NCBI GenBank assembly: GCA_965246715.1
Contig: CBDFFH010000021.1
Location: 96,001 to 160,000 of the forward strand
Length of the DNA: 64,000 bases
Direction: 5' to 3'
Source of the DNA: Chamaesiphon sp.
GTDB taxonomy: Bacteria; Cyanobacteriota; Cyanobacteriia; Cyanobacteriales; Chamaesiphonaceae
The position numbers were made by a program, and so were the translations under genes. The notes beneath the pieces were generated by a model. The model ran no database searches. It had not been told where the DNA came from and worked only from the letters and a program-made list of their open reading frames with translations. Shown here one piece after another: positions 1-64,000 of the stretch; the stretch's first letter is position 1, and the number at the start of each line of letters is the position of its first letter.

Positions 1-136
1 AATTTTTCAATCAGTCAACATAAGCCAAATAGCTTAGTTTGAGTGTATGCTCATTCAAAGAGCGTAAAGTCTTCGCGCGCTCGAAACCTACCACTTAAAT
101 GGTTGGCAACGCTTAAACCCCACTAATTTTAGAAAT

Positions 137-997
137 ATGAATCTGAAATCATTGCAGACGCTTGCCTCAGTAGCTTGCTTGACATTGGCAGGAATACCTA
201 TTGCTTCTACACCTGTTCGAGCTGTAATCCTTGCAACAAACACTGGTGCGACCGAAAGTGTCGATCCGCTTACAGGAGTTGTTACTACATACAACAATAA
301 TACTAGTGTCGTGTTTGGTGACATCGCTCTATCTGATGCAAACGTTCTTTACGGCATCAGCTTTGGTCAGGCAACTACTAACCTCTATACTATTAGCTCC
401 ACTCCATCTACAGCACCTACCCTAATTGGCTCTACAGGTACGACTTCAACTCAAAACCTAAATGGACTTGGCTTTGACGGTAGTGGCAACCTTTTTGCTA
501 CTGGAGCATCAAATTTCTACTCGATCGACAAAACTACAGGCTTAGCAACTCAAGTCGGTGCTAGTATCACAAATTTTACAAGCTCGGGGGACATTGCTTT
601 CGATCTAAAAAACAATCAGTTTTACGCTGTTTCGCAGCCAACTACTGGTAACAGTGTATTGTTTAGCATCGCCACCAATGGAACTGCTGCACAAATTGGC
701 AGCGATCTCGGTGTTGCTAATGTTTATGGATTGGCATTCGATAATGGTTTACTCTATGGCTACTCCGCAACTGGGCAAGAATTAACTATTAACCAAGCCA
801 CAGGAGCAGCAGTAGTAAAACTTAATGTTGCAGGTACACAAGCTGATAATGCCAGTAGCACTGTTAATATCTACGGCTCCGCCAACAAAAACAGCGCATC
901 ACAAACAGTACCAGAACCATTCACAATTATAGGCACCTTAATCGGTGGAACAGCAGCATTCAGAATGAGAAAGAAACTCAAAGCGGTCGCCTCTTAA
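137..997 (+). CDS. PEP-CTERM sorting domain surface protein (beta-propeller-like repeats)
   Basis: Signal peptide; repeated GLxFD/GDIAFD motifs; C-terminal VPEPFTIIGTLIGGTAAFRMRKKLK (VPEP + TM + basic tail). Confidence 0.9.
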   Translation: MNLKSLQTLASVACLTLAGIPIASTPVRAVILATNTGATESVDPLTGVVTTYNNNTSVVFGDIALSDANVLYGISFGQATTNLYTISSTPSTAPTLIGSTGTTSTQNLNGLGFDGSGNLFATGASNFYSIDKTTGLATQVGASITNFTSSGDIAFDLKNNQFYAVSQPTTGNSVLFSIATNGTAAQIGSDLGVANVYGLAFDNGLLYGYSATGQELTINQATGAAVVKLNVAGTQADNASSTVNIYGSANKNSASQTVPEPFTIIGTLIGGTAAFRMRKKLKAVAS

Positions 998-1073
998 TCC
1001 CAAGTCCCCAAAAATTCCCCATATCATACCCTAAAAACCCGTATTCCTTGCTGCTGTGGCAATGCAGGCGTTT

Positions 1074-1120
1074 TGTTTCGATCGATCTCATCTAAACACT
1101 CACACCAATCGATCGAAACA
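1074..1120. terminator. Inverted repeat after PEP-CTERM gene, possible terminator
   Basis: tgtttcgatcgat (1074-1086) / atcgatcgaaaca (1108-1120), perfect 13-bp stem. Confidence 0.45.
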
Positions 1121-1245
1121 GAGCGTCAACCTAGATTGAGGCGAACTTCTATCTATCAGCATCTTGCACATCAGGCTATTTTGATGGCTGGTTGTTAGGA
1201 TAAAGCTGGGATGAAGACGAACAGCCAACAACACACAGAGCGATC

Positions 1246-2877
1246 GTGAATTTAATTGAATTTTTACTCAAAGCGTCTTGGCGGAGCGTCTTAGCCGCCG
1301 CGATCGCCGGGACGCTGGGGGGCATTTGTAGTGCCGCCGCGATCGCAGTTATCAATCAATCGATTAGCCAGATTACTCCCACTCACCCGCAAGCATCCAC
1401 AGACTTATTCTGGGGCTTTCTCGTACTAGTAGCGATTACGCTCGTCAATAATCTCATTTCGCAATTTGTCTTGGCACAGTTGGCACAAGATGCGATCTAC
1501 AAGCTCCGACTCCGGATTAGCGGTTGGATCTTGGCTTCACCATTGCAACATCTCGAATCACTCGGTGCCAATCGCCTCCTGGCTACCTTAACTGAGGATA
1601 TTCAAGCGATTTCCAATGCCGTGTTTAATATCCCGGCATTGTGTGTCAATGTCGCACTGATCTTTGCCGCGTTGACTTATTTGGGTTGGTTGTCTGGCTG
1701 GGTGCTAATCGGGACGTTGGTATTTCTCGTGCTGAGTATCAGTATGGTACAAGTACTAATCGCTCGCGCCGTGTATTGGTTTACTCAAGCGAGAGAAGAG
1801 AATGATGCGCTGATGCAGCACTTTCGGGCGATTACCGATGGGGTGAAAGAACTCAAGCTCAATTCGCTCCGCCGCGACGATTTTATGACCGAGGATTTGG
1901 ATGCGACGGCGGCGGCGCTGCGAAACTATCGGATCGGCTCGCAACGGGCGATTGCGTTATCGACAACTTTAGGTGATGTTTCGTTGTTCGTGCTGTTTGG
2001 ATTGTTAGTGTACGGGTTGCCCCAAGTGACTACGGTTTCGGCGGGATTGCTGTCGGGGTATGTGATCACGATGTCCTATCTGATGCGTCCGCTCGGGAAT
2101 ATTCTCGCGACACTCCCGAGTCTCGGCTTAGCAGGTGTCGCCTTGCGAAAAATCGATACATTGGGGTTGTCGCTGATAAATCAGGCGGAAGTATCAGCCC
2201 AAATTACTGCCAAACGGACGGGATTCGATCGGATTGAAATCTCTCAGGCAACGCATATTTACCGGATGGAAGGACAACAAGCAGCGACTTTTACCTTGGG
2301 GCCGATCGATCTGACGATCGCACCTGGAGAATTAATCTTTATCGTCGGCGGGAATGGGAGCGGTAAATCGACATTAGCCAAGCTGATTACCGGATTATAT
2401 ATGCCCGATGCGGGACAAATTAGGTTAGATGGTAAGGCGATCGATGACAAAAATCGCGAAGCTTATCGGCAGTTATTTTCGACGGTATTTGCTGACTTTT
2501 ATTTATTCGATCGCTTAGTCGGCATTCGGCTCGATAATCTAGACGCACAAGCCAAGGCTTATCTAGAGCAACTAGAACTTACCCATAAAGTCGAAGTTCG
2601 CAACGGTAAACTTTCGACTACCGCACTCTCCCAAGGCCAGCGCAAACGGTTGGCACTCCTGACAGCATATCTTGAAGATCGTCCGATCTACTTATTTGAT
2701 GAATGGGCGGCAGACCAAGACCCGTTTTTTCGTGAGGTGTTTTACAAACAGCTGTTACCGGAGTTAAAGCAACGTGGTAAGGCGGTTTTGGTAATCAGTC
2801 ATGACGATCGCTACTTCCATTTAGCCGATCGGTTGTTGAAACTAGACTATGGGAAGATAGTTAATAGTCAACAGTGA
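1246..2877 (+). CDS. Cyclic peptide export ABC transporter (PvdE/SyrD/YojI family), fused TMD-ATPase
   Basis: Several TM helices; Walker A GGNGSGKST; LSQGQRKRLAL; FDEWAADQDP family signature. Confidence 0.92.
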   Translation: MNLIEFLLKASWRSVLAAAIAGTLGGICSAAAIAVINQSISQITPTHPQASTDLFWGFLVLVAITLVNNLISQFVLAQLAQDAIYKLRLRISGWILASPLQHLESLGANRLLATLTEDIQAISNAVFNIPALCVNVALIFAALTYLGWLSGWVLIGTLVFLVLSISMVQVLIARAVYWFTQAREENDALMQHFRAITDGVKELKLNSLRRDDFMTEDLDATAAALRNYRIGSQRAIALSTTLGDVSLFVLFGLLVYGLPQVTTVSAGLLSGYVITMSYLMRPLGNILATLPSLGLAGVALRKIDTLGLSLINQAEVSAQITAKRTGFDRIEISQATHIYRMEGQQAATFTLGPIDLTIAPGELIFIVGGNGSGKSTLAKLITGLYMPDAGQIRLDGKAIDDKNREAYRQLFSTVFADFYLFDRLVGIRLDNLDAQAKAYLEQLELTHKVEVRNGKLSTTALSQGQRKRLALLTAYLEDRPIYLFDEWAADQDPFFREVFYKQLLPELKQRGKAVLVISHDDRYFHLADRLLKLDYGKIVNSQQ

Positions 2878-3009
2878 ATAGTGAATAGTGAACAGTGGAT
2901 AATGTGGTCGTTTGTTATTGGTAGAGATGTTTCGGTGGCCTCTACAATTAATGTTGTGCTTTATTTATCTACTCACTCTCCCCTAACCCCTAATCTCTAA
3001 TCCCTAACG

Positions 3010-3951
3010 ATGCGTTTCTACACCTCCCACCCCGATCTCACCAAACTTGCAGAACAGGCGCTAGCGAATACTTGGGCGGAATTTCCCAATTTGGGACGCG
3101 AACAGATCGCATTGACGTGGATCGTGTACGATCGACCGTTTCCAGTGAATACGGGTGGGGCGATTACACCGGACGAACTGTGGCGATATCCGGTGCGGGG
3201 ATATAGTTATCGGAGTGGCGAACGGATTTATCCAGCTAGTCTGGCGAAGTTATTTTATTTGGTAGCGATGCATGAGTGGTTGGAGCAGGGGATGGCGACA
3301 GTATCTAGCGAACTCGCTCGCGCGATCCGGGATATGACGATCGACTCTAGCAACGATGCGACTAGTCTAGTTGTCGATACGCTCACGGGTACCACTAGCG
3401 GGCCGGAATTATCAGCAGGGCCATTTACCACCTGGAAAGCCCAGCGCAATCTCGTTAATCGCTACTATCAATCGCTCGGCTGGCTGGAATTAGATCCGAT
3501 TAATATCAATCAAAAAACTTGGAGCGAAGGCCCCTACGGACGCGAACGCATTTTTGTCGGCGAGATGCGGGAAAACCGGAATATGTTGACCACCGATGCT
3601 GTGGCGAGATTGCTGCATAGTATTGTCGGCGGCGCAGCAGTAAGTGGCGATCGATCGGGACAAATGATGCAACTGCTCCAGCGCGATCTCCATCTCGCTG
3701 GAACCCCGCCCGCTCCAGGCGAAGAGAACCAAGTAAATGGCTTTCTAGGGGCGGGATTACCGCCTGAGAGTCAAATTTGGTCGAAGGCTGGCTGGACATC
3801 GCAGGTGCGTCACGATGCGGCTTATATCGAATTACCAGACCGCCAACCCTATTTACTCGTCGCGTTTATAGAAGGTACCACTAACAGTCAGAATCGGGAG
3901 ATTTTGCCCTTGCTCTCGGATCGATTCGTTACCGCGATGTCCCAAATCTAA
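3010..3951 (+). CDS. Serine hydrolase, class A beta-lactamase-like
   Basis: SxxK (PASLAK), SSNDAT, KAG and HDAAYI motifs. Confidence 0.85.
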   Translation: MRFYTSHPDLTKLAEQALANTWAEFPNLGREQIALTWIVYDRPFPVNTGGAITPDELWRYPVRGYSYRSGERIYPASLAKLFYLVAMHEWLEQGMATVSSELARAIRDMTIDSSNDATSLVVDTLTGTTSGPELSAGPFTTWKAQRNLVNRYYQSLGWLELDPININQKTWSEGPYGRERIFVGEMRENRNMLTTDAVARLLHSIVGGAAVSGDRSGQMMQLLQRDLHLAGTPPAPGEENQVNGFLGAGLPPESQIWSKAGWTSQVRHDAAYIELPDRQPYLLVAFIEGTTNSQNREILPLLSDRFVTAMSQI

Positions 3952-4119
3952 GCGATTCGATCGATCGATTTTAAATCTGGAAACTATCCGCGCGATTATT
4001 TAGTCTAGAATTCTTTAAGGGATTAGATTTTAGCAATTGCTTACATAGCATCTATTCTGAATGATTGCTAACTAGAGCCGATAGAATAACTAAATTTTGA
4101 GGAGTAATCAATATCCATT

Positions 4120-4767
4120 ATGCCCTTACCGATCGCTACACCAGCAACAGCGCTCATTGCCCCACAACTCGCTCCCAGCCAAGTTAAAAAGTCTGACGCG
4201 AAACTGAAATTTGGTTTGAGTTCGACAAGTGCCGCACTTTTAACTAGCCCCGATTTGAAGGCGGCACCATTACTGCCAAAGATCGCTCAATCCGAGCTTC
4301 CTGGTGGTTCTACTCCACCCCCGCCAGCACCTACCGCACCCCCTGAACCCAGCATTCGCGATACAGGTAGCGGCTACCCCTCTAGAATTCCTGCTAACTA
4401 TTTTGGCCCCGCACTCGGGTTTGGCAATGGCAACACGTCTTTTGGTGTCATCAGCAGATTCCCATTTGGGAATAAGCTCTCGATCCGGCCATCTGCTGTT
4501 TTTGGCAACAATACAACTTTACGCGTGCCAGTTACCTATGATTTCGCTTTGGGCGATCCCGAGCCGTTCGAGCGCAATCCACTGATCGTGTTTAATGCTG
4601 GGGCTGGGATTCAGTACACGTCAGGGAATAACAACAGTAAGTTTGGCATTTTAGGCACGATCGGGATCGATGTCAATCTATTTGAAGGTACGGTATTAGT
4701 CGGCAGTTTTAATACTGATTTTGCTAATAATAATGGTACCAATGTTGGTTTGGGATTTGAGTTTTAG
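4120..4767 (+). CDS. Hypothetical protein, probable outer-membrane beta-barrel C-terminus
   Basis: Pro-rich linker, alternating beta strands, terminal GLGFEF. Confidence 0.6.
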   Translation: MPLPIATPATALIAPQLAPSQVKKSDAKLKFGLSSTSAALLTSPDLKAAPLLPKIAQSELPGGSTPPPPAPTAPPEPSIRDTGSGYPSRIPANYFGPALGFGNGNTSFGVISRFPFGNKLSIRPSAVFGNNTTLRVPVTYDFALGDPEPFERNPLIVFNAGAGIQYTSGNNNSKFGILGTIGIDVNLFEGTVLVGSFNTDFANNNGTNVGLGFEF

Positions 4768-4797
4768 TTAGTGGCTAGCCACCATCCTCCCAAGATC

Positions 4798-6081
4798 CTA
4801 TCCGCCATCCCCGATTTTCACTGGTAATCTAACGGCAAATTCCGTCCAGCCATTGATGCTAGCGACGTGAATTTGACCGTTTAATTGCTGGACTAATTTT
4901 TGGACGATCGAGAGTCCCAGGCCAGTGCCACCTTGGTGGTCGCGATCGCCGCCAGGAACGCGATAAAATTGGTCGAAGATATAAGGTAAATGTTTTTCGG
5001 CAATTTCGGCCTGATTTTTAATGGCGATCGTCAGCGATTCGGAATTGGGATTGCTATCGACTTCGACCGAAATCTTTCCACCCGATTGCGTGTATTTACA
5101 GGCATTATTAACTAGCTCGGTCAAGATTTTAGTTAGATAAACTCGATTGGTAGCAATCGTCGGCAACCATTCGGACGTGGATGTAGTTAGTGCTTGATGG
5201 CGCGTATCAGCACGATGGATGAATGGCTCGATCGTCGTTGGTAACCAAGTGGCAATTTCTACCGAGTCGATATCGACTCGATCGTTTAACGGCGCTCCTG
5301 ACCTGTCAGCAGTGAGTTTCAATCGCTGTAATTCTAGAATATTATCGATTGCATCTACCTCGCGATCGCATTCTTGTTCCAATACTGCTAAATACTTTTG
5401 TGCGCGATGCCCGGAGATTAAAGCTGCGATCTCGTGGTCTGTATTTAGACTGATTTTTAACATCCGCACTGCCATTTTAATATTCATTAATGGTGCGCGC
5501 AAGTCATGAGAAATAGTATTAATAAATTCTTCTTTTTGCTGACAGATCGATTCTAATTCGCTAATTCGTTCGATTAATTCTGCTAGATCTGATAGAGGTG
5601 AAGAAGTGTGAGCGATCGAAATCGAATTAGGCATGATGTCCAGCTCCCGATTCATCGCCGTCAGTAATTGTTGTCCTAGTGCTTGTACCCAGGATAAGTC
5701 TTGTGGAGTCCACACGCTTTTTTGATTGCCGATCAGGCAAATTCTCCCCCACAATCGACCGGAATTACTGCTGCCAAAACCTGTTGGCAGTTCGAGTAGG
5801 GGCACAAACACATATCGATCGCAAATATGGATATTCATCACCGTTGTCGTGGCGGTAAATTCCACAATTTCGCGATCGTGCATTCGAGCATCGATCTCTT
5901 GTTCTTTGGCAGGTTCCAATCTGAGGATCGATCGACCGAGATCGGGTAACTGGGCGATTGTCAACCATCGCTGTGACTGCGGTTGATATTGTTGGATCGA
6001 TACGCCGTACAGGACGAGAATTTCCTGAATTTGGGTGGCGGTGAGTTGACAGAGATAATTTGTGTCGATGGGACTGAACAT
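4798..6081 (-). CDS. Sensor histidine kinase with N-terminal GAF-like domain
   Basis: H-box SHDLRAPL, N-box ELVNNACKY, G2 GTGLGL. Confidence 0.9.
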   Translation of the reverse strand: MFSPIDTNYLCQLTATQIQEILVLYGVSIQQYQPQSQRWLTIAQLPDLGRSILRLEPAKEQEIDARMHDREIVEFTATTTVMNIHICDRYVFVPLLELPTGFGSSNSGRLWGRICLIGNQKSVWTPQDLSWVQALGQQLLTAMNRELDIMPNSISIAHTSSPLSDLAELIERISELESICQQKEEFINTISHDLRAPLMNIKMAVRMLKISLNTDHEIAALISGHRAQKYLAVLEQECDREVDAIDNILELQRLKLTADRSGAPLNDRVDIDSVEIATWLPTTIEPFIHRADTRHQALTTSTSEWLPTIATNRVYLTKILTELVNNACKYTQSGGKISVEVDSNPNSESLTIAIKNQAEIAEKHLPYIFDQFYRVPGGDRDHQGGTGLGLSIVQKLVQQLNGQIHVASINGWTEFAVRLPVKIGDGG

Positions 6082-6194
6082 GGATGATTATCGGCCATTA
6101 TCGGGGTTATGAAGCAGTCAGGAGGAGAATCTATCGATCCAACTAGATTAATAAAATTTGTTACAATTTATAGATAAGATCCAATAAAAAGCAT

Positions 6195-6935
6195 ATGAGC
6201 GATTTTTCCGAAGAACGGCAATTAGTGCCAAGTGAAGCTGCTGCCATCGCAGCAGCAGTAAGCCAACGAGAATCAGCCAACTCAACAGTATTATCCCAAC
6301 AGTTAGAGAGTACAAATCTCCGCGATCGCATGGTAGCATTGGCCTCGCTCCGAGATCTGCCTGCTGATGTCGCACTGCCATTGATTAAAAAAGTTCTCAA
6401 TGACGAAAGCTTGCAACTGCGATCGATGGCAGTATTTGCTTTAGGTGTCAAAGTCACTCCAGAATCTTACCCGATTTTGATCGATATCCTCGCTAACGAC
6501 CCAGATTATGGGATTCGGGCAGATGCTGCGGGTGCATTGGGCTACTTAGAGGATATTCGCGCCTTTGAAGGATTAGTCAGGGCATTTTATGAAGATACCG
6601 ACTGGTTGGTACGGTTTAGTGCGGCAGTGTCCTTGGGCAATCTCAAAGATCCACGAGCTTTTGACGTACTGATGCGCGCGTTAGATTCGCCAGAAATCGT
6701 CCTCCAACAGGCAGCAATTGCGGCACTTGGTGAGATTAAGGCGATCGCGGCGGTCGATCGCTTGGTACTATTTATCGAAGCTGAGGACTGGATGACCCGC
6801 CAACGGTTAGCTGAGTCGCTGGGACAATTGCCTACTGCTAAAAGTATCTCGGCACTGAAGTATCTCACCAAGGATAGTCATCCGCATGTTTCGGCAGCGG
6901 CAACGATCTGTTTGCAACGACTGAATGAAGGATAG
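6195..6935 (+). CDS. nblB: HEAT-repeat PBS lyase-like protein, NblB-like
   Basis: HEAT repeats (DYGIRADAAGALGYL, DWLVRFSAAVSLG); adjacent to CpcS-type lyase. Confidence 0.75.
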   Translation: MSDFSEERQLVPSEAAAIAAAVSQRESANSTVLSQQLESTNLRDRMVALASLRDLPADVALPLIKKVLNDESLQLRSMAVFALGVKVTPESYPILIDILANDPDYGIRADAAGALGYLEDIRAFEGLVRAFYEDTDWLVRFSAAVSLGNLKDPRAFDVLMRALDSPEIVLQQAAIAALGEIKAIAAVDRLVLFIEAEDWMTRQRLAESLGQLPTAKSISALKYLTKDSHPHVSAAATICLQRLNEG

Positions 6936-7121
6936 ATCTCGCGGTTGACGCTCGTGCGTTATGCTGAGGCGATCGCACATCCTAACTCTAGAGAGCTAAA
7001 GGGTGTGTCCCTGCCGAGCATAACGCACATCTGCCGATCGTCTACCGTTGTCGAACTAGGGACGATCGACTGGGGAAGTTATACTGGTTTATCGATCGAA
7101 ATATAATTTTTAAGATTCATC

Positions 7122-7661
7122 ATGGATGTCAAAGAATTTTTTGAGTTGAGTGCGGGTAAATGGTTTTCGCAAAAAACCAGCCACCATCTCACTTTGAAAC
7201 AATCAGAACACGGCAAATCCGATCTTGTCATTGACATCCTCCCTAGCGAAGATCCGCAGGTCATCCAATTGTGTCAACAAGCTAATGTCGATCGTAATGC
7301 GATCTGGGGTGGTGCGAAATATACCTGGAAAGGCACGACACACTGGGATGCCCAGCAGCAGAGTCCAGCAAATCAACAGGGTGCGGCGATCGTGATTTTG
7401 GTTCCAAGTCAGCCAGGATCGAAGTCTGGTAAGCTATTTCGCACTAATATTGGGGCTGCTGAGACTGCACCGATCGCGGCTGAGTATACATTGGGTGAAG
7501 ATAATGCCCTAACTTTGGTTACTAAAGACGATCGAATTCACTCGGAAGAACGCATCTGGTTCGAGAGCGATAACGTCCGCCTCCGGACGACGATTGTTTC
7601 TCAGCCTAATGATGATGCGCTGGCTGCTTTTTATACCGAAATTCGGATGGGTGGAAAGTAG
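7122..7661 (+). CDS. Phycobiliprotein lyase, CpcS/CpeS family
   Basis: FFELSAGKWFSQKTSHHL and EERIWFESDNVRLRT motifs. Confidence 0.85.
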   Translation: MDVKEFFELSAGKWFSQKTSHHLTLKQSEHGKSDLVIDILPSEDPQVIQLCQQANVDRNAIWGGAKYTWKGTTHWDAQQQSPANQQGAAIVILVPSQPGSKSGKLFRTNIGAAETAPIAAEYTLGEDNALTLVTKDDRIHSEERIWFESDNVRLRTTIVSQPNDDALAAFYTEIRMGGK

Positions 7662-7887
7662 TCCCACGCTGAATAGTTTCGATCGCGGGTTGTTTGAGTG
7701 ACAGGAGCGAAAAGCTGACAGTCGGCTGATTTCAGCCTTGTGGGGAGACGGGCTTCGATCTGTATCGACGATCGTAACGCAGCTGCTGATACAGAAATTT
7801 TCAAATTCTTGGGTTGCTCGGTTGCGAAAAGTTGCGCGCAGTGTAAGAATGCGGTTGGTCTATTATTAAGCGAATCTTTACAAATAC

Positions 7888-8949
7888 GTGCAATCTAATT
7901 TAGTCGAACCGATCGGTCACAGCACAGCTCAATTCGAGCGAGAACGGCTCCCTTTCACCATCCAAGATGTTAGACAAGCAATTCCCAAGCATTGTTTTGT
8001 CCCATCAACCTGGAAATCCTTAGCTTACTTTTTTCGCGATGTGGCGATCGTTACTGGATTATACGTATTAGCAGCCCAGCTAGATTCTTGGTTTTTCTAT
8101 CCAGCATTCTGGTTCATGCAAGCGACGATGTTTTGGGCGTTATTCGTCATCGGACACGATTGCGGACATGGCTCGTTCTCGCGTCACAAATGGCTCAACG
8201 ATCTGGTCGGGCACATTTCCCACTCATTTATTTTGGTACCATATCACGGTTGGCGGATCAGCCACCGGACGCACCACAAAAACACTGGCAACATCGAAAC
8301 CGATGAAAGTTGGTATCCCGTCTCAGAAGATAAATACGACGAGATGCAGTGGTGGGAGAAGTTTCTCCGGTTTGATTTCACTTTATTATTTGCTTATCCT
8401 TTATATTTATTCCGTCGCTCGCCCGAACGTCCGGGTGGTTCTCACTTCCATCCAGCTAGCCCGATCTTCCGCCCTTCTGAAAAGTGGGACGTAATTACCA
8501 GCAGTATCTGTTGTGCGGTAATGGTTGGCTTAGTCGCTGCTGGTACCTTTACTTGGGGCTGGTTGTGGTTGGTTAAGTTTTATTTGGTGCCTTATCTTGG
8601 CTTTGTCGTGTGGTTGGATTTGGTAACTTTCTTGCACCATACCGACGACGATTTACCTTGGTATCGTGGTAAAGATTGGTACTTCCTCAAAGGGGCGATC
8701 TCGACGATCGATCATGATTATGGGATCTTCAATGATATCCACCATAACATCGGCACCCACGTCGCTCACCATATCTTCTTATCGATCCCTCACTACCATC
8801 TCTTAGAGGCAACAGCGGCGATTAAACCAGTTTTAGGTAGTTATTATCACAAATCAGATCGATCTCTCTGGGCAGCCTTCTGGGATGCTAAGGTGAACTG
8901 TCACTTTGTCTCGAATACTGGCTCGAAAATTTATTATCAGTCGAAGTAG
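7888..8949 (+). CDS. desB: Omega-3 (delta-15) fatty acid desaturase
   Basis: His boxes HDCGH, HRTHH, HVAHH; MFWALFVIGHDCGHGSFS. Confidence 0.9.
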   Translation: MQSNLVEPIGHSTAQFERERLPFTIQDVRQAIPKHCFVPSTWKSLAYFFRDVAIVTGLYVLAAQLDSWFFYPAFWFMQATMFWALFVIGHDCGHGSFSRHKWLNDLVGHISHSFILVPYHGWRISHRTHHKNTGNIETDESWYPVSEDKYDEMQWWEKFLRFDFTLLFAYPLYLFRRSPERPGGSHFHPASPIFRPSEKWDVITSSICCAVMVGLVAAGTFTWGWLWLVKFYLVPYLGFVVWLDLVTFLHHTDDDLPWYRGKDWYFLKGAISTIDHDYGIFNDIHHNIGTHVAHHIFLSIPHYHLLEATAAIKPVLGSYYHKSDRSLWAAFWDAKVNCHFVSNTGSKIYYQSK

Positions 8950-8983
8950 TGAACAGTGAACAGTTGAGAGTTCATATGTAAAA

Positions 8984-9023
8984 AAAAGGGGCGATCGAAA
9001 TATATACATTCGATCGCTCTTTT
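8984..9023 (+). terminator. Probably bidirectional intrinsic terminator
   Basis: A-tract + gcgatcgaa...ttcgatcgc + T-tract between convergent genes. Confidence 0.65.
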
Positions 9024-9324
9024 ATGTTGTCTGGTGTTGTAGAGGCGATCGATTGTTGTTGCGAGTCTAAGATAGTAATTTGTAGGGTGGGCAGTGGCCA
9101 CCACAGGGATTTTAACCGATCGCTATCAATACTAAAAATGAGATTATTACTAAAATTTAGATTTGAGAAGATATGCCCGCTCGGGTGACTATCTACTGTC
9201 GCAAATCGGTGATTCGCGTAACCGCAGGAGAGATTCTTGCGGGACTCGAAATAGCCGCGACTTCAGTCGCAGGCAAGAAATAGATAGCAACTTGGGTTAG
9301 TTTAGACCTAATTACCGTGAGTTT

Positions 9325-10665
9325 TTACAACTGATTTCGGGATTTGATTTGGATGTATCGATCGACTAATCGATCGCTGAGTTGGTTTGCTGGAGCATCT
9401 AATACCAATACCCCTTGGCGTTTGAGATTGGCAAAAGCGAGTTCGCGTTGTTGGAGAAAATCTAGTGCAACAGATTGAGTATAAGCGCCAGGAATATCAG
9501 TGGCTAATGTGTGGGCGCGGAAATCGACTTGCGGATCGCGGAGCGTGACACAGAAAGGGAGATAACGGGGGGTGAGTCTGCCTAGAGCAGTGAGCAGTTC
9601 GGCGGAGGCGATATCGTCGATGATATCTGTGATGACGACAACTAGAGCGCGACGGCTCTGTTGCTTGATAATATTGGTGACGGCTCCGAGATAGTCGGGT
9701 TCGAGGAGTTCTGGCTGAATCCGGCTGAGGCGATCGAGTATTTTGGAAAAATGCGCTTGTCCGCGTTGTGGTGGGATCCAGGTAGAGAGATAGCGATCGA
9801 ATACCCCCACACCCACGCGATCTCCCCGCTGAGTCGCCGCGAGTGCCAGCGACAGCGTCGCATTCAAACCGAAGTCAAAACGTTTGTAGCCCTGAATATT
9901 CGCAGTCATCAAGCGCCCTCGATCGAGCAAAATAATTACTGTCTGCTCCTGTTCGGGTTCTAGAACGCGAATTAGGGGGCGATTGCGTCTGGCGGTAGCT
10001 TTCCAATCGATCGATCGCGGATCGTCACCAGCATTATATTCCCGCAGTTCGCTAAATTCTGTCCCCATGCCTTGCTTGCGATTTTGACGCATGGCTCCGC
10101 TAGATTGGAGTGTCAGCCGGATCGAGAGCGATTTCAAGCCGATTAAATCGGGATACACGGCGACGGTTTGTGCCGCATCTACTCGCCATTGCTGCCAAGC
10201 TAAACCCCAAGCACCCAATTGACGGACATAAATTCCTTGCCATTCATACTCGCCTCGGCGGTAAGGATGGACTGTATAACTAGTTGTTTCGCTCGTACCC
10301 GCAACTAATGACCCCGAAATTAATGCAGGCATGCTCGGTAAATCTTGCGGGACACCATCGCGAATTTGATAGCGAAATTGTCGGGTTTTGTTTCGATATT
10401 GTCCCGATCTAATTGTGAGGGTGACTGGGTTGTCACGCCCGATCGAGAGTTTTCCTAACTCCGATCTACTTACTTCCACTCGATCGGCTTTAACTCCCTG
10501 GGCATCAATACCCGCAAGAATCAGGATTGCTAAGTAAAACCCAAATGTCAGCAGTACTGCTGCGCCAATCCCCTGTGGCATCGGCAGCAGGATCGCTAAA
10601 ATAGTAGAAACTAATCCCCAGCCTGATAACAGCCATAATGTCCGCGCACTGGGAATAAAGCCCAT
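9325..10665 (-). CDS. DUF58 domain protein (MoxR-associated, vWA-like)
   Basis: GTEFSELREYNAGDDPRSIDWKATAR motif; N-terminal TM helices. Confidence 0.9.
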   Translation of the reverse strand: MGFIPSARTLWLLSGWGLVSTILAILLPMPQGIGAAVLLTFGFYLAILILAGIDAQGVKADRVEVSRSELGKLSIGRDNPVTLTIRSGQYRNKTRQFRYQIRDGVPQDLPSMPALISGSLVAGTSETTSYTVHPYRRGEYEWQGIYVRQLGAWGLAWQQWRVDAAQTVAVYPDLIGLKSLSIRLTLQSSGAMRQNRKQGMGTEFSELREYNAGDDPRSIDWKATARRNRPLIRVLEPEQEQTVIILLDRGRLMTANIQGYKRFDFGLNATLSLALAATQRGDRVGVGVFDRYLSTWIPPQRGQAHFSKILDRLSRIQPELLEPDYLGAVTNIIKQQSRRALVVVITDIIDDIASAELLTALGRLTPRYLPFCVTLRDPQVDFRAHTLATDIPGAYTQSVALDFLQQRELAFANLKRQGVLVLDAPANQLSDRLVDRYIQIKSRNQL

Positions 10666-11045
10666 AGAAATAATGAATTAGGAGTTATAAACTATTATCT
10701 ACCACTAAGTAGGTCGGCACAAATATTTAGTAGAAGTTCACAGGGGTAGCAAAAAGTAGAAGTTCATATAAATGGAGAATGGGTACTGCCCACAGAACAT
10801 AAATAGCCGAAGTAATAAGAACTTAAACTGCTTGATTCGATTACCTCCGGTACGCTACGCGAACGAGATAATCTCTACACTAATCGATCGCAAAGTGTGC
10901 CATAGGCAACCGATATTAACCACTGCAAATATTTATATTACTAGATCGATAATGGTGTTTGTGGGCAGTACCTACCATACAAAATTGAAATCTATTTGAT
11001 GCGATCGAACAATCTTTCACCAATAGATCGAATGTACATTCCCTA

Positions 11046-11360
11046 GGCACTGTTCAGTTATAGGGTGACGTGTTTAAAGCCCCTGGGTGAGAGCAATACG
11101 AGCATAGTGATCGGGCGATCGATATAGCCCATAGCCATAGCGGGAGTTTCTTGCTTTCCTAGCCCCCAATGTGGTCTGACCCAATTGTGAATCAGCCGCT
11201 GCATATTCAACACTCGTTGCAATCCGGTAATAGCCTTGGCATACAAATTCTGTCTTCTCCGATATCCGCTGGCTCGTCTTCTTAAAGCGCTATTTTGGGC
11301 TTCATTATGATTGGCATGTATGTCTGATTTAGGGCTGATTGCTGTAAATGGATGCTCTTG
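11046..11360 (-). pseudogene. Truncated transposase C-terminus (cyanobacterial IS1-like) with putative right end
   Basis: Minus strand reads QEHPFTAISPKSDIHANHNEAQNSALRRR...HNWVRPHWGLGKQETPAMAMG; no start codon; ggcactgttcag at 11046 may be the IR. Confidence 0.7.
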
Positions 11361-11472
11361 TTACAGTGTCCCACAAAATGTGTGGATTTTGATAAAACGC
11401 CCACAAATTTGTTTTGTGGTAAGTGTGCCAATCGATCGGATAAGTAGATTAGCATAAATATCTGTAACTCAA

Positions 11473-14097
11473 TTATTCATCTTCATCTTCCTCCAGATCG
11501 GTTCCCTCGATCGAAGGCTCAACCAAAGATTCTTCTCGATTGGTTATCGATTCAATTGCCACAACTTGACGGACAAATTCTGGACATTTTGCCATTGGAT
11601 CGACATCACGTTTATATAATGGACTATCCTCGCTGCGACAGAGATAACCATCAAAATGTTCGCATACCGCGCAACAATCCGCTCCACTCGCGATCGCCGC
11701 ATCGATAGCAAATGATTTGTGGCTGGCGGGTTTGAGCATCAAGCCGCCTTTCGTCCATTTTGCTGATAGCAATCCAGTGGCCGATAAATGTTGCCAGCGA
11801 GGATCTTCGAGGACAGCATCAGAGATTCGCAGCCACGCGCCGTCGAATTCGGCTTCGATTTCGATTTCAAATTCTTGTCCCGCCTCTAACTTGGCAACTT
11901 GCCCTTTCGATAGATGTTCGGGTGCTTGTCCGAAGGTAATCGTGTCACCGACTTCGGGAATATGAATCCAATATTTTTCACGCAAATCGCCAGCACGGGA
12001 AAGTTCGTGGAGAGCTGATTGGGATCCGTGGATCAGGATCAAATGTTGGGGATTGACGCGATGGATGACTTGGGTAATGCCAACGCGATCTGCATGAGCG
12101 GAGAGATTGAAGCGTTGAATTTTGGCTCTGACTGTTAATGCGGTACCATCGAGTTCGATTTCGCTACCTGGCTCTAGGCTTTGTAAAAAGCGGCCAGGGG
12201 ATTCTTCGTCGGTATAGCCGGAGATGAAAACGGCTGCATTTTCCCGTTCTAACAAGATTTTAGCGTAGCCGATGCTCGCGCCCCCTGTCAACATGCCGGA
12301 ACTGGCGATAATTACTGAGGGATGGGCGATCGCGAGGGGACGTTCTTTGGGGGATGCGATCGAGATGATGCGCGGTGAGGATTTCTCGCTAAAGAAGGGG
12401 GACTGGGTTTTTGCGAAGTTCTTGACAGCGGCGGGGAGTAAGTCTAATTGATTTTGGAATAAATCGGTGACTTCGCGGACTAAACCATCAACGTAGACGG
12501 GGACATTGACGCTATGAAATAAGGCACTGGTGCGGATGGCAAGGATAATTTCCTGGGCGCGTCCGAGGGCGAAGGCGGGAATTAAGACATTCCCACCTGC
12601 GGCGACGACTTCAACGATCGCTTTAATCAGATCGCTCTCTTGGCTGCGTCTGGAGGGGTGGGTATCTGCGCCGTAGGTGGATTCGGTAATGAGGATGTCC
12701 GCCTGGGGTAAATCGGCAAGTTTCAAGCCTTCTGCGGTGCGGCTGCTGGTAGTGTTGTAATCGCCAGTATAGAGGATCGATCGATTGCCGTATTGCATGT
12801 AAATACAGGCTGCGCCGACGATATGCCCAGCATGAATGAATCGCACTTTCAGTCCTGGTAAGGGACAGAAGTCTATGCCAACTGGTTGAGTTTGAAGTTG
12901 AAATAACGTGCGATCGAGATCGTCAGCCGTAAATACTTGCCCAAAGTCTTCATTCCCCTGCTTTTGCTGTGCCGCCTGCACTTTCAAACCGTCTGTCAGC
13001 ATTACATGGGCGATTTCTCGTGTCCCGTGGGTGCAAATCATCGGCACGTCAGGAAAATCGCGATGGAAGATCGGCAATGCCCCGATATGATCGAGATGAG
13101 CGTGGGTAATCAGGATCAGATTCGGACGTGCCAATAACTCAAATGCTGGCAGCGGATCGCTACCTTTGGGTCGAGTCCCGGCATCCATCACGATTTCATA
13201 CGGCCCGATCTGGACGCGAAAACACGATGCGCCAATCCCGCGTGCGGCACCTAATGGGGTGACAATCAATCGATCGAGATCGACCGCACCGTCAGCAACT
13301 TCAGTCACACTCTCGGCAGTAAATTTTGACTGGTGGGGATAGCGATAAACTTTGGCAACTTTCGATCGTGAGTTGACTTGGACTCTGGCACGGAAATCCG
13401 ACGGGAATAGGCTTTGAGCTTCCCATTCCCAAATTGGCTCTTTGACTCGCGTTAGCGCTAGTTCCCAGTCTCTTACTACTTCTGAATTTAGGGCATTCAG
13501 GGCGATCGCGGCGATGTCCGATCGATTTGCCTTAAAGTACTCTTTGTCTAAATTGCGCGGCTGGCTGGCCGTTTTAGCCATGACAAGGGGAATGGATTGA
13601 GGTGTGTCGATCGACTCAGTTGATTCGACTACCTTTGTCGCACTGATGATAGTTAAGGTTTTGGCCGATCGACTGGCGACAAAATGCCAGAGTTGTCCCG
13701 ATTCGACTTGGATCGGCGGATTGAGGAGCGTCGGTCGGATTGTCGATTCGCCAAATCGATCGATCTTCAGGGATACTGCTGTGTGCTTGCGACTGACTTG
13801 TGCGGTTCGCCCGACACACTCAAATCTATCCGTGACGATCTCCGCCGTAGGCACTTTGCTGACGATCTGCAAGCGGGTAATCTCGCCGTCTGTCTGGGTA
13901 ATCGGAATTACCAGCCACTGTCCATCTTCCGATGTCACAGCCGGACTAAAATCTCCCAGGGGTGCCGCCCGAAATTGGCAGCCGTCGGGGGTGGTTATTT
14001 GTAGCTTGGTAGGCTCGCGATCGTCAGCCGAGATCGTGCCACTAACTGTCATTTCACAATATGGACTGAGTGAAATTCCAACAAGATTAGTGGACAT
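11473..14097 (-). CDS. MBL-fold metallo-hydrolase / beta-CASP ribonuclease with long N-terminal extension and C-terminal Cys cluster
   Basis: THAHLDH, AGHIVGA, YTGD, ESTYG, PAFALGRAQE, SSGML, SAHAD, LIHG; C-terminal CCAVC...C...C. Confidence 0.88.
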   Translation of the reverse strand: MSTNLVGISLSPYCEMTVSGTISADDREPTKLQITTPDGCQFRAAPLGDFSPAVTSEDGQWLVIPITQTDGEITRLQIVSKVPTAEIVTDRFECVGRTAQVSRKHTAVSLKIDRFGESTIRPTLLNPPIQVESGQLWHFVASRSAKTLTIISATKVVESTESIDTPQSIPLVMAKTASQPRNLDKEYFKANRSDIAAIALNALNSEVVRDWELALTRVKEPIWEWEAQSLFPSDFRARVQVNSRSKVAKVYRYPHQSKFTAESVTEVADGAVDLDRLIVTPLGAARGIGASCFRVQIGPYEIVMDAGTRPKGSDPLPAFELLARPNLILITHAHLDHIGALPIFHRDFPDVPMICTHGTREIAHVMLTDGLKVQAAQQKQGNEDFGQVFTADDLDRTLFQLQTQPVGIDFCPLPGLKVRFIHAGHIVGAACIYMQYGNRSILYTGDYNTTSSRTAEGLKLADLPQADILITESTYGADTHPSRRSQESDLIKAIVEVVAAGGNVLIPAFALGRAQEIILAIRTSALFHSVNVPVYVDGLVREVTDLFQNQLDLLPAAVKNFAKTQSPFFSEKSSPRIISIASPKERPLAIAHPSVIIASSGMLTGGASIGYAKILLERENAAVFISGYTDEESPGRFLQSLEPGSEIELDGTALTVRAKIQRFNLSAHADRVGITQVIHRVNPQHLILIHGSQSALHELSRAGDLREKYWIHIPEVGDTITFGQAPEHLSKGQVAKLEAGQEFEIEIEAEFDGAWLRISDAVLEDPRWQHLSATGLLSAKWTKGGLMLKPASHKSFAIDAAIASGADCCAVCEHFDGYLCRSEDSPLYKRDVDPMAKCPEFVRQVVAIESITNREESLVEPSIEGTDLEEDEDE

Positions 14098-14100
14098 GGG

Positions 14101-14187
14101 CGTACATCGACCGATCGGTCATCATTACTAATAGATTAATGTCAATTTAACTGAAATATTGTCAAATTTAACAAATCGATTGTAATT
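14101..14187 (+). mobile_element. Degenerate Tn7-like (type V-K CAST-type) transposon end
   Basis: CGTACA terminus followed by tandem TAAY...TGTCA sites; spacing matches my recollection of the ShCAST left end. Confidence 0.45.
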
Positions 14188-14341
14188 TATTTAATCCGAC
14201 CTCGCTCGTGATAACTAGATACATTACCCGTACAAGATTATTTGTGCGTTTCATCCATTAATTCAGCAATGCCAAAAGTTCTAATTATTATGTTCACTCG
14301 GTTTGGATCGCGCCGATCGAGCTATTAAGACGAGCGGACTG

Positions 14342-14773
14342 CTATGCACCAGAGTCGGGATCTAGTTCCCAGCGATCGGTATCGCGGTGTTCTAACATCT
14401 CCGTAGTATGCAGGATCCCACCATCAGGAATCTCGATCCCAGCAGCTTCGCCCAACTCATCGATGTCATTCTGCTCGGGCATGGCTGTCGTGCCACCAAC
14501 TGCTTCATCGCCATCGACTTCAGCCAGATATGGATCGATGTCCATGTCGCCTTCGGTCAGATCGTCTAAATTCTGCCGTCCCAACGTTCTACCTAAATCT
14601 GAATCGGGATCGATTTCCTGTTGCCACTCAGCCGCACCGCTGGCTCCGATATCGGTATCTAATTCGTTTGGCTCGATGCTGGCGACTAATTTAGCTTGAG
14701 GATCGGTTGCCAATTGTTGAGCGATCGCATCTCGTTCGGGGTTGTTATCGACTTTGTTTGCCATGTGTTGCAC
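14342..14773 (-). CDS. DUF6335-like acidic protein
   Basis: GDMD...GDEAVGGTTAMPEQNDIDELGEAAG...RWELDPDS motif. Confidence 0.75.
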   Translation of the reverse strand: MQHMANKVDNNPERDAIAQQLATDPQAKLVASIEPNELDTDIGASGAAEWQQEIDPDSDLGRTLGRQNLDDLTEGDMDIDPYLAEVDGDEAVGGTTAMPEQNDIDELGEAAGIEIPDGGILHTTEMLEHRDTDRWELDPDSGA

Positions 14774-14974
14774 TCTCGCTAAAATAATCCTAAAAAATTT
14801 CTCGATGCTAAGTAATATTCGATCTCGATCCTACAATCGCGATCGAGCTGTTGGCACCTCTAAATTGGTAGATATCTACTTGCCTTTCATCCCTGTACGA
14901 TCCCGATTAAAAAAATAAAGGTGACAGCTAGATTGGCAAGCTTTATCGGCTCTCCAGCAGTTAAGGTGATAATT

Positions 14975-15400
14975 TAACGTCAGTTCGGGATAAGGATTAC
15001 CGATTAATGACTCCTGCCTTCGTTTCGGAACCGTCCCCAACAGATCGACCATAACCCAAAGATCGATTCCCATTGCGAAGCTAATGCGAAGCGCTAATCG
15101 CTGCCAACAAACTAACCCTTGTGCAGCGACTCGCGCTCGTCGGGTTTCCCGACGGTTTAGCGAGTCAAGACAGGGGAGTTTGAGGGGCGGCACTCCGCTG
15201 TCTTGACCCAAACGCACGCTGTAGGCGAGCGAAGCGAGACGTGTCGCCAGACGGAGACCTCAGCGCGATTTGGGTCGCTCCTCAACGGGGGATCTGGGGG
15301 TCGGCACCCCCAGATCCGGGTTCTCCTCACTAGTAACCTCTAGGAAAGCACCAATCCAAGAATGGCCTAAAACGGAGATCCTTAACCCGAACTGACGTTA
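14975..15400. mobile_element. MITE with 23-bp TIR TAACGTCAGTTCGGGWTAAGGAT
   Basis: 14975-14997 vs 15378-15400 inverted, one mismatch; same TIR family at 21017-21194 and 48441-48832. Confidence 0.8.
15083..15353 (+). repeat. 144-bp hairpin repeat, copy interrupted by 47-bp and 80-bp insertions
   Basis: Removing 15126-15172 and 15199-15278 leaves 144 bp colinear with 57679-57822. Confidence 0.85.
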
Positions 15401-15632
15401 ATAAGGAGATCGTTTTAGCCCAATCTTCCCCCATAAGTCCAGGAGACCCGCTTTATTTACAGCAAAGCTTCCTAAATCTAAAATCCGAAATCCAAAATCC
15501 AAAATAGCAAGACTTCGCCGACTGATGACGAAATGCATATTTCTCACCAAGATGACAGATGCGGTTCCAGCCACATGCTTGATAAAATAGTTAGTAGGTA
15601 CCAAATAAGCCGATCGCTCCAGAGCCAATCCC

Positions 15633-17342
15633 ATGTTCAGATCTTCAAAACTCCGTTGGCTCAATCTGCTCGCGCTCGTGGCGATGACGACGATCGCTAC
15701 ACCACGTCCTGGGAATGCAGCCGAGCGGGTGACTTTGCACTATCCACCATTTAAGGACTTCTCGATCTCGGTTGACAATCTCGACAAGTTTGCCAAAACC
15801 GGTAAAATTGCGCCGGAGTTTGCTGCATATGTCAAGCAAGCAACACCAGCCCAACTCCAGCAATTGCGTCAATCTTTGCAACAACGGTATGACATCAGCC
15901 CTACGTATATAACTCAGTTTGTTAATTCACCGCTAGTCAAACCGATGTTAGAACGCTTGGGAGAAATCCTCCAAGGAGACAAACTAACTAATGGGAAGCA
16001 GCCAATCGCCACCGCACTGATTCGCGCTGCTGCGGATAAACAATATGGATTGACTCCAATTAATTTTTTACAGCGGTTTCCCAGTCGGCAACTGACGGTA
16101 AATCTCAATGGAGGATTTGCCGTCTATGCCAGCTTCACAGAATTGCTGAAGCAGCGAGAGGCAACGCTCTCCTCGATCGTCCAAATTGCTAATGCTGAAG
16201 CGTTAGCCGCTAAAACCGATTTCACCAACAAAGTAGATCTCCGCCAATCTGGTGGCCTGCGGTGGCAAAAACGCCGCTTCGATTGGCTCGATCGATCGCG
16301 CCAAAGAAACGTTCCTGGAGATCTTTACCTACCCCAAACGGCAGCTAACCAGCCAGTTCGATTGATAGTCATCTCGCATGGGGTGGCCGAAGATCGTACT
16401 GCTTTCTCATATTTAGCCGAACATTTAGCCTCTTATGGATTTGCAGTTGCCGCGATCGAACATGTCGGCGGGGATGCCAATCGGTTTCGGAAGTATTTTT
16501 CGGGATTGGCTCCAGCGCCAGCAGCAACCGAACTGCTGCAGCGTCCGCGTGACATTTCGTTCTTACTAGATGAATTGCAACGCCAAGCGCTAGTCGATCC
16601 TAGCCTCGCACAAATTAATCTCCAACAGGTTGGTGCGATCGGCCATTCGTTAGGCGGCTATACGACTCTAGCCTTGGCTGGTGCGGAAATTGATTTCGAT
16701 CGCATCACCCAATACTGCAACCCCAATCGATCGCTCAATCTATCCGTATTGCTCCAATGCCGTGCCAAGGAACTCCCTGCCAAGCGTTATACGCTCCAAG
16801 ATCCGCGCATCAAGGCGATCTTTGCCATCAATCCACTCGGTAATACGATTTTTGGTCGGCGGGGCATCAGTAAAGTGAATGTTCCGGCTTTTTTGATGGG
16901 TGGTAGCGATGATGTGGTTACGCCTGTGGTACCAGAACAAATTTATCCATTTACTTGGTTGCAAACGCCCGAAAAGTACCTGGCGATTTTAGACAAAGGA
17001 ACGCATTTTTCCGCGCCAGCAGTCAATCGGAGCGATGCAGTTTTTCCAGTTAATGATAGTTTGATCGGCCCAGATCCAAACCTCGCCCAGACTTATATCA
17101 AGGCATTGAACGTTGCTTTTTTCCAAACCTATTTGGCAAATCGCAGTGAATTTCGTACTTATCTCAATGCTGCTTATGCCAATAAATTAACCTTGACAAA
17201 GCCGCAACTCAGTCAACTAAAGGCGACGACAAATAGCAGTCAACCTTCACTCTCACTTAATTTAGTCCAATCGTCGGCATCAGAGCAAATCGCCCAAATT
17301 TTAGATCGTGCTAATACTCAAACAGCACGAGTTACTCCTTAA
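15633..17342 (+). CDS. Alpha/beta hydrolase with N-terminal DUF1400-like domain
   Basis: Signal peptide then AAERV; ISHG; nucleophile GHSLGG; GTHFS. Confidence 0.88.
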   Translation: MFRSSKLRWLNLLALVAMTTIATPRPGNAAERVTLHYPPFKDFSISVDNLDKFAKTGKIAPEFAAYVKQATPAQLQQLRQSLQQRYDISPTYITQFVNSPLVKPMLERLGEILQGDKLTNGKQPIATALIRAAADKQYGLTPINFLQRFPSRQLTVNLNGGFAVYASFTELLKQREATLSSIVQIANAEALAAKTDFTNKVDLRQSGGLRWQKRRFDWLDRSRQRNVPGDLYLPQTAANQPVRLIVISHGVAEDRTAFSYLAEHLASYGFAVAAIEHVGGDANRFRKYFSGLAPAPAATELLQRPRDISFLLDELQRQALVDPSLAQINLQQVGAIGHSLGGYTTLALAGAEIDFDRITQYCNPNRSLNLSVLLQCRAKELPAKRYTLQDPRIKAIFAINPLGNTIFGRRGISKVNVPAFLMGGSDDVVTPVVPEQIYPFTWLQTPEKYLAILDKGTHFSAPAVNRSDAVFPVNDSLIGPDPNLAQTYIKALNVAFFQTYLANRSEFRTYLNAAYANKLTLTKPQLSQLKATTNSSQPSLSLNLVQSSASEQIAQILDRANTQTARVTP

Positions 17343-17508
17343 TAATGTCTAGTCGATCGATCTTTTACAAATTAGGTGAGTGGGAACCAAGTTCGTGAGC
17401 GATTGCAAAATTATTGAAAGCTATCGATCGACTAGATACTTTCAAGCGCTCTGACTCGATCTTCAGCCATCAGATCCCGTATAGTTAGGACTACTAGCTA
17501 TATTCTCG

Positions 17509-17988
17509 ATGCTAAACACCTTTACTCAACATCTCAATCTCTCCAACACTGAAGTTGAATCGCTACTATTGCTCAGTTTGGCAGATTTTCTAGCGAATCC
17601 AGCCGTGAATGAGTTGTTAGGGAGTCTCGATGTCAACCTGTTGCGTCAAACCTTACCAACTGCGGGACAGATCTTGGCTGAGCAATTACCACCTTTTTAC
17701 GAGTGGTTGAAAAATGAACTGGGAGTTGCCAGAGTACCAGATAGTCCCGACCATACGACTAAATGGGTAATTAATTTCTTAAATAATGAAGAAAGCTTGA
17801 CACGCTTGGTTGAATTGCATCGTCCAGTGCCACAGATAGCGGTAGAACGATCGATCCCCCGCCTAGTTGGTGCATTTGCAGGTATTGAAGATGCTACTAC
17901 TCGGCAGGTTTGGCAAACAGCGGTCGCGGCGCTATGCTTACCTTTGGTAGTCGCTGGGCGAGAGCAGAATAAATCGCAAGAGCTTTAG
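17509..17988 (+). CDS. Conserved cyanobacterial hypothetical protein
   Basis: 159-aa ORF with normal codon usage. Confidence 0.7.
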   Translation: MLNTFTQHLNLSNTEVESLLLLSLADFLANPAVNELLGSLDVNLLRQTLPTAGQILAEQLPPFYEWLKNELGVARVPDSPDHTTKWVINFLNNEESLTRLVELHRPVPQIAVERSIPRLVGAFAGIEDATTRQVWQTAVAALCLPLVVAGREQNKSQEL

Positions 17989-18216
17989 TCTTCGCTAAAT
18001 ATATCGATCGGACTCAACCTCAAAATACTTGGGCACGTATTCAAGGGGTCTACCGAACTTTTGATGGAAAGTTAATACTTGAAATGCCAAGCTCTAAGAC
18101 TTTTGATTTGAAAATGAGTGAAATTTCTCAATCCATAGATGATTGCCAGATCTAGTAAACTAAGATTGAATCTAAATACGTAGTAGCTTATTGGTAAGCT
18201 TGTAGGAAGCCCGAAG

Positions 18217-19224
18217 ATGTCCGATCGGCTGCGGATTGAATTACCAGACCATCGGGGGTTACTGTGTGGATTTCTCCTCCGGTCTCAAACTCTCGTCCGA
18301 GCGCTCGAATGGGATGAAATGAATCAGGTGTTTGGAGTACCTGGAAATTCGGTATGGCTGCATTTTAATCTAGTAGATTCCCGCTCGCGAAATTGGATTG
18401 CTAATTGCGAGCGGATTCCCCAGGTGGCCAGGGATTTATTATTAGCTACCGATCCACATATCCAGTTGGAGATCTTAGAAGATGGATTTATGGGCGTATT
18501 GGGCGACCTGTATTATGAGTTTGATGCCGATCCCGATCGGCTGGGATTATTAAGGATTTATGTCGATCGTTATTGTGCGATCTCCGTGAGAGAACGACCG
18601 CTAAAAGCTGTCGATCTATTGCGTCGAAATCTCTTGGAGCGCAGCGAAGCGATCGAGTCACCAATGGACTTGATGGTGCATTTAGTCAGCTCGCTCAATG
18701 AGATGTTCGATCGAATCGTTGACGATCTCAAAGAAGTGGTAGAAGATCTGGAAGACCAGATTCTCAAAGATAATTTCTCGGTAGATCGGGGTAAGTTTTC
18801 GCGCGTGCGTCGCTTATTGGCGCGATTGCGGCGACATTTTAGTGCGAATAGTCAAGTGCTGTCTGCGCGGCTGATTCCCCATTTGCCAAGCTGGTGTACC
18901 GAGCTTGAAGCATCGGAACTGCAACGCAATCTCGATCGATTGAGAGCGATCGTCCAAGATCTCGAATTAGTTCAAGAACGTGCGAGATTGGTACAAGAAG
19001 AGTTAGCGAGTAGACTTCAAGAAACCGTTAATCGCAATCTTTATGTCTTGTCGATCGTCACCACAATCTTTTTACCCATCACGCTAATTACAGGAATATT
19101 TGGGATGAATGTTGGTGGCATCCCTTGGACTCAAGATGCTCTAGGATTTTTGTGGTGTTTGATTTTAATGGGATTAACGCTATCGATCGTGTTTATGGTG
19201 TTAAAACGACAGCAATTCTTATAA
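18217..19224 (+). CDS. CorA/ZntB-family divalent cation transporter
   Basis: FLPITLITGIFGMNVGGIP and two C-terminal TMs. Confidence 0.9.
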   Translation: MSDRLRIELPDHRGLLCGFLLRSQTLVRALEWDEMNQVFGVPGNSVWLHFNLVDSRSRNWIANCERIPQVARDLLLATDPHIQLEILEDGFMGVLGDLYYEFDADPDRLGLLRIYVDRYCAISVRERPLKAVDLLRRNLLERSEAIESPMDLMVHLVSSLNEMFDRIVDDLKEVVEDLEDQILKDNFSVDRGKFSRVRRLLARLRRHFSANSQVLSARLIPHLPSWCTELEASELQRNLDRLRAIVQDLELVQERARLVQEELASRLQETVNRNLYVLSIVTTIFLPITLITGIFGMNVGGIPWTQDALGFLWCLILMGLTLSIVFMVLKRQQFL

Positions 19225-19476
19225 ATATGTTGGGAATAACTTCACTGTTTAACTTTGATATATTCGGCATAACTGAGATGGTAATTTAGAGCCGTCAATA
19301 ATAGTCGAGCATCAATTGAGCAGGATTTACCCTCGATCGAGAGCGCGATCGAAGGCTCTCTGAAATCTTAGTTATAGGTACAACTTATCGCGACCCCAAA
19401 AAAATCCTAATTATTAGCGATCCCCGTGTCAATCCACCTGCGGTATACTGGTTGAGTTTGCCATTCGTACAAAGCC

Positions 19477-20118
19477 TTGGGAATCGACCTCCGCAGTTAT
19501 GTATTTATCGATCGCTTGCAACGCCAGCACGCTGCATATTTGGGCACTGAAGCCCAGGGGTTTTTACCATTGCCGTCGGATTCTTCGCTCTGGATCGAAG
19601 TCTCGCCAGGAGTAGAAATCAATCAAATGATGGATATCGCCCTCAAATCGGCGCAGGTGAAGCCAGGGGTGCAGATTATCGAACGGTTGTATGGATTGAT
19701 GGAAATCCATGCCAGCAGCCAGGGGGACGTTCATGCGGCTGGCAAGGCGATTTTGGCTTATTTGGGTGTGCGTCAAGCTGACTGTCTCAAACCACGCGTG
19801 ATCTCTAGTCGGATCATTCGGAATATTACCGCTCATCATACGCAGATGATCAATCGCAGTCGGCGCGGGAATATGATCCTCGCGGGACAGACTTTGTATG
19901 TATTGGAAGTAGAACCAGCCGCCTATGCCGCGATCGCGGCGAATGAAGCGGAGAAATCGGCGCTGATTAATATCCTCCAAATTTCGGCGGTAGGCGCGTT
20001 TGGGCGGCTGTACCTGGGGGGAGAGGAGCGCGATATCGTTGCGGCTGAGGCGGGCATTCTCGCCTCATTAGAGAACCTTCCCGGTCGTCCGTTCCCCGCG
20101 CAGACCAAGAAGGAGTAA
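19477..20118 (+). CDS. ccmP: Tandem BMC-domain carboxysome shell protein
   Basis: [21 protein letters not shown]...ERLYGLME...AANEAEK...[13 protein letters not shown] start. Confidence 0.85.
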
Positions 20119-20991
20119 GTGATGGCTGTCAGTGCGGAACATGTGTTACGGCAAGGCGCGGTAGCGTGGTTGAAGTGGCGATCGCAGCAGCCCCAAGCTC
20201 CCGATTTAAGCGGCGCACAGTTGCAGGGGCTGAATTTACGTGGTGCAGATCTTCACGCTACCAATCTCCGCCGATCGAATTTGTCCCAGGCTAAGCTCGT
20301 AGCCGCAAATCTGAGCGGGGCAAATCTGAGTAATGCGATCCTCGATGGTGCAGATCTAGTAGATGCTAACTTAGAGGAGATCGAAACGATCGACGGCAGC
20401 GCCATCGGGGCGGATTTCCGGTGGGCGCAGCTTTCGCGCTCCCATCTGATTGGCAGCAATTTCACTGCGGCTGACTTTCGATCTGCCGACTTATCATTGG
20501 CAAGAGCGATCGCTTCCAATTTTACCTCAGCACGATTGCTGGGAGCGGATCTCGCAGGGGCTATCTTCCAAAGATCGACTTTTAGTTATGCCGATCTGAG
20601 CCAAGCAAATCTCGCTGCGGCAGATCTGACTCAGGCGATCTTATTTGAGACAGAACTAGGTGCGGCACATTTATACCGAGCGAACTTGACACAAGCACGA
20701 TTGCATCGAGCGCATTTAGTCAGCGTGTATGCAGCGGGGGCTAATTTCGATCGCGCAAATCTGACAGCGGCGGATCTAGCTTGGGCAAATCTGAGCAAAA
20801 CAATTTTTACTGGAGCCATCCTCCACCGGACGAATTTACGTGGAACCAATCTTACTGGAGCTAACTTAAGCGGTGCCGACTTGACGGGTGCCGACTTAAC
20901 TGGTGCCGACCTCAGCCATGCTAATCTCGCTCGAGCGATATTAAACCAAACCAACTTAGCCGAAGCCGTGATGACAGGAACGATTCGTTAG
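20119..20991 (+). CDS. Pentapeptide repeat protein
   Basis: A(N/D)LxG repeats throughout. Confidence 0.92.
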   Translation: MMAVSAEHVLRQGAVAWLKWRSQQPQAPDLSGAQLQGLNLRGADLHATNLRRSNLSQAKLVAANLSGANLSNAILDGADLVDANLEEIETIDGSAIGADFRWAQLSRSHLIGSNFTAADFRSADLSLARAIASNFTSARLLGADLAGAIFQRSTFSYADLSQANLAAADLTQAILFETELGAAHLYRANLTQARLHRAHLVSVYAAGANFDRANLTAADLAWANLSKTIFTGAILHRTNLRGTNLTGANLSGADLTGADLTGADLSHANLARAILNQTNLAEAVMTGTIR

Positions 20992-21016
20992 GATCGCGAG
21001 CAAACTAGCTAAACTG

Positions 21017-21194
21017 AACTGACGTTCAGCTTAAGAATTGCCTGGAGACTAAAGTCTCGGCTGGTGATGCAAAGTCCGCCTTCGCGGACTGATTAGCTAG
21101 TCCGCGAAGGCGGACTTTGTAGCAGTAGCCCCGATTTTAATCGAGGGCGGTGCTGAAGCGGAGCAAATATCTTTAACCCGAACTGACGACGTTA
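21017..21194. mobile_element. MITE/REP-like element (uninterrupted form of the 48441-48832 element)
   Basis: Right end ttaacccgaactgacg; central palindrome aaagtccgccttcgcggact...agtccgcgaaggcggacttt. Confidence 0.7.
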
Positions 21195-21280
21195 AACTGA
21201 AGGTTCTTTTGCCGGATTTTGCGGTGAAAGTAATGAAGTTAATAGTTAACCCTATTACTACCTGTAGAGCTGACTCGATC

Positions 21281-22252
21281 GTGAATAAAAAATTCGTAAT
21301 TGTGAGTATATTAGTCGGTAGCATGTGGGGCAATAGCTCGCTCTCACCAATGCAACCAGCGATCGCGCAAAGCGTGCCAACAGTCACACCAGTAACCGGA
21401 AGTACTAATAATGTATCCAAGCTAGAGATACTAGATGCTGGCGCAGAACCACGTCAAGAGGTGAAGTTTCGACCGCTGGCAAATAGCAAACAAACAATGA
21501 CGATGACGATGGGGATGTCGATGGACATGGTGATGGGTGAAACGCCCTTACCCAAAACCAGCATTCCCAAAATAGTGATGAAGATCGATTTGACCGTCGG
21601 CGAAGTTGAGGCATCTGGCGATATTCATTATAGTTTCAGCTATACCGATATCAACGCGATCGCCGATAACAAGACATCGCCAGAATTGACTGCGGCAATC
21701 CAAAAAAGTTTTAAAACCCTCAAGGGAATTAGCGGCGAGCTGGTCGTCAGCGATACGGGGCAAGTTAAGAGCCAAAAGCTAATTTTGCCAAAAACGATCG
21801 ATCCGACGACCAAACAGACACTCGAGCGATTTACGAAGTCGATGGAACAAATCTCGACGCGGCTACCATCCACCGTCGTCGGATTGGGTGCTAAATGGCA
21901 GACGACTCATTCATTAAATATGGCTGGTCTTCAATTAAATCAAGTTACGACTTACGAAATCATCGCGATCGACGCACGGGGGATGACAGTGAAGTGTAAA
22001 GTAGTTCAATCAGCACCACCACAAGATCTCATAGTGCCAGGGACTGCGGCCAATGGTACCAAAATTAAGATCGATTCACTCAATTCTAGTGGTGGTGGGA
22101 CATACGCGATCCGATTCGACTCGCTATTTCCGCTCTCTGGTAAGTTATCCAGTTTGACTGAAAGTAAAATGTCTGTCCAGATTAATGCCAAGGAGCCGTC
22201 AACAAATATCACTAGCAAAATTGCGATCGATCTAGATATGACTACCCAGTGA
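21281..22252 (+). CDS. Secreted hypothetical protein (DUF6263-like)
   Basis: GTG at 21281 gives signal peptide MNKKFVIV...AIAQ; LLDAGAEP-like and P...VGLGAKW motifs. Confidence 0.65.
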   Translation: MNKKFVIVSILVGSMWGNSSLSPMQPAIAQSVPTVTPVTGSTNNVSKLEILDAGAEPRQEVKFRPLANSKQTMTMTMGMSMDMVMGETPLPKTSIPKIVMKIDLTVGEVEASGDIHYSFSYTDINAIADNKTSPELTAAIQKSFKTLKGISGELVVSDTGQVKSQKLILPKTIDPTTKQTLERFTKSMEQISTRLPSTVVGLGAKWQTTHSLNMAGLQLNQVTTYEIIAIDARGMTVKCKVVQSAPPQDLIVPGTAANGTKIKIDSLNSSGGGTYAIRFDSLFPLSGKLSSLTESKMSVQINAKEPSTNITSKIAIDLDMTTQ

Positions 22253-22563
22253 TAGATTGCCCGCGCACACAAATTTAATCTTTTAGTCTGTGTGTTTTGA
22301 CTGGCGATCTGGGCACTATATCAAGGTGAGAGTCAAAACTGTCTTGAAAATGGCTATCGATGTAATCTTAAATACGCACGATCCCGATCGCACCAATAAT
22401 ATTATTGGCTCCCGTACCATAGCGATCGAGGATCGAAATAAATATAATTATAAATCTGTTTTTAATAAAATAAAAACTCTCCGCTAATCGTTAGAGCTAA
22501 TCGATCGAGCTGCTTGAATATTTATTTGAAACTGGTGGACAGACAAGCAATGAGACAAAAACA

Positions 22564-23862
22564 ATGATTTCAGAAAATATTACAGCTACTCCAGAGCTGA
22601 GCTTCAAAAATCTAATCATTCAGCTCAAAAGTATTAAGGAGCAATCTTTTAGTGGTAATTTAACCGTTCGAGTAGAGGGGAGCCAAAATTGGATCTTCTC
22701 GTTTCGAATGGGACGGTTGGGTTGGGTTGGTGGCGGGATCGAGCCAGTCGATCGCTGGCAGCGAAATTTAGCTTTGGCACAACTGGAATTACCGCCCGAT
22801 CGATTAGCCAGGATCGATAATCCCGAATCGACCGATTCACACTTGCTCGCACAATTACTGATTGATGAATCGATCGACAGACAAAAGTCTGCGGATATTG
22901 TGGGGAGAATGACGATCGAATGCTTGTTTGATATCATTCAATTCAGTCAACATAGTGGCAATCGACTGGCTTATAAATTGACTCAGACAGGTGCGAATAA
23001 TCCTGAGCTAAATCTAGTACTACCGCTATTAGAAATCGAGCCAATTCTCACCAAATCGATTCAGACTTGGCAAGAGTGGTCGAATGCAGGATTGGCAGTA
23101 TATGCACCCAGTTTATTCCCGATTATTTCCAAATCAGCAGATCTCGCGCAGATAGTTGCTGGCTCAAATTTACAACAAATTATTGGTGCGATCGATGGCA
23201 ACCGGACGTTGCGGAGTTTGGCCCCTAATTATCGTCAATCGCTGCTGAATTTCACTACAGCATTATTACCATTATTGCGTTCAGGTTTTATTACCTTATC
23301 GCCGAGACCAAAGTCTAGAGTAGCTAGAGTGATTCAGCCAGATGTTAGCAATTCGCTAATCGATCGCTCTACTGGTACATATAGTACTGGTACATATAGT
23401 ACTGGTACATATAGTACTGTAACCCAAAGTACTCATAGTTTCACTGCGGGTTCTCAAAATATGAGTTCCAATGCTGTTAAAAACAGTCCATTGATCGCTT
23501 GTATCGATGACAGTATCTTGATCTATCAATCTTTAGAACGGATTTTAAACGAGCATGGTTATCGTTGCTTTGGCATTCAAGATCCGCTGAAAATTATGCC
23601 GGGATTGATTAGAAACAAACCTAATTTTATTTTTCTAGACTTATTAATGCCGATTGTTAATGGTTATGAAGTTTGCGAACAAATTCGTAAAACTCCTAGC
23701 CTCAAAGATGTGCCGGTAATTATCCTAACTGGCAAGGATGGTTTGATCGATCGGATGCGTTCTAAAATGGTCGGTGCGACTGGCTTTTTGGGCAAACCAG
23801 TCGATGAAGATGCTGTCATAAAAATGCTTGAGAAATATCTAATTGGGGTTAAACAACTCTGA
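22564..23862 (+). CDS. PatA-type response regulator (PixG/PtxA-like)
   Basis: PATAN-like N-terminus; C-terminal REC domain (CIDDS, FLDLLMP, FLGKP). Confidence 0.88.
   Translation: MISENITATPELSFKNLIIQLKSIKEQSFSGNLTVRVEGSQNWIFSFRMGRLGWVGGGIEPVDRWQRNLALAQLELPPDRLARIDNPESTDSHLLAQLLIDESIDRQKSADIVGRMTIECLFDIIQFSQHSGNRLAYKLTQTGANNPELNLVLPLLEIEPILTKSIQTWQEWSNAGLAVYAPSLFPIISKSADLAQIVAGSNLQQIIGAIDGNRTLRSLAPNYRQSLLNFTTALLPLLRSGFITLSPRPKSRVARVIQPDVSNSLIDRSTGTYSTGTYSTGTYSTVTQSTHSFTAGSQNMSSNAVKNSPLIACIDDSILIYQSLERILNEHGYRCFGIQDPLKIMPGLIRNKPNFIFLDLLMPIVNGYEVCEQIRKTPSLKDVPVIILTGKDGLIDRMRSKMVGATGFLGKPVDEDAVIKMLEKYLIGVKQL
23371..23419 (+). repeat. 15-bp in-frame tandem repeat x3.3
   Basis: (actggtacatatagt)3 encoding (TGTYS)3. 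Confidence 0.95.
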
Positions 23863-23989
23863 AAAAGTCGATCGTTAATAGTGATGAAGTCTATGCACAA
23901 ATTCGCAATAACGTTTCGGCGACGATCCTCACAGATGAAGACACGGCAATCAACATGCTTGAGAAATATCCTATTAGAGCTAAATAATT

Positions 23990-24352
23990 ATGAGCCAGAT
24001 TTTAATTGTTGAAGATAGTAAATTAGAAGCTGAAAAGCTGAAGAAATACCTAGAAATTCGGGGATTCTCGATTCAGGTTGTCGGTAGTGGTGAAGAAGCT
24101 GAAATTAGACTCAAGAGTTCCAAGCCGAATTTGATCTTCCTCGATGTAATTTTACCAGGAGAGAGTGGCTTTGAATTATGTCGTAAGCTCAAAAATGAAC
24201 CAGCGACTCAAAGTATCCCAATCGTCATTTACTCAACTAAAGATAAACAGATCGATCGGACTTGGGGTGATATGAGCGGCGCAGATGCTTACTTGAGCAA
24301 ATCTGCAGATGAGAGCACCATTCTTCAAACTGTCGATCGATTGATTGGCTGA
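23990..24352 (+). CDS. CheY-like single-domain response regulator (PixH-like)
   Basis: IVEDS, FLDVILP, GADAYLSK. Confidence 0.9.
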   Translation: MSQILIVEDSKLEAEKLKKYLEIRGFSIQVVGSGEEAEIRLKSSKPNLIFLDVILPGESGFELCRKLKNEPATQSIPIVIYSTKDKQIDRTWGDMSGADAYLSKSADESTILQTVDRLIG

Positions 24353-24384
24353 CAACTTGAGTTATAAATTATAAATCATGAATT

Positions 24385-24927
24385 ATGAATCAGTTATCTT
24401 TGTCACGATCTGAGCGACAAACTGTCGCTTCAAAATCCAAATCCATGACAGAAGATTGTCGGTTTTTGGGATTTACGATTAATGATGATTTTAATGCCTT
24501 AATCCCACTCCTAGATCTCCAAGCAACAATTAAGATTTCACTTGCGGAAATCTTGCCAGTGCCCCAGATGAAAGAGTCATTATTGGGCATCATTAATTAT
24601 GGTGGTAAGGCAACATGGGTAGTAGATCTGGCTCATTTATTGGGCGCGTCACATTACACCGAACAAATGCCTGTGCGCACGACTGGGATGGGAATGCTAT
24701 TCCAGATCCAAAATGAAACCGTAGCATTATTAGTCCAAAAAGTTAGTACGATCGAAACCTACAATCTCGATCGATGTTTGGCGATTGGTGATGCCATGTT
24801 TCCAGACCGGATGAAATCGTTTTTATCTGGATATTTTATGGACGATCGTCAGCAGCCGTGGGTCGTCATCGATCTCCAACGCGCGATTATCTCGCTCAGA
24901 GGCTCAACCAACGAATCAATTATTTAG
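24385..24927 (+). CDS. CheW-like adaptor (PixI-like)
   Basis: ILPVPQM..LLGIINYGG..WVVDL. Confidence 0.88.
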   Translation: MNQLSLSRSERQTVASKSKSMTEDCRFLGFTINDDFNALIPLLDLQATIKISLAEILPVPQMKESLLGIINYGGKATWVVDLAHLLGASHYTEQMPVRTTGMGMLFQIQNETVALLVQKVSTIETYNLDRCLAIGDAMFPDRMKSFLSGYFMDDRQQPWVVIDLQRAIISLRGSTNESII

Positions 24928-25027
24928 TTTAGCCAAATCTGTCGCCACCGCAGAGATGCTTTGCCCATGGGACAGTGGATAGTTAGACAACAATTGGTAC
25001 TTAATAACTTATAACTAACTAATTAAA

Positions 25028-28000
25028 ATGTTAAAAAATTTATTCAATTCAGCTGACGATCGCGCGGAAAAAAAATTAGACACACCCAATCCAGCACCCC
25101 TACCTAGAGAGAGACAACAGATGTTCGATACAGATAGAGCTTCGGCTCCCAATACTACTGCCAAACAACAATTATTAGCGATTCTGCAAGACGCTCAATC
25201 CAAACTTGAAGCTAGCAATAGCCCCAATGCCGAACCGCTCCGCCAAAATCTCCGCAGAGCTAGGGAACTAGCAGGTTGCTTGACCGTTGCTAACAATGCA
25301 ACGCCAACTTCCGCCGAGATCGACTCCGAACAAATTTACCAAATCGCCACTAAAATCCGTCAGGCAACTACATCCAGTAGCGCCTTCAATCATGCGGTTG
25401 GCGAAATTAAAACACTGATGGGTGCCGATCGCGTCCTAGTATATGAGTTAACTGGTAATACGACTGGTAAAGTTGTCGCTGAAGCGATTAAACCTGGATA
25501 TACACCGATGCTGGGAGCGAATATTCCCCCGATCGGGTTTGGCTTCGAGCAATTGCAAGACGATCGATCGCACCGAGCGATTTCGCTGATTAATAGCCAG
25601 ATTACGCCTTATCAAAAACAAATCTTAGAGCAGTGTCAAGTTAAAGCGACGGTCGCGATTCCGATTCTGATTAATGGCTATTCTGCTCTCACTGATACCT
25701 ATAGTTTAGATCGCGTGTGGGGGTTATTAGTCGTTCAACAGTGTGACCAAGAGCGTCAATGGACGGAAGCCGAAACTAATTGCCTGTCGCAATTATCGCT
25801 CGAACTGACGCTGGCGCTCCAACCTAGCCAACCCCTGCTGCAATTATCTCAACGGCGGGATCTATTTGCGACGATCGCTTTAGAAGCCCAAGAATTAATG
25901 CAAGGTACGCTCGATGAGATGCGGCATTTCCTGCAAGTCGATCGGGCGATGGTTGTCGCTTATAATGCCGATTGGAGTTCGCAAGTCGTCGCCGAATCTG
26001 TCGGTGCGAATTGGAGCAAAGCTGGTAACTCGCTCGATCTCGATTTCTCGATTACTGGCGAAAACTATAAGCCCCACTACGTTGTCAACGATATTTCGAC
26101 CAAAGACTTCCCTCGCTGTCTGTTGGAGACCTTCGAGCCGTTGCAAATGAAAGCATATATCGTCGTCCCGATCGTTTATAACAACCAGTTGATCGGAATG
26201 CTCGGTGTCTATCAAAACTCTAGCGCGCGTAATTGGCAAGAAACCGAACTCAAATCCGTACTCGAATTTGCCAAGAATTTTGGCTTCCCGCTCCAACAAA
26301 CTGCCAGTCGCCGTCAAGCGCTGTTCCAAACCAAACTGATGGAGCATCGCCTCGAACGCGAACAAGGGTTGGCAAAACTCCAAGAAAAACTCCGCAATGC
26401 CAAGGAAGATCGAACTGTCTTCCAAACTGCTACTCAAGGCGGACGCAAGCTCTTAGAGGTCGATCGGATGGCTATTTATCGGTTTGAGGCTGACTGGAGC
26501 GGGAAATTTATCGCCGAATCTGCCACTCCTGGTTGGGCGAGTCTGCTCGAAACAGTTCTAATTATCGAGGATACTTTCCTCCAACGCACCAAAGGCGGTA
26601 GATACAAAGATGGACAATGTTTTGCTGTCGATGATATCTATGCTGCTGGACATCAAGCTTGTCACATCGAATTACTGGAACAGTTAGAAGCCAGAGCATA
26701 CGCCATCGCGCCGATCTTTGGAGCCGATCGCAAATTATGGGGACTGATTGCGGCTTACCAGAATACTGGGGCGAAAAAGTGGCAGAAAGATGATGTCGAA
26801 ATCCTCCGCCAACTCGGACTACAAGTCGGCATCGCGATGGAGCAGATCGACTATATCAGCCAATTACAGAAAAAAGCCGAACAAGAACAGACGATCAACC
26901 GGATTGCCGAACGGATTCGCCAATCGCTCGCTACCGATGAAATTTTCCAAGGTGTCACTCAAGAAGTCCGCGATGCGGTTAAAGCAGATCGAGCGGTAGT
27001 GTATCAGTTTAATGCCGATTGGAGCGGTCAGGTCGTCGCCGAATCTGTCGGTGGCGGATGGGTATCGCTACTAGTTCAACAAACAGACGATGCCCTACTC
27101 ACTGGCAATCGCACCCAAAACGATCGGTGCATTCTCCGGAAATGGGCGACCAAGGATCTTACCGAAACCGATACTTATCTCCAAAATACCAAAGGTGGTA
27201 AATATATCAACGGTGAAAAATCCACGGCGATCGATAATATTTACACCAAAGACTTCCCCACTTGTTACATCAAGTCCCTCGAAAAATATCAAGCTAAAGC
27301 TTATATTATCGCCCCAATCTTCATCGGCGATCGGTTGTGGGGACTGCTCGGAGTCTATCAAAACGATAGCCCACGTACTTGGAATGCTGCCGAACGCGCG
27401 ATTCTCGAACAGGTCGCCACTCAAGTTGGCGTTTCCCTCCAGCTCTCCGAATACTTGGATCGCGTGATGATTCAAGAACAAGAATTGACGGAGATTGTCG
27501 AGCGCGAACGCGCCAACCGTCAAGAATTGGAAGCCGAAGCCCTGCGCGTTCTCAAAGCGATCGGCCCCTCCTTCCGAGGCGACCTCACCGTCCGCGCGCC
27601 GCTATCTGAAACTGAGATCGGGACGATTGCCGATGGTTACAATACAACGATTCAAAGTTTGCGTGAATTAGTCCGCCAAGTGCAAACAGCCGCTACTAGT
27701 GTGAGTAGCACCTCGAGCTTGAACAACACGCTGGTAGATAACCTCTCCGAACAAGCCAGACAAGAGCTAGTCCAACTCGATCGCGCTCAGGCACAAGTGA
27801 AGCTGATGGCCGCTTCCAGTCAGGAAGTCGCCGACTTCGCACAAAAAGTCGAACAAGTCGTACAGTCCGCCAACCGGACAGTGCAAACGGGCGATACCTT
27901 GATGGAAAGTACGGTGGAAGAGATTCTCGAAATTCGATCGACCGTATCGACTACCGCCAAGAAAATCAAACGCCTCGGTGAAACCTTCCAAAAGATTTCC

Positions 28001-28513
28001 AAAGTCGTCAACCTGATCGAAAACTTCGCCACCCAAACCAACTTACTCGCCCTGAATGCCTCGATCGAAGCAACTCGCGCGGGTCAATATGGGAAAGGAT
28101 TTGCAGTGGTAGCCGATGAAGTACGATCGCTCGCTTATCAGTCTGCGAATGCAACTACGGAAATCGAACGCCTAGTTGATGAAATCCGGATCGACACCAA
28201 CGATGTCACCGAAGCAATGGAAATTGGGATCGCGCAAGTAGTACAGGGTACCAACTTAGTCAACGAAACCCGCCAAAGCCTCAGCGAGATCGTCGTCGCC
28301 ACCAGTCAGATCAGCGAACTCGTCCAATCTATCAGTCAAGCTGCTGGTACTCAGAACAAGCAGTCCCAAAAACTGACCGAAGTAATGGCCGATGTCGCCA
28401 CAATTGCCAACCTCGCCTCTGGTAGCGCCGCCCAAATCTCCGAATCTTGCCAACAGTTACTCACAACCTCCCAAGTGCTAGAGACTAGTGTGAGCCGATT
28501 TAAAGTCGATTAA
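25028..28513 (+). CDS. Methyl-accepting protein with four GAF domains including cyanobacteriochromes (PixJ/PtxD-like)
   Basis: Four DR-x-x-Y GAF repeats; [10 protein letters not shown]...CH; DRC...[10 protein letters not shown]...CY; MCP hairpin [17 protein letters not shown]. Confidence 0.92.
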
Positions 28514-28515
28514 TG

Positions 28516-28690
28516 AGGGATTAGGGATTAGGGATTAGGGAGAAAGACGGAAAGATGCGAGGTTGGCAATGATAACAAAGAAGGACGCTTTGCGTCCAAC
28601 TGAGAAAGTCTTTATCCTCCAAACTCTAATTCCTAACCCCTAATCCCTACTACCCCCTCTAACCCCTAACCCCTAACCCCTAATCCCTCC
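28516..28690. repeat. Inverted heptamer arrays (AGGGATT / CCCTAAY) around a short hairpin
   Basis: agggatt x3 from 28516; ccctaac/ccctaat arrays 28624-28690; ggacgctttgcgtcc 28583-28597. Confidence 0.8.
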
Positions 28691-28691
28691 T

Positions 28692-31600
28692 ATGACCGAC
28701 GATCTAGATTTTCAAGAGTCACTCGATCGATACTTTGAGATCGAAGCGGCGGAATTATTACAGACGATCGAGCTGACGCTGTTCCAACTGATCGAGGAAA
28801 AGACGATCGAGCGCGTCCATACACTGATGCGCGCTGCACATACGATTAAAGGTAGTGCGGCCAATTGTGGCTTTAAAACGATCGAAACGATCGCCCATCA
28901 CCTCGAAGATGTCTTTCAGGCACTCTATCCAGCCGAACTAGAGATCGATCCCGAACTGGGCTTGCTGCTGATGGAGGGTTATGATTGTCTGTGCGAACCG
29001 TTGAACGCCATGTTAAACGGGGTAAGCTATGACGAAGCCGCGACGCTCGAACGGACGGCTGAATTATTTGCCAGACTTCAGATGCAGTTAGGTGACTTCT
29101 TTGGTCGGGAAACGCCCTTACCTACCGCCGCCGAATTGGGATTTGACGTGATCGGGTCGATTTTTACCGATAGCGTACCGCAGGACTTAGAAGTCCTAGC
29201 TGAAGCGATCGCAGGTCAAAATGTGGCTAGAGTTAGCGAAAGCTTAGCTTCGTTGGCGGAATTTTTATTGGAGTTGGGCGGTTCTTATAGTCTGCCAGGG
29301 ATTGCGGCCATTTCGAGTACTACGATTACCGCATTGAACCGCCATCCCGATCGCGTTTTAGAGATCGCCCCGATCGTCTTAGCCAATTTTCAACAAGCCC
29401 AAATCGCCATTCTCGGCGGAGATCGCTCTGTTGGGGGCGAAGTATCCGCCGAACTGAGTGTTTGGGCGGGCATCGAACCAAGCTCTACTACAACCCGATC
29501 GAGTGTGGTAGATGATTCGGCCCAATGGCTGTCGTTAATCGATACCGCCGATTCAGATTCTGCTGAATTTGGAACCGATTTCTCCTTCGCTGATGCTGCG
29601 ACATCTGCTGAATGGTTATCGTTAATCGATGAACCTGCAACGGAAGTTCCGGTTACAACAGCCGACGAGCGGTTAAACGACGATCGAGCTGCCGAATGGT
29701 TATCTTTAGTCGATGAACCTGCAACTGAAGACGCTACCACCACTAGCGAACAACTTCCAGACGATCGAGCGGCTGAGTGGCTATCTTTAGTCGATGAACC
29801 TGCAACTGCATTTACAATTGAATCATCTGAGCAAGAACAGCATACCGACAGTGAAACTTCGGCTGAATGGCTATCGTTAATCGATACTACCACTGGCGAA
29901 AATTCTGGCGATCGGGTGCAAAACGATCCCGAGCCAGAGATTATCGAACTTGAGACCTTCGAGCCAATGGGAGATCTCAATGGCTCGGCACTGACTCGGA
30001 CGGAATACCTGGAGACGAGCGAACGCCACACTGGTGCGGATCTGGTATTAGCAAATATATCCAGTATCGATCGCATTCTCCAATCGATCGCGATCGATCG
30101 GCCAGCAGATCGGGACGAGTTACAAGAGACGGCACCATCGAAACCCGAGCGCACAGCGACACCAGATGCCGCCGTCAGCATCCGGATTGCTACCGCGCAA
30201 CTCGAACGGCTCAGTCACACGATCGGCGAACTGCTCATCGATGACAATCAACAATTTCTGCGCGCCGAACAATTGCAGGTATTGGCGAAAGCTACCGTCG
30301 AACAACATCGCCGTTGCGAGCAAAAATTACGATTGGTGGGCGATTGGGCCGATAAAAATACGCTGACAGGAGATCGACCGCAATTCGCTGCCTCCCGTCG
30401 CGGCAAAGGTCGGCCCAAGAAGACCAAGCAAAATCATAATAACGGCGTGCAATCGCAGTTTGATAGCATCGAGTTGGATGTTTATAACGACTTGAGCATC
30501 ATGCTCCAAAATCTCACTGACGATCTTGCTGCGTTGGGGATGCAAGTTGAAGATCTCAGCGAAATGACTCAAAAAGCGAAGCTGACATTGGGCAAACGCC
30601 AGCAGTTACTAGCTGACGCGCAGGCAGAATTATTCGATGCTCGCATGGTCGAGATTTCGACCGTGTTCAATCGCTTCCCCAGACTGCTCCAACAGATGGT
30701 CGCATCGCATCGTAAACCCGCCCAGTTAGAATTAATTGGTACCACTGTCTCGATCGATAAAATTATTGCCGATAAGCTGTACGATCCACTCCTGCACTTG
30801 GTCAGAAATGCTTACGATCATGGCGTAGAATCGCCGGAAATCCGCGCTCAACAAGGCAAACCCGAAACCGGGACGCTCACGATTAAAGCGTATCACCAGG
30901 GCAATCGTACGACGATCGAAGTTCGCGATGATGGTCAAGGTCTGAACTGGTCGAAAATCCGCCAACGGGCGCTGGAGATGAAACTGCTCGCGGCCGATCG
31001 CGCGGCGACCGTAACGGAAGCCGAACTCGCCGAAATCATGTTCGCACCAGGATTTTCGACAGCTGAAAAAGTTAACGATCTTTCCGGTCGCGGCATCGGC
31101 TTGGATGTCGTCCGCGACCGCATCGGTGCCTTGCAGGGCACGATCGATGTCCGCTCTGTCGCTGGCAGCGGAACGACGTTTGTGATGCAATTCCCGCTCA
31201 ATCTCACTACGGCCAGATTATTAATTTGCGAATCGCAAGGTGTCGTTCATGCCTTGCGATCAGAAGCAATCGCCCAAGTCTTGTTACCCACGCCCGATCG
31301 GATTCAATCCCAATCCGCGCTCACCGACAAAGGTACCGCCAAATTTTTACGCTGGGGTGAAGGCACAGAGCTAAAATTAGTCCCGATTTATGCCGTTAAT
31401 AGTCTCTTGGCTTACAATTGTCCGATCGGGGCCGGCGCGGAACGGACAGCGAGTTTATTTCCCGCCAAAACCAAAAATAGTACTAGCGCCCTGCTACTCC
31501 TCGAAGTCGATGACGATCGGATCTGCCTGGAAGTCGATCGCATCCTCGTCGAACAAGAACTAGTCGTCAAGTCTCTAGGCGAAACCTTTGGCTTGCCCAA

Positions 31601-32231
31601 CTACATTCAAGGTTACAGCGTGTTGGGTGATGGAAGCCTTACCCTCGCACTCGATCCGATCGAATTGCTAGCAGGTGTCCGCAATACCAATGTGGCAACT
31701 AACTTTGCTCCAGCTAAATTTGCGGCATTGCAGCCGCTCCTCCAAGCAGCATTAGCACCAGCTAACGATAGTAGTGACACGATCGACGGCGAAATTATCG
31801 ACGTTGCCGAAGTGACCCCACCGCGCAACTCAACCACTTTGGGTCGCCAGATCCAGGTATTGATTATCGATGATTCATTAGTGCAGCGGCAAACTTTAAC
31901 TCGATCGCTCACCAAGGCAGGCTGTCAAGTAATCCAAGCCAGTCACGGACGCGAGGGACTCCTCCGGTTACAAGAACATCCCCGCATTCAATCGATCTTC
32001 TGCGATATTGAAATGCCACAGATGAATGGCTTTGAATTCCTTAGCCACTGTCGCCAGGATGCCAAATTTTCCCAAATCCCGATCTTCATGCTCACCACTC
32101 GCGGCGGCCAAAAACATCGTCAATTAGCAATGACTTTAGGTGCCAAAGGTTATCTCACCAAACCTCAGTCCGAGAAAGACTTGCTAGATATCGTCGCTAA
32201 GTTAGCGCAGCCTAGTGGAGTAGGAGTTTAG
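28692..32231 (+). CDS. CheA-like hybrid kinase (Hpt-HATPase-CheW-REC; PixL/PtxE-like)
   Basis: RAAHTIKG, HLVRNAYDHG, DDGQG, SGRGIGLDVV, C-terminal REC (CDIEMP). Confidence 0.93.
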   Translation: MTDDLDFQESLDRYFEIEAAELLQTIELTLFQLIEEKTIERVHTLMRAAHTIKGSAANCGFKTIETIAHHLEDVFQALYPAELEIDPELGLLLMEGYDCLCEPLNAMLNGVSYDEAATLERTAELFARLQMQLGDFFGRETPLPTAAELGFDVIGSIFTDSVPQDLEVLAEAIAGQNVARVSESLASLAEFLLELGGSYSLPGIAAISSTTITALNRHPDRVLEIAPIVLANFQQAQIAILGGDRSVGGEVSAELSVWAGIEPSSTTTRSSVVDDSAQWLSLIDTADSDSAEFGTDFSFADAATSAEWLSLIDEPATEVPVTTADERLNDDRAAEWLSLVDEPATEDATTTSEQLPDDRAAEWLSLVDEPATAFTIESSEQEQHTDSETSAEWLSLIDTTTGENSGDRVQNDPEPEIIELETFEPMGDLNGSALTRTEYLETSERHTGADLVLANISSIDRILQSIAIDRPADRDELQETAPSKPERTATPDAAVSIRIATAQLERLSHTIGELLIDDNQQFLRAEQLQVLAKATVEQHRRCEQKLRLVGDWADKNTLTGDRPQFAASRRGKGRPKKTKQNHNNGVQSQFDSIELDVYNDLSIMLQNLTDDLAALGMQVEDLSEMTQKAKLTLGKRQQLLADAQAELFDARMVEISTVFNRFPRLLQQMVASHRKPAQLELIGTTVSIDKIIADKLYDPLLHLVRNAYDHGVESPEIRAQQGKPETGTLTIKAYHQGNRTTIEVRDDGQGLNWSKIRQRALEMKLLAADRAATVTEAELAEIMFAPGFSTAEKVNDLSGRGIGLDVVRDRIGALQGTIDVRSVAGSGTTFVMQFPLNLTTARLLICESQGVVHALRSEAIAQVLLPTPDRIQSQSALTDKGTAKFLRWGEGTELKLVPIYAVNSLLAYNCPIGAGAERTASLFPAKTKNSTSALLLLEVDDDRICLEVDRILVEQELVVKSLGETFGLPNYIQGYSVLGDGSLTLALDPIELLAGVRNTNVATNFAPAKFAALQPLLQAALAPANDSSDTIDGEIIDVAEVTPPRNSTTLGRQIQVLIIDDSLVQRQTLTRSLTKAGCQVIQASHGREGLLRLQEHPRIQSIFCDIEMPQMNGFEFLSHCRQDAKFSQIPIFMLTTRGGQKHRQLAMTLGAKGYLTKPQSEKDLLDIVAKLAQPSGVGV

Positions 32232-32387
32232 AGAGTAGGGGATAGGGGATAGTGACTAGTCACTATTTTCCCTAGTGGTTGTTGTCGGCGGGTCGGCACT
32301 GCATGGTAGGGGATGTCAAGGATGTTCTAAACCTTATGAATATTTATGCCGACCATAATTCATAACTCATAATTCATAATTTTTACG

Positions 32388-32918
32388 ATGCTAAATTCCT
32401 CACTCGTACCGACACGCCTAGCTAGTATCGACGACGATGGCGATGCTTTTCGGACGATCGTTTTTTCGCTAGCAAATATCGAACAGACAGCAATGGGTAA
32501 ATACCTATTTGCGATGCCTGTAGAATCGGTCGTCAAATCGATCGTTTATCCAGCCGAACGCCCGATGCTCAAAGATGGTATCGGGATGATTTATCTCGGC
32601 GAAGAAACTGTCACGCTCGTCGATTTACGCCACAAGTTTACGACCATCGACTCGACGATCGACACCTCTGGATTTTTGGTATTATTTCATACCCACGCTG
32701 GCGAACTGTGCGGTCTACCGATCTCCAAGGCTCCAGTCCTGATGGACATCTCGCTCACCACGATTCGTGCGCTCCCGCTGGCATATCGCGAAGTCAACCA
32801 ACTAAATTTTGCCAGCCACATGGCGCTCGTCCCTCAAGGCGAGAACGTCGAACCATTACAAATCTTACTCCTCGGCATGAATCAACCATCCACCCGATCG
32901 GCCCATCACCTCAACTAA
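32388..32918 (+). CDS. Second CheW-like protein
   Basis: FAMPVESVVK...GIGMIYLGEETVTLVDL; lies directly after cheA. Confidence 0.7.
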   Translation: MLNSSLVPTRLASIDDDGDAFRTIVFSLANIEQTAMGKYLFAMPVESVVKSIVYPAERPMLKDGIGMIYLGEETVTLVDLRHKFTTIDSTIDTSGFLVLFHTHAGELCGLPISKAPVLMDISLTTIRALPLAYREVNQLNFASHMALVPQGENVEPLQILLLGMNQPSTRSAHHLN

Positions 32919-33016
32919 ATTACACTTGATTCTTCCGTTCTCCTTGCAGGAACCGTGCAACAAGACAGAGGAGCTAGGCGAGATCGGTCATCAGGATAAG
33001 GGAAACCCGATCGGGT

Positions 33017-33520
33017 CTAACTTTCAAACCCCTGCTGGATCTCCGCCATCACCTCAGCAGCCTCAACATCATCAATATCCAATACCGCCTGCAACTCCGT
33101 CAGGAAAGCCTGTCGATCGGTCGGCACAATGCCCGTCTCTGGGTCCATTCGCGTCAAAATCGCCGCAGCATAAGCATCGGGCACCAAATCGTCAGGGATC
33201 GCCTCATCGGCCGCATTAAACAATGCTCCCAGACCTTCATCAGTCCCGATCGCTGTCAAGCGATCGACCATTGCTAGTAAATCTTCATCTGAGTACTCTG
33301 CATATAAGTCAAAATCTGCCAGAATATCCAAGAAGAGATCGGGAGCGACCAACTCTTTCGGATTGTCTGCCAATGCTGCGATGAGTACCATTGCCGCCAA
33401 GCCTTCAGCTTCATTTAACGGTTCTTGGGCATATTCTTCGGCATTGAAGATGCTGTCATATTTTGCCATGTTCATACTTTTTCGATCGACTATCCTCTCG
33501 CTAGTCATACCAGATGCCAC
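33017..33520 (-). CDS. TerB-family (tellurite resistance-like) protein; start may be the later ATG (MAKYDSIF)
   Basis: LNEAEGLAAMVLIAALAD...FLTELQAVLDI pattern. Confidence 0.7.
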   Translation of the reverse strand: MASGMTSERIVDRKSMNMAKYDSIFNAEEYAQEPLNEAEGLAAMVLIAALADNPKELVAPDLFLDILADFDLYAEYSDEDLLAMVDRLTAIGTDEGLGALFNAADEAIPDDLVPDAYAAAILTRMDPETGIVPTDRQAFLTELQAVLDIDDVEAAEVMAEIQQGFES

Positions 33521-33559
33521 AGGTAAATGGAAGCGATAGAGATGTTCTGTAACAAAAAT

Positions 33560-33693
33560 AGGCTTTAGGGGTTAGGCTTTAGGCTTTAGGGATTGGGATT
33601 TTAGTTTGGACATGGCTCACCACCCAGCTTCATGTTCTAGGACGCTTGCGTCCCCCTAATTTCCTAAAGCCTAAAGCCCAAAGCCTAAAGCCT
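33560..33693. repeat. Inverted heptamer arrays (AGGCTTT / AAAGCCT) around a short hairpin
   Basis: aggcttt repeats 33560-33590; aaagcct repeats 33663-33693; ggacgcttgcgtcc 33640-33653. Confidence 0.8.
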
Positions 33694-33932
33694 ATCCCTA
33701 CCCCCTTGCCCATGCTTCCACCAAATGGGATGATGGTTAGCAATTGTTAAAATTAATGCAGATCTTTCTCCAGACATCAATTGTGGCACTTGCTCGTTAG
33801 ATCGATCGGAGATCGGCACAACCGAATCGCCCGCACTGCCATCAATGTAAGCATCGTTGCTGAGATCTCGAGCTGTATTTGCCTAGTGGTGCCGTGCCAC
33901 ATTTTAGCCAGTAGTTTAACCAAATATATATC

Positions 33933-35945
33933 ATGCCTGTAACCGCCCAATCTTTAGACCAACTTGCTATTAATTCAATTCGGTTTCTTGCTGTCGATGC
34001 GATCGAAAAAGCCAAGTCTGGACACCCAGGCTTACCGATGGGTGCGGCTCCCATGGCTTATGTGCTGTGGCAAAATTACATGCGTTACAATCCCAAGAAT
34101 CCGCAGTGGTTCAACCGCGATCGCTTCGTATTATCTGCGGGTCACGGTTCCATGCTTCAGTACGCCCTGTTGCATCTAACTGGCTACGATAGTGTCAGCA
34201 TCGAAGATATCAAAAACTTCCGTCAATGGGGTTCTAGCACCCCCGGACACCCCGAAAACTTTGAGACTGCTGGGATTGAAGTAACCACAGGGCCGTTGGG
34301 TCAAGGGATCGCTAACGGCGTTGGTTTGGCTGTTGCTGAAGCACATTTAGCTGCTAAATTCAACAAACCCGACGCTACCATCGTCGATCACTATACCTAT
34401 GTTATCGTCGGCGACGGTTGCAATATGGAAGGTATTTCCGGCGAAGCAGCTTCGATCGCGGGTCACTGGGGTCTGGGCAAACTGATCGTCTTGTACGATG
34501 ACAACCACATCTCGATCGATGGTTCGACTGATGTTGCCTTCACTGAAGATGTCTCGAAACGGTTTGAAGCTTACGGCTGGCATACCATCCACGTCAAAGA
34601 TGGGAACACAGACTTAGCTGCCATCTCCGCAGCCCTGGAAGAAGCCAAAAAAGTCACCGACAAACCCACGATGATTAAGGTGACGACCATCATCGGTTAT
34701 GGCTCCCCCAACAAATGCAACACTGCGGGCATCCACGGTGCGGCACTAGGTACCGACGAAGTAAAACTCACCCGCGAAAACCTCGGCTGGGAATACGCTC
34801 CCTTTGAATTACCCGCCGATGCTGTCGCTCACATGCGCGAAGCGATCGATCGTGGTGCCAAATATGAAGGGGAATGGGAAGCAACTTTAGCTACCTACAA
34901 ATCTAAATATCCTCAAGAAGCTGCTGAGTTTGAAAGTCTGATTTCTCGCAAACTCCCTGCTGGTTGGGATAGCGTCTTACCTACCTACACGCCTGCAGAT
35001 AGCGCCGTAGCTTCCCGCAAACACTCCGAAATCTGCCTGAATAAACTCGCTCCAGTTTTACCTGGTTTGATGGGTGGTTCGGCTGACTTAACTCACTCCA
35101 ACCTCACCGAACTCAAAGGTTTAGGTGACTTCCAAAAAGGCGCATTCCAAAATCGCAACGTCCACTTCGGCGTGCGCGAACATGCAATGGGTGCGATCTG
35201 TAATGGGATGGCACTCCACAACACTGGCTTGATTCCTTACGGGGCGACTTTCCTGATCTTCACCGACTATATGCGCGCGGCAATTCGCCTCTCGGCATTA
35301 TCTCAAGTTGGTGTCCTGTGGGTGATGACTCACGATTCGATCGGTCAAGGTGAAGATGGCCCCACGCACCAACCGATCGAAACGATCGCCTCCTTACGTG
35401 CGATCCCTAACCTGACAGTAATCCGTCCCGCCGATGGTAACGAAACTTCCGGTGCGTACAAAGTCGCGATCGAGTTAGCCAACAAGCAAGCGCCTACACT
35501 ATTAGCATTATCCCGTCAAAATCTTCCCAACTTAGCTGGGACTTCGATCGCGGGTGTTGCTAAAGGTGCATACACGATCGTTGACTCCCAAGGTACTCCC
35601 GACATCATCCTGATCGGTACTGGTTCCGAAGTCAGCCTGTGTGTCACCGCCGCTGAAAAACTCACCGCAGAAGGCAAAAAAGTCCGCGTTGTCTCGATGC
35701 CTTCATGGGAATTATTCGACGCTCAAGATGCCGCTTACCAAGAATCCGTCTTCCCCAAAGCCGTGACCAAACGCGTCGCTGTCGAAGCTGCTTGCAGCAT
35801 GGGTTGGCACCGTTTCGTCGGTATGGACGGCGGTTTAGTCACAGTCGATCGTTTCGGGGCTTCGGCTCCTGGTGGCGTAGTGATGGAGAAATATGGCTTC
35901 ACTGTTGATAACGTTGTTGCTACTGCCAAGAAAGTTTTAGGTTAA
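33933..35945 (+). CDS. tkt: Transketolase
   Basis: [41 protein letters not shown]. Confidence 0.98.
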
Positions 35946-35971
35946 ATTGTTAACCAACTAAATTGAGATCT

Positions 35972-36000
35972 AAAGGTGGGCTATATGCTCACCTTTTTTT
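35972..36000 (+). terminator. Intrinsic terminator of tkt
   Basis: aaaggtgggc-tatat-gctcacc followed by T-tract. Confidence 0.8.
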
Positions 36001-36048
36001 AGCACTTAAATTTAGCTAAAATGTATGGTACCTATTATTAGCCAAACT

Positions 36049-36170
36049 ATGACTTTCAGCGATTTAGTCGAAACTGTCAAAGATTTGTCGCTCGATGAGA
36101 AACAACAATTGCAAATGCTGTTACAACAATATCTCAGAGAAGAGCGGCGCGAAGAAATATATAAAAATTT
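36049..36170 (+). pseudogene. 5' part of a small antitoxin-like protein, truncated by a MITE
   Basis: MTFSDLVETVKDLSLDEKQQLQMLLQQYLREERREEIYKN runs into the MITE end. Confidence 0.55.
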
Positions 36171-36301
36171 GGCTCTCCAGCAGTTATGGTGATAATTTAA
36201 AGTTATCACTTATAGAATCCTTGCTATGTAGGGATTCTACGTTAATATCAGAAATGAAGCGCTCGTCTTAGCCCCATTTCCCCCATACATCCACGAGAGC
36301 C
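36171..36301. mobile_element. ISL3-type MITE (131 bp)
   Basis: GGCTCTC...GAGAGCC ends; both ends homologous to 14948-15449; no TSD seen. Confidence 0.7.
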
Positions 36302-36421
36302 TTGTGGCTATGCTCACGGCTGCAAGCCAGGTGATTAATGCACTTCATCATTAAAATTCTCAAAACAATATTTAGGAGCTTTCGGAAACCCAATTTCTTT
36401 AAAGAAGTCGGGTTTCTTGCC

Positions 36422-38104
36422 TCACAAGGGATGCTCGGATCGATCGAGATCTGGAATTAGCTCATCCAAGATCCGAAAGCGAATATGGTTGATGGCTAAA
36501 TCTCCTAATGAGAAATTTTCCGGCTTGTTATCGGCTTTCATTTTGGTAAAAGAGATCCCCTTGCCGATTTCGGTGTGGTACCAGGATAAACCCATAAAAA
36601 ATCGCTGAGGATATGGCCCACGTTCGATCGTATCGTCCACATTCGATTCCATCGGCAACCAACCGATCCCAGGGACATAAAACTCGATCCAGACATGGTT
36701 AAAATCGGGTTCTAGGGGTAGGTAACGTCGATCGGCATAGGGAGGACATTTGTAACGTCCGATCGTCCGACAGGCAATGCCATTGAGGCGGGCGAGGGCG
36801 AGTAAGATGCCCACATATTCACCACAGGAACCAGTACCGCGCGACAGGGCGATATCTGGGGTATCGATCTTGGGCTGAATACCATAGGACATGCGATCGT
36901 AAACATAGTTACGAATTTTGAGCATCTTTCGCAGCACGTTTGTCTCAGTGCCGACTGCTTCTTTTGCCGCTTGACGGATCGTGTCTGTGTCCATCGCCAA
37001 TTCATCGTCATCGACCAAGTAACGTTGGGCGAATTCGACTGGGAGGGTTAAACTCGCATCGATATCGTTAGGTTCTAAATGATACTTCAGGCCATACATT
37101 TCAACTATTACTTTCCAGCCAAGTAGTCCGCTTTGATGTGGTAACAGTCGATCGAATTTAAATACGGCAACTTTTTGCCCATCCTGTTCTTCGATCGTAC
37201 ACTCGCGACCGATCGGTTCGATGTGGCGAATCCGCTGGCGGAGTGTTTCCGATGGCAGGGCAATCCGCCATTCGACGTTATCGAGCGTGACAGCATCGAG
37301 TGGTAGTAATTCTTCTGCGTAGGAAAATTCGACTAAATAACCATTAGAAAGCGTGTAACGTTCTGTGGGATTGTGGTGAATATATAGCGGGTGAATGAAG
37401 GTGCGATCGCGAAATGTCAGTTGGAACGGGTTCTTGGAATTTGGATCGTCACGAATGTATGGTTCTTCATCGGCATAGACAACATAGCAAGTTGGCTCTA
37501 CTGCCTCTGTAGCTGAATAAAATCCAATTCCAGTTGGCGAGCTAAATGGTGTCAGAGCACTGTACTGAATCGCTCCGGTAGTGCGATCGAGGCAATAGAC
37601 GGTTTGCTCCTGGCGATCGCAAACCCATAATGCATTACCAAGCAGTGTCAGGGTTTCCGTCCCGACACCAGGTTGTGAAAATCTACCGATTTCTTTGCCC
37701 GTATCGCGATCGAATGTATAGATATATCCAGCTTTCTGACAACTGACATATACCATTGCTTCCCAGACTGCTATCCCTGTTACTGGATAGGGAAGCCGTG
37801 TAAATACTGTTGGTGTGAGGGTTTGGCGGTCGCACCACAACACCTCTTGTCCTTTTGCAAACCAGAACTTATCTCGATCCAGAGCGATCCCAGTTACCCC
37901 TAGCCAATCTGCAACGTGATGCGGGTTGAGGACGATCGAGTTATTGGTAAGGGGATCGATCGACATCAAATAGCCCCGTACCGTATCCACACTGAGGAAT
38001 CGATTGCTATCGATCGCGAGTCCTGACAAGGCATAAACACCGATCGGGCGAATGGTTGAATGCTGGGATGCAGCATCTGAAAACCCGCATTCAGACTTCG
38101 GCAT
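36422..38104 (-). CDS. Transglutaminase-like domain protein with N-terminal beta-propeller
   Basis: GSCGEY catalytic Cys; NHVWIEFY..GIGW. Confidence 0.88.
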   Translation of the reverse strand: MPKSECGFSDAASQHSTIRPIGVYALSGLAIDSNRFLSVDTVRGYLMSIDPLTNNSIVLNPHHVADWLGVTGIALDRDKFWFAKGQEVLWCDRQTLTPTVFTRLPYPVTGIAVWEAMVYVSCQKAGYIYTFDRDTGKEIGRFSQPGVGTETLTLLGNALWVCDRQEQTVYCLDRTTGAIQYSALTPFSSPTGIGFYSATEAVEPTCYVVYADEEPYIRDDPNSKNPFQLTFRDRTFIHPLYIHHNPTERYTLSNGYLVEFSYAEELLPLDAVTLDNVEWRIALPSETLRQRIRHIEPIGRECTIEEQDGQKVAVFKFDRLLPHQSGLLGWKVIVEMYGLKYHLEPNDIDASLTLPVEFAQRYLVDDDELAMDTDTIRQAAKEAVGTETNVLRKMLKIRNYVYDRMSYGIQPKIDTPDIALSRGTGSCGEYVGILLALARLNGIACRTIGRYKCPPYADRRYLPLEPDFNHVWIEFYVPGIGWLPMESNVDDTIERGPYPQRFFMGLSWYHTEIGKGISFTKMKADNKPENFSLGDLAINHIRFRILDELIPDLDRSEHPL

Positions 38105-38258
38105 AAATTAACTGCTCGCGACGTTGACCGACTATTGATGTCTCTTATATTAACATCTCGCTCGTTCTCTATGCGCGCTAAAATTATTTGCCGGCTCTAG
38201 TTTTCAGCTTCAGAGTCAGATTATACTTGGATGCTAAGTCCTTTATCTCGACTTCCAA

Positions 38259-38483
38259 ATGAAAGTTTTGTATGACCCAGACAATGATATTTTACAAATT
38301 ACTTTAATCGATACCACCGTTGAAGAAACAGCTCAAATAGCGCCAGGATTGGTGTTGGATTATGACGTAGATGGCAATGTCATCGGACTGGAACTCAGAA
38401 AAGCTTCGACAAAGGTGGATAGCCCCTATGCTATTTCCTATCTCGTTGGTGAAGCAAACTTTGATAAGCCCCAGCTCAAATAA
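38259..38483 (+). CDS. DUF2283 domain protein
   Basis: MKVLYDPDNDIL...LDYDVDGNVIGLEL. Confidence 0.85.
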   Translation: MKVLYDPDNDILQITLIDTTVEETAQIAPGLVLDYDVDGNVIGLELRKASTKVDSPYAISYLVGEANFDKPQLK

Positions 38484-38502
38484 AGGTTAGGCTCGCTAGA
38501 TC

Positions 38503-38724
38503 TCAATCATTAACCCAACATTCTGTGCCGACTAAATCGGTGATGTGGTCTCGCAATAAATATTCGTGCAGGTTGAGTAGCTGCTCGGCGTTGTGCCATG
38601 CGCGATCGCCAAAATATCCCCTCAACTCATAGATCCGTTGTTGACGACCCACCACTCCACGTGTCACTAGAGCACGTATTTCATCTTGAAAATCAGCGAT
38701 CGAGTATTTTTCGATGACTAGCAT
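38503..38724 (-). CDS. DUF4327 family protein
   Basis: YSIADFQDEIRALV...IYEL...LLRDHITDLVG..W.ND. Confidence 0.8.
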   Translation of the reverse strand: MLVIEKYSIADFQDEIRALVTRGVVGRQQRIYELRGYFGDRAWHNAEQLLNLHEYLLRDHITDLVGTECWVND

Positions 38725-38862
38725 ATTTGTTTTCCCGCAGAGGAATTGAAATAATATTTTGATAGAGCAAACAGATGTTCGATCGATTCAATCCGTAAAT
38801 GTATCATGATTAGACTGATTTGACGGATCTGAATGAAGTCTGCACGCTTTATATTGATAACT

Positions 38863-38876
38863 GTATTGTAAGCTAC
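38863..38876. promoter_or_regulatory. Candidate NtcA site between divergent DUF4327 and argZ
   Basis: GTA-ttgtaagc-TAC; no canonically spaced -10 seen. Confidence 0.5.
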
Positions 38877-39178
38877 TAATCCCCAAAAAGATTGCGTGAA
38901 TTCACTATTTTATGAAAATTAAATAGTATCGCTCTCAAAGACAAGTTAAATTGATTGAGATCGGCAGGATTTAGGATGTTAGATGCCAATTAAATTATTC
39001 GATCGGAGGATGTTAAAATATTCGCATAGAAAATTTAGCACGATCGCGCTCGATCGCTATAGATTTTGCTCCAGAATCGGAATGCTTCAGACACCGACAA
39101 TCGATCGTCAAGGCATTAAGATATCGTGATGCCATAAGATCGCATCGCCAGCCCCATTCAATAAATCTTGATTTAAAC

Positions 39179-41281
39179 ATGATTGATACAGTGCGAATCT
39201 TGATGTGTGCTCCGCACCATTACGACGTTGATTACGTGATTAATCCGTGGATGGAAGGTAATATTCATCGCTCGTCGCGGGATCTAGCAGAAGCGCAATG
39301 GAATCAGCTTTATGAAGTACTAAAAACTTATGCGACGATCGATCTGGTCGAACCTCAACCAGGATGGCCAGATATGGTATTTGCAGCCAATGCGGGCTTG
39401 ATATTGGGCGATGCAGTCGTCCTCAGCCGCTTTTTCCACCCCGAGCGTCAGGGTGAAGAGCAATATTTTCAACAATGGTTTGAATCGCAGGGCTACACGG
39501 TGCATCTGCTACCCAAAAGTTTGCCGTTTGAAGGCGCGGGGGATGCGCTGCTAGATCGATCGGGTGGCTGGTTGTGGGCGGGTTATGGCTTTCGATCGGA
39601 ACTCGATTCTCACCCTTATTTAGCCAAGTGGTTGGACGTTGAGGTGTTGTCCCTCAGACTGGTGGATCGGCGGTTTTATCACCTCGACACCTGTTTTTGT
39701 CCGCTGACGGATGGTTATCTGTTGTATTACCCTGCGGCATTCGATACTTATTCCAATCGCACGATCGAATTGCGGGTGCCAGCAGAAAAACGTATTCCGA
39801 TAAACGAAGTGGATGCGATCGAGTTTGCCTGCAATACGGTGAATATCGGTCGAGTGGTGGTAATGAATAAAGCCAGCGACTCGCTCAAGCAGATCTTGCA
39901 GGAGCGCGGTTTTACAGTCGTCGAAACGCCACTAACAGAATTTCTGAAAGCTGGTGGAGCGGCGAAGTGTTTGACCCTAAGGGTAACAGAATCGCGGGCA
40001 GTGGCTCCCCATGCCTCAGCGTTGCAAAGCCGGACGATCTCACTCGAAGGTCACTTATTAGATTCTGGCCTGGTAAATCGCGCGCTAGATACGATCGTCG
40101 CAGGGGGCGGCAGTTTTCAAGTCCTGAACTTCAAGCTCGGCGAGCAACGCCTGGATACTTCAGTAGCAGAGGTCAAAGTCTCTGCACCAGATCCGGCAGT
40201 GATGGCCGATATTATGGGACAATTGATCGACCTAGGTGCGGAGAGCGTACCCGAGGAAACCTCCGCAGCGCATTTAGAGGCAGTGATTCAGCCTGGTGTC
40301 GCGCCTGATGATTTTTATGCGACAACGATCTATCCTACGGAAGTATCGATCGACGGGCAATGGGTAAAAGTCCGCGAACAACGCATGGATGGTGCGATCG
40401 CGGTGACACAGACCCCCGACGGTGCAGTCGCTCGCTGTAAGCTGTTGCGCGAGCTTCAGCTCGGTGAATCTGTAGTAGTCGGCAGCGAAGGCATCCGTAC
40501 CAAACGGAATACCACGACGCTCAAGCAGAGCGCGACCGAAGAATTCAGCTTCATGGGCGCAGGAGTTTCCAGCGAGCGGCGGGTAGAACTAGTCGTCGAA
40601 CAAATTGCCTGGGACTTGCGCCGCATTAGGGATCGAGGCGGTAAAGTCGCGATCGTCGCTGGGCCAGTGGTGATTCATACTGGTGGTAGCGAACACTTAA
40701 ACAAATTGATTCGGGAGGGTTACGTCCACGCGCTACTTGGGGGCAATGCGATCGCGGTTCACGATATCGAGCAGTCGCTAATGGGTACTTCGCTCGGTGT
40801 CGATATGCAACGGGGGGTGTCCGTGCATGGCGGTCATCGCCATCACCTCAAGGCGATCAATACGATCCGCCGCTGCGGTAGCATCGCCAAAGCAGTCGAA
40901 CAGGGGGTACTGCGGAGCGGTGTGATGTATGAATGCGTCAAAAATAATGTTCCGTTCTCGCTAGCCGGATCGATTCGGGATGATGGCCCACTCCCAGATA
41001 CCAAGATGGATCTGATCGAAGCCCAAAAAGAATATGCTCGGTTAATTGAAGGTGCCGACCTGATCTTGATGCTATCGAGTATGTTGCACTCGATCGGGGT
41101 GGGAAATATGACTCCAGCAGGGGTGAAAATGGTCTGTGTAGATATCAATCCGGCGGTAGTGACCAAACTCAGCGATCGTGGCTCGATCGAGTCGATCGGG
41201 GTTGTAACGGATGTCGGGTTGTTTCTGAGTCTATTGGTGCAACAACTCAACAAACTAACTGGAACATACGATCGGGTTTAA
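39179..41281 (+). CDS. argZ: Bifunctional arginine dihydrolase / ornithine cyclodeaminase (ArgZ/AgrE)
   Basis: Amidinotransferase-fold N-terminus (INPWM, DMVFAAN, YHLDTCF, GGAAKCL) fused to LOR/SDH-like C-terminus (GNAIAVHDIE, AGSIRDDGP). Confidence 0.93.
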   Translation: MIDTVRILMCAPHHYDVDYVINPWMEGNIHRSSRDLAEAQWNQLYEVLKTYATIDLVEPQPGWPDMVFAANAGLILGDAVVLSRFFHPERQGEEQYFQQWFESQGYTVHLLPKSLPFEGAGDALLDRSGGWLWAGYGFRSELDSHPYLAKWLDVEVLSLRLVDRRFYHLDTCFCPLTDGYLLYYPAAFDTYSNRTIELRVPAEKRIPINEVDAIEFACNTVNIGRVVVMNKASDSLKQILQERGFTVVETPLTEFLKAGGAAKCLTLRVTESRAVAPHASALQSRTISLEGHLLDSGLVNRALDTIVAGGGSFQVLNFKLGEQRLDTSVAEVKVSAPDPAVMADIMGQLIDLGAESVPEETSAAHLEAVIQPGVAPDDFYATTIYPTEVSIDGQWVKVREQRMDGAIAVTQTPDGAVARCKLLRELQLGESVVVGSEGIRTKRNTTTLKQSATEEFSFMGAGVSSERRVELVVEQIAWDLRRIRDRGGKVAIVAGPVVIHTGGSEHLNKLIREGYVHALLGGNAIAVHDIEQSLMGTSLGVDMQRGVSVHGGHRHHLKAINTIRRCGSIAKAVEQGVLRSGVMYECVKNNVPFSLAGSIRDDGPLPDTKMDLIEAQKEYARLIEGADLILMLSSMLHSIGVGNMTPAGVKMVCVDINPAVVTKLSDRGSIESIGVVTDVGLFLSLLVQQLNKLTGTYDRV

Positions 41282-41292
41282 TTTACTTCTTT

Positions 41293-41319
41293 TACTCGAT
41301 CGACACCATCGATCGAGTA
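41293..41319 (+). terminator. Hairpin terminator after argZ
   Basis: tactcgatcga-cacca-tcgatcgagta, perfect 11-bp stem. Confidence 0.6.
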
Positions 41320-41435
41320 TTTGGTTAATGGTGTTGATTCAGATTATCGATCGCGGCTAGATATTTAGATGTCTGAGTAGCGCATCATCGATAAGCGGAC
41401 AGGCGTTCAAATCGATCGTTCGATCGTCGATTATT

Positions 41436-41484
41436 AAGCTCGCAAATAATTCTCAAATATTTGCTATGACTAGCCACTAGCCAC
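41436..41484 (+). repeat. 49-bp dispersed repeat ending in TAGCCAC heptamers
   Basis: 45/49 identical to 63013-63061. Confidence 0.8.
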
Positions 41485-42119
41485 AAACAAGTCTGAAGAC
41501 TCCGAGCTTAAACTTGCAGTTTTAATTGATGCTGACAACACTCAAGCTGCAATTATCAAAAATTTATTAGAAGAGATTGCTAAATTTGGAGTTGCCAGTG
41601 TCAAGCGAATTTACGGAGACTGGACGCAACCTCAGTTAAGTACTTGGAAAAAGGTATTACTCGAACTTTCGATCCAGCCAGTACAGCAGTTTGCTTATAC
41701 CAAAGGTAAAAATGCTACCGATAGTGCATTAATTATCGATGCCATGGATTTGTTATATACCAGACGATTTGATGGATTTTGTTTGGTTTCTAGCGATAGT
41801 GATTTTACGCGCCTTACCGCTAGATTGAGAGAGGAAGGCCTGACTGTCTATGGATTTGGTGAGAAAAAAACGCCAGAGCCATTTGTCGCTGCCTGCGATA
41901 AATTTATCTATACAGAATTATTACGTCCGATCGAAGAACTAAAGACAAATCCAGAATTATCAGATTCTTCAAAAGTGTCTAGCAATGAAAATGTTCCAAT
42001 CGACCTAATCGTCAAAGCTGTCGATGACGTTTTTGAAGATAATGGTTGGGCACATCTAGGTAGCGTAGGAAGCAATATTAACAAAATTTGACCAGAATTC
42101 GATCCAAGATTGTATGGAC

Positions 42120-43599
42120 TACCCCTGTTAAGGTGACAAAAGCATGACTAAGTAGTGAGGAGCCGAAAAGTAGCAATATGAGGATGTTTGGGGTCATACT
42201 TCTTCTTTGTGGGCGGCTTTTTTGCTCCTCGTGGGGACGACAAGAAACGTTTGAGATTCACATGACTTGCACATGCTCGCAAAAACTCCGCTAACAAAAG
42301 CACACTCATGTGTGCAAAAGGTTGCCAATCCTCAGCACAGATCGCAATCTCCATCCCTCGAAAAGTTGACTGGACTTCTTCAACCACATAATAATTGGAT
42401 AAGCTCGACTCAATTTTTCCGGCACCATGAACATCTTTAAGCGCAGCTTTAACCGTAGATAGAATGTTAAACGCCATCAGTGCTATACAAAAAACGCACA
42501 ATGCCGCTTTGGGATAACCCAATGTCTTGAGTTCACAATTAAAAGTATCAGTAATAACTTGGAACATCTGTTCGATTTGCCATCGATTGAGGTAAAGATC
42601 TGCCACCATGATGGCTGTCACCTCTGTCTGAGGCAAATTAGTTAACACTGTTACTTGTAAATCGCCATGACGAGTTGAGTGTTTCAGTTGAATCGTCACT
42701 CGGCGGACAAAAAGACCACTATCGAGTCGAACCTGTTGCTCGAAAATAGTGCCACTGTCATTTTGCCCAACTGCCAATCTTGGTGTTATTTCCGTCCATT
42801 TCAAACCCAGGTGCTCTCGAATCACAAAACTGGCTCCATGTGTACTAATACCAGTCAAAAAGTCCTTGGTGCAAAAATTCCGGTCAGCAATCCATACTTG
42901 CCCTGCTTTGACCGTTTCGAGCACTAATGGTAGCAACGATCGCTCTTGAGCGTGAGCATCTTCTTCTGGAAATACATCCACGACCATTTCTCGCTGCGGG
43001 TCTAGTACCGCGATTGCTTGTCCTGGCAAGGCTCCTGCAACTTCTGGTCGTAATACCTTTAGTCGATGTTCTGTGCCCCCGATATGATTCCCATCAATGA
43101 TTCTGACTTCGGATCCTGGTAAGACGACCTTAATTGCTTGAGTAAATTCTGTGACTACTGAGGAAAGTTGTTCGCCACTATACCGCACCAATGCCTGAGA
43201 CAAATTAGGTTCTAGCCCATTGATTTTGGCATACAAGGATACTTTCGACACCCCCACTACTTTCTCGAATGCTTTGTAAGCGGCACCCACTGATGGATAA
43301 ATTCCGCAGACGACTAAGCTCATGATTCCGACTACGTTTGAGAATAAGAGTTCTCTGGTGTACTGCCGCTCGGCAGTGTCTTCAAACAACCGCTCTAGTT
43401 GCTCTGTGGCAAAGATTCTTTCCATAATTGCTCTTACCATCACTGTCAAAGGTGTCTGTTCTACAAATCTCTCAAAGATGTCACTAATCATCTTCAATTC
43501 CCTCACTCTGCTTAGGTTTTCAGCTTTCGAGTCAGATTATACTCGGCTTTTATGCCCTTTGAGACTCTACCAGTACAACAGCTCACCTTAACAGGGGTA
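42120..43599 (-). mobile_element. IS4-family insertion sequence, 1480 bp
   Basis: Perfect 17-bp TIR tacccctgttaaggtga; TSD ttgtatggac at 42110-19 and 43600-09; few CGATCG sites. Confidence 0.93.
42148..43506 (-). CDS. IS4-family DDE transposase
   Basis: IIDGN, WIADRNF, YLNRWQIEQMF (YREK-like). Confidence 0.92.
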   Translation of the reverse strand: MRELKMISDIFERFVEQTPLTVMVRAIMERIFATEQLERLFEDTAERQYTRELLFSNVVGIMSLVVCGIYPSVGAAYKAFEKVVGVSKVSLYAKINGLEPNLSQALVRYSGEQLSSVVTEFTQAIKVVLPGSEVRIIDGNHIGGTEHRLKVLRPEVAGALPGQAIAVLDPQREMVVDVFPEEDAHAQERSLLPLVLETVKAGQVWIADRNFCTKDFLTGISTHGASFVIREHLGLKWTEITPRLAVGQNDSGTIFEQQVRLDSGLFVRRVTIQLKHSTRHGDLQVTVLTNLPQTEVTAIMVADLYLNRWQIEQMFQVITDTFNCELKTLGYPKAALCVFCIALMAFNILSTVKAALKDVHGAGKIESSLSNYYVVEEVQSTFRGMEIAICAEDWQPFAHMSVLLLAEFLRACASHVNLKRFLSSPRGAKKPPTKKKYDPKHPHIATFRLLTT

Positions 43600-44257
43600 T
43601 TGTATGGACATAAAAAATTTAGTACTTTAGTTAAATCATTTCCAGCTATTTTTGAATTTGAAGAAAGATCTTCAGGGTCTAAAGGGTTAAAAGATATCTA
43701 TATTCGGAATAAAAGATAATGGGTGTTGCTGAATTCAGGTATGGAATGCACAAATAATTTTTGTCGGGGTAATGCCTCGCGCCTACCCCATGCCAAAGTG
43801 AAAGCCGATCGACATGCTAGATAACGGTCTCATCTCGATGCTAGAGATTGGATGCCAAAGAATTTCCTGGAAAATTTGGCTGTGAGGTCTGCCGATCGAT
43901 ATAGCTATGTTACGCAGCTGGCTTGTGGGGAACGAATAATATATGGTATACAGTGTATCCGGGAACGATGGCAATTATTAGCACCAGAGTAGATGTTCTT
44001 CCGCTCGACGAGATCGAGACATCTCAGCAGTCAGCGACGGTGAAAAAACATTTGTGCTACATCGAGGTTGAGTCTATGGAACAGAACGATCTCGAGCCGA
44101 TCGAACTTGCCAACTTGTTGAATTTGCTACAAACTTAACCGAGATAATGTATCTTTAGATTAAATTCATCTGGACCAGAGCTAATGTTCGCTCACACTCA
44201 ACTAAACTTTAGACTTGGATAATTATCGTGATAAAATGTTAAACTTGGGTTCGTTCT

Positions 44258-45124
44258 ATGCTTGATGTAAAGCCTTTTCTACCTTCACAGTCTATGGCAA
44301 TTTCGATCGAGCATTCGATTATCTCCACCAAATACCCAATGATGGTAATTGGTGGAGCAGAAGACAAGGTTAATGAGTGCGGGATCTTAACCGCCTTCTT
44401 TGAGAGTGCTGGTGGGGATCTGTCTACGATCGGCATCATACCTTGTGCTTCTCAAGAACCTGTGGTGGTGGGCGATCGCTATTATCAGATTTTTCGCAAG
44501 ATGGGTGCCGAGCAGGTGCAAGTGCTCGATATCCGCCAACGCAATGAATGCGATCGAGAGCAATGGTTGGCCGTATTAGCTCAATGTACTGGAATTTTTT
44601 TGACTGGCGGGGATCAGTTACGCCTGAACGACCTACTGGGTGGTAGCAAATTTATCGACACGGTCAAACAAAGAGTTCAGCTGGGCGAACTCACTCTTGC
44701 TGGTACCAGTGCTGGAGCGGCGATCGTCGGTGAAAAGATGATTTCTGGCGGTAGCAGTGGTGAATCACCACATCAATTATTGGTCGATCTGACGGTTGGT
44801 TTGGGCTTTTTGCCAGAGCTAATCGTCGATCAACATTTTCACAACCGCAATCGGATGGCACGATTGATGAGTGCGATCGCGGCTAATCCTGACAAATTGG
44901 GGATTGGGATCGATGAGGATACTTGTGCAGCTTTTCGGGGCAATGGCACGTTTGAAGTGCTTGGCAAAGGTACCATTACGATTATCGATCCTGGGAGATT
45001 AACCCATACAAATTATCTTGAAGCTGACGAAACCATGCCGCTGAGCTTGCATAACCTCTCCGTACATGTGTTGGTTCAGGGCGATCGTTATGACTACAAG
45101 CATCGTGTTGTCTTGATGCCGTAG
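44258..45124 (+). CDS. cphB: Cyanophycinase
   Basis: IGGAEDK, TGGDQLR, GTSAGA, DQHFHNRNRMARL, GIDEDT. Confidence 0.95.
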   Translation: MLDVKPFLPSQSMAISIEHSIISTKYPMMVIGGAEDKVNECGILTAFFESAGGDLSTIGIIPCASQEPVVVGDRYYQIFRKMGAEQVQVLDIRQRNECDREQWLAVLAQCTGIFLTGGDQLRLNDLLGGSKFIDTVKQRVQLGELTLAGTSAGAAIVGEKMISGGSSGESPHQLLVDLTVGLGFLPELIVDQHFHNRNRMARLMSAIAANPDKLGIGIDEDTCAAFRGNGTFEVLGKGTITIIDPGRLTHTNYLEADETMPLSLHNLSVHVLVQGDRYDYKHRVVLMP

Positions 45125-45148
45125 TCAGATTTCACTGTCCGCAGCGCC

Positions 45149-45180
45149 TCGTTCGCGCAGCGTCTCTGGAAGAGAATCGC
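45149..45180 (+). repeat. SDR5-like very small repeat inside a HIP1-like site
   Basis: tcg[ttcgcgcagcgtctctggaagaga]atcgc. Confidence 0.55.
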
Positions 45181-45268
45181 GATTCCCTGGAACGAGCGAC
45201 TATCCCCAGATCGTTAAGCTGGTAACTATGTAGTACGTGCGGGTTGATTAATTAAGATAAGTTGTTTT

Positions 45269-45282
45269 GTAACAAATGATAC
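45269..45282 (+). promoter_or_regulatory. Candidate NtcA site upstream of cphA
   Basis: tGTA-acaaatga-TAC. Confidence 0.65.
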
Positions 45283-45468
45283 GGAACTAGAGGTTCGATT
45301 TGAAATTAAGTATAAGTAGATCTGCACGATTAATCCAACTGTCAATGCGATTGTAGCAAAGAATTTTTCAATTTAGTCCTTCCACAACCTATTTCAATCC
45401 CAAACCCTGAAACTCAGCTCAGGGTTTGTCTTAATTGAGATCTAATCAGCTAAAGCCACCTCACAACT

Positions 45469-48267
45469 ATGAAAATTCTTCAAACTCAAACGCTTCGAGG
45501 CCCAAACTACTGGAGTATTTCTCGTTCCAAGCTAATTCTCGTGCGTCTTGATTTGGAGGAACTAGCCGATCGCCAGTCCGATCGCCTTCAGGGATTTTAT
45601 GATGGATTAGTGGCCGCGCTACCAAGCTTAGACGATCATTTTTGTTCGCGGGGGTGCCAGGGCGGATTTCTGAGTCGGGTCGCAGAAGGGACGATGATGG
45701 GTCACATTCTAGAACATGTGGCGCTGGAGCTACAAACATTGGCGGGGATGTACGTCGGGTTCGGTCGCACTCGCGAGACGGCAACTCCAGGCGTATATCA
45801 GGTGGTGATTGAATACGAACATGAGGAGGCGGGACGTTACGCGGCAAGAGCGGCACTGCGGCTATGTCAAAGTATCGTCACTACAGGTACATACCCCCAA
45901 TCCGAACTAAAAAAAGATTTGGCCGATCTGATGAAGCTCCGGACAGAAGCGTCTGTGGGAGCCAGTACCGAAGCACTGGTGCGAGAAGCTCAAGCACGGG
46001 GGATCCCGTGGATGCAGTTAGAGACCTGCGATCTGATCCAGTTAGGTTATGGCAAGTATCAAAAACGGGTTCAAGCGGCACTAACCTCTCACAGCAACGT
46101 ACTCGCGGTAGAGCTAGCGGGTAATAAGGAGAGTACTAAAAAAATCTTGGCTCATTTGGGCGTTCCGGTGCCGTTGGGCAAAGTTATCTACTCATTCAAG
46201 GAGCTAAAAGAAACGATCGACGATCTCGGTGGCTTTCCGATCGTGATTAAGCCATTAGATGGTAATCACGGGCGGGGAATTACGATCGATATCCAATCGT
46301 GGGAGCGGGCAGAAGTTGCTTACGATCGGGCGCGGGAGGTGTCTAATGGTGTGATTGTCGAACATTTCTACCAGGGGCGAGATCATCGGATTTTGGTAGT
46401 CGATCGCAAAGTAGTGGCAGTAGCAGAGCGGGTACCTGCCCATGTCATCGGTAATGGCATCGAGACGATCTCCGCATTAGTCGATCGCGAAAATCGCGAC
46501 GCGCGTCGAGGCGAAGGACACGACAATATTTTGACGCAGATTCAACTCGATGATGCTACGGATGAGATGTTGAGAGGTCAAGGTTGTACCCTCGATACGA
46601 TCTTGCCAGCAGGGGACGTTTGCTTCCTCCGGGCGACAGCCAATCTCAGCACGGGCGGGATCGCCATCGATCGAACCGACGAGATTCACCCAGACAATGT
46701 CTGGTTAGCAGAGCGAGTTGCCGGGATTATCGGGCTAGATATCGCGGGGATCGATGTGGTGACGACGGATATTAGCAAGCCGTTGCGCGAAGCGGATGGG
46801 GTCATCGTCGAAGTGAATGCCGCACCTGGGTTGCGGATGCATGTGGCACCGAGTCAAGGTGTCGGTCGCAATGTGGCAGCGCCGATTCTAGAGATGTTGT
46901 TTCCCCCCGGTACGCCAACGCACATTCCGATCGTGGCAGTGACAGGAACTAATGGCAAAACTACCACGACGCGACTGATCGCCCATATTTTCAGTCAGGT
47001 TTATCCGGCGGTAGGCTTTACGACTACAGACGGAATTTATATCGGTGAGCGTCTAGTCGAGAAAGGCGATACTACCGGGCCGCAAAGCGCCCAGATGATC
47101 TTGCAAGATCCGACGATCGATATTGCCGTATTAGAGACGGCACGGGGAGGGATTTTGCGAGCGGGTCTGGCATTCGATCGCTGTGATATTGGCATCGTCT
47201 TAAATGTGGCCGCAGATCATTTAGGATTGGGAGACATCGAGACGATCGACCAAATGGCTAAAGTCAAAGCGACGATCGCTGAATCGGTGAGAGCGGATGG
47301 TTATGCCGTGCTCAATGCTGATGACGAGCGAGTTGCCGCTATGGCCGATCGGGTCGTTAGCAAGGTGGCCTATTTCTCCATGGATGCGGAAAACCCGTTA
47401 ATCCGCTCTCACGTTCGGAACGGGGGAATTGCCGCAGTTATCGATAATGACGGGTACTTGGTGATTTTACAGCAAGATTGGGTGCATCGCATCGAGAAAG
47501 CAGAGCGAGTACCACTGACATTGGGCGGTCGCGCACCGTTCATGATTGCCAATGCCCTCGCAGCCAGTCTGGGTGCATTCGTGCATGGAGTTAAAATCGA
47601 GCGAATTCGAGCGGCGCTATGCAGCTTCAAAGCCTCAGCGCAACAAACGCCAGGACGGATGAATTTATTCGATCTCGGTCGCTATCATGCGCTGGTAGAT
47701 TATGCCCACAATCCCGCCGGATATGCAGCCGTCGGCAGCTTTGTCACCAACTGGGATGGCCCAAAAATTGGGGTAATCGGCGGAGCTGGCGATCGCCGCG
47801 ATGAAGATTTGGTCGCATTGGGTAGCCTCGCAGCAACTTTTTTTGATGAGATTATCGTCAAAGAAGATGACGATTTGCGCGATCGACCTTGGGGTGAGGC
47901 CGCAGAGTTAATCGTCCAAGGGATCGAGCGAGTTGTCGAGACAGATCCGAACGTTTCAGTCACCCACTCGATCGTCCTCAATGAAGTTGAAGCAATCGAA
48001 CAGGCGCTCAATAATGCCCCCGACAATGCTTTGGTAGTAATCTTGCCAGAAAAAATTAGTCAGGCGATCGCGATGATTATGTCCCGCAATCCGATTGTCG
48101 ATCGTCCGGAAACTGCTGTAGCACCAGCAACGCGGCCAGAAAATCCCATCGCGATCGACCGCCACGATTCGATCGAACATACGCTACCGGTGATTAATTA
48201 TCCGCCGCAGCCGGAACAACTGCCAACTTTGAATAATTCGGAACGTCCAGGAGTGCATTTCGGTTAA
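45469..48267 (+). CDS. cphA: Cyanophycin synthetase (CphA1)
   Basis: LRGPNYWS, HILEHVALELQ, ATP-grasp KPLDGNHGRG, Mur-ligase VTGTNGKTTT, DYAHNP. Confidence 0.97.
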   Translation: MKILQTQTLRGPNYWSISRSKLILVRLDLEELADRQSDRLQGFYDGLVAALPSLDDHFCSRGCQGGFLSRVAEGTMMGHILEHVALELQTLAGMYVGFGRTRETATPGVYQVVIEYEHEEAGRYAARAALRLCQSIVTTGTYPQSELKKDLADLMKLRTEASVGASTEALVREAQARGIPWMQLETCDLIQLGYGKYQKRVQAALTSHSNVLAVELAGNKESTKKILAHLGVPVPLGKVIYSFKELKETIDDLGGFPIVIKPLDGNHGRGITIDIQSWERAEVAYDRAREVSNGVIVEHFYQGRDHRILVVDRKVVAVAERVPAHVIGNGIETISALVDRENRDARRGEGHDNILTQIQLDDATDEMLRGQGCTLDTILPAGDVCFLRATANLSTGGIAIDRTDEIHPDNVWLAERVAGIIGLDIAGIDVVTTDISKPLREADGVIVEVNAAPGLRMHVAPSQGVGRNVAAPILEMLFPPGTPTHIPIVAVTGTNGKTTTTRLIAHIFSQVYPAVGFTTTDGIYIGERLVEKGDTTGPQSAQMILQDPTIDIAVLETARGGILRAGLAFDRCDIGIVLNVAADHLGLGDIETIDQMAKVKATIAESVRADGYAVLNADDERVAAMADRVVSKVAYFSMDAENPLIRSHVRNGGIAAVIDNDGYLVILQQDWVHRIEKAERVPLTLGGRAPFMIANALAASLGAFVHGVKIERIRAALCSFKASAQQTPGRMNLFDLGRYHALVDYAHNPAGYAAVGSFVTNWDGPKIGVIGGAGDRRDEDLVALGSLAATFFDEIIVKEDDDLRDRPWGEAAELIVQGIERVVETDPNVSVTHSIVLNEVEAIEQALNNAPDNALVVILPEKISQAIAMIMSRNPIVDRPETAVAPATRPENPIAIDRHDSIEHTLPVINYPPQPEQLPTLNNSERPGVHFG

Positions 48268-48440
48268 GCAGCAAAGCGGGTACATAAATTAAGTGAGTGA
48301 TGGCGGGTGGACAATGACCACTCGCTATTTTTTTGAGCCAAGCGAATTTCGATCGCGATTGTACCATTTTGGATTTTGGATTGGGAAAGCCTTGCTGTCT
48401 GTGGAGTCTACAAACCTATCTGTCGCCCTTATTTGTTAAA

Positions 48441-48832
48441 TAACGTGAGTTCGGGTTAAGGATATTTGCTTCGCTCAAGCACCGCACTCGATTGTGTCTT
48501 GTCGCACTAAACCCTCGGCAAAGCCGAGGAGCGCGCGCCGCAAATCGGTGCTAATAGTGCAAAGTCCGGTTGTTGCCGCGAGCGGCAAAAGCCTGCCTTC
48601 GAGGACTAGATAATTAGTCCGCGAAGCGAAAAGTGCATTTGGTCGGCTAGCCTTTTGGTCGGCTCGCCGACCATTAGACCAGTAGGTCTTGGGGTTTCCC
48701 CAAGTAGAGCACCTTTTCAAGACAGCGACGCGCGCTCCTCGGGTTCCCCGAGGGTTTAGCGCGTCAAGACAGGCGGACTTTGCATCATGAGCCGAGACTT
48801 CAGTCTCCAGGCTATTCTTATCCCGAACTCAC
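48441..48832. mobile_element. MITE (TAACGTGAGTTCGGG TIR) carrying four small insertions
   Basis: Reverse complement of the 21017-21194 backbone plus inserts 48495-48541, ~48568-48594, 48626-48724, 48725-48771. Confidence 0.8.
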
Positions 48833-48953
48833 TGTGGTTTTGCTGATGAGTTATCGCGTAATCAATCAATTCATGCACAAACTCAAACAGTAGTAGTTCA
48901 AATTTGTAGATAACTCTGAATGTCCAAATTTTCAAGATCGAGCCAACTAAAAC

Positions 48954-49802
48954 ATGAATAAATATCTCGATCCTTCAACGTCGATCGGGATCGAGCTAAC
49001 AGGACTCGATCTCAACACGCTCAGTGACGATCGCATCGCCGAGCTGAAGTATTTACTAGCACACAAGGGTGTTGTGGTTGTGCGCAAGCAGTCACTAAGC
49101 GATACCGAGTTTGTCGCCTTGCTCGGGCGGCTAGGCTCCCTAGCATTTACCGCCGGCGAACAACCCGTTGTAGAACAGCAGTGGTTAAACCTCGTCAGCA
49201 ATGTGGGGCGGAAGTCTCCACCTCGCAGCGTTTTTCATACCGATACGAGTTATATTGCCAATCCCCCAGCTTATACTGCGCTCAAGGCAGTGACGCTACC
49301 ACGATACGGTGGCGAAACGCTATTTTCTAATCAATACCTAGCCTTTGACACATTGCCAATTAGCATCAAACAACGGTTGGCAGATGCAACAGTGTTACAT
49401 GTAGCTTCTGGGGTCGAGCCAGCTAACGGGGAAACTCAATCTTGGCATCCGTTATTTCGGCAACATCCAATTTCAGGGAAGATTGCGCTATTCTTATCGA
49501 CACCAGAACGGTGTCAGCGGATCGACGGACTAGATCTCACCCAGAGCCAGCGGGCGATCCGGTTGCTTTACCAACATTCGATTCGTCCCCATCGACTGTA
49601 TCGCCATCATTGGCAACAGGGCGACATTGTAATTTGGGACAATCGCTGCACGATGCATCGTGCGGATCATTCACAAGTGGTGGGCGATCGCGTCCTGCAT
49701 CGCGGTCTCGTCGCTGGTGAAGCGCCACTAACTGCTGTGCTACTCTCGGGTAGCACAGCAGTTAGCCTTAGTTTGCAGCAGGATCTAGACCTCAATTGGT
49801 GA
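48954..49802 (+). CDS. TauD/TfdA family Fe(II)/2-oxoglutarate dioxygenase
   Basis: FHTD, GGETLF, WQQGDIVIWDNRCTMHRA. Confidence 0.92.
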   Translation: MNKYLDPSTSIGIELTGLDLNTLSDDRIAELKYLLAHKGVVVVRKQSLSDTEFVALLGRLGSLAFTAGEQPVVEQQWLNLVSNVGRKSPPRSVFHTDTSYIANPPAYTALKAVTLPRYGGETLFSNQYLAFDTLPISIKQRLADATVLHVASGVEPANGETQSWHPLFRQHPISGKIALFLSTPERCQRIDGLDLTQSQRAIRLLYQHSIRPHRLYRHHWQQGDIVIWDNRCTMHRADHSQVVGDRVLHRGLVAGEAPLTAVLLSGSTAVSLSLQQDLDLNW

Positions 49803-49981
49803 TAGTGCAAATCTTTAAAGAAGTGAAGCTACCTTTCTAAGAACCTATTGGACACACAGCAAAAGTCACTGAATATCTGTCTGTCTAACGTTGCCCATCA
49901 CCCGCCACAAATCGGTATCATAACCGATCGACTCTCGGCGGTCAGTCAGTGTGCATGAGCGTTGTGATACTGTGCGCCCCG

Positions 49982-50302
49982 CTAAAAACGTCTTTCAGGG
50001 TAAAAGATAAATAGTGTGCAGCCTATCTTCGATTGGGGAATGTGGCCAGAACCGATGGGATGATGAATAAATGTTCCCGCTGGATAGTCCCGAGTACCAT
50101 CATTAAAAACTCCATCCATCACCAAAACTTCCTCTGAAGTGTCTTGGTGGAAGTCAACGCCTTCCCATTGAGCACCAGGTTCAATTTTAACAATTACTGC
50201 TTGTGCGCCATTCTCACCTTGCCATAACTGACGAGCACTAATCCCATTGAAAATTGCTCGAACAGGGCTATCCTGTCCGTTCGACCATACGATTGCACTC
50301 AT
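49982..50302 (-). CDS. ChrR-like cupin domain protein
   Basis: H...EEVLVMDGVF.DG..YPAGTFIHHPIGSGHIP. Confidence 0.85.
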   Translation of the reverse strand: MSAIVWSNGQDSPVRAIFNGISARQLWQGENGAQAVIVKIEPGAQWEGVDFHQDTSEEVLVMDGVFNDGTRDYPAGTFIHHPIGSGHIPQSKIGCTLFIFYPERRF

Positions 50303-50400
50303 CGAAATATTCTCCTTTTAGTTCATAACTGAAGCTTAAACTGCTAAAATCTATTTGTCAAAGTGAACTTATCGAACTTTCAATTCATTTTTACTGATAT

Positions 50401-51348
50401 ATGGAATTTCGACATCTGCAAACCTTTCAATCGATCGCGCAGGAAGGCAGCTTTCTGAAAGCAGCTGAGAAACTCCAGTACGCACAATCCACGATTACGC
50501 TACATATTCAGCAGCTAGAAGCGGAACTAGGCATAAAACTGTTCTCTCGTCGTGGTAAACGCACAGAATTAACTATTGCGGGGAGAACCCTGATAGCTCA
50601 TGCCGATCGATTGCTACATCGTGCAGCAAACTTACAGCAAACTATGACCGATCTGGTTGCTGGCGAAGCTGGACATTTACGTATTGCTTCGATCGAACCC
50701 GTTGCCAGTATTTATCTGCCTGCCATCTTGGTACAGTTCTGTCAGAACCATCCTAAAGTGAGAATAACGCTTGAAGTAGGTGTGACTCAATCGATTAGTC
50801 AGCGCGTTGCTGTTGGGTCGATCGATCTAGCGATTTGCTCACCACCAAGCGCAAATCTAGACTTAACCTTTGAGTTGTTATTTCACGATCCGATCGCACT
50901 GCTAATTCCAGATACGCACCCACTCGCTACATTAGATGAGATTTCGGCACCTTTATTAGCCAAAGAGCGTTTAATTCTAACAGAGGAACATTGCCCATAT
51001 CGCAATATTTTTGAGAAGGCATTACTTTCTGAAGATATTAACCCTTTCTCCGGTCTTGAAGTGATGAGCTTAGAAGCACTAAAAGAAATGGTGCGATGTG
51101 GATTGGGTATTGGTGTAATCCCTGCGGCTGCGGTTGCATCTCCTCCCCCAAACACGATCGCTCGAAGCATTTCAGGACTAGATCTGAAATTACCGGTTGG
51201 TATCGTTTTCCAGTCAGAAGTAAGTTTTCCCGGCTCAGCCTTACACACACTAATTTCAGATTTGAAAGCTGGATCGAACAATGCTTATTTGAGTACAACT
51301 GAGAGATCGACTTCAAATACTTCTGTTCCGACAGATCGAGCAGTATAA
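50401..51348 (+). CDS. LysR family transcriptional regulator
   Basis: N-terminal HTH GSFLKAAEKLQYAQSTITLHIQQLEAELG; divergent from the cupin gene. Confidence 0.95.
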   Translation: MEFRHLQTFQSIAQEGSFLKAAEKLQYAQSTITLHIQQLEAELGIKLFSRRGKRTELTIAGRTLIAHADRLLHRAANLQQTMTDLVAGEAGHLRIASIEPVASIYLPAILVQFCQNHPKVRITLEVGVTQSISQRVAVGSIDLAICSPPSANLDLTFELLFHDPIALLIPDTHPLATLDEISAPLLAKERLILTEEHCPYRNIFEKALLSEDINPFSGLEVMSLEALKEMVRCGLGIGVIPAAAVASPPPNTIARSISGLDLKLPVGIVFQSEVSFPGSALHTLISDLKAGSNNAYLSTTERSTSNTSVPTDRAV

Positions 51349-51470
51349 TGTTCCCAATTACCTGTCGCTAGCAACAGGTGATTCACCCACAACCCCAATA
51401 CACTTTTGCCGTATTGAGATTGTGATGCCGCGAGCGATTTTTGCTAACTACCAGTTCGAGAAGCGAATCT

Positions 51471-52016
51471 TTAAACTGGCTCAAAGATCGTCCAATCTTC
51501 AACATTTACATCTTTTAAGATCGTTCCCGCTCGATCGAGTTCATCGTCCGTACCCTTAATGACGACTAAATACCCTCCTTGCGTCAAGCGATCGAGGTAA
51601 GGTTTGATGCGATCTGCGGAAATTTCATTCCGAATTCCAGCATTAATCAATCCGCCGGATAATGCTCCATAAAAAGCTCCAGTTGCTAGTCCCACGCCAG
51701 CGACAGCCAGCGAACCGAGTCCTGGTACCACCAAGGTTGCCAGCCCGCCCAGTAATACGCCAGCAGCACCGCCCAAACTCCCGCCAGTAAAAGCACCCGT
51801 GCCGACTCGCTCGACACTTTGCTGACTCTCAAATTGAGTTTGAGACTGAACGACGGGTACGGATGTTTCGAGAGCTTTATCTTCTGGCTCGATATGCTTG
51901 GTGACGACAGAAACATTGTCGATCGGAAAATCTGCTGCTTGCAGTCGATCGAGTGCCGCTTGGGTGCGCTCGCGATCGGCAAATACACCAACCGCATTTT
52001 TGTGTTGTGCTGACAT
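51471..52016 (-). CDS. General stress protein-like membrane protein
   Basis: AVGVF...LQAADFP..NVSVV; Gly-zipper TM hairpin. Confidence 0.75.
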   Translation of the reverse strand: MSAQHKNAVGVFADRERTQAALDRLQAADFPIDNVSVVTKHIEPEDKALETSVPVVQSQTQFESQQSVERVGTGAFTGGSLGGAAGVLLGGLATLVVPGLGSLAVAGVGLATGAFYGALSGGLINAGIRNEISADRIKPYLDRLTQGGYLVVIKGTDDELDRAGTILKDVNVEDWTIFEPV

Positions 52017-52047
52017 CTTTCAAGTTCCTAGATTGTAGGTTTATGTA

Positions 52048-52080
52048 AGCTCGATATTTTATGCCACAAAATATCGAGCT
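52048..52080. other. Perfect 13-bp inverted repeat upstream of the stress-protein gene
   Basis: agctcgatatttt-atgccac-aaaatatcgagct. Confidence 0.7.
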
Positions 52081-52448
52081 ATTTCTGTGGACGAATAGTT
52101 GGCAGCATGGAGAAACAACCGATCGCGAACAATCTAGATTCAGGCATATTTAGATTGGTGGTGAAGGCGGCAAGGAAATCGCTCGTGCTGATGACTTTGC
52201 TAGCCCTTATTAAAATATCGTTACATGTGGATGATTGAAATCTTGTCTAGTTAAGCGATTGAATTGTATAAGAATTACAAAACGGTGGTTAAAATTTCGC
52301 TCGATCGTCGCTGTTGCACTTGGATCGTTGTTTCAATACACCTTTAGCAGCTACCTACTGAAATGCCACCGATTAAAACCGCTGAGGTTATCGGTAGCAA
52401 CTTGGGTTACTAGTGAATGGAGATATCAAAAGTATTGAGATAGTTTTC

Positions 52449-52462
52449 GTAGCTAAACATAC
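52449..52462 (+). promoter_or_regulatory. Candidate NtcA site upstream of the GAF-LuxR regulator
   Basis: GTA-gctaaaca-TACa. Confidence 0.55.
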
Positions 52463-52529
52463 AGCCAAATACAGCCGATCGCAGCTTAGATAGATTTAAG
52501 TAATCGATCGATAGCTGGACTAATTACCA

Positions 52530-53936
52530 GTGGCTGAATCTGTGTTTGAAATGAGAGGCGATCCGCGCTTACTGGTCGATTTACAGCAGGTAAATGCGAT
52601 CGCGCAGAGTTTTAGTGGCTGTCTGGAACCAGCCGAGATCGCGCGGCAAGTTACGGATGGACTAGTTGAAAAATTTGGCTGCGTATTTGCGCGGATTTGG
52701 TTGATGGAACCCGAGCGCACGATGCTCAAACTAGTGGCATCAGCGGGTTTGTATCAACGCACGGATGGCTTTTTTGCCAAAGTGCCAGTGGGAGCGTTTA
52801 AGGTTGGGAAAATTGCCCAAAACCAAATTCCATTTCTGAGCAATCAATTAGCAGCGGAAACCTGGGTGTTGGATCGCGATTGGGCGATCTCGAATGGGAT
52901 TAAGGGTTTTGCGGGCTATCCATTAATCGCGAATGGTGATTCGATCGGGGTATTGGCAGTTTTCAGCCAGACGGAAATGTTGCCCGAATTTCTGGAAATA
53001 TTGCAGAGTTTGTGTACCGCCACAACGATCCGGTTAGCCGCAGCCTTGCGTTATCAGCAACAACGCCAAGCGTGGCAATCGCAGGTTGCGAGTAGTGCCG
53101 ATCGAATCCAGCTATCGGAGCAGCTAGCCAAGATCTTAAGTCAGACTCAATTGATGTCGATCGGTACCGAGCGAGCGCTTTCGACACCGATCCACAACCT
53201 GTTGCTCAGAACGGCTGAAATCTTGAGCCAATTTCCTTGCCTACACAGTCGGTTGAATTATCTCGATCGAGAGCGGCTATCCTTAGAAGTTGTGATTGCT
53301 GGCGATCTGAACGATGCGATCCTCTGTAATGCTTTTAGTGCCGTGAGATTGGAAGCGATGTGTCTGGGTGGCACGCTGGAAATTCAACCACAAGCCGAAC
53401 GGCGAATGTTGCGAGCGAGCTTGATGGTGACATCCATGCCTAATGGTGGTGGACGGGTGAACCTGCGGTGTCGTGATTCGGTTTTGCAAATGGCTTTTGC
53501 TCATTTAATCGAATTGGCAGGATTAGCGGTTGCCCCGATCGTCGATCCAGATTTACCATTACTGACAGACGATCGAGCGCTAGTTACAAGTAATTCAAAT
53601 CTACTCTGGATCGAACTGCATGGAACAGTTCCAGCTCAGGCACGAGGCAAAATAGATTTATCGATCGACCCTAGCAAATTGCGATCGGCGGTTGAAGCAG
53701 TGATGCGGGGGGAAGAGTGGGAGATCGATCGAACGGAGGAGTCTTCACCGTTATCCGATCGAGAGAGGGAGATTATGCAACTTTTAGCGAAGGGTTTACG
53801 CGATCGAGATATTGCCAGTCGGTTGATTGTAAGCGAAAGTACCGTGAAGTTTCACATTAATAATATTCTGGCTAAAGTCAAGGCAAAAACTCGATTTCAA
53901 GCTTTGTATCTGGTGATGATGAAGGGGTCGATTTAG
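52530..53936 (+). CDS. GAF domain + C-terminal LuxR HTH regulator (Sll0782-like)
   Basis: FARIWL...KGFAGYPL GAF; LSDREREIMQLLAKGLRDRDIA..L.VSESTVKFHINNI. Confidence 0.9.
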   Translation: MAESVFEMRGDPRLLVDLQQVNAIAQSFSGCLEPAEIARQVTDGLVEKFGCVFARIWLMEPERTMLKLVASAGLYQRTDGFFAKVPVGAFKVGKIAQNQIPFLSNQLAAETWVLDRDWAISNGIKGFAGYPLIANGDSIGVLAVFSQTEMLPEFLEILQSLCTATTIRLAAALRYQQQRQAWQSQVASSADRIQLSEQLAKILSQTQLMSIGTERALSTPIHNLLLRTAEILSQFPCLHSRLNYLDRERLSLEVVIAGDLNDAILCNAFSAVRLEAMCLGGTLEIQPQAERRMLRASLMVTSMPNGGGRVNLRCRDSVLQMAFAHLIELAGLAVAPIVDPDLPLLTDDRALVTSNSNLLWIELHGTVPAQARGKIDLSIDPSKLRSAVEAVMRGEEWEIDRTEESSPLSDREREIMQLLAKGLRDRDIASRLIVSESTVKFHINNILAKVKAKTRFQALYLVMMKGSI

Positions 53937-54063
53937 TCGATTGTTTTCTGTCTTGTTGAAACTATAGCAGTTCTCATCCTAGTAAAGGGCATTATTAGTG
54001 GTTTTAGTGGCTAGTGACTAGTGGCTAGTGGCTAGTGAATGTACCTCCTTCGATTGGGAACAG

Positions 54064-54199
54064 CTATATCGATTTCGACAGGGGGCAAGGCTCGATCGAG
54101 TCTTAATACCCGATTAACTCCACGATCGATCGACAAATCACTAAAGTTAAAGCTTCAGTAGTCAGAAATACAAAATTAACTTTGTTCCAATTCTAGTGT
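54064..54199 (+). promoter_or_regulatory. NtcA-type promoter with upstream lux-box-like operator (nitH)
   Basis: tatcgatttcgacagg 54067-82; GTA-gtcagaaa-TAC 54158-71; 22 nt; TAGTGT 54194-99. Confidence 0.75.
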
Positions 54200-54215
54200 G
54201 ACTTAATCGTTTCTA

Positions 54216-55508
54216 GTGGATAAGTTTATGAATAATTACTATCCGGTCATTATTGTTGGTGGCGGACAAGCAGGGCTATCGATGAGTTACTGTCTGAAAG
54301 AACGCGGTATCGACCATATCATCTTTGAGAAAAATAGCATCGGGCATGAATGGCGATCGCGCCGCTGGGATACATTTTGTTTGGTGACTCCAAACTGGCA
54401 ATGTCAACTTCCGGGCTATCCCTATCCTGGTAACGATCCTGATGGATTTATGCGCAAAGACGAGATCGTCGAATATCTCGAAGGCTATGCCACGATGTTT
54501 GCGCCACCGATAAAGGAAGGAGTAACTGTCACCAAAGTTTGTCAAATCGAGGCGGGTGGCTTCGCTGTGAGTACGAGTATCGGCGAATATACTAGCGATC
54601 GAGTGGTAATTGCCGTCAGTGGATACCATCTCCCCAAGATTCCTCGGCTGGCGGAGCGGTTGCCGACATCGATACATCAACTGCATTCCTCCCAATACAA
54701 AAATCCTGAATCTTTGCCAGCAGGTGGGGTGTTAGTTGTGGGGACGGGACAGTCTGGCTGTCAGATTGCTGAAGATCTGCATCTAGCGGGGAAACAAGTA
54801 CATTTAGCTGTCGGTGGCGCACCCAGATCGCCGCGTCAATATCGTGGTAAAGATGCAGTTGAATGGCTCGATCGGATGGGTTATTATAATCTGTCGATCG
54901 ACGAACATCCCAAGAAAGAGACGGCGCGGAGTAATACCAATCACTATCTGACTGGACGCGATGGCGGACGGGAGATTGACTTGCGGAAATTTGCGATCGA
55001 GGGGATGAAATTATATGGTCGATTGAAGTCGATTACTCCAGATAAGTTGGAGTTTCAAGCCGATTTACGGCAGAATCTCGATCGAGCTGATGCTGTCTCA
55101 GAAAATATCAAACAAAGTATCGATCGATTTATCGAAAAAGAAGGGATCGCTGCACCCACAGAAGCACCTTATCAACCAGTTTGGCAACCAGAAACAGAGA
55201 TTACCGAATTAGATTATTTTGCGGCAAACATTCAAACGGTAATTTGGTCTACAGGTTTTCAAACTGATTTTAGTTGGGTCGATTTACCAGTTTTTAATGG
55301 TAGTGGCTATCCCCATCACGATCGTGGGGTTACTAGTTTGCGCGGTTGCTATTTCATTGGATTGACGTGGCTATATACCTGGGGTTCTGGTCGATTTTCT
55401 GGTGTCGCTCGCGATGCTAATTATCTCGCCGACCAGATCGGCATGATGCAAAAGGCTGCTTCGACAAGTGCTTGGAGTATTGTAAATGAATTTCTGTTGG
55501 GTTCGTAA
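54216..55508 (+). CDS. nitH: MSMEG_0569-family flavin-dependent oxidoreductase (Nit1C)
   Basis: VGGGQAG, RWDTFCLVTPNWQCQLPG, VGTGQSG, YTWGSGRF. Confidence 0.9.
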   Translation: MDKFMNNYYPVIIVGGGQAGLSMSYCLKERGIDHIIFEKNSIGHEWRSRRWDTFCLVTPNWQCQLPGYPYPGNDPDGFMRKDEIVEYLEGYATMFAPPIKEGVTVTKVCQIEAGGFAVSTSIGEYTSDRVVIAVSGYHLPKIPRLAERLPTSIHQLHSSQYKNPESLPAGGVLVVGTGQSGCQIAEDLHLAGKQVHLAVGGAPRSPRQYRGKDAVEWLDRMGYYNLSIDEHPKKETARSNTNHYLTGRDGGREIDLRKFAIEGMKLYGRLKSITPDKLEFQADLRQNLDRADAVSENIKQSIDRFIEKEGIAAPTEAPYQPVWQPETEITELDYFAANIQTVIWSTGFQTDFSWVDLPVFNGSGYPHHDRGVTSLRGCYFIGLTWLYTWGSGRFSGVARDANYLADQIGMMQKAASTSAWSIVNEFLLGS

Positions 55509-55531
55509 CGGTTGTTACTGCAGAATTAAAA

Positions 55532-55668
55532 ACCTATCGATTTAGACAGGTGGAATAAAGATTGCTGGGCGATTTTTACTCGATCGATCTGGTGACCTAA
55601 TCTAATCATTAGACTTCTGGACTCAGTATTGAGAGATACAAAATTCTCGATCGGGCTGACGATAATCT
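55532..55668 (+). promoter_or_regulatory. NtcA-type promoter with upstream lux-box-like operator (nitB operon)
   Basis: ACCTATCGATTTAGACAGGT 55532-51; GTA-ttgagaga-TAC 55626-39; 23 nt; TAATCT 55663-68. Confidence 0.78.
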
Positions 55669-55704
55669 GTCGTTAATCTTAACAGCTTAAAGGAGCGTGA
55701 TTCG

Positions 55705-56187
55705 ATGCCAGAAGTTACTAAACCCGCCCATCAAACTGGTGATTTCTTTGTTGATTATGAGGAGAAGGTGTTCCCTGATGTGAAAGCCGAACCTGGGGAA
55801 AAAGCGTTGGTAACTTTTCATACTGTAGCGTTTGAAGGCTCGATCGGGTTTGTGAATTTGTTGCAAGCGACGCGGATTCAACGGAAGGGGTTTGAGACTT
55901 CGATTTTGCTGTATGGGCCGGGGGTGACTTTGGGTGTGCAGCGGGGTTTTCCGAAGTTGGGGGATGAGGCGTTTCCGGGGCATCAAAATTTTAATAATCA
56001 GATTACGAAGTTTATGGCTGAGGGTGGGAAGGTTTATGCTTGTCGGTTTGCGTTGCAAGCGTTGTATGGGCATGGGGAGCCGTCGTTGATTCCGGGGATT
56101 CGGCCGATTAGTCCGTTGGATGTGTTGGATATTGTGTTGATGCATCGGAAGGAGGGGGCGTTGATTTTGGACACTTGGACTTTGTAG
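55705..56187 (+). CDS. nitB: MSMEG_0572/Sll0783-family nitrogen starvation protein (Nit1C)
   Basis: [56 protein letters not shown]. Confidence 0.93.
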
Positions 56188-56207
56188 TTCTTTATTGGTA
56201 GGTATTA

Positions 56208-56351
56208 TGGTGCTTTCCTAGGGATTGCTGGTGGGTGGAACCCGGATCTGGGGGTGCCGACCCCCAGACCCCCCGTTGAGGAGCGGGGTGCCGCCCCTCA
56301 AACTCCCCTGCACAAGGGTCGATCTGTGGGAAGCTTGGCGCGCTTCGCATT
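56208..56351 (-). repeat. 144-bp hairpin repeat, intact copy
   Basis: Reverse complement colinear with 57679-57822; two GC-rich hairpins. Confidence 0.9.
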
Positions 56352-56420
56352 GGTGCGTTCTGTCAATTGTTGGCAGGAGATCGCAATTAAATGACTTTGT
56401 TTGAGATCTGAATTGCTCTT

Positions 56421-56450
56421 AGTCCCCCCATTTAAGGGGTTGGGGGATTC
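56421..56450 (+). repeat. Short C-run/G-run REP-like repeat
   Basis: agtccccccatttaaggggttgggggattc. Confidence 0.5.
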
Positions 56451-56555
56451 CAACTTCAAAGGCAGTAATTCGATCTCGATCGATTCATCACAAAACTCGA
56501 TCGATTTTAATTGGTAATTAGTTTGGGTTTAGAGATTTATGTGAGGTAAAGACTT

Positions 56556-57560
56556 GTGGATGATGGGCGGAAGGTGCGGGCGGCGGCGGTGCAGATTAGT
56601 CCGGTGTTATTTAGTCGAGAGGGGACGACTGAAAAGGTGTTGAAGGCGATCGCTGATGCGGCTCTAGAGGGGGCGGAATTGGTGGTTTTTCCGGAGACAT
56701 TTATTCCTTACTATCCTTACTTCTCATTCATTCAGCCGCCCGTGTTGATGGGTAAAGAGCATATGCGGCTGTATGAGGAAGCGGTGGAAGTGCCTAGTGC
56801 GGTTACGGAGGCTGTGAGTGAGGCTGCTCGATCGCATCAGATCGTCGTCGTGTTGGGGATTAACGAACGCGATCGGGGTTCGATTTACAACACCCAATTG
56901 ATTTTCGATGCCGATGGGACACTCCTCCTCAAGCGACGCAAAATCACGCCTACCTTCCACGAGCGGATGGTGTGGGGACAAGGTGATGGAGCGGGATTGA
57001 AAGTAGTGGATACAGCCGTCGGCAAACTGGGTGCCCTAGCCTGTTGGGAGCATTACAATCCCCTCGCGCGGTTTGCACTGATGGCGCAGCACGAACAAAT
57101 TCACTGCGGCCAATTCCCCGGATCGATGGTCGGTCAAATCTTCGCCGACCAAATCGAAGTTACCATCCGCCATCATGCCCTCGAAGCAGGTTGTTTTGTC
57201 GTCAACGCCACAGGTTGGCTCTTACCCGAACAGGTGAGTCAAATTACCCCCGATGAAAAACTCCAAAAAGTTCTCAGCGGTGGCTGCCACACCGCCATTA
57301 TCAGCCCTGAAGGAAGTCATCTGTGTCCGCCAATTACCGAAGGCGAAGGCATCGCGATCGCCGATCTAGATTTCTCCCTCATCACCAAACGCAAACGAAT
57401 GATGGATTGCGTCGGACACTACTCCCGCCCCGATCTCCTGCAATTGCAATTGAATCCTCGTCAGTGGGAAGTGATGCAAAATCTCGCGATCGTACCCAAT
57501 CTCGCACCAAATCCCGACCCACCCCGCCCTATCGGGCACCCCTCCGAGGAGGGGAATTGA
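56556..57560 (+). CDS. nitC: Nit6803-family nitrilase (Nit1C)
   Basis: Catalytic FPE, RRKITPT, LACWEH; C-terminal tail runs through a REP-like repeat (57515-57558). Confidence 0.95.
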
Positions 57561-57576
57561 GAGTGAGTTCGATCGA

Positions 57577-57604
57577 TTTTGGATTTTGGATTTTGGATTT
57601 TGGA
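57577..57604. repeat. TTTTGGA heptamer tandem repeat
   Basis: About 4 copies; related runs near 15475-15505 (inverse) and 48367-48382. Confidence 0.8.
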
Positions 57605-57678
57605 TCGTTGCTATCCTTTCAGGACTGAAGCTGTAAAGTCAAATCGCAACACCCTACCAGCAACCAACTGGACACACT

Positions 57679-57822
57679 AATGCGAAGCGCGCCCCGCTGC
57701 CCACAAACCAACCCTTGTGCAGGGGAGTTTGAGGGGCGGCACTCCGCTCCTCAACGGGGGGTCTGGGGGAAGCCTCCCCCAGATCCGGGTTCTACCCACC
57801 AACAATTAACAGGAAAGCACCA
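57679..57822 (+). repeat. 144-bp hairpin repeat, intact copy
   Basis: aatgcgaagcgc...ttgaggggcggcactccgctcctcaa...ggtctggggg/cccccagatcc...aggaaagcacca. Confidence 0.9.
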
Positions 57823-57873
57823 GTCGAAATTCCACCCCACCAGCAACCTAAAACCAAGCACCAATCCGAACAC

Positions 57874-58941
57874 ATGAACAAAAAACAACTAATCACCGAA
57901 CTCCAATCCAAAGGATTAAAACTAATCGAAACCACCGGAGTATCCGGCAGAAAAGGCGGCGCAGGCCCCTCCGACCACAAAGCCATCACCCTCGACGGCA
58001 CCACCATCATGGTACCCATCTACACCGAAACCGCCACCCACTCCCCCTACACCGCCACCCCCACCACCCTCAAACTCCCCAACAACCACACCATCCCGAT
58101 CGAATTCCCCACCACCCCCAACTTCTACCACCTCAGCACCGCCGACGGCATCCCCTACTGGAAAATCGCCCTCCTTCACAGCCACGACGTACTCGCCACC
58201 ACCGTCCAGCAAACCTGTATGCGCTACCGCAACCCCGACACAGTTTGCCAATTTTGCGCGATCGAACAATCCCTCACCGCCGATCGCACCATCGCCCGTA
58301 AAACCCCCGCTCAACTTGCCGAAGTCGCCGCCGCAGCAGTCAACCTCGACGGCATCAAACACATGGTCATGACCAGCGGTACCCCCAATACCAGCGATCG
58401 CGGTGCCGCCTACCTCGCTGAATGCGCCCAAGCCATCAAACAACGAGTCGATCTCCCCATCCAAGCCCAATGCGAACCTCCCGATGACTTTAGCTGGTTC
58501 CAGAAACTCAAAGATGCTGGCGTAGACAGCCTCGGAATGCACCTCGAAGCCATTACCCCCGCCGTCCGCGCCAACATCATGCCCGGAAAAGCCGACGTAC
58601 CTGTCGAGTATTACTTCCAAGCCTTTGTCGCCGCCGTCGAAGTCTTTGGACGGGGACAAGTCAGCACCTATCTCCTCGCTGGATTGGGCGACACCTTAGA
58701 AGCCTTGGTGGCAGGTTGCGATCGATTAATCCAAATTGGCGTTTATCCCTTTGTCGTACCCTTCGTCCCAATTACTGGAACTCCATTAGAGCATCATCCA
58801 GCACCGAGCAGTGAGTTTATGTATGACCTCTATCAACAAGTTGGCGCATTGCTCGCGCGATCGAAGATGTCATCTAAAGACATCAAGGCTGGCTGTGGCA
58901 AATGTGGCGCTTGTTCCGCTCTATCTAATTTTGAAGATTGA
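57874..58941 (+). CDS. nitD: MSMEG_0568-family radical SAM protein (Nit1C)
   Basis: RKGGAGPSDHKA; Cx9Cx2C (CMRYRNPDTVCQFC); C-terminal CGKCGAC. Confidence 0.93.
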   Translation: MNKKQLITELQSKGLKLIETTGVSGRKGGAGPSDHKAITLDGTTIMVPIYTETATHSPYTATPTTLKLPNNHTIPIEFPTTPNFYHLSTADGIPYWKIALLHSHDVLATTVQQTCMRYRNPDTVCQFCAIEQSLTADRTIARKTPAQLAEVAAAAVNLDGIKHMVMTSGTPNTSDRGAAYLAECAQAIKQRVDLPIQAQCEPPDDFSWFQKLKDAGVDSLGMHLEAITPAVRANIMPGKADVPVEYYFQAFVAAVEVFGRGQVSTYLLAGLGDTLEALVAGCDRLIQIGVYPFVVPFVPITGTPLEHHPAPSSEFMYDLYQQVGALLARSKMSSKDIKAGCGKCGACSALSNFED

Positions 58942-58968
58942 TAAACTCTATTTAATATCCAGCCAAGC

Positions 58969-59475
58969 ATGTCCGACTATCTATTTAAACTAGCCAAAAC
59001 TCAACCGGAAATATCTGCATATTTCGATCTTCGTCACAAAATATTTGTTGAAGAACAGGGTGTGTTTAAAGGAAATGATGTTGACTCGATCGATGAAATT
59101 TCTCATCCCATTATTGCCGTCGAACCTGATGCGACAGCTCTCGAAGTTCTGGGTGTCGTCCGCATATATGAAGCCGAACCGAGACTGTGGTATGGCGGTA
59201 GATTGGGTACTCATCCCGATCGCCGCAAAGGTTGGCAAATCGGTAAAGGATTGATTTATAAGGCAGTCACTACCGCGAACACTTGGGGCTGCGATCGATT
59301 CCTCGCTACCGTCCAAATCCAAAATGTCCGCTTCTTCCAACGCTTACATTGGGACTCGATCGAAGAAATCGAAATCCACGATATCGCTCATCATCTCATG
59401 CAAGCAGATTTAAACTATTACCCAGCAGGTAATGAGATTCGACCGAGATTGTTAGAATATGGTCGAGCATCTTGA
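58969..59475 (+). CDS. nitE: MSMEG_0567/Sll0786-family GNAT protein (Nit1C)
   Basis: IFVEEQG, VVRIYE..WYGGRLG, FLATVQIQNVRFF..LHW. Confidence 0.9.
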   Translation: MSDYLFKLAKTQPEISAYFDLRHKIFVEEQGVFKGNDVDSIDEISHPIIAVEPDATALEVLGVVRIYEAEPRLWYGGRLGTHPDRRKGWQIGKGLIYKAVTTANTWGCDRFLATVQIQNVRFFQRLHWDSIEEIEIHDIAHHLMQADLNYYPAGNEIRPRLLEYGRAS

Positions 59476-59575
59476 CTCGATTGTAGTCCGAATCTAAATT
59501 GGCAAAGGAATAGAGATTTATTATTAAGCTAATTAAAAAACTTGCAAAAACTAAGCGCTCTGCAACCGCAGTATT

Positions 59576-60223
59576 TTAATAGCTTATTTCGATTAACATT
59601 GCATTTCCGTGCCTCACAGCATATTGATAGTATTTAACCATCTCTCTATAGTAATCTGTTAACCAATCTTCTATATCTTCTGGATCTTCCCAGTCAAACC
59701 AATCATCAAATCCATCTAAATCAGATACTCTATGACAACGAGATCGAAAACCTGATTCTGATATCCATATCAGACCATCTAAAATTTTACCAACTTCTTC
59801 AGGCGTTTGGTACCAACAACAATCTTCTTCTTGCCCAATCCCCATACCCACATTAATTGCATTGACTAATGGCAAACCATCCCACTCTGACTCCTCGATA
59901 ATAAGGAAATTCATATAACGATCTTTTTGCATCAAATCCTGGCGAGATTGTAGCTCTGGGAGTGCTAAATGTCTTTCAGAATAATCTTCAAGATATCCAC
60001 CCAGTAAGTAGGTCATCTCTGGATAATATTTGTGCAAATCTAGATCTGGAGTTTCCCATTCATCAATAAATCGATCGACATAAGTAGACACAACGAATGA
60101 TGAGTTCACTGCCGATTTAGTCAGATATTGAGAATCATAGAATAACCTTACCTGTTTTGGCTCTTGCTTTAAAATTTCCAGCATAGATGCTGAAATCATT
60201 TTTAGATGAAGAGTGACTCCCAT
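59576..60223 (-). CDS. YfbM/DUF1877-like acidic protein
   Basis: LDLHKYY..MTYLL; YQTPEEV..I...L; C-terminal Y..M.KYY..A...GNAMLI. Confidence 0.65.
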   Translation of the reverse strand: MGVTLHLKMISASMLEILKQEPKQVRLFYDSQYLTKSAVNSSFVVSTYVDRFIDEWETPDLDLHKYYPEMTYLLGGYLEDYSERHLALPELQSRQDLMQKDRYMNFLIIEESEWDGLPLVNAINVGMGIGQEEDCCWYQTPEEVGKILDGLIWISESGFRSRCHRVSDLDGFDDWFDWEDPEDIEDWLTDYYREMVKYYQYAVRHGNAMLIEISY

Positions 60224-60314
60224 ATCATTAATAGATCGTTGACAACTTTAACTAGAGTACCCAATATATGGATTTGAATTCAAACATTTTTTAAATTGGG
60301 AATTAACGATCGAT

Positions 60315-61271
60315 ATGGAACTCAATTTATTAGCCCAAACTCTCAAAAAATCGCTAGGTATAACTCACAAACAAGATATTCAAATCATCGCCCGATTCCT
60401 CACCGAGGCAAATCCCACCACTAAAATCCTACTGGGCGATGATTGTGCGGCGATTCCCGATGGTGACAGCTATCTCCTCCTCGCTGCCGAAGGTATGATG
60501 CCGTTTTTGGTCGAGTCCGATCCGTGGTTTGCTGGCTGGAGTGCCGTCATGGTTAATGTTAGCGATATCTATGCAATGGGTGGTAGACCGATCGCGGTTG
60601 TCGATACACTGTGGAGCAATAACCCAGAGATCTCGCAGCAACTTTTAGCGGGAATGAATGCCGCAGCCCAGGCATATCGAGTCCCGATCGTCGGCGGACA
60701 CACCAATGGACATAGCGAATATCACGCCCTCGCTGTTGCCATTCTGGGACGCGCTCAGCGGCTGATTTCCAGCTTCGATGCCCAACCTGGCGATCGATTG
60801 ATTGCCGCGATCGATTTACGTGGACGACAACACCCCAAATATCCTTTCTGGAATGCCGCTACGATAACAGATCCCTCGCGCCTCAGAGCCGACCTCGAAC
60901 TGTTGCCAGAATTAGCTGAAAATGGTCTGTGCGATGCGGGAAAGGATATCAGCATGGGAGGAATCATTGGCACCACTTTGATGTTATTAGAAACCTGTGG
61001 TTGTGGGGCGGTATTAAATCTCGATCGCGTGCCAATCCCGCCAGATATTCCACTCGATCGCTGGTTGGTGAGTTTTCCGAGTTATGGCTTTTTATTAAGC
61101 GTTCGCCCACAGAGAGTAACTAAGGTGATGCAGCTGTTTCTCGATCGACAAATTACCTGTGCAGACATCGGTGAAATTCAAGACCATTCTCAACTTATTC
61201 TCCAATCCGAAGGAGAATCGACAATATTTTGGGATTTCACACAGGAGCAGTTAACCGGATTTTCCTGCTGA
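60315..61271 (+). CDS. nitF: Sll0787-family AIR synthase/SelD-like protein (Nit1C)
   Basis: GDDCAAIPDG, VNVSDIYAMGG, IVGGHTN, KDISMGG. Confidence 0.92.
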   Translation: MELNLLAQTLKKSLGITHKQDIQIIARFLTEANPTTKILLGDDCAAIPDGDSYLLLAAEGMMPFLVESDPWFAGWSAVMVNVSDIYAMGGRPIAVVDTLWSNNPEISQQLLAGMNAAAQAYRVPIVGGHTNGHSEYHALAVAILGRAQRLISSFDAQPGDRLIAAIDLRGRQHPKYPFWNAATITDPSRLRADLELLPELAENGLCDAGKDISMGGIIGTTLMLLETCGCGAVLNLDRVPIPPDIPLDRWLVSFPSYGFLLSVRPQRVTKVMQLFLDRQITCADIGEIQDHSQLILQSEGESTIFWDFTQEQLTGFSC

Positions 61272-61275
61272 TAAT

Positions 61276-62430
61276 ATGATTCTACCCTTGCGAATCGCTC
61301 TATTCGTTTATTCCACCCAACCTAGAGGTGGAGTCGTCCACACCTTAGAATTAGCTGAAGCGCTCCATAAACTCGGTCATCAGGTTAGTGTCTATGCCCT
61401 AGCTAAAGACGGCAAAGGTTTCGGGCAGGAGGTTAGCGTGGAAACTCATCTCATTCCCGCTGAGCCAGTCAATGGCGATATTGACACCCTCATTCGCCAA
61501 CGCATTCAAGAATTTGTCGATTATTTGAACGATGCACACCTTCCGGCTCATTCGTACGATTGTTATCACGCCCAAGATTGTATCAGTGCTAATGCGTTGG
61601 CGAGCCTCCGATCGCGTCATCAAATCCCCCATTTCATCCGCACTGTTCATCACATTGAAGCATTCAACAGTCCATATTTACAAACCTGTCAAGACCGATC
61701 GATTCGCGAACCGGATTTATGTTTGTGTGTGAGCGAATATTGGCAACAACAGCTACAGCAAGACTATCGCATCGATGCTAAAAGAGTAATAAATGGAGTT
61801 AATCTCGATCGCTTTTCTTCAATTCCAAACGCTACCGAATCACAATTAAAACAAACGCTAGAACTAAATGGTAATCCAATTTATCTAACCGTCGGTGGCA
61901 TCGAACCTCGGAAGAACTCGATCGCGTTACTGCAAGCTTTCGCTCGTGTTTTACAAAAGTTTCCCCCAGCACAACTCGTCATCGCTGGCGGAGCTACCCT
62001 CTTCGATTATCAATCCTATCGCACCGAATTTTTAGAGATCGCCGATCGATTAAAGATCGTCATCGGACAGGCACTAATTTTGCCGGGAGTCCTCTCTAAT
62101 AGCGAATTATCCACCCTCTACCATACTGCTGATGCATTTGTTTTTCCATCCATCACTGAAGGCTGGGGAATGGTAATTTTGGAAGCAATCGCTGCTGGAT
62201 TGCCTGTGATTACTTCCGATCGTTCACCCTTTACTGAATTTCTCACCCCCCAACAAGCCCTACTTGTCGATCCTCGATCGATCGAAGATATCGCCCAAGC
62301 AATGATTGATATTACTCAACCAGATCTTGCCCACAGTCTCATCCACAACAGCCGATCGATTTGTACCGATTACAGTTGGGAAACGTCTGCTAAAATGCAC
62401 CTTAATTATTATCGATCGGCAATCGTCTAA
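61276..62430 (+). CDS. MSMEG_0565-family glycosyltransferase (GT4)
   Basis: PRGGVVHTLEL, HAQDCI, VGGIEPRKN, EGWGMVILEA. Confidence 0.92.
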   Translation: MILPLRIALFVYSTQPRGGVVHTLELAEALHKLGHQVSVYALAKDGKGFGQEVSVETHLIPAEPVNGDIDTLIRQRIQEFVDYLNDAHLPAHSYDCYHAQDCISANALASLRSRHQIPHFIRTVHHIEAFNSPYLQTCQDRSIREPDLCLCVSEYWQQQLQQDYRIDAKRVINGVNLDRFSSIPNATESQLKQTLELNGNPIYLTVGGIEPRKNSIALLQAFARVLQKFPPAQLVIAGGATLFDYQSYRTEFLEIADRLKIVIGQALILPGVLSNSELSTLYHTADAFVFPSITEGWGMVILEAIAAGLPVITSDRSPFTEFLTPQQALLVDPRSIEDIAQAMIDITQPDLAHSLIHNSRSICTDYSWETSAKMHLNYYRSAIV

Positions 62431-62590
62431 GATGTCCAAAAAGTGGACAGCGGTTGAAACCGCCGCTAGTGATGCGAAGTCCGCCTACGCGGACTAACAG
62501 TTTCTTTAACCTGCGTAGGCAGGTTTTGCAAATGTAGCGGCGATTTTAATCGCTGGGCTACCAAAGATTGGACTTTTCAGATATCCTCTA
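62429..62590. mobile_element. Degenerate MITE/REP-like element
   Basis: Ends gatgtccaaaaagt / acttttcagatatcctcta; core aagtccgcctacgcggact related to the 21 kb element. Confidence 0.55.
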
Positions 62591-62694
62591 AAATAACTAC
62601 TAAAATAAATAATTTACGAAGCTAAAATAAGATCGGGATTAAACATATGTTTTGCTACTCTACAAAATTGTTACTATTCCCTCACCCCTAAATT

Positions 62695-62982
62695 ATGCCA
62701 GAAATTCGCTTTAAAATTCAATGGCCTGATGGTTCGCAAGAAACCTGTTATTCACCTTCGCTGATTGTCAAAGAATATTTTGATCCAGATCGAGAGTATC
62801 CATTAGCAGATTTTGTCGCTCGATCGCGGACTGCGTTGAATATTGCTAGCGATCGAGTTTTAGCAAAATATGGTAGAGCTTGTGGACTAGCGCTCGGACA
62901 AATAGCGACGATCGAATCTACAGCCGATCGATTTAGTTCGCAGCCAAAACCACTCGTGCGTGTAATCGAATTTATTGAATGA
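62695..62982 (+). CDS. nitG: MSMEG_0570-family protein (Nit1C)
   Basis: MPEIRFKIQWPDGSQETCYSPSL...ALNIASDRVLAKYG. Confidence 0.92.
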   Translation: MPEIRFKIQWPDGSQETCYSPSLIVKEYFDPDREYPLADFVARSRTALNIASDRVLAKYGRACGLALGQIATIESTADRFSSQPKPLVRVIEFIE

Positions 62983-63012
62983 AAAACTATTTAGGATTAC
63001 CATAAAGATTAG

Positions 63013-63061
63013 AAGCCCGCAAATAATCCTCAAATATTTACTATGACTAGCCACTAGTCAC
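63013..63061 (+). repeat. 49-bp dispersed repeat
   Basis: 45/49 identical to 41436-41484. Confidence 0.8.
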
Positions 63062-63115
63062 TAAAACAATCAGCCATAACTCGATTTAGATGTCGAACAG
63101 CTTATTAAATTAACT

Positions 63116-63742
63116 ATGATAGAATTTTACTACTGGGCAACACCTAACGGTCATAAAATTACAATTTTTCTCGAAGAAGCAGAGTTAGAATATCAGATCT
63201 TTCCCATTGATATCCGGGCCGGAAAACAATTCGATCCGGACTTTCTGAAGATCGCACCCAATAATCGGATTCCGGCAATTATCGATCGCCAGCCGCAAGA
63301 CGGCGGCGAACCAATTTCGGTATTTGAATCGGGGGCGATCCTGCAATATCTAGCTGAGAAAACTGGCAAGTTTCTCCCGACAAATATTCGAGATCGATTG
63401 GTAGCTATGGAATGGTTATTTTGGCAAATGGGTGGATTAGGCCCGATGGCGGGACAAAATCATCACTTCGGACAATATGCCCCAGAAAAAATTCCCTATG
63501 CGATCGAACGCTATGTGAAGGAAACCGCTCGTCTTTATGGCGTGCTAAATCGTCAATTAGCAGGGAAAGATTACATAGCGGGTGAATATTCGATCTCGGA
63601 TATGGCTTGCTATCCGTGGATCGTACCCCATGAAAAGCAGCAACAAAATCTTGCTGATTTTCCCGATCTTCAACGCTGGTTTGAGATAATGCAGCAGCGT
63701 CCGGCGGTAATTCGGGCTTACGAACGAGCAAAGTCATCTTAG
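63116..63742 (+). CDS. Glutathione S-transferase, YfcG/Nu-class-like
   Basis: TPNGHK, PNNRIPAI, FESGAIL, WQMGGLGPMAGQ. Confidence 0.92.
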   Translation: MIEFYYWATPNGHKITIFLEEAELEYQIFPIDIRAGKQFDPDFLKIAPNNRIPAIIDRQPQDGGEPISVFESGAILQYLAEKTGKFLPTNIRDRLVAMEWLFWQMGGLGPMAGQNHHFGQYAPEKIPYAIERYVKETARLYGVLNRQLAGKDYIAGEYSISDMACYPWIVPHEKQQQNLADFPDLQRWFEIMQQRPAVIRAYERAKSS

Positions 63743-63755
63743 TCCTCCTTGGTCA

Positions 63756-64000
63756 TCAATGCGATCGAACAACTGCTTCATCAAAAAATTTAGTTACCCG
63801 ATCTAACTCCAGATCGGCAAAAGCATCGATCGTCCAATTCGCTCGACGTTGTAGCATGTGAAACGGATAGGTATTGGCGATCGCGACTACCTGGATTCCG
63901 GCTGATTTAGCTGATTGAATTCCTGCAAAAGTATCTTCGATCGCCAGACATTCGCTTGGTAATAGATTTAATTCGGGATTTAATTGATTGAGCATATTTA
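63756..64000 (-). CDS. HAD-family phosphatase, C-terminal part (runs off window)
   Basis: ECLAIEDTFAGIQSAKSAGIQVVAI. Confidence 0.8.
   Translation of the reverse strand, partial: NMLNQLNPELNLLPSECLAIEDTFAGIQSAKSAGIQVVAIANTYPFHMLQRRANWTIDAFADLELDRVTKFFDEAVVRSH

Follow-up and report, generated by a model that had tools for sequence, protein, structure and literature searches.

The locus raises the question of how consecutive genes of one cluster, all lying on the plus strand, acquired third codon positions of opposite composition. In the window, the whole 64,000-nucleotide stretch of Chamaesiphon sp. DNA that was analysed, nitB, nitC and nitD (TIGR04044, TIGR04048 and TIGR04043, respectively) form a Nit1C-type cluster and are accompanied by two inverted, 88% identical copies of a 144-bp repeat (Table 1).

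Table 1. Features of the nit locus and related elements in the window
Feature	Position	Strand	Remarks
nitB (MSMEG_0572/Sll0783 family)	55705..56187	+	downstream halo of copy 1; G/T third positions near-saturated from ~55860
144-bp repeat copy 1	56208..56351	- (marked strand = minus)	hairpin 1 ~56276-56301, hairpin 2 ~56244-56270
Short REP-like palindrome	56421..56451		not a driver
nitC (Nit6803 nitrilase)	56556..57560	+	starts G/T-rich and ends A/C-rich; upstream halos of both copies
Short REP-like palindrome, nitC end	57515..57558		minor contributor at most
144-bp repeat copy 2	57679..57822	+ (marked strand = plus)	hairpin 1 57729-57754, hairpin 2 57760-57786
nitD (MSMEG_0568 radical SAM)	57874..58941	+	downstream halo of copy 2: A/C third positions
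Third repeat copy in window	14972..15401 (core 15083-15357)	+	two nested insertions; inside terminal-inverted-repeat carrier; halo-free

Third codon positions of the nit genes

Our recount reproduced the hand counts of the first-pass annotation exactly: codons ending in G/T made up 104 of 109 in nitB 55861-56187 and 41 of the first 48 in nitC, and those ending in A/C made up 104 of 109 in nitD 57874-58200, the exceptions being ATG, ATG, CCG, TGG and CTT. The binomial p values for the nit third-position counts were approximately 1e-25 each. The biased tract, or halo, on the nitD side had a half-decay of ~760 bp from the hairpins and was back to background by ~58780. The bias is sited at the two inverted copies of the repeat, as had been proposed, and its sign follows the orientation of the repeat rather than that of the genes. 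Copy 1 has no terminal inverted repeats at its flanks and is present at the orthologous site in genome G011; copy 2 has a GCGAAGC motif at its 5' end, followed by the hairpins and then an A/C-rich tail. An assembly artefact was ruled out, G011 (3 contigs) having both copies and the same halos, with the genes intact. No sigma-70-like promoter was detected in 55400-59000, and no Rfam covariance model matched 55500-59000 at E<=1.

The suggestion that the bias also pushes the residues of NitD stood only in part. At codon positions 1-2, NitD changes leaned in the expected direction (14 from G/T to A/C, 1 in reverse), but NitB replacements did not lean, and amino-acid changes pooled over five halo genes were 42:18, compared with 19:14 in controls (p=0.26).

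Oriented bias around copies of the 144-bp repeat

The genome contains 55 copies of the repeat. When the 53 copies other than the nit pair were oriented, the frequency of A/C at downstream four-fold sites was 0.578 against a null of 0.508, a value reached by 0 of 1000 shuffles. Within the first 150 bp, A/C was 0.81 (far baseline 0.52) in genes of one orientation and 0.62 (0.49) in those of the other; since the excess is found in genes on either strand, codon preference and transcription can be rejected as causes of the sign change, as originally argued. Among 96 strong halos, a set in which some may reflect residual gene-calling errors, all 12 with a copy within 1 kb carry the predicted sign and the other 84 have no copy nearby; for halos lacking the repeat, no common onset motif was evident by eye among 104 onsets. 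An unbiased intergenic scan of 9- and 10-mers ranked words of the 144-bp repeat at the top, and further genomes of the genus reproduced the oriented bias. Thus, the evidence from the remaining copies, from the genus and from orthologues without the repeat (see below) agrees that the repeat orients a local substitution bias independently of transcription, and none of it bears out the refuting outcomes named in the first-pass annotation.

Upstream and downstream bias were correlated among 116 copies (Spearman 0.55), with downstream A/C above 0.65 in 27 and below 0.35 in 1. Although the halo had been described as strongest 3' of each copy, in other genomes the upstream excess was about equal to the downstream excess at matched distance; the halo lies on both sides, along the strand that carries the repeat, and extends up to ~1 kb. 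These properties bear on the possibility that priming or fork pausing takes place at the repeat, where a low-fidelity or Pol I-type tract on one strand would leave the bias. Priming and nick translation go one way, and a fixed fork direction would not yield saturation at two opposite copies 1.3 kb apart; furthermore, GCGAAGC words alone in intergenic DNA had no skew (0.512, 213 sites), and some copies with halos (L077+ and L080) were detected without the GCGAAGC part. We therefore regard a priming or pausing site as improbable, even though the hairpins are strand-specific, the genome has four Prim-Pol genes (none linked to the repeat), and local sources dominate, given that the G000 assembly has no long-range replichore skew (autocorrelation 0.0002-0.0003 beyond 2 kb; contig means within 0.013).

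The short REP-like repeats at 56421 and 57515 had been offered as alternative drivers. The former is absent from G011, which nevertheless keeps the halo, and, on visual inspection, eight orthologues of the genus that lack the extreme bias carry a trace of the latter where nitC ends. Neither short-repeat family had an oriented skew genome-wide, nor did the heptamer tandem repeats of G000 in aggregate, nor approximately 15 other palindrome or motif patterns in G000, of which the symmetric ones are unable to reveal one. Cassettes in which repeats flank a GxxExxY nuclease-family gene had the same strand-marked halos across cyanobacteria.

Repeat structure and carrier

The DNA fold of copy 2 was better than those of its shuffled sequences (z -3.8). 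In hairpin 1, 78 distinct cores contained 56 G.T and 2 A.C cells, the G.T being kept on the repeat strand in opposition to the direction of the local bias, and the hairpins fold on the repeat strand. A carrier end, with terminal inverted repeats, was found on at least one side of 29 of the 52 scored copies; the two nit copies had none. Carrier ends alone showed little bias (0.519 down, 0.500 up; 208 sites). The first-pass annotation had noted correctly that the copy at 15083 has no halo in neighbouring genes, but its disruption by insertion need not be the cause, because this copy also lies in the carrier, where intact copies are mostly halo-free too (intact copies with and without carrier, p=0.004 in a comparison devised post hoc). 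Outside the carrier, 4 of 14 intact copies were at or below 0.50, i.e., halo-free. In genus g39, whose genomes do have MutL, a double hairpin related to the repeat had no halo (41 matches, 0.53 at every distance). As regards a plasmid or phage site of oriT/ssi type, blastn gave no match to the repeat in plasmids or phages, in sequence sets from which near relatives may be missing; viral contigs gave 0 pattern matches, and the Prim-Pol genes are unlinked.

Derived state and direction of the substitutions

Orthologues lacking the repeat did not have the extreme bias. Runs of extreme bins were absent from 20 orthologues of hemL, 12 of the C12 gene and 17 of the C43 gene; one of the C43 orthologues (L266) has an opposite-facing copy 259 bp before the gene, where the G/T lean is absent. 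Reverse causality, i.e., insertion of the repeat into DNA already skewed, is unlikely, since the repeat-less orthologues have no runs of extreme bins. A milder A/C bump, with single 40-codon bins up to 0.8, was observed in eight nitD orthologues without the repeat from the same genus, suggesting that the lean of nitD may partly predate the repeat.

Four-fold sites, few in number, were polarised by the consensus of distant orthologues. Ancestral G had changed at 24/27 halo sites (16 to C and 8 to A) and 7/23 control sites, T at 19/22 and 11/37, and A at 14/27 and 2/23, respectively, whereas ancestral C had changed at 9/60 halo sites and 30/64 control sites. On the repeat strand, C serves as the sink for these changes, and G>C is no less frequent than G>A. 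Every base takes part at halo sites, no sequence context stands out clearly, and around older copies of the repeat the neighbouring silent sites are shifted to A/C on the repeat strand.

The deamination of single-stranded DNA initially suggested, limited to C>T and A>G, does not account for this spectrum, as a transition-only model was rejected in favour of an alternative that includes G>C (delta lnL 15.2, 2 parameters). In an extended form of that proposal, the G/T strand would repeatedly be single-stranded on both sides, either through resection or through binding or displacement of the repeat strand, and deamination, abasic sites and lesion bypass would establish C>T, A>G and C>G substitutions on it. 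The polarity of C>T and A>G is then right, exposed strands are known to be enriched in G and T (passages of PMC10030826), non-C bases turn over faster on the stem branch, and the decay spans hundreds of bases. However, the exposed strand would have to undergo C>G and T>G frequently, and added damage alone should not cut divergence 2-3-fold on the short G000-G011 branch; we consider this explanation unlikely, though the most probable of the alternatives.

The repeat had also been called a candidate local mutator. Synonymous divergence between G000 and G011 was 35/769 in halos and 131/1075 outside, i.e., saturated halos now diverge more slowly, which describes a ratchet working in one direction and not a mutator that is still active. 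A quick shift to a favoured state followed by slow divergence would also be expected if selection, not mutation, favoured a weakly pairing A/C-rich flank on the hairpin-folding strand, or a G/T-rich flank on the other; fold and halo share a strand on both sides, and the amino-acid changes have overall no significant bias. Against selection, C dominates rather than A (C 365, A 152, G 48 and T 44 at four-fold sites of the 12 halos), and runs of C would presumably interfere with folding of the G-rich hairpins; copies in the carrier and in g39 are retained although they have no halo; and hundreds of sites up to 1 kb off would have to be brought near saturation. Selection thus seems to us a rather poor candidate.

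Intergenic content at repeat sites turns over between G000 and G011: for three G011 copies, the matching G000 sites lack a same-oriented copy, and the intergenic DNA there is replaced, not empty. Such turnover would fit a recombination or gene-conversion hotspot, at which heteroduplex tracts between chromosome copies or with incoming DNA are resolved strand-specifically, as would an additional opposite-sign lobe that we found 0.5-1.2 kb away at GxxExxY cassettes and at the 3' ends of several conserved genes. Around the 144-bp copies, however, there was no opposite-sign lobe in aggregate, and a strand mark at the repeat would still be required, making a hotspot very improbable.

Proposed mechanism

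Our leading candidate, to which we give slightly less than an even chance, is that the repeat strand is nicked, so that mismatch repair always replaces that strand. The hairpin-forming repeat strand would be nicked, structure- or sequence-specifically, by a putative protein acting in trans, and the nick would substitute for the nascent-strand signal, whereupon MutS-MutL would remove and recopy the repeat strand over ~1 kb on both sides. Errors and lesions of the complementary strand (G opposite T, T opposite G, G opposite G or A, and C deaminated to U) would be copied and fixed, while equivalent errors on the repeat strand would be erased. The repeat strand would then gain T>C, G>A, G>C and A>C, and changes in the opposite direction would be suppressed. 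The terminal-inverted-repeat carrier would spread copies, and halos would accumulate with copy age and may outlive the decayed repeat.

The range and bidirectionality of nick-directed mismatch repair, in the parts of PMC8744996 that describe it, fit the halo. Also in favour of such repair are the slow divergence of saturated halos and the strand-marked halos at GxxExxY nuclease-family genes. MutS and MutL are present in the genome (99.8% complete), in which MutH and NucS were not found; MutS/MutL without MutH, together with a two-sided reach of ~1 kb from the strand signal, is what characterises nick-directed MutH-less repair. Nicking of the repeat strand does not explain why C/T two-fold sites were converted less than four-fold sites (27/54 vs. 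19/22), and the halo-free double hairpin of g39, the halo-free intact copies outside the carrier, the L266 copy and the 84 strong halos with no copy nearby count against it too. Its first step, a nick or gap, is shared with the repeated exposure of the G/T strand.

The search for the trans-acting factor covered several gene sets. Among 81 neighbour proteins (of 90 candidates, nine repeat-overlapping ORFs having been dropped), Pfam revealed no recurrent cognate nuclease, only one Uma2 and one TnpB-like match, and no Y1. Neither clustering of 346 neighbouring proteins, nor inspection of the interior of inverted pairs, nor genome searches for six nuclease/primase families yielded a cognate gene. 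Genes for Y1, DUF559, Prim-Pol, GxxExxY, four-helix-bundle and small GIY-YIG proteins are at least 10 kb from any copy or on copy-free contigs; no copy occurs within 11 kb of five of the six Y1_Tnp matches in the genome, and the sixth is on a copy-free contig. The HUH/RAYT, primase and DUF559 genes that had been thought possible partners thus do not adjoin the repeat.

Comparison with known systems

Several known systems share features with the repeat. Passages of PMC3116915 and PMC3733652 describe REP/REPIN sequences as imperfect palindromes scattered outside genes, which carry compensatory changes, are frequently paired in inverted orientation and form strand-specific ssDNA hairpins on which RAYT (HUH Y1) acts in trans. 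The 144-bp repeat shares these features, action in trans being for it a proposal. Unlike REP/REPIN sequences, the 144-bp repeat has no terminal GTAG/CGTC tag at the hairpin foot (alignment of 24 copies) and no Y1 gene beside any copy. The REP/REPIN passages mention no flanking substitution bias, and the words 'skew' and 'nick' occur 0 times in the PMC3733652 text. GTAG-type repeats in the genome had no halo, but their symmetric pattern cannot reveal an oriented effect.

The HIP1 model of Elhai (2015), itself a hypothesis, postulates, in the part of PMC4390886 that sets it out, a strand-specific nick in MutH-less cyanobacteria, from which MutS/MutL degrade one strand so that mutations of the other are preserved within ~1 kb; its signal is a methylated GC and its product one motif. 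In our case, a hairpin dispersed over the genome would be the signal, and a halo of biased composition would be the product.

The halos lie on the same keto/amino axis as the strand-asymmetry gradients of mitochondria. Bacterial replication asymmetry, with its leading-strand G+T excess, follows this axis too, according to passages of PMC10030826. Unlike replication asymmetry, the halo is local (1 kb), set by repeat orientation and up to 95% saturated. Resection from a central break gives kataegis a polarity of G/T on the left and A/C on the right. Inverted pairs of the repeat have this same arrangement of G/T left and A/C right, resembling kataegis at resected breaks as treated in parts of PMC10030826. 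A single copy, however, biases both of its flanks with one sign, every base is affected and the effect is cumulative over evolution.

Literal text matching, in main texts mostly outside subscription journals, gave no description of such repeat-directed strand bias. We propose tentatively that the double hairpin and the GxxExxY-cassette repeats may be two families of an undescribed prokaryotic class of cis-acting strand-marking repeats, whose cognate nickases would be site-specific MutH analogues that hijack the strand choice of repair, rewriting codons and partly proteins of host genes within 1 kb and leaving ghost halos. The usual explanations for local base composition and codon use of bacterial genes are replication, transcription, translation or foreign origin, whereas at these loci a short non-coding element determines which way adjacent host genes are substituted, near saturation and in either gene orientation. 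Inferences from codon bias, horizontal transfer or dN/dS near such repeats would be confounded, and halos would provide a clock for repeat age. If the repeat strand is indeed nicked, the repeat would be a natural handle on the open question of how MutH-less bacteria choose the strand for repair, and the GxxExxY proteins, too, would have a suggested role.

Cyanobacterial MITEs and small dispersed repeats (Nezha and SDR, compared through mentions in the literature only) are similar in that many copies of the 144-bp repeat lie in a terminal-inverted-repeat carrier that hosts nested small insertions. Unlike Nezha and SDR, the halo tracks the hairpin core and occurs mostly at copies without carrier ends. 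Carrier-borne copies themselves have terminal inverted repeats around a non-coding core, as in a MITE.

Oriented bias at the nit locus and across the genome

The first-pass annotation had counted third-position bias by hand in genes flanking two inverted copies of a 144-bp double-hairpin repeat, and our recount gave exactly the same values; the bias-bearing genes do lie on one strand and are homologous to nitB, nitC and nitD, in a cluster of the Nit1C type. Near the repeat, silent sites have drifted to A/C on its own strand (the halo). A profile search found 55 copies in the genome (G000; 6.1 Mb, 45.8% GC, CGATCG very abundant). With the nit pair left out, four-fold sites within 600 bp of a copy had an A/C fraction, read on the repeat strand, of 0.578 downstream and 0.538 upstream, against 0.508 and 0.491 (sd ~0.012) for random intergenic positions, and the observed values were reached in 0 of 1000 draws; the plot of skew around all oriented copies proposed by the annotation thus showed the same bias beyond the nit pair. 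Within the first 150 bp, A/C was 0.81 in same-strand and 0.62 in opposite-strand genes, vs 0.52 and 0.49 far off. In an unbiased scan that ordered intergenic 9- and 10-mers by the A/C content downstream of them, the repeat's words stood at the top, and 12 of 96 strong halos, called without reference to repeats, had a copy within 1 kb, all 12 with the predicted sign (null mean 0.8 concordant, maximum 5). A/C within the first 300 bp was 0.70, 0.64 and 0.66 in three other genomes of the genus (G011, G020 and G024) and 0.65 at 22 other loci, and 67 loci matching the double-hairpin pattern agreed with the oriented bias, these sets overlapping in part and kin not being independent. The halo is a solid phenomenon that extends past the nit locus.

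The bias had been described as strongest 3' of each copy. At equal distance from the core the two sides proved close in other genomes (excess +0.12 upstream vs +0.16 downstream at 250-350 bp; +0.08 on both at 500-700 bp), with upstream somewhat lower in G000. Over 116 copies, upstream and downstream bias correlated (Spearman 0.55), and downstream A/C exceeded 0.65 in 27 and fell below 0.35 in 1. Because the halo is two-sided, the upstream halos of the two copies overlap in nitC; on the nitD side the half-distance is ~760 bp. Over nitD the halo has opened an antisense shadow ORF of 245 codons, which misled an amino-acid-based gene caller.

Derived state and copy structure

In G011, the nit locus carries both copies and the same bias profile and lacks the palindrome at 56421, which removes this palindrome, suggested earlier, as the driver. 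Comparison with repeat-less orthologues, also suggested there, found the extreme bias absent in eight further orthologues from the genus and in two outgroups, with a milder nitD bump in the eight. For hemL and genes on contigs C12 and C43 (22 of 25, 14 of 16 and 19 of 22 loci kept), G000 and G011 alone combined a copy in the right orientation with consecutive biased bins; one C43 orthologue, whose copy faces the opposite way, had no G/T lean. The start of a fourth gene was A/C-rich in each of the 20 orthologues retained. The enrichment peaked next to the intact G020 copy, and since many of the others still have an apparent remnant of the repeat tail, we read this start as a ghost halo. By these comparisons, the bias is a derived state and accompanies the repeat.

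Many copies sit within a larger unit, or carrier, bounded by terminal inverted repeats. Mean A/C was 0.68 for intact copies without carrier ends (n=14, nit pair included) vs 0.52 for those with ends (n=13; p=0.004, post hoc), and 0.54 for split or partial copies; the 15083 copy is split and also lies in a carrier. Three carrier-type G011 copies oppose G000 sites without the same copy, and the six halo copies examined are shared; on the simplest reading, copy age would explain halo presence. The carrier end motif occurs ~200 times in G000. Around 15083 the repeats are nested, the carrier enclosing the hairpin core and two other small dispersed repeats interrupting the core.

Both of the adjacent G/C-rich hairpins are conserved; their changes are one-sided or in some cases two-sided, and compensatory in 3 of 29 predicted pairs. 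In 78 distinct cores, non-Watson-Crick cells of hairpin 1 comprised 56 G.T vs 2 A.C, assigning the predicted fold to the A/C-drifting strand. The repeat had no match in Rfam, plasmids, phages or viral contigs; all 67 exact pattern matches in a species-level genome collection were from Chamaesiphon, and the repeat was matched in 22 of 24 genomes sampled from the genus and in none of 16 from other families. Among 400 genomes sampled across the phylum, 10 others had a related double hairpin, six of them from another cyanobacterial genus (g39), whose 41 matches (L163-L189, L333-L352) showed no halo; either the hairpin is not sufficient or these near-identical copies are young. The g39 element is abundant, shares the 5' motif and offers a natural control in searching for a trans-factor. 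Like REP sequences, the repeat behaves as a strand-specific hairpin, but unlike REP/RAYT elements it has neither the terminal GTAG/CGTC tag nor a RAYT gene flanked by the cognate repeat.

Substitution spectrum and possible mechanism

In five halo genes, four-fold substitutions, read on the repeat strand, were polarised by orthologue consensus, with few sites, distant outgroups and an uncertain ancestor for nitB, which in G000 has many residues in common with the outer outgroups. Ancestral G had changed at 24 of 27 sites (16 to C, 8 to A; controls 7/23), T at 19 of 22 (13 to C; controls 11/37), A at 14 of 27 (10 to C; controls 2/23) and C at 9 of 60 (controls 30/64); G/T to A/C vs the reverse was 41:7 in halos and 14:25 in controls. 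Deamination transitions, invoked earlier, do not make up the whole spectrum, a transition-only model being 15.2 log units worse than one with G>C and C>G terms; damage to single-stranded DNA is rather unlikely to cause the halo. Twelve halos now hold 365 C, 152 A, 48 G and 44 T, with no evident neighbour effect. Synonymous divergence between G000 and G011 was 35/769 in halos vs 131/1075 outside (103/956 once the unusually divergent far part of C12 is removed), and was lower in the halo in every within-gene comparison. From these counts, change to the sink, C, was fast and change away from it is now suppressed. Selection as the cause is improbable, and conversion very improbable. CGATCG, of normal density in the 12 G000 halos, resists the drift at third positions (22 G/T vs 22 A/C inside sites, 251 vs 1078 outside).

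Back-change is suppressed, reach is two-sided over ~1 kb and the spectrum appears to match the common mispairs of polymerases, all of which fit a strand mark at the repeat that misdirects repair; we hold this reading at slightly below an even chance. MutS and MutL are present in G000; searches there for MutH and NucS found neither. According to one source, MutH-less repair may use nicks already in the DNA as entry points, and E. coli repair works 5' or 3' of a mismatch with a reach of up to 1 kb (PMC8744996); another proposes, for cyanobacteria, that mutations are preserved through a strand-specific nick (PMC4390886). We infer this mechanism with a putative nick at the repeat, and it could be tested with one cloned element. 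No cognate enzyme was found among neighbouring proteins, at inverted pairs or in genome searches for nuclease and primase families. Priming or pausing at the repeat is a doubtful cause. The main texts searched contained no description of repeat-oriented substitution halos, which appear to be undescribed so far.

A second family and other halo-like patterns

The sole GxxExxY gene of G000 (TIGR04256/PF13366) is G/T-rich to its left and A/C-rich to its right. Across 22 genus loci, the strongest of which are one orthologous locus, A/C was 0.23 before the gene, 0.36, 0.56 and 0.66 over it and 0.70 after; this set has an extra opposite-sign lobe 0.5-1.2 kb upstream. The 18 pattern matches to the cassette repeat in G000, two being the cassette's own, averaged 0.60 downstream and 0.57 upstream, with no null computed. 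Across the class, where the genes are homologous and the flanks outside them often weak, A/C was higher in the last third of the gene than in the first in 13 of 13 loci >50% identical to the G000 protein and in 14 of 24 overall; by eye, the trend reverses in subfamilies with reversed repeats, and G/T prevails over the full length in two that have direct repeats. The cassette halos are strand-marked like those of the 144-bp repeat, and their sign follows the orientation of the repeats from one subfamily to the next.

Locations of halo-related features
Feature	Location	Flanking repeats
GxxExxY cassette	G000:C46:96534-100488 (L196); related loci L191-L215, L309-L332	inverted short repeats
Late-lobe conserved genes	G000:C2:229244-233888, C2:161435-164984, C15:139793-144392, C52:133000-136648, C51:16414-18997, C39:85587-89592	
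metH-like and acnB-like 3'-half duplicates	G000:C2:155625-156963, C51:3943-5248	
mobC/relaxase-like pair	G000:C10:14879-17890	
Rhs-like genes	G000:C21:190893-202884, C36:109008-116715	
Four-helix-bundle genes (TIGR02436)	G000:C9:118320-118640, C15:411335-411655	inverted heptamer arrays
Antisense shadow ORF over nitD	window 57922-58659 (-)	
Nested repeats	window 14972-15401	

Several conserved genes (gltB-, metH-, smc-, acnB- and chlH-like by translation) have a late A/C lobe and turn G/T-rich over their final 100 codons, and no copy of the 144-bp repeat lies close to them. A few kb downstream, the metH-like and acnB-like genes each have a near-identical partial duplicate of their own 3' half, which suggests integration hotspots replacing gene ends. 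On a 37-kb contig, a strong A/C halo extends from an oriT-like intergenic region at a mobC/relaxase-like pair, with its sign reversed at the relaxase end. In Rhs-like genes, sense third positions are G/T-rich in the conserved core directly before the variable tip, and of the two four-helix-bundle genes, the one on C9 switches from G/T to A/C within the gene and the one on C15 does not.
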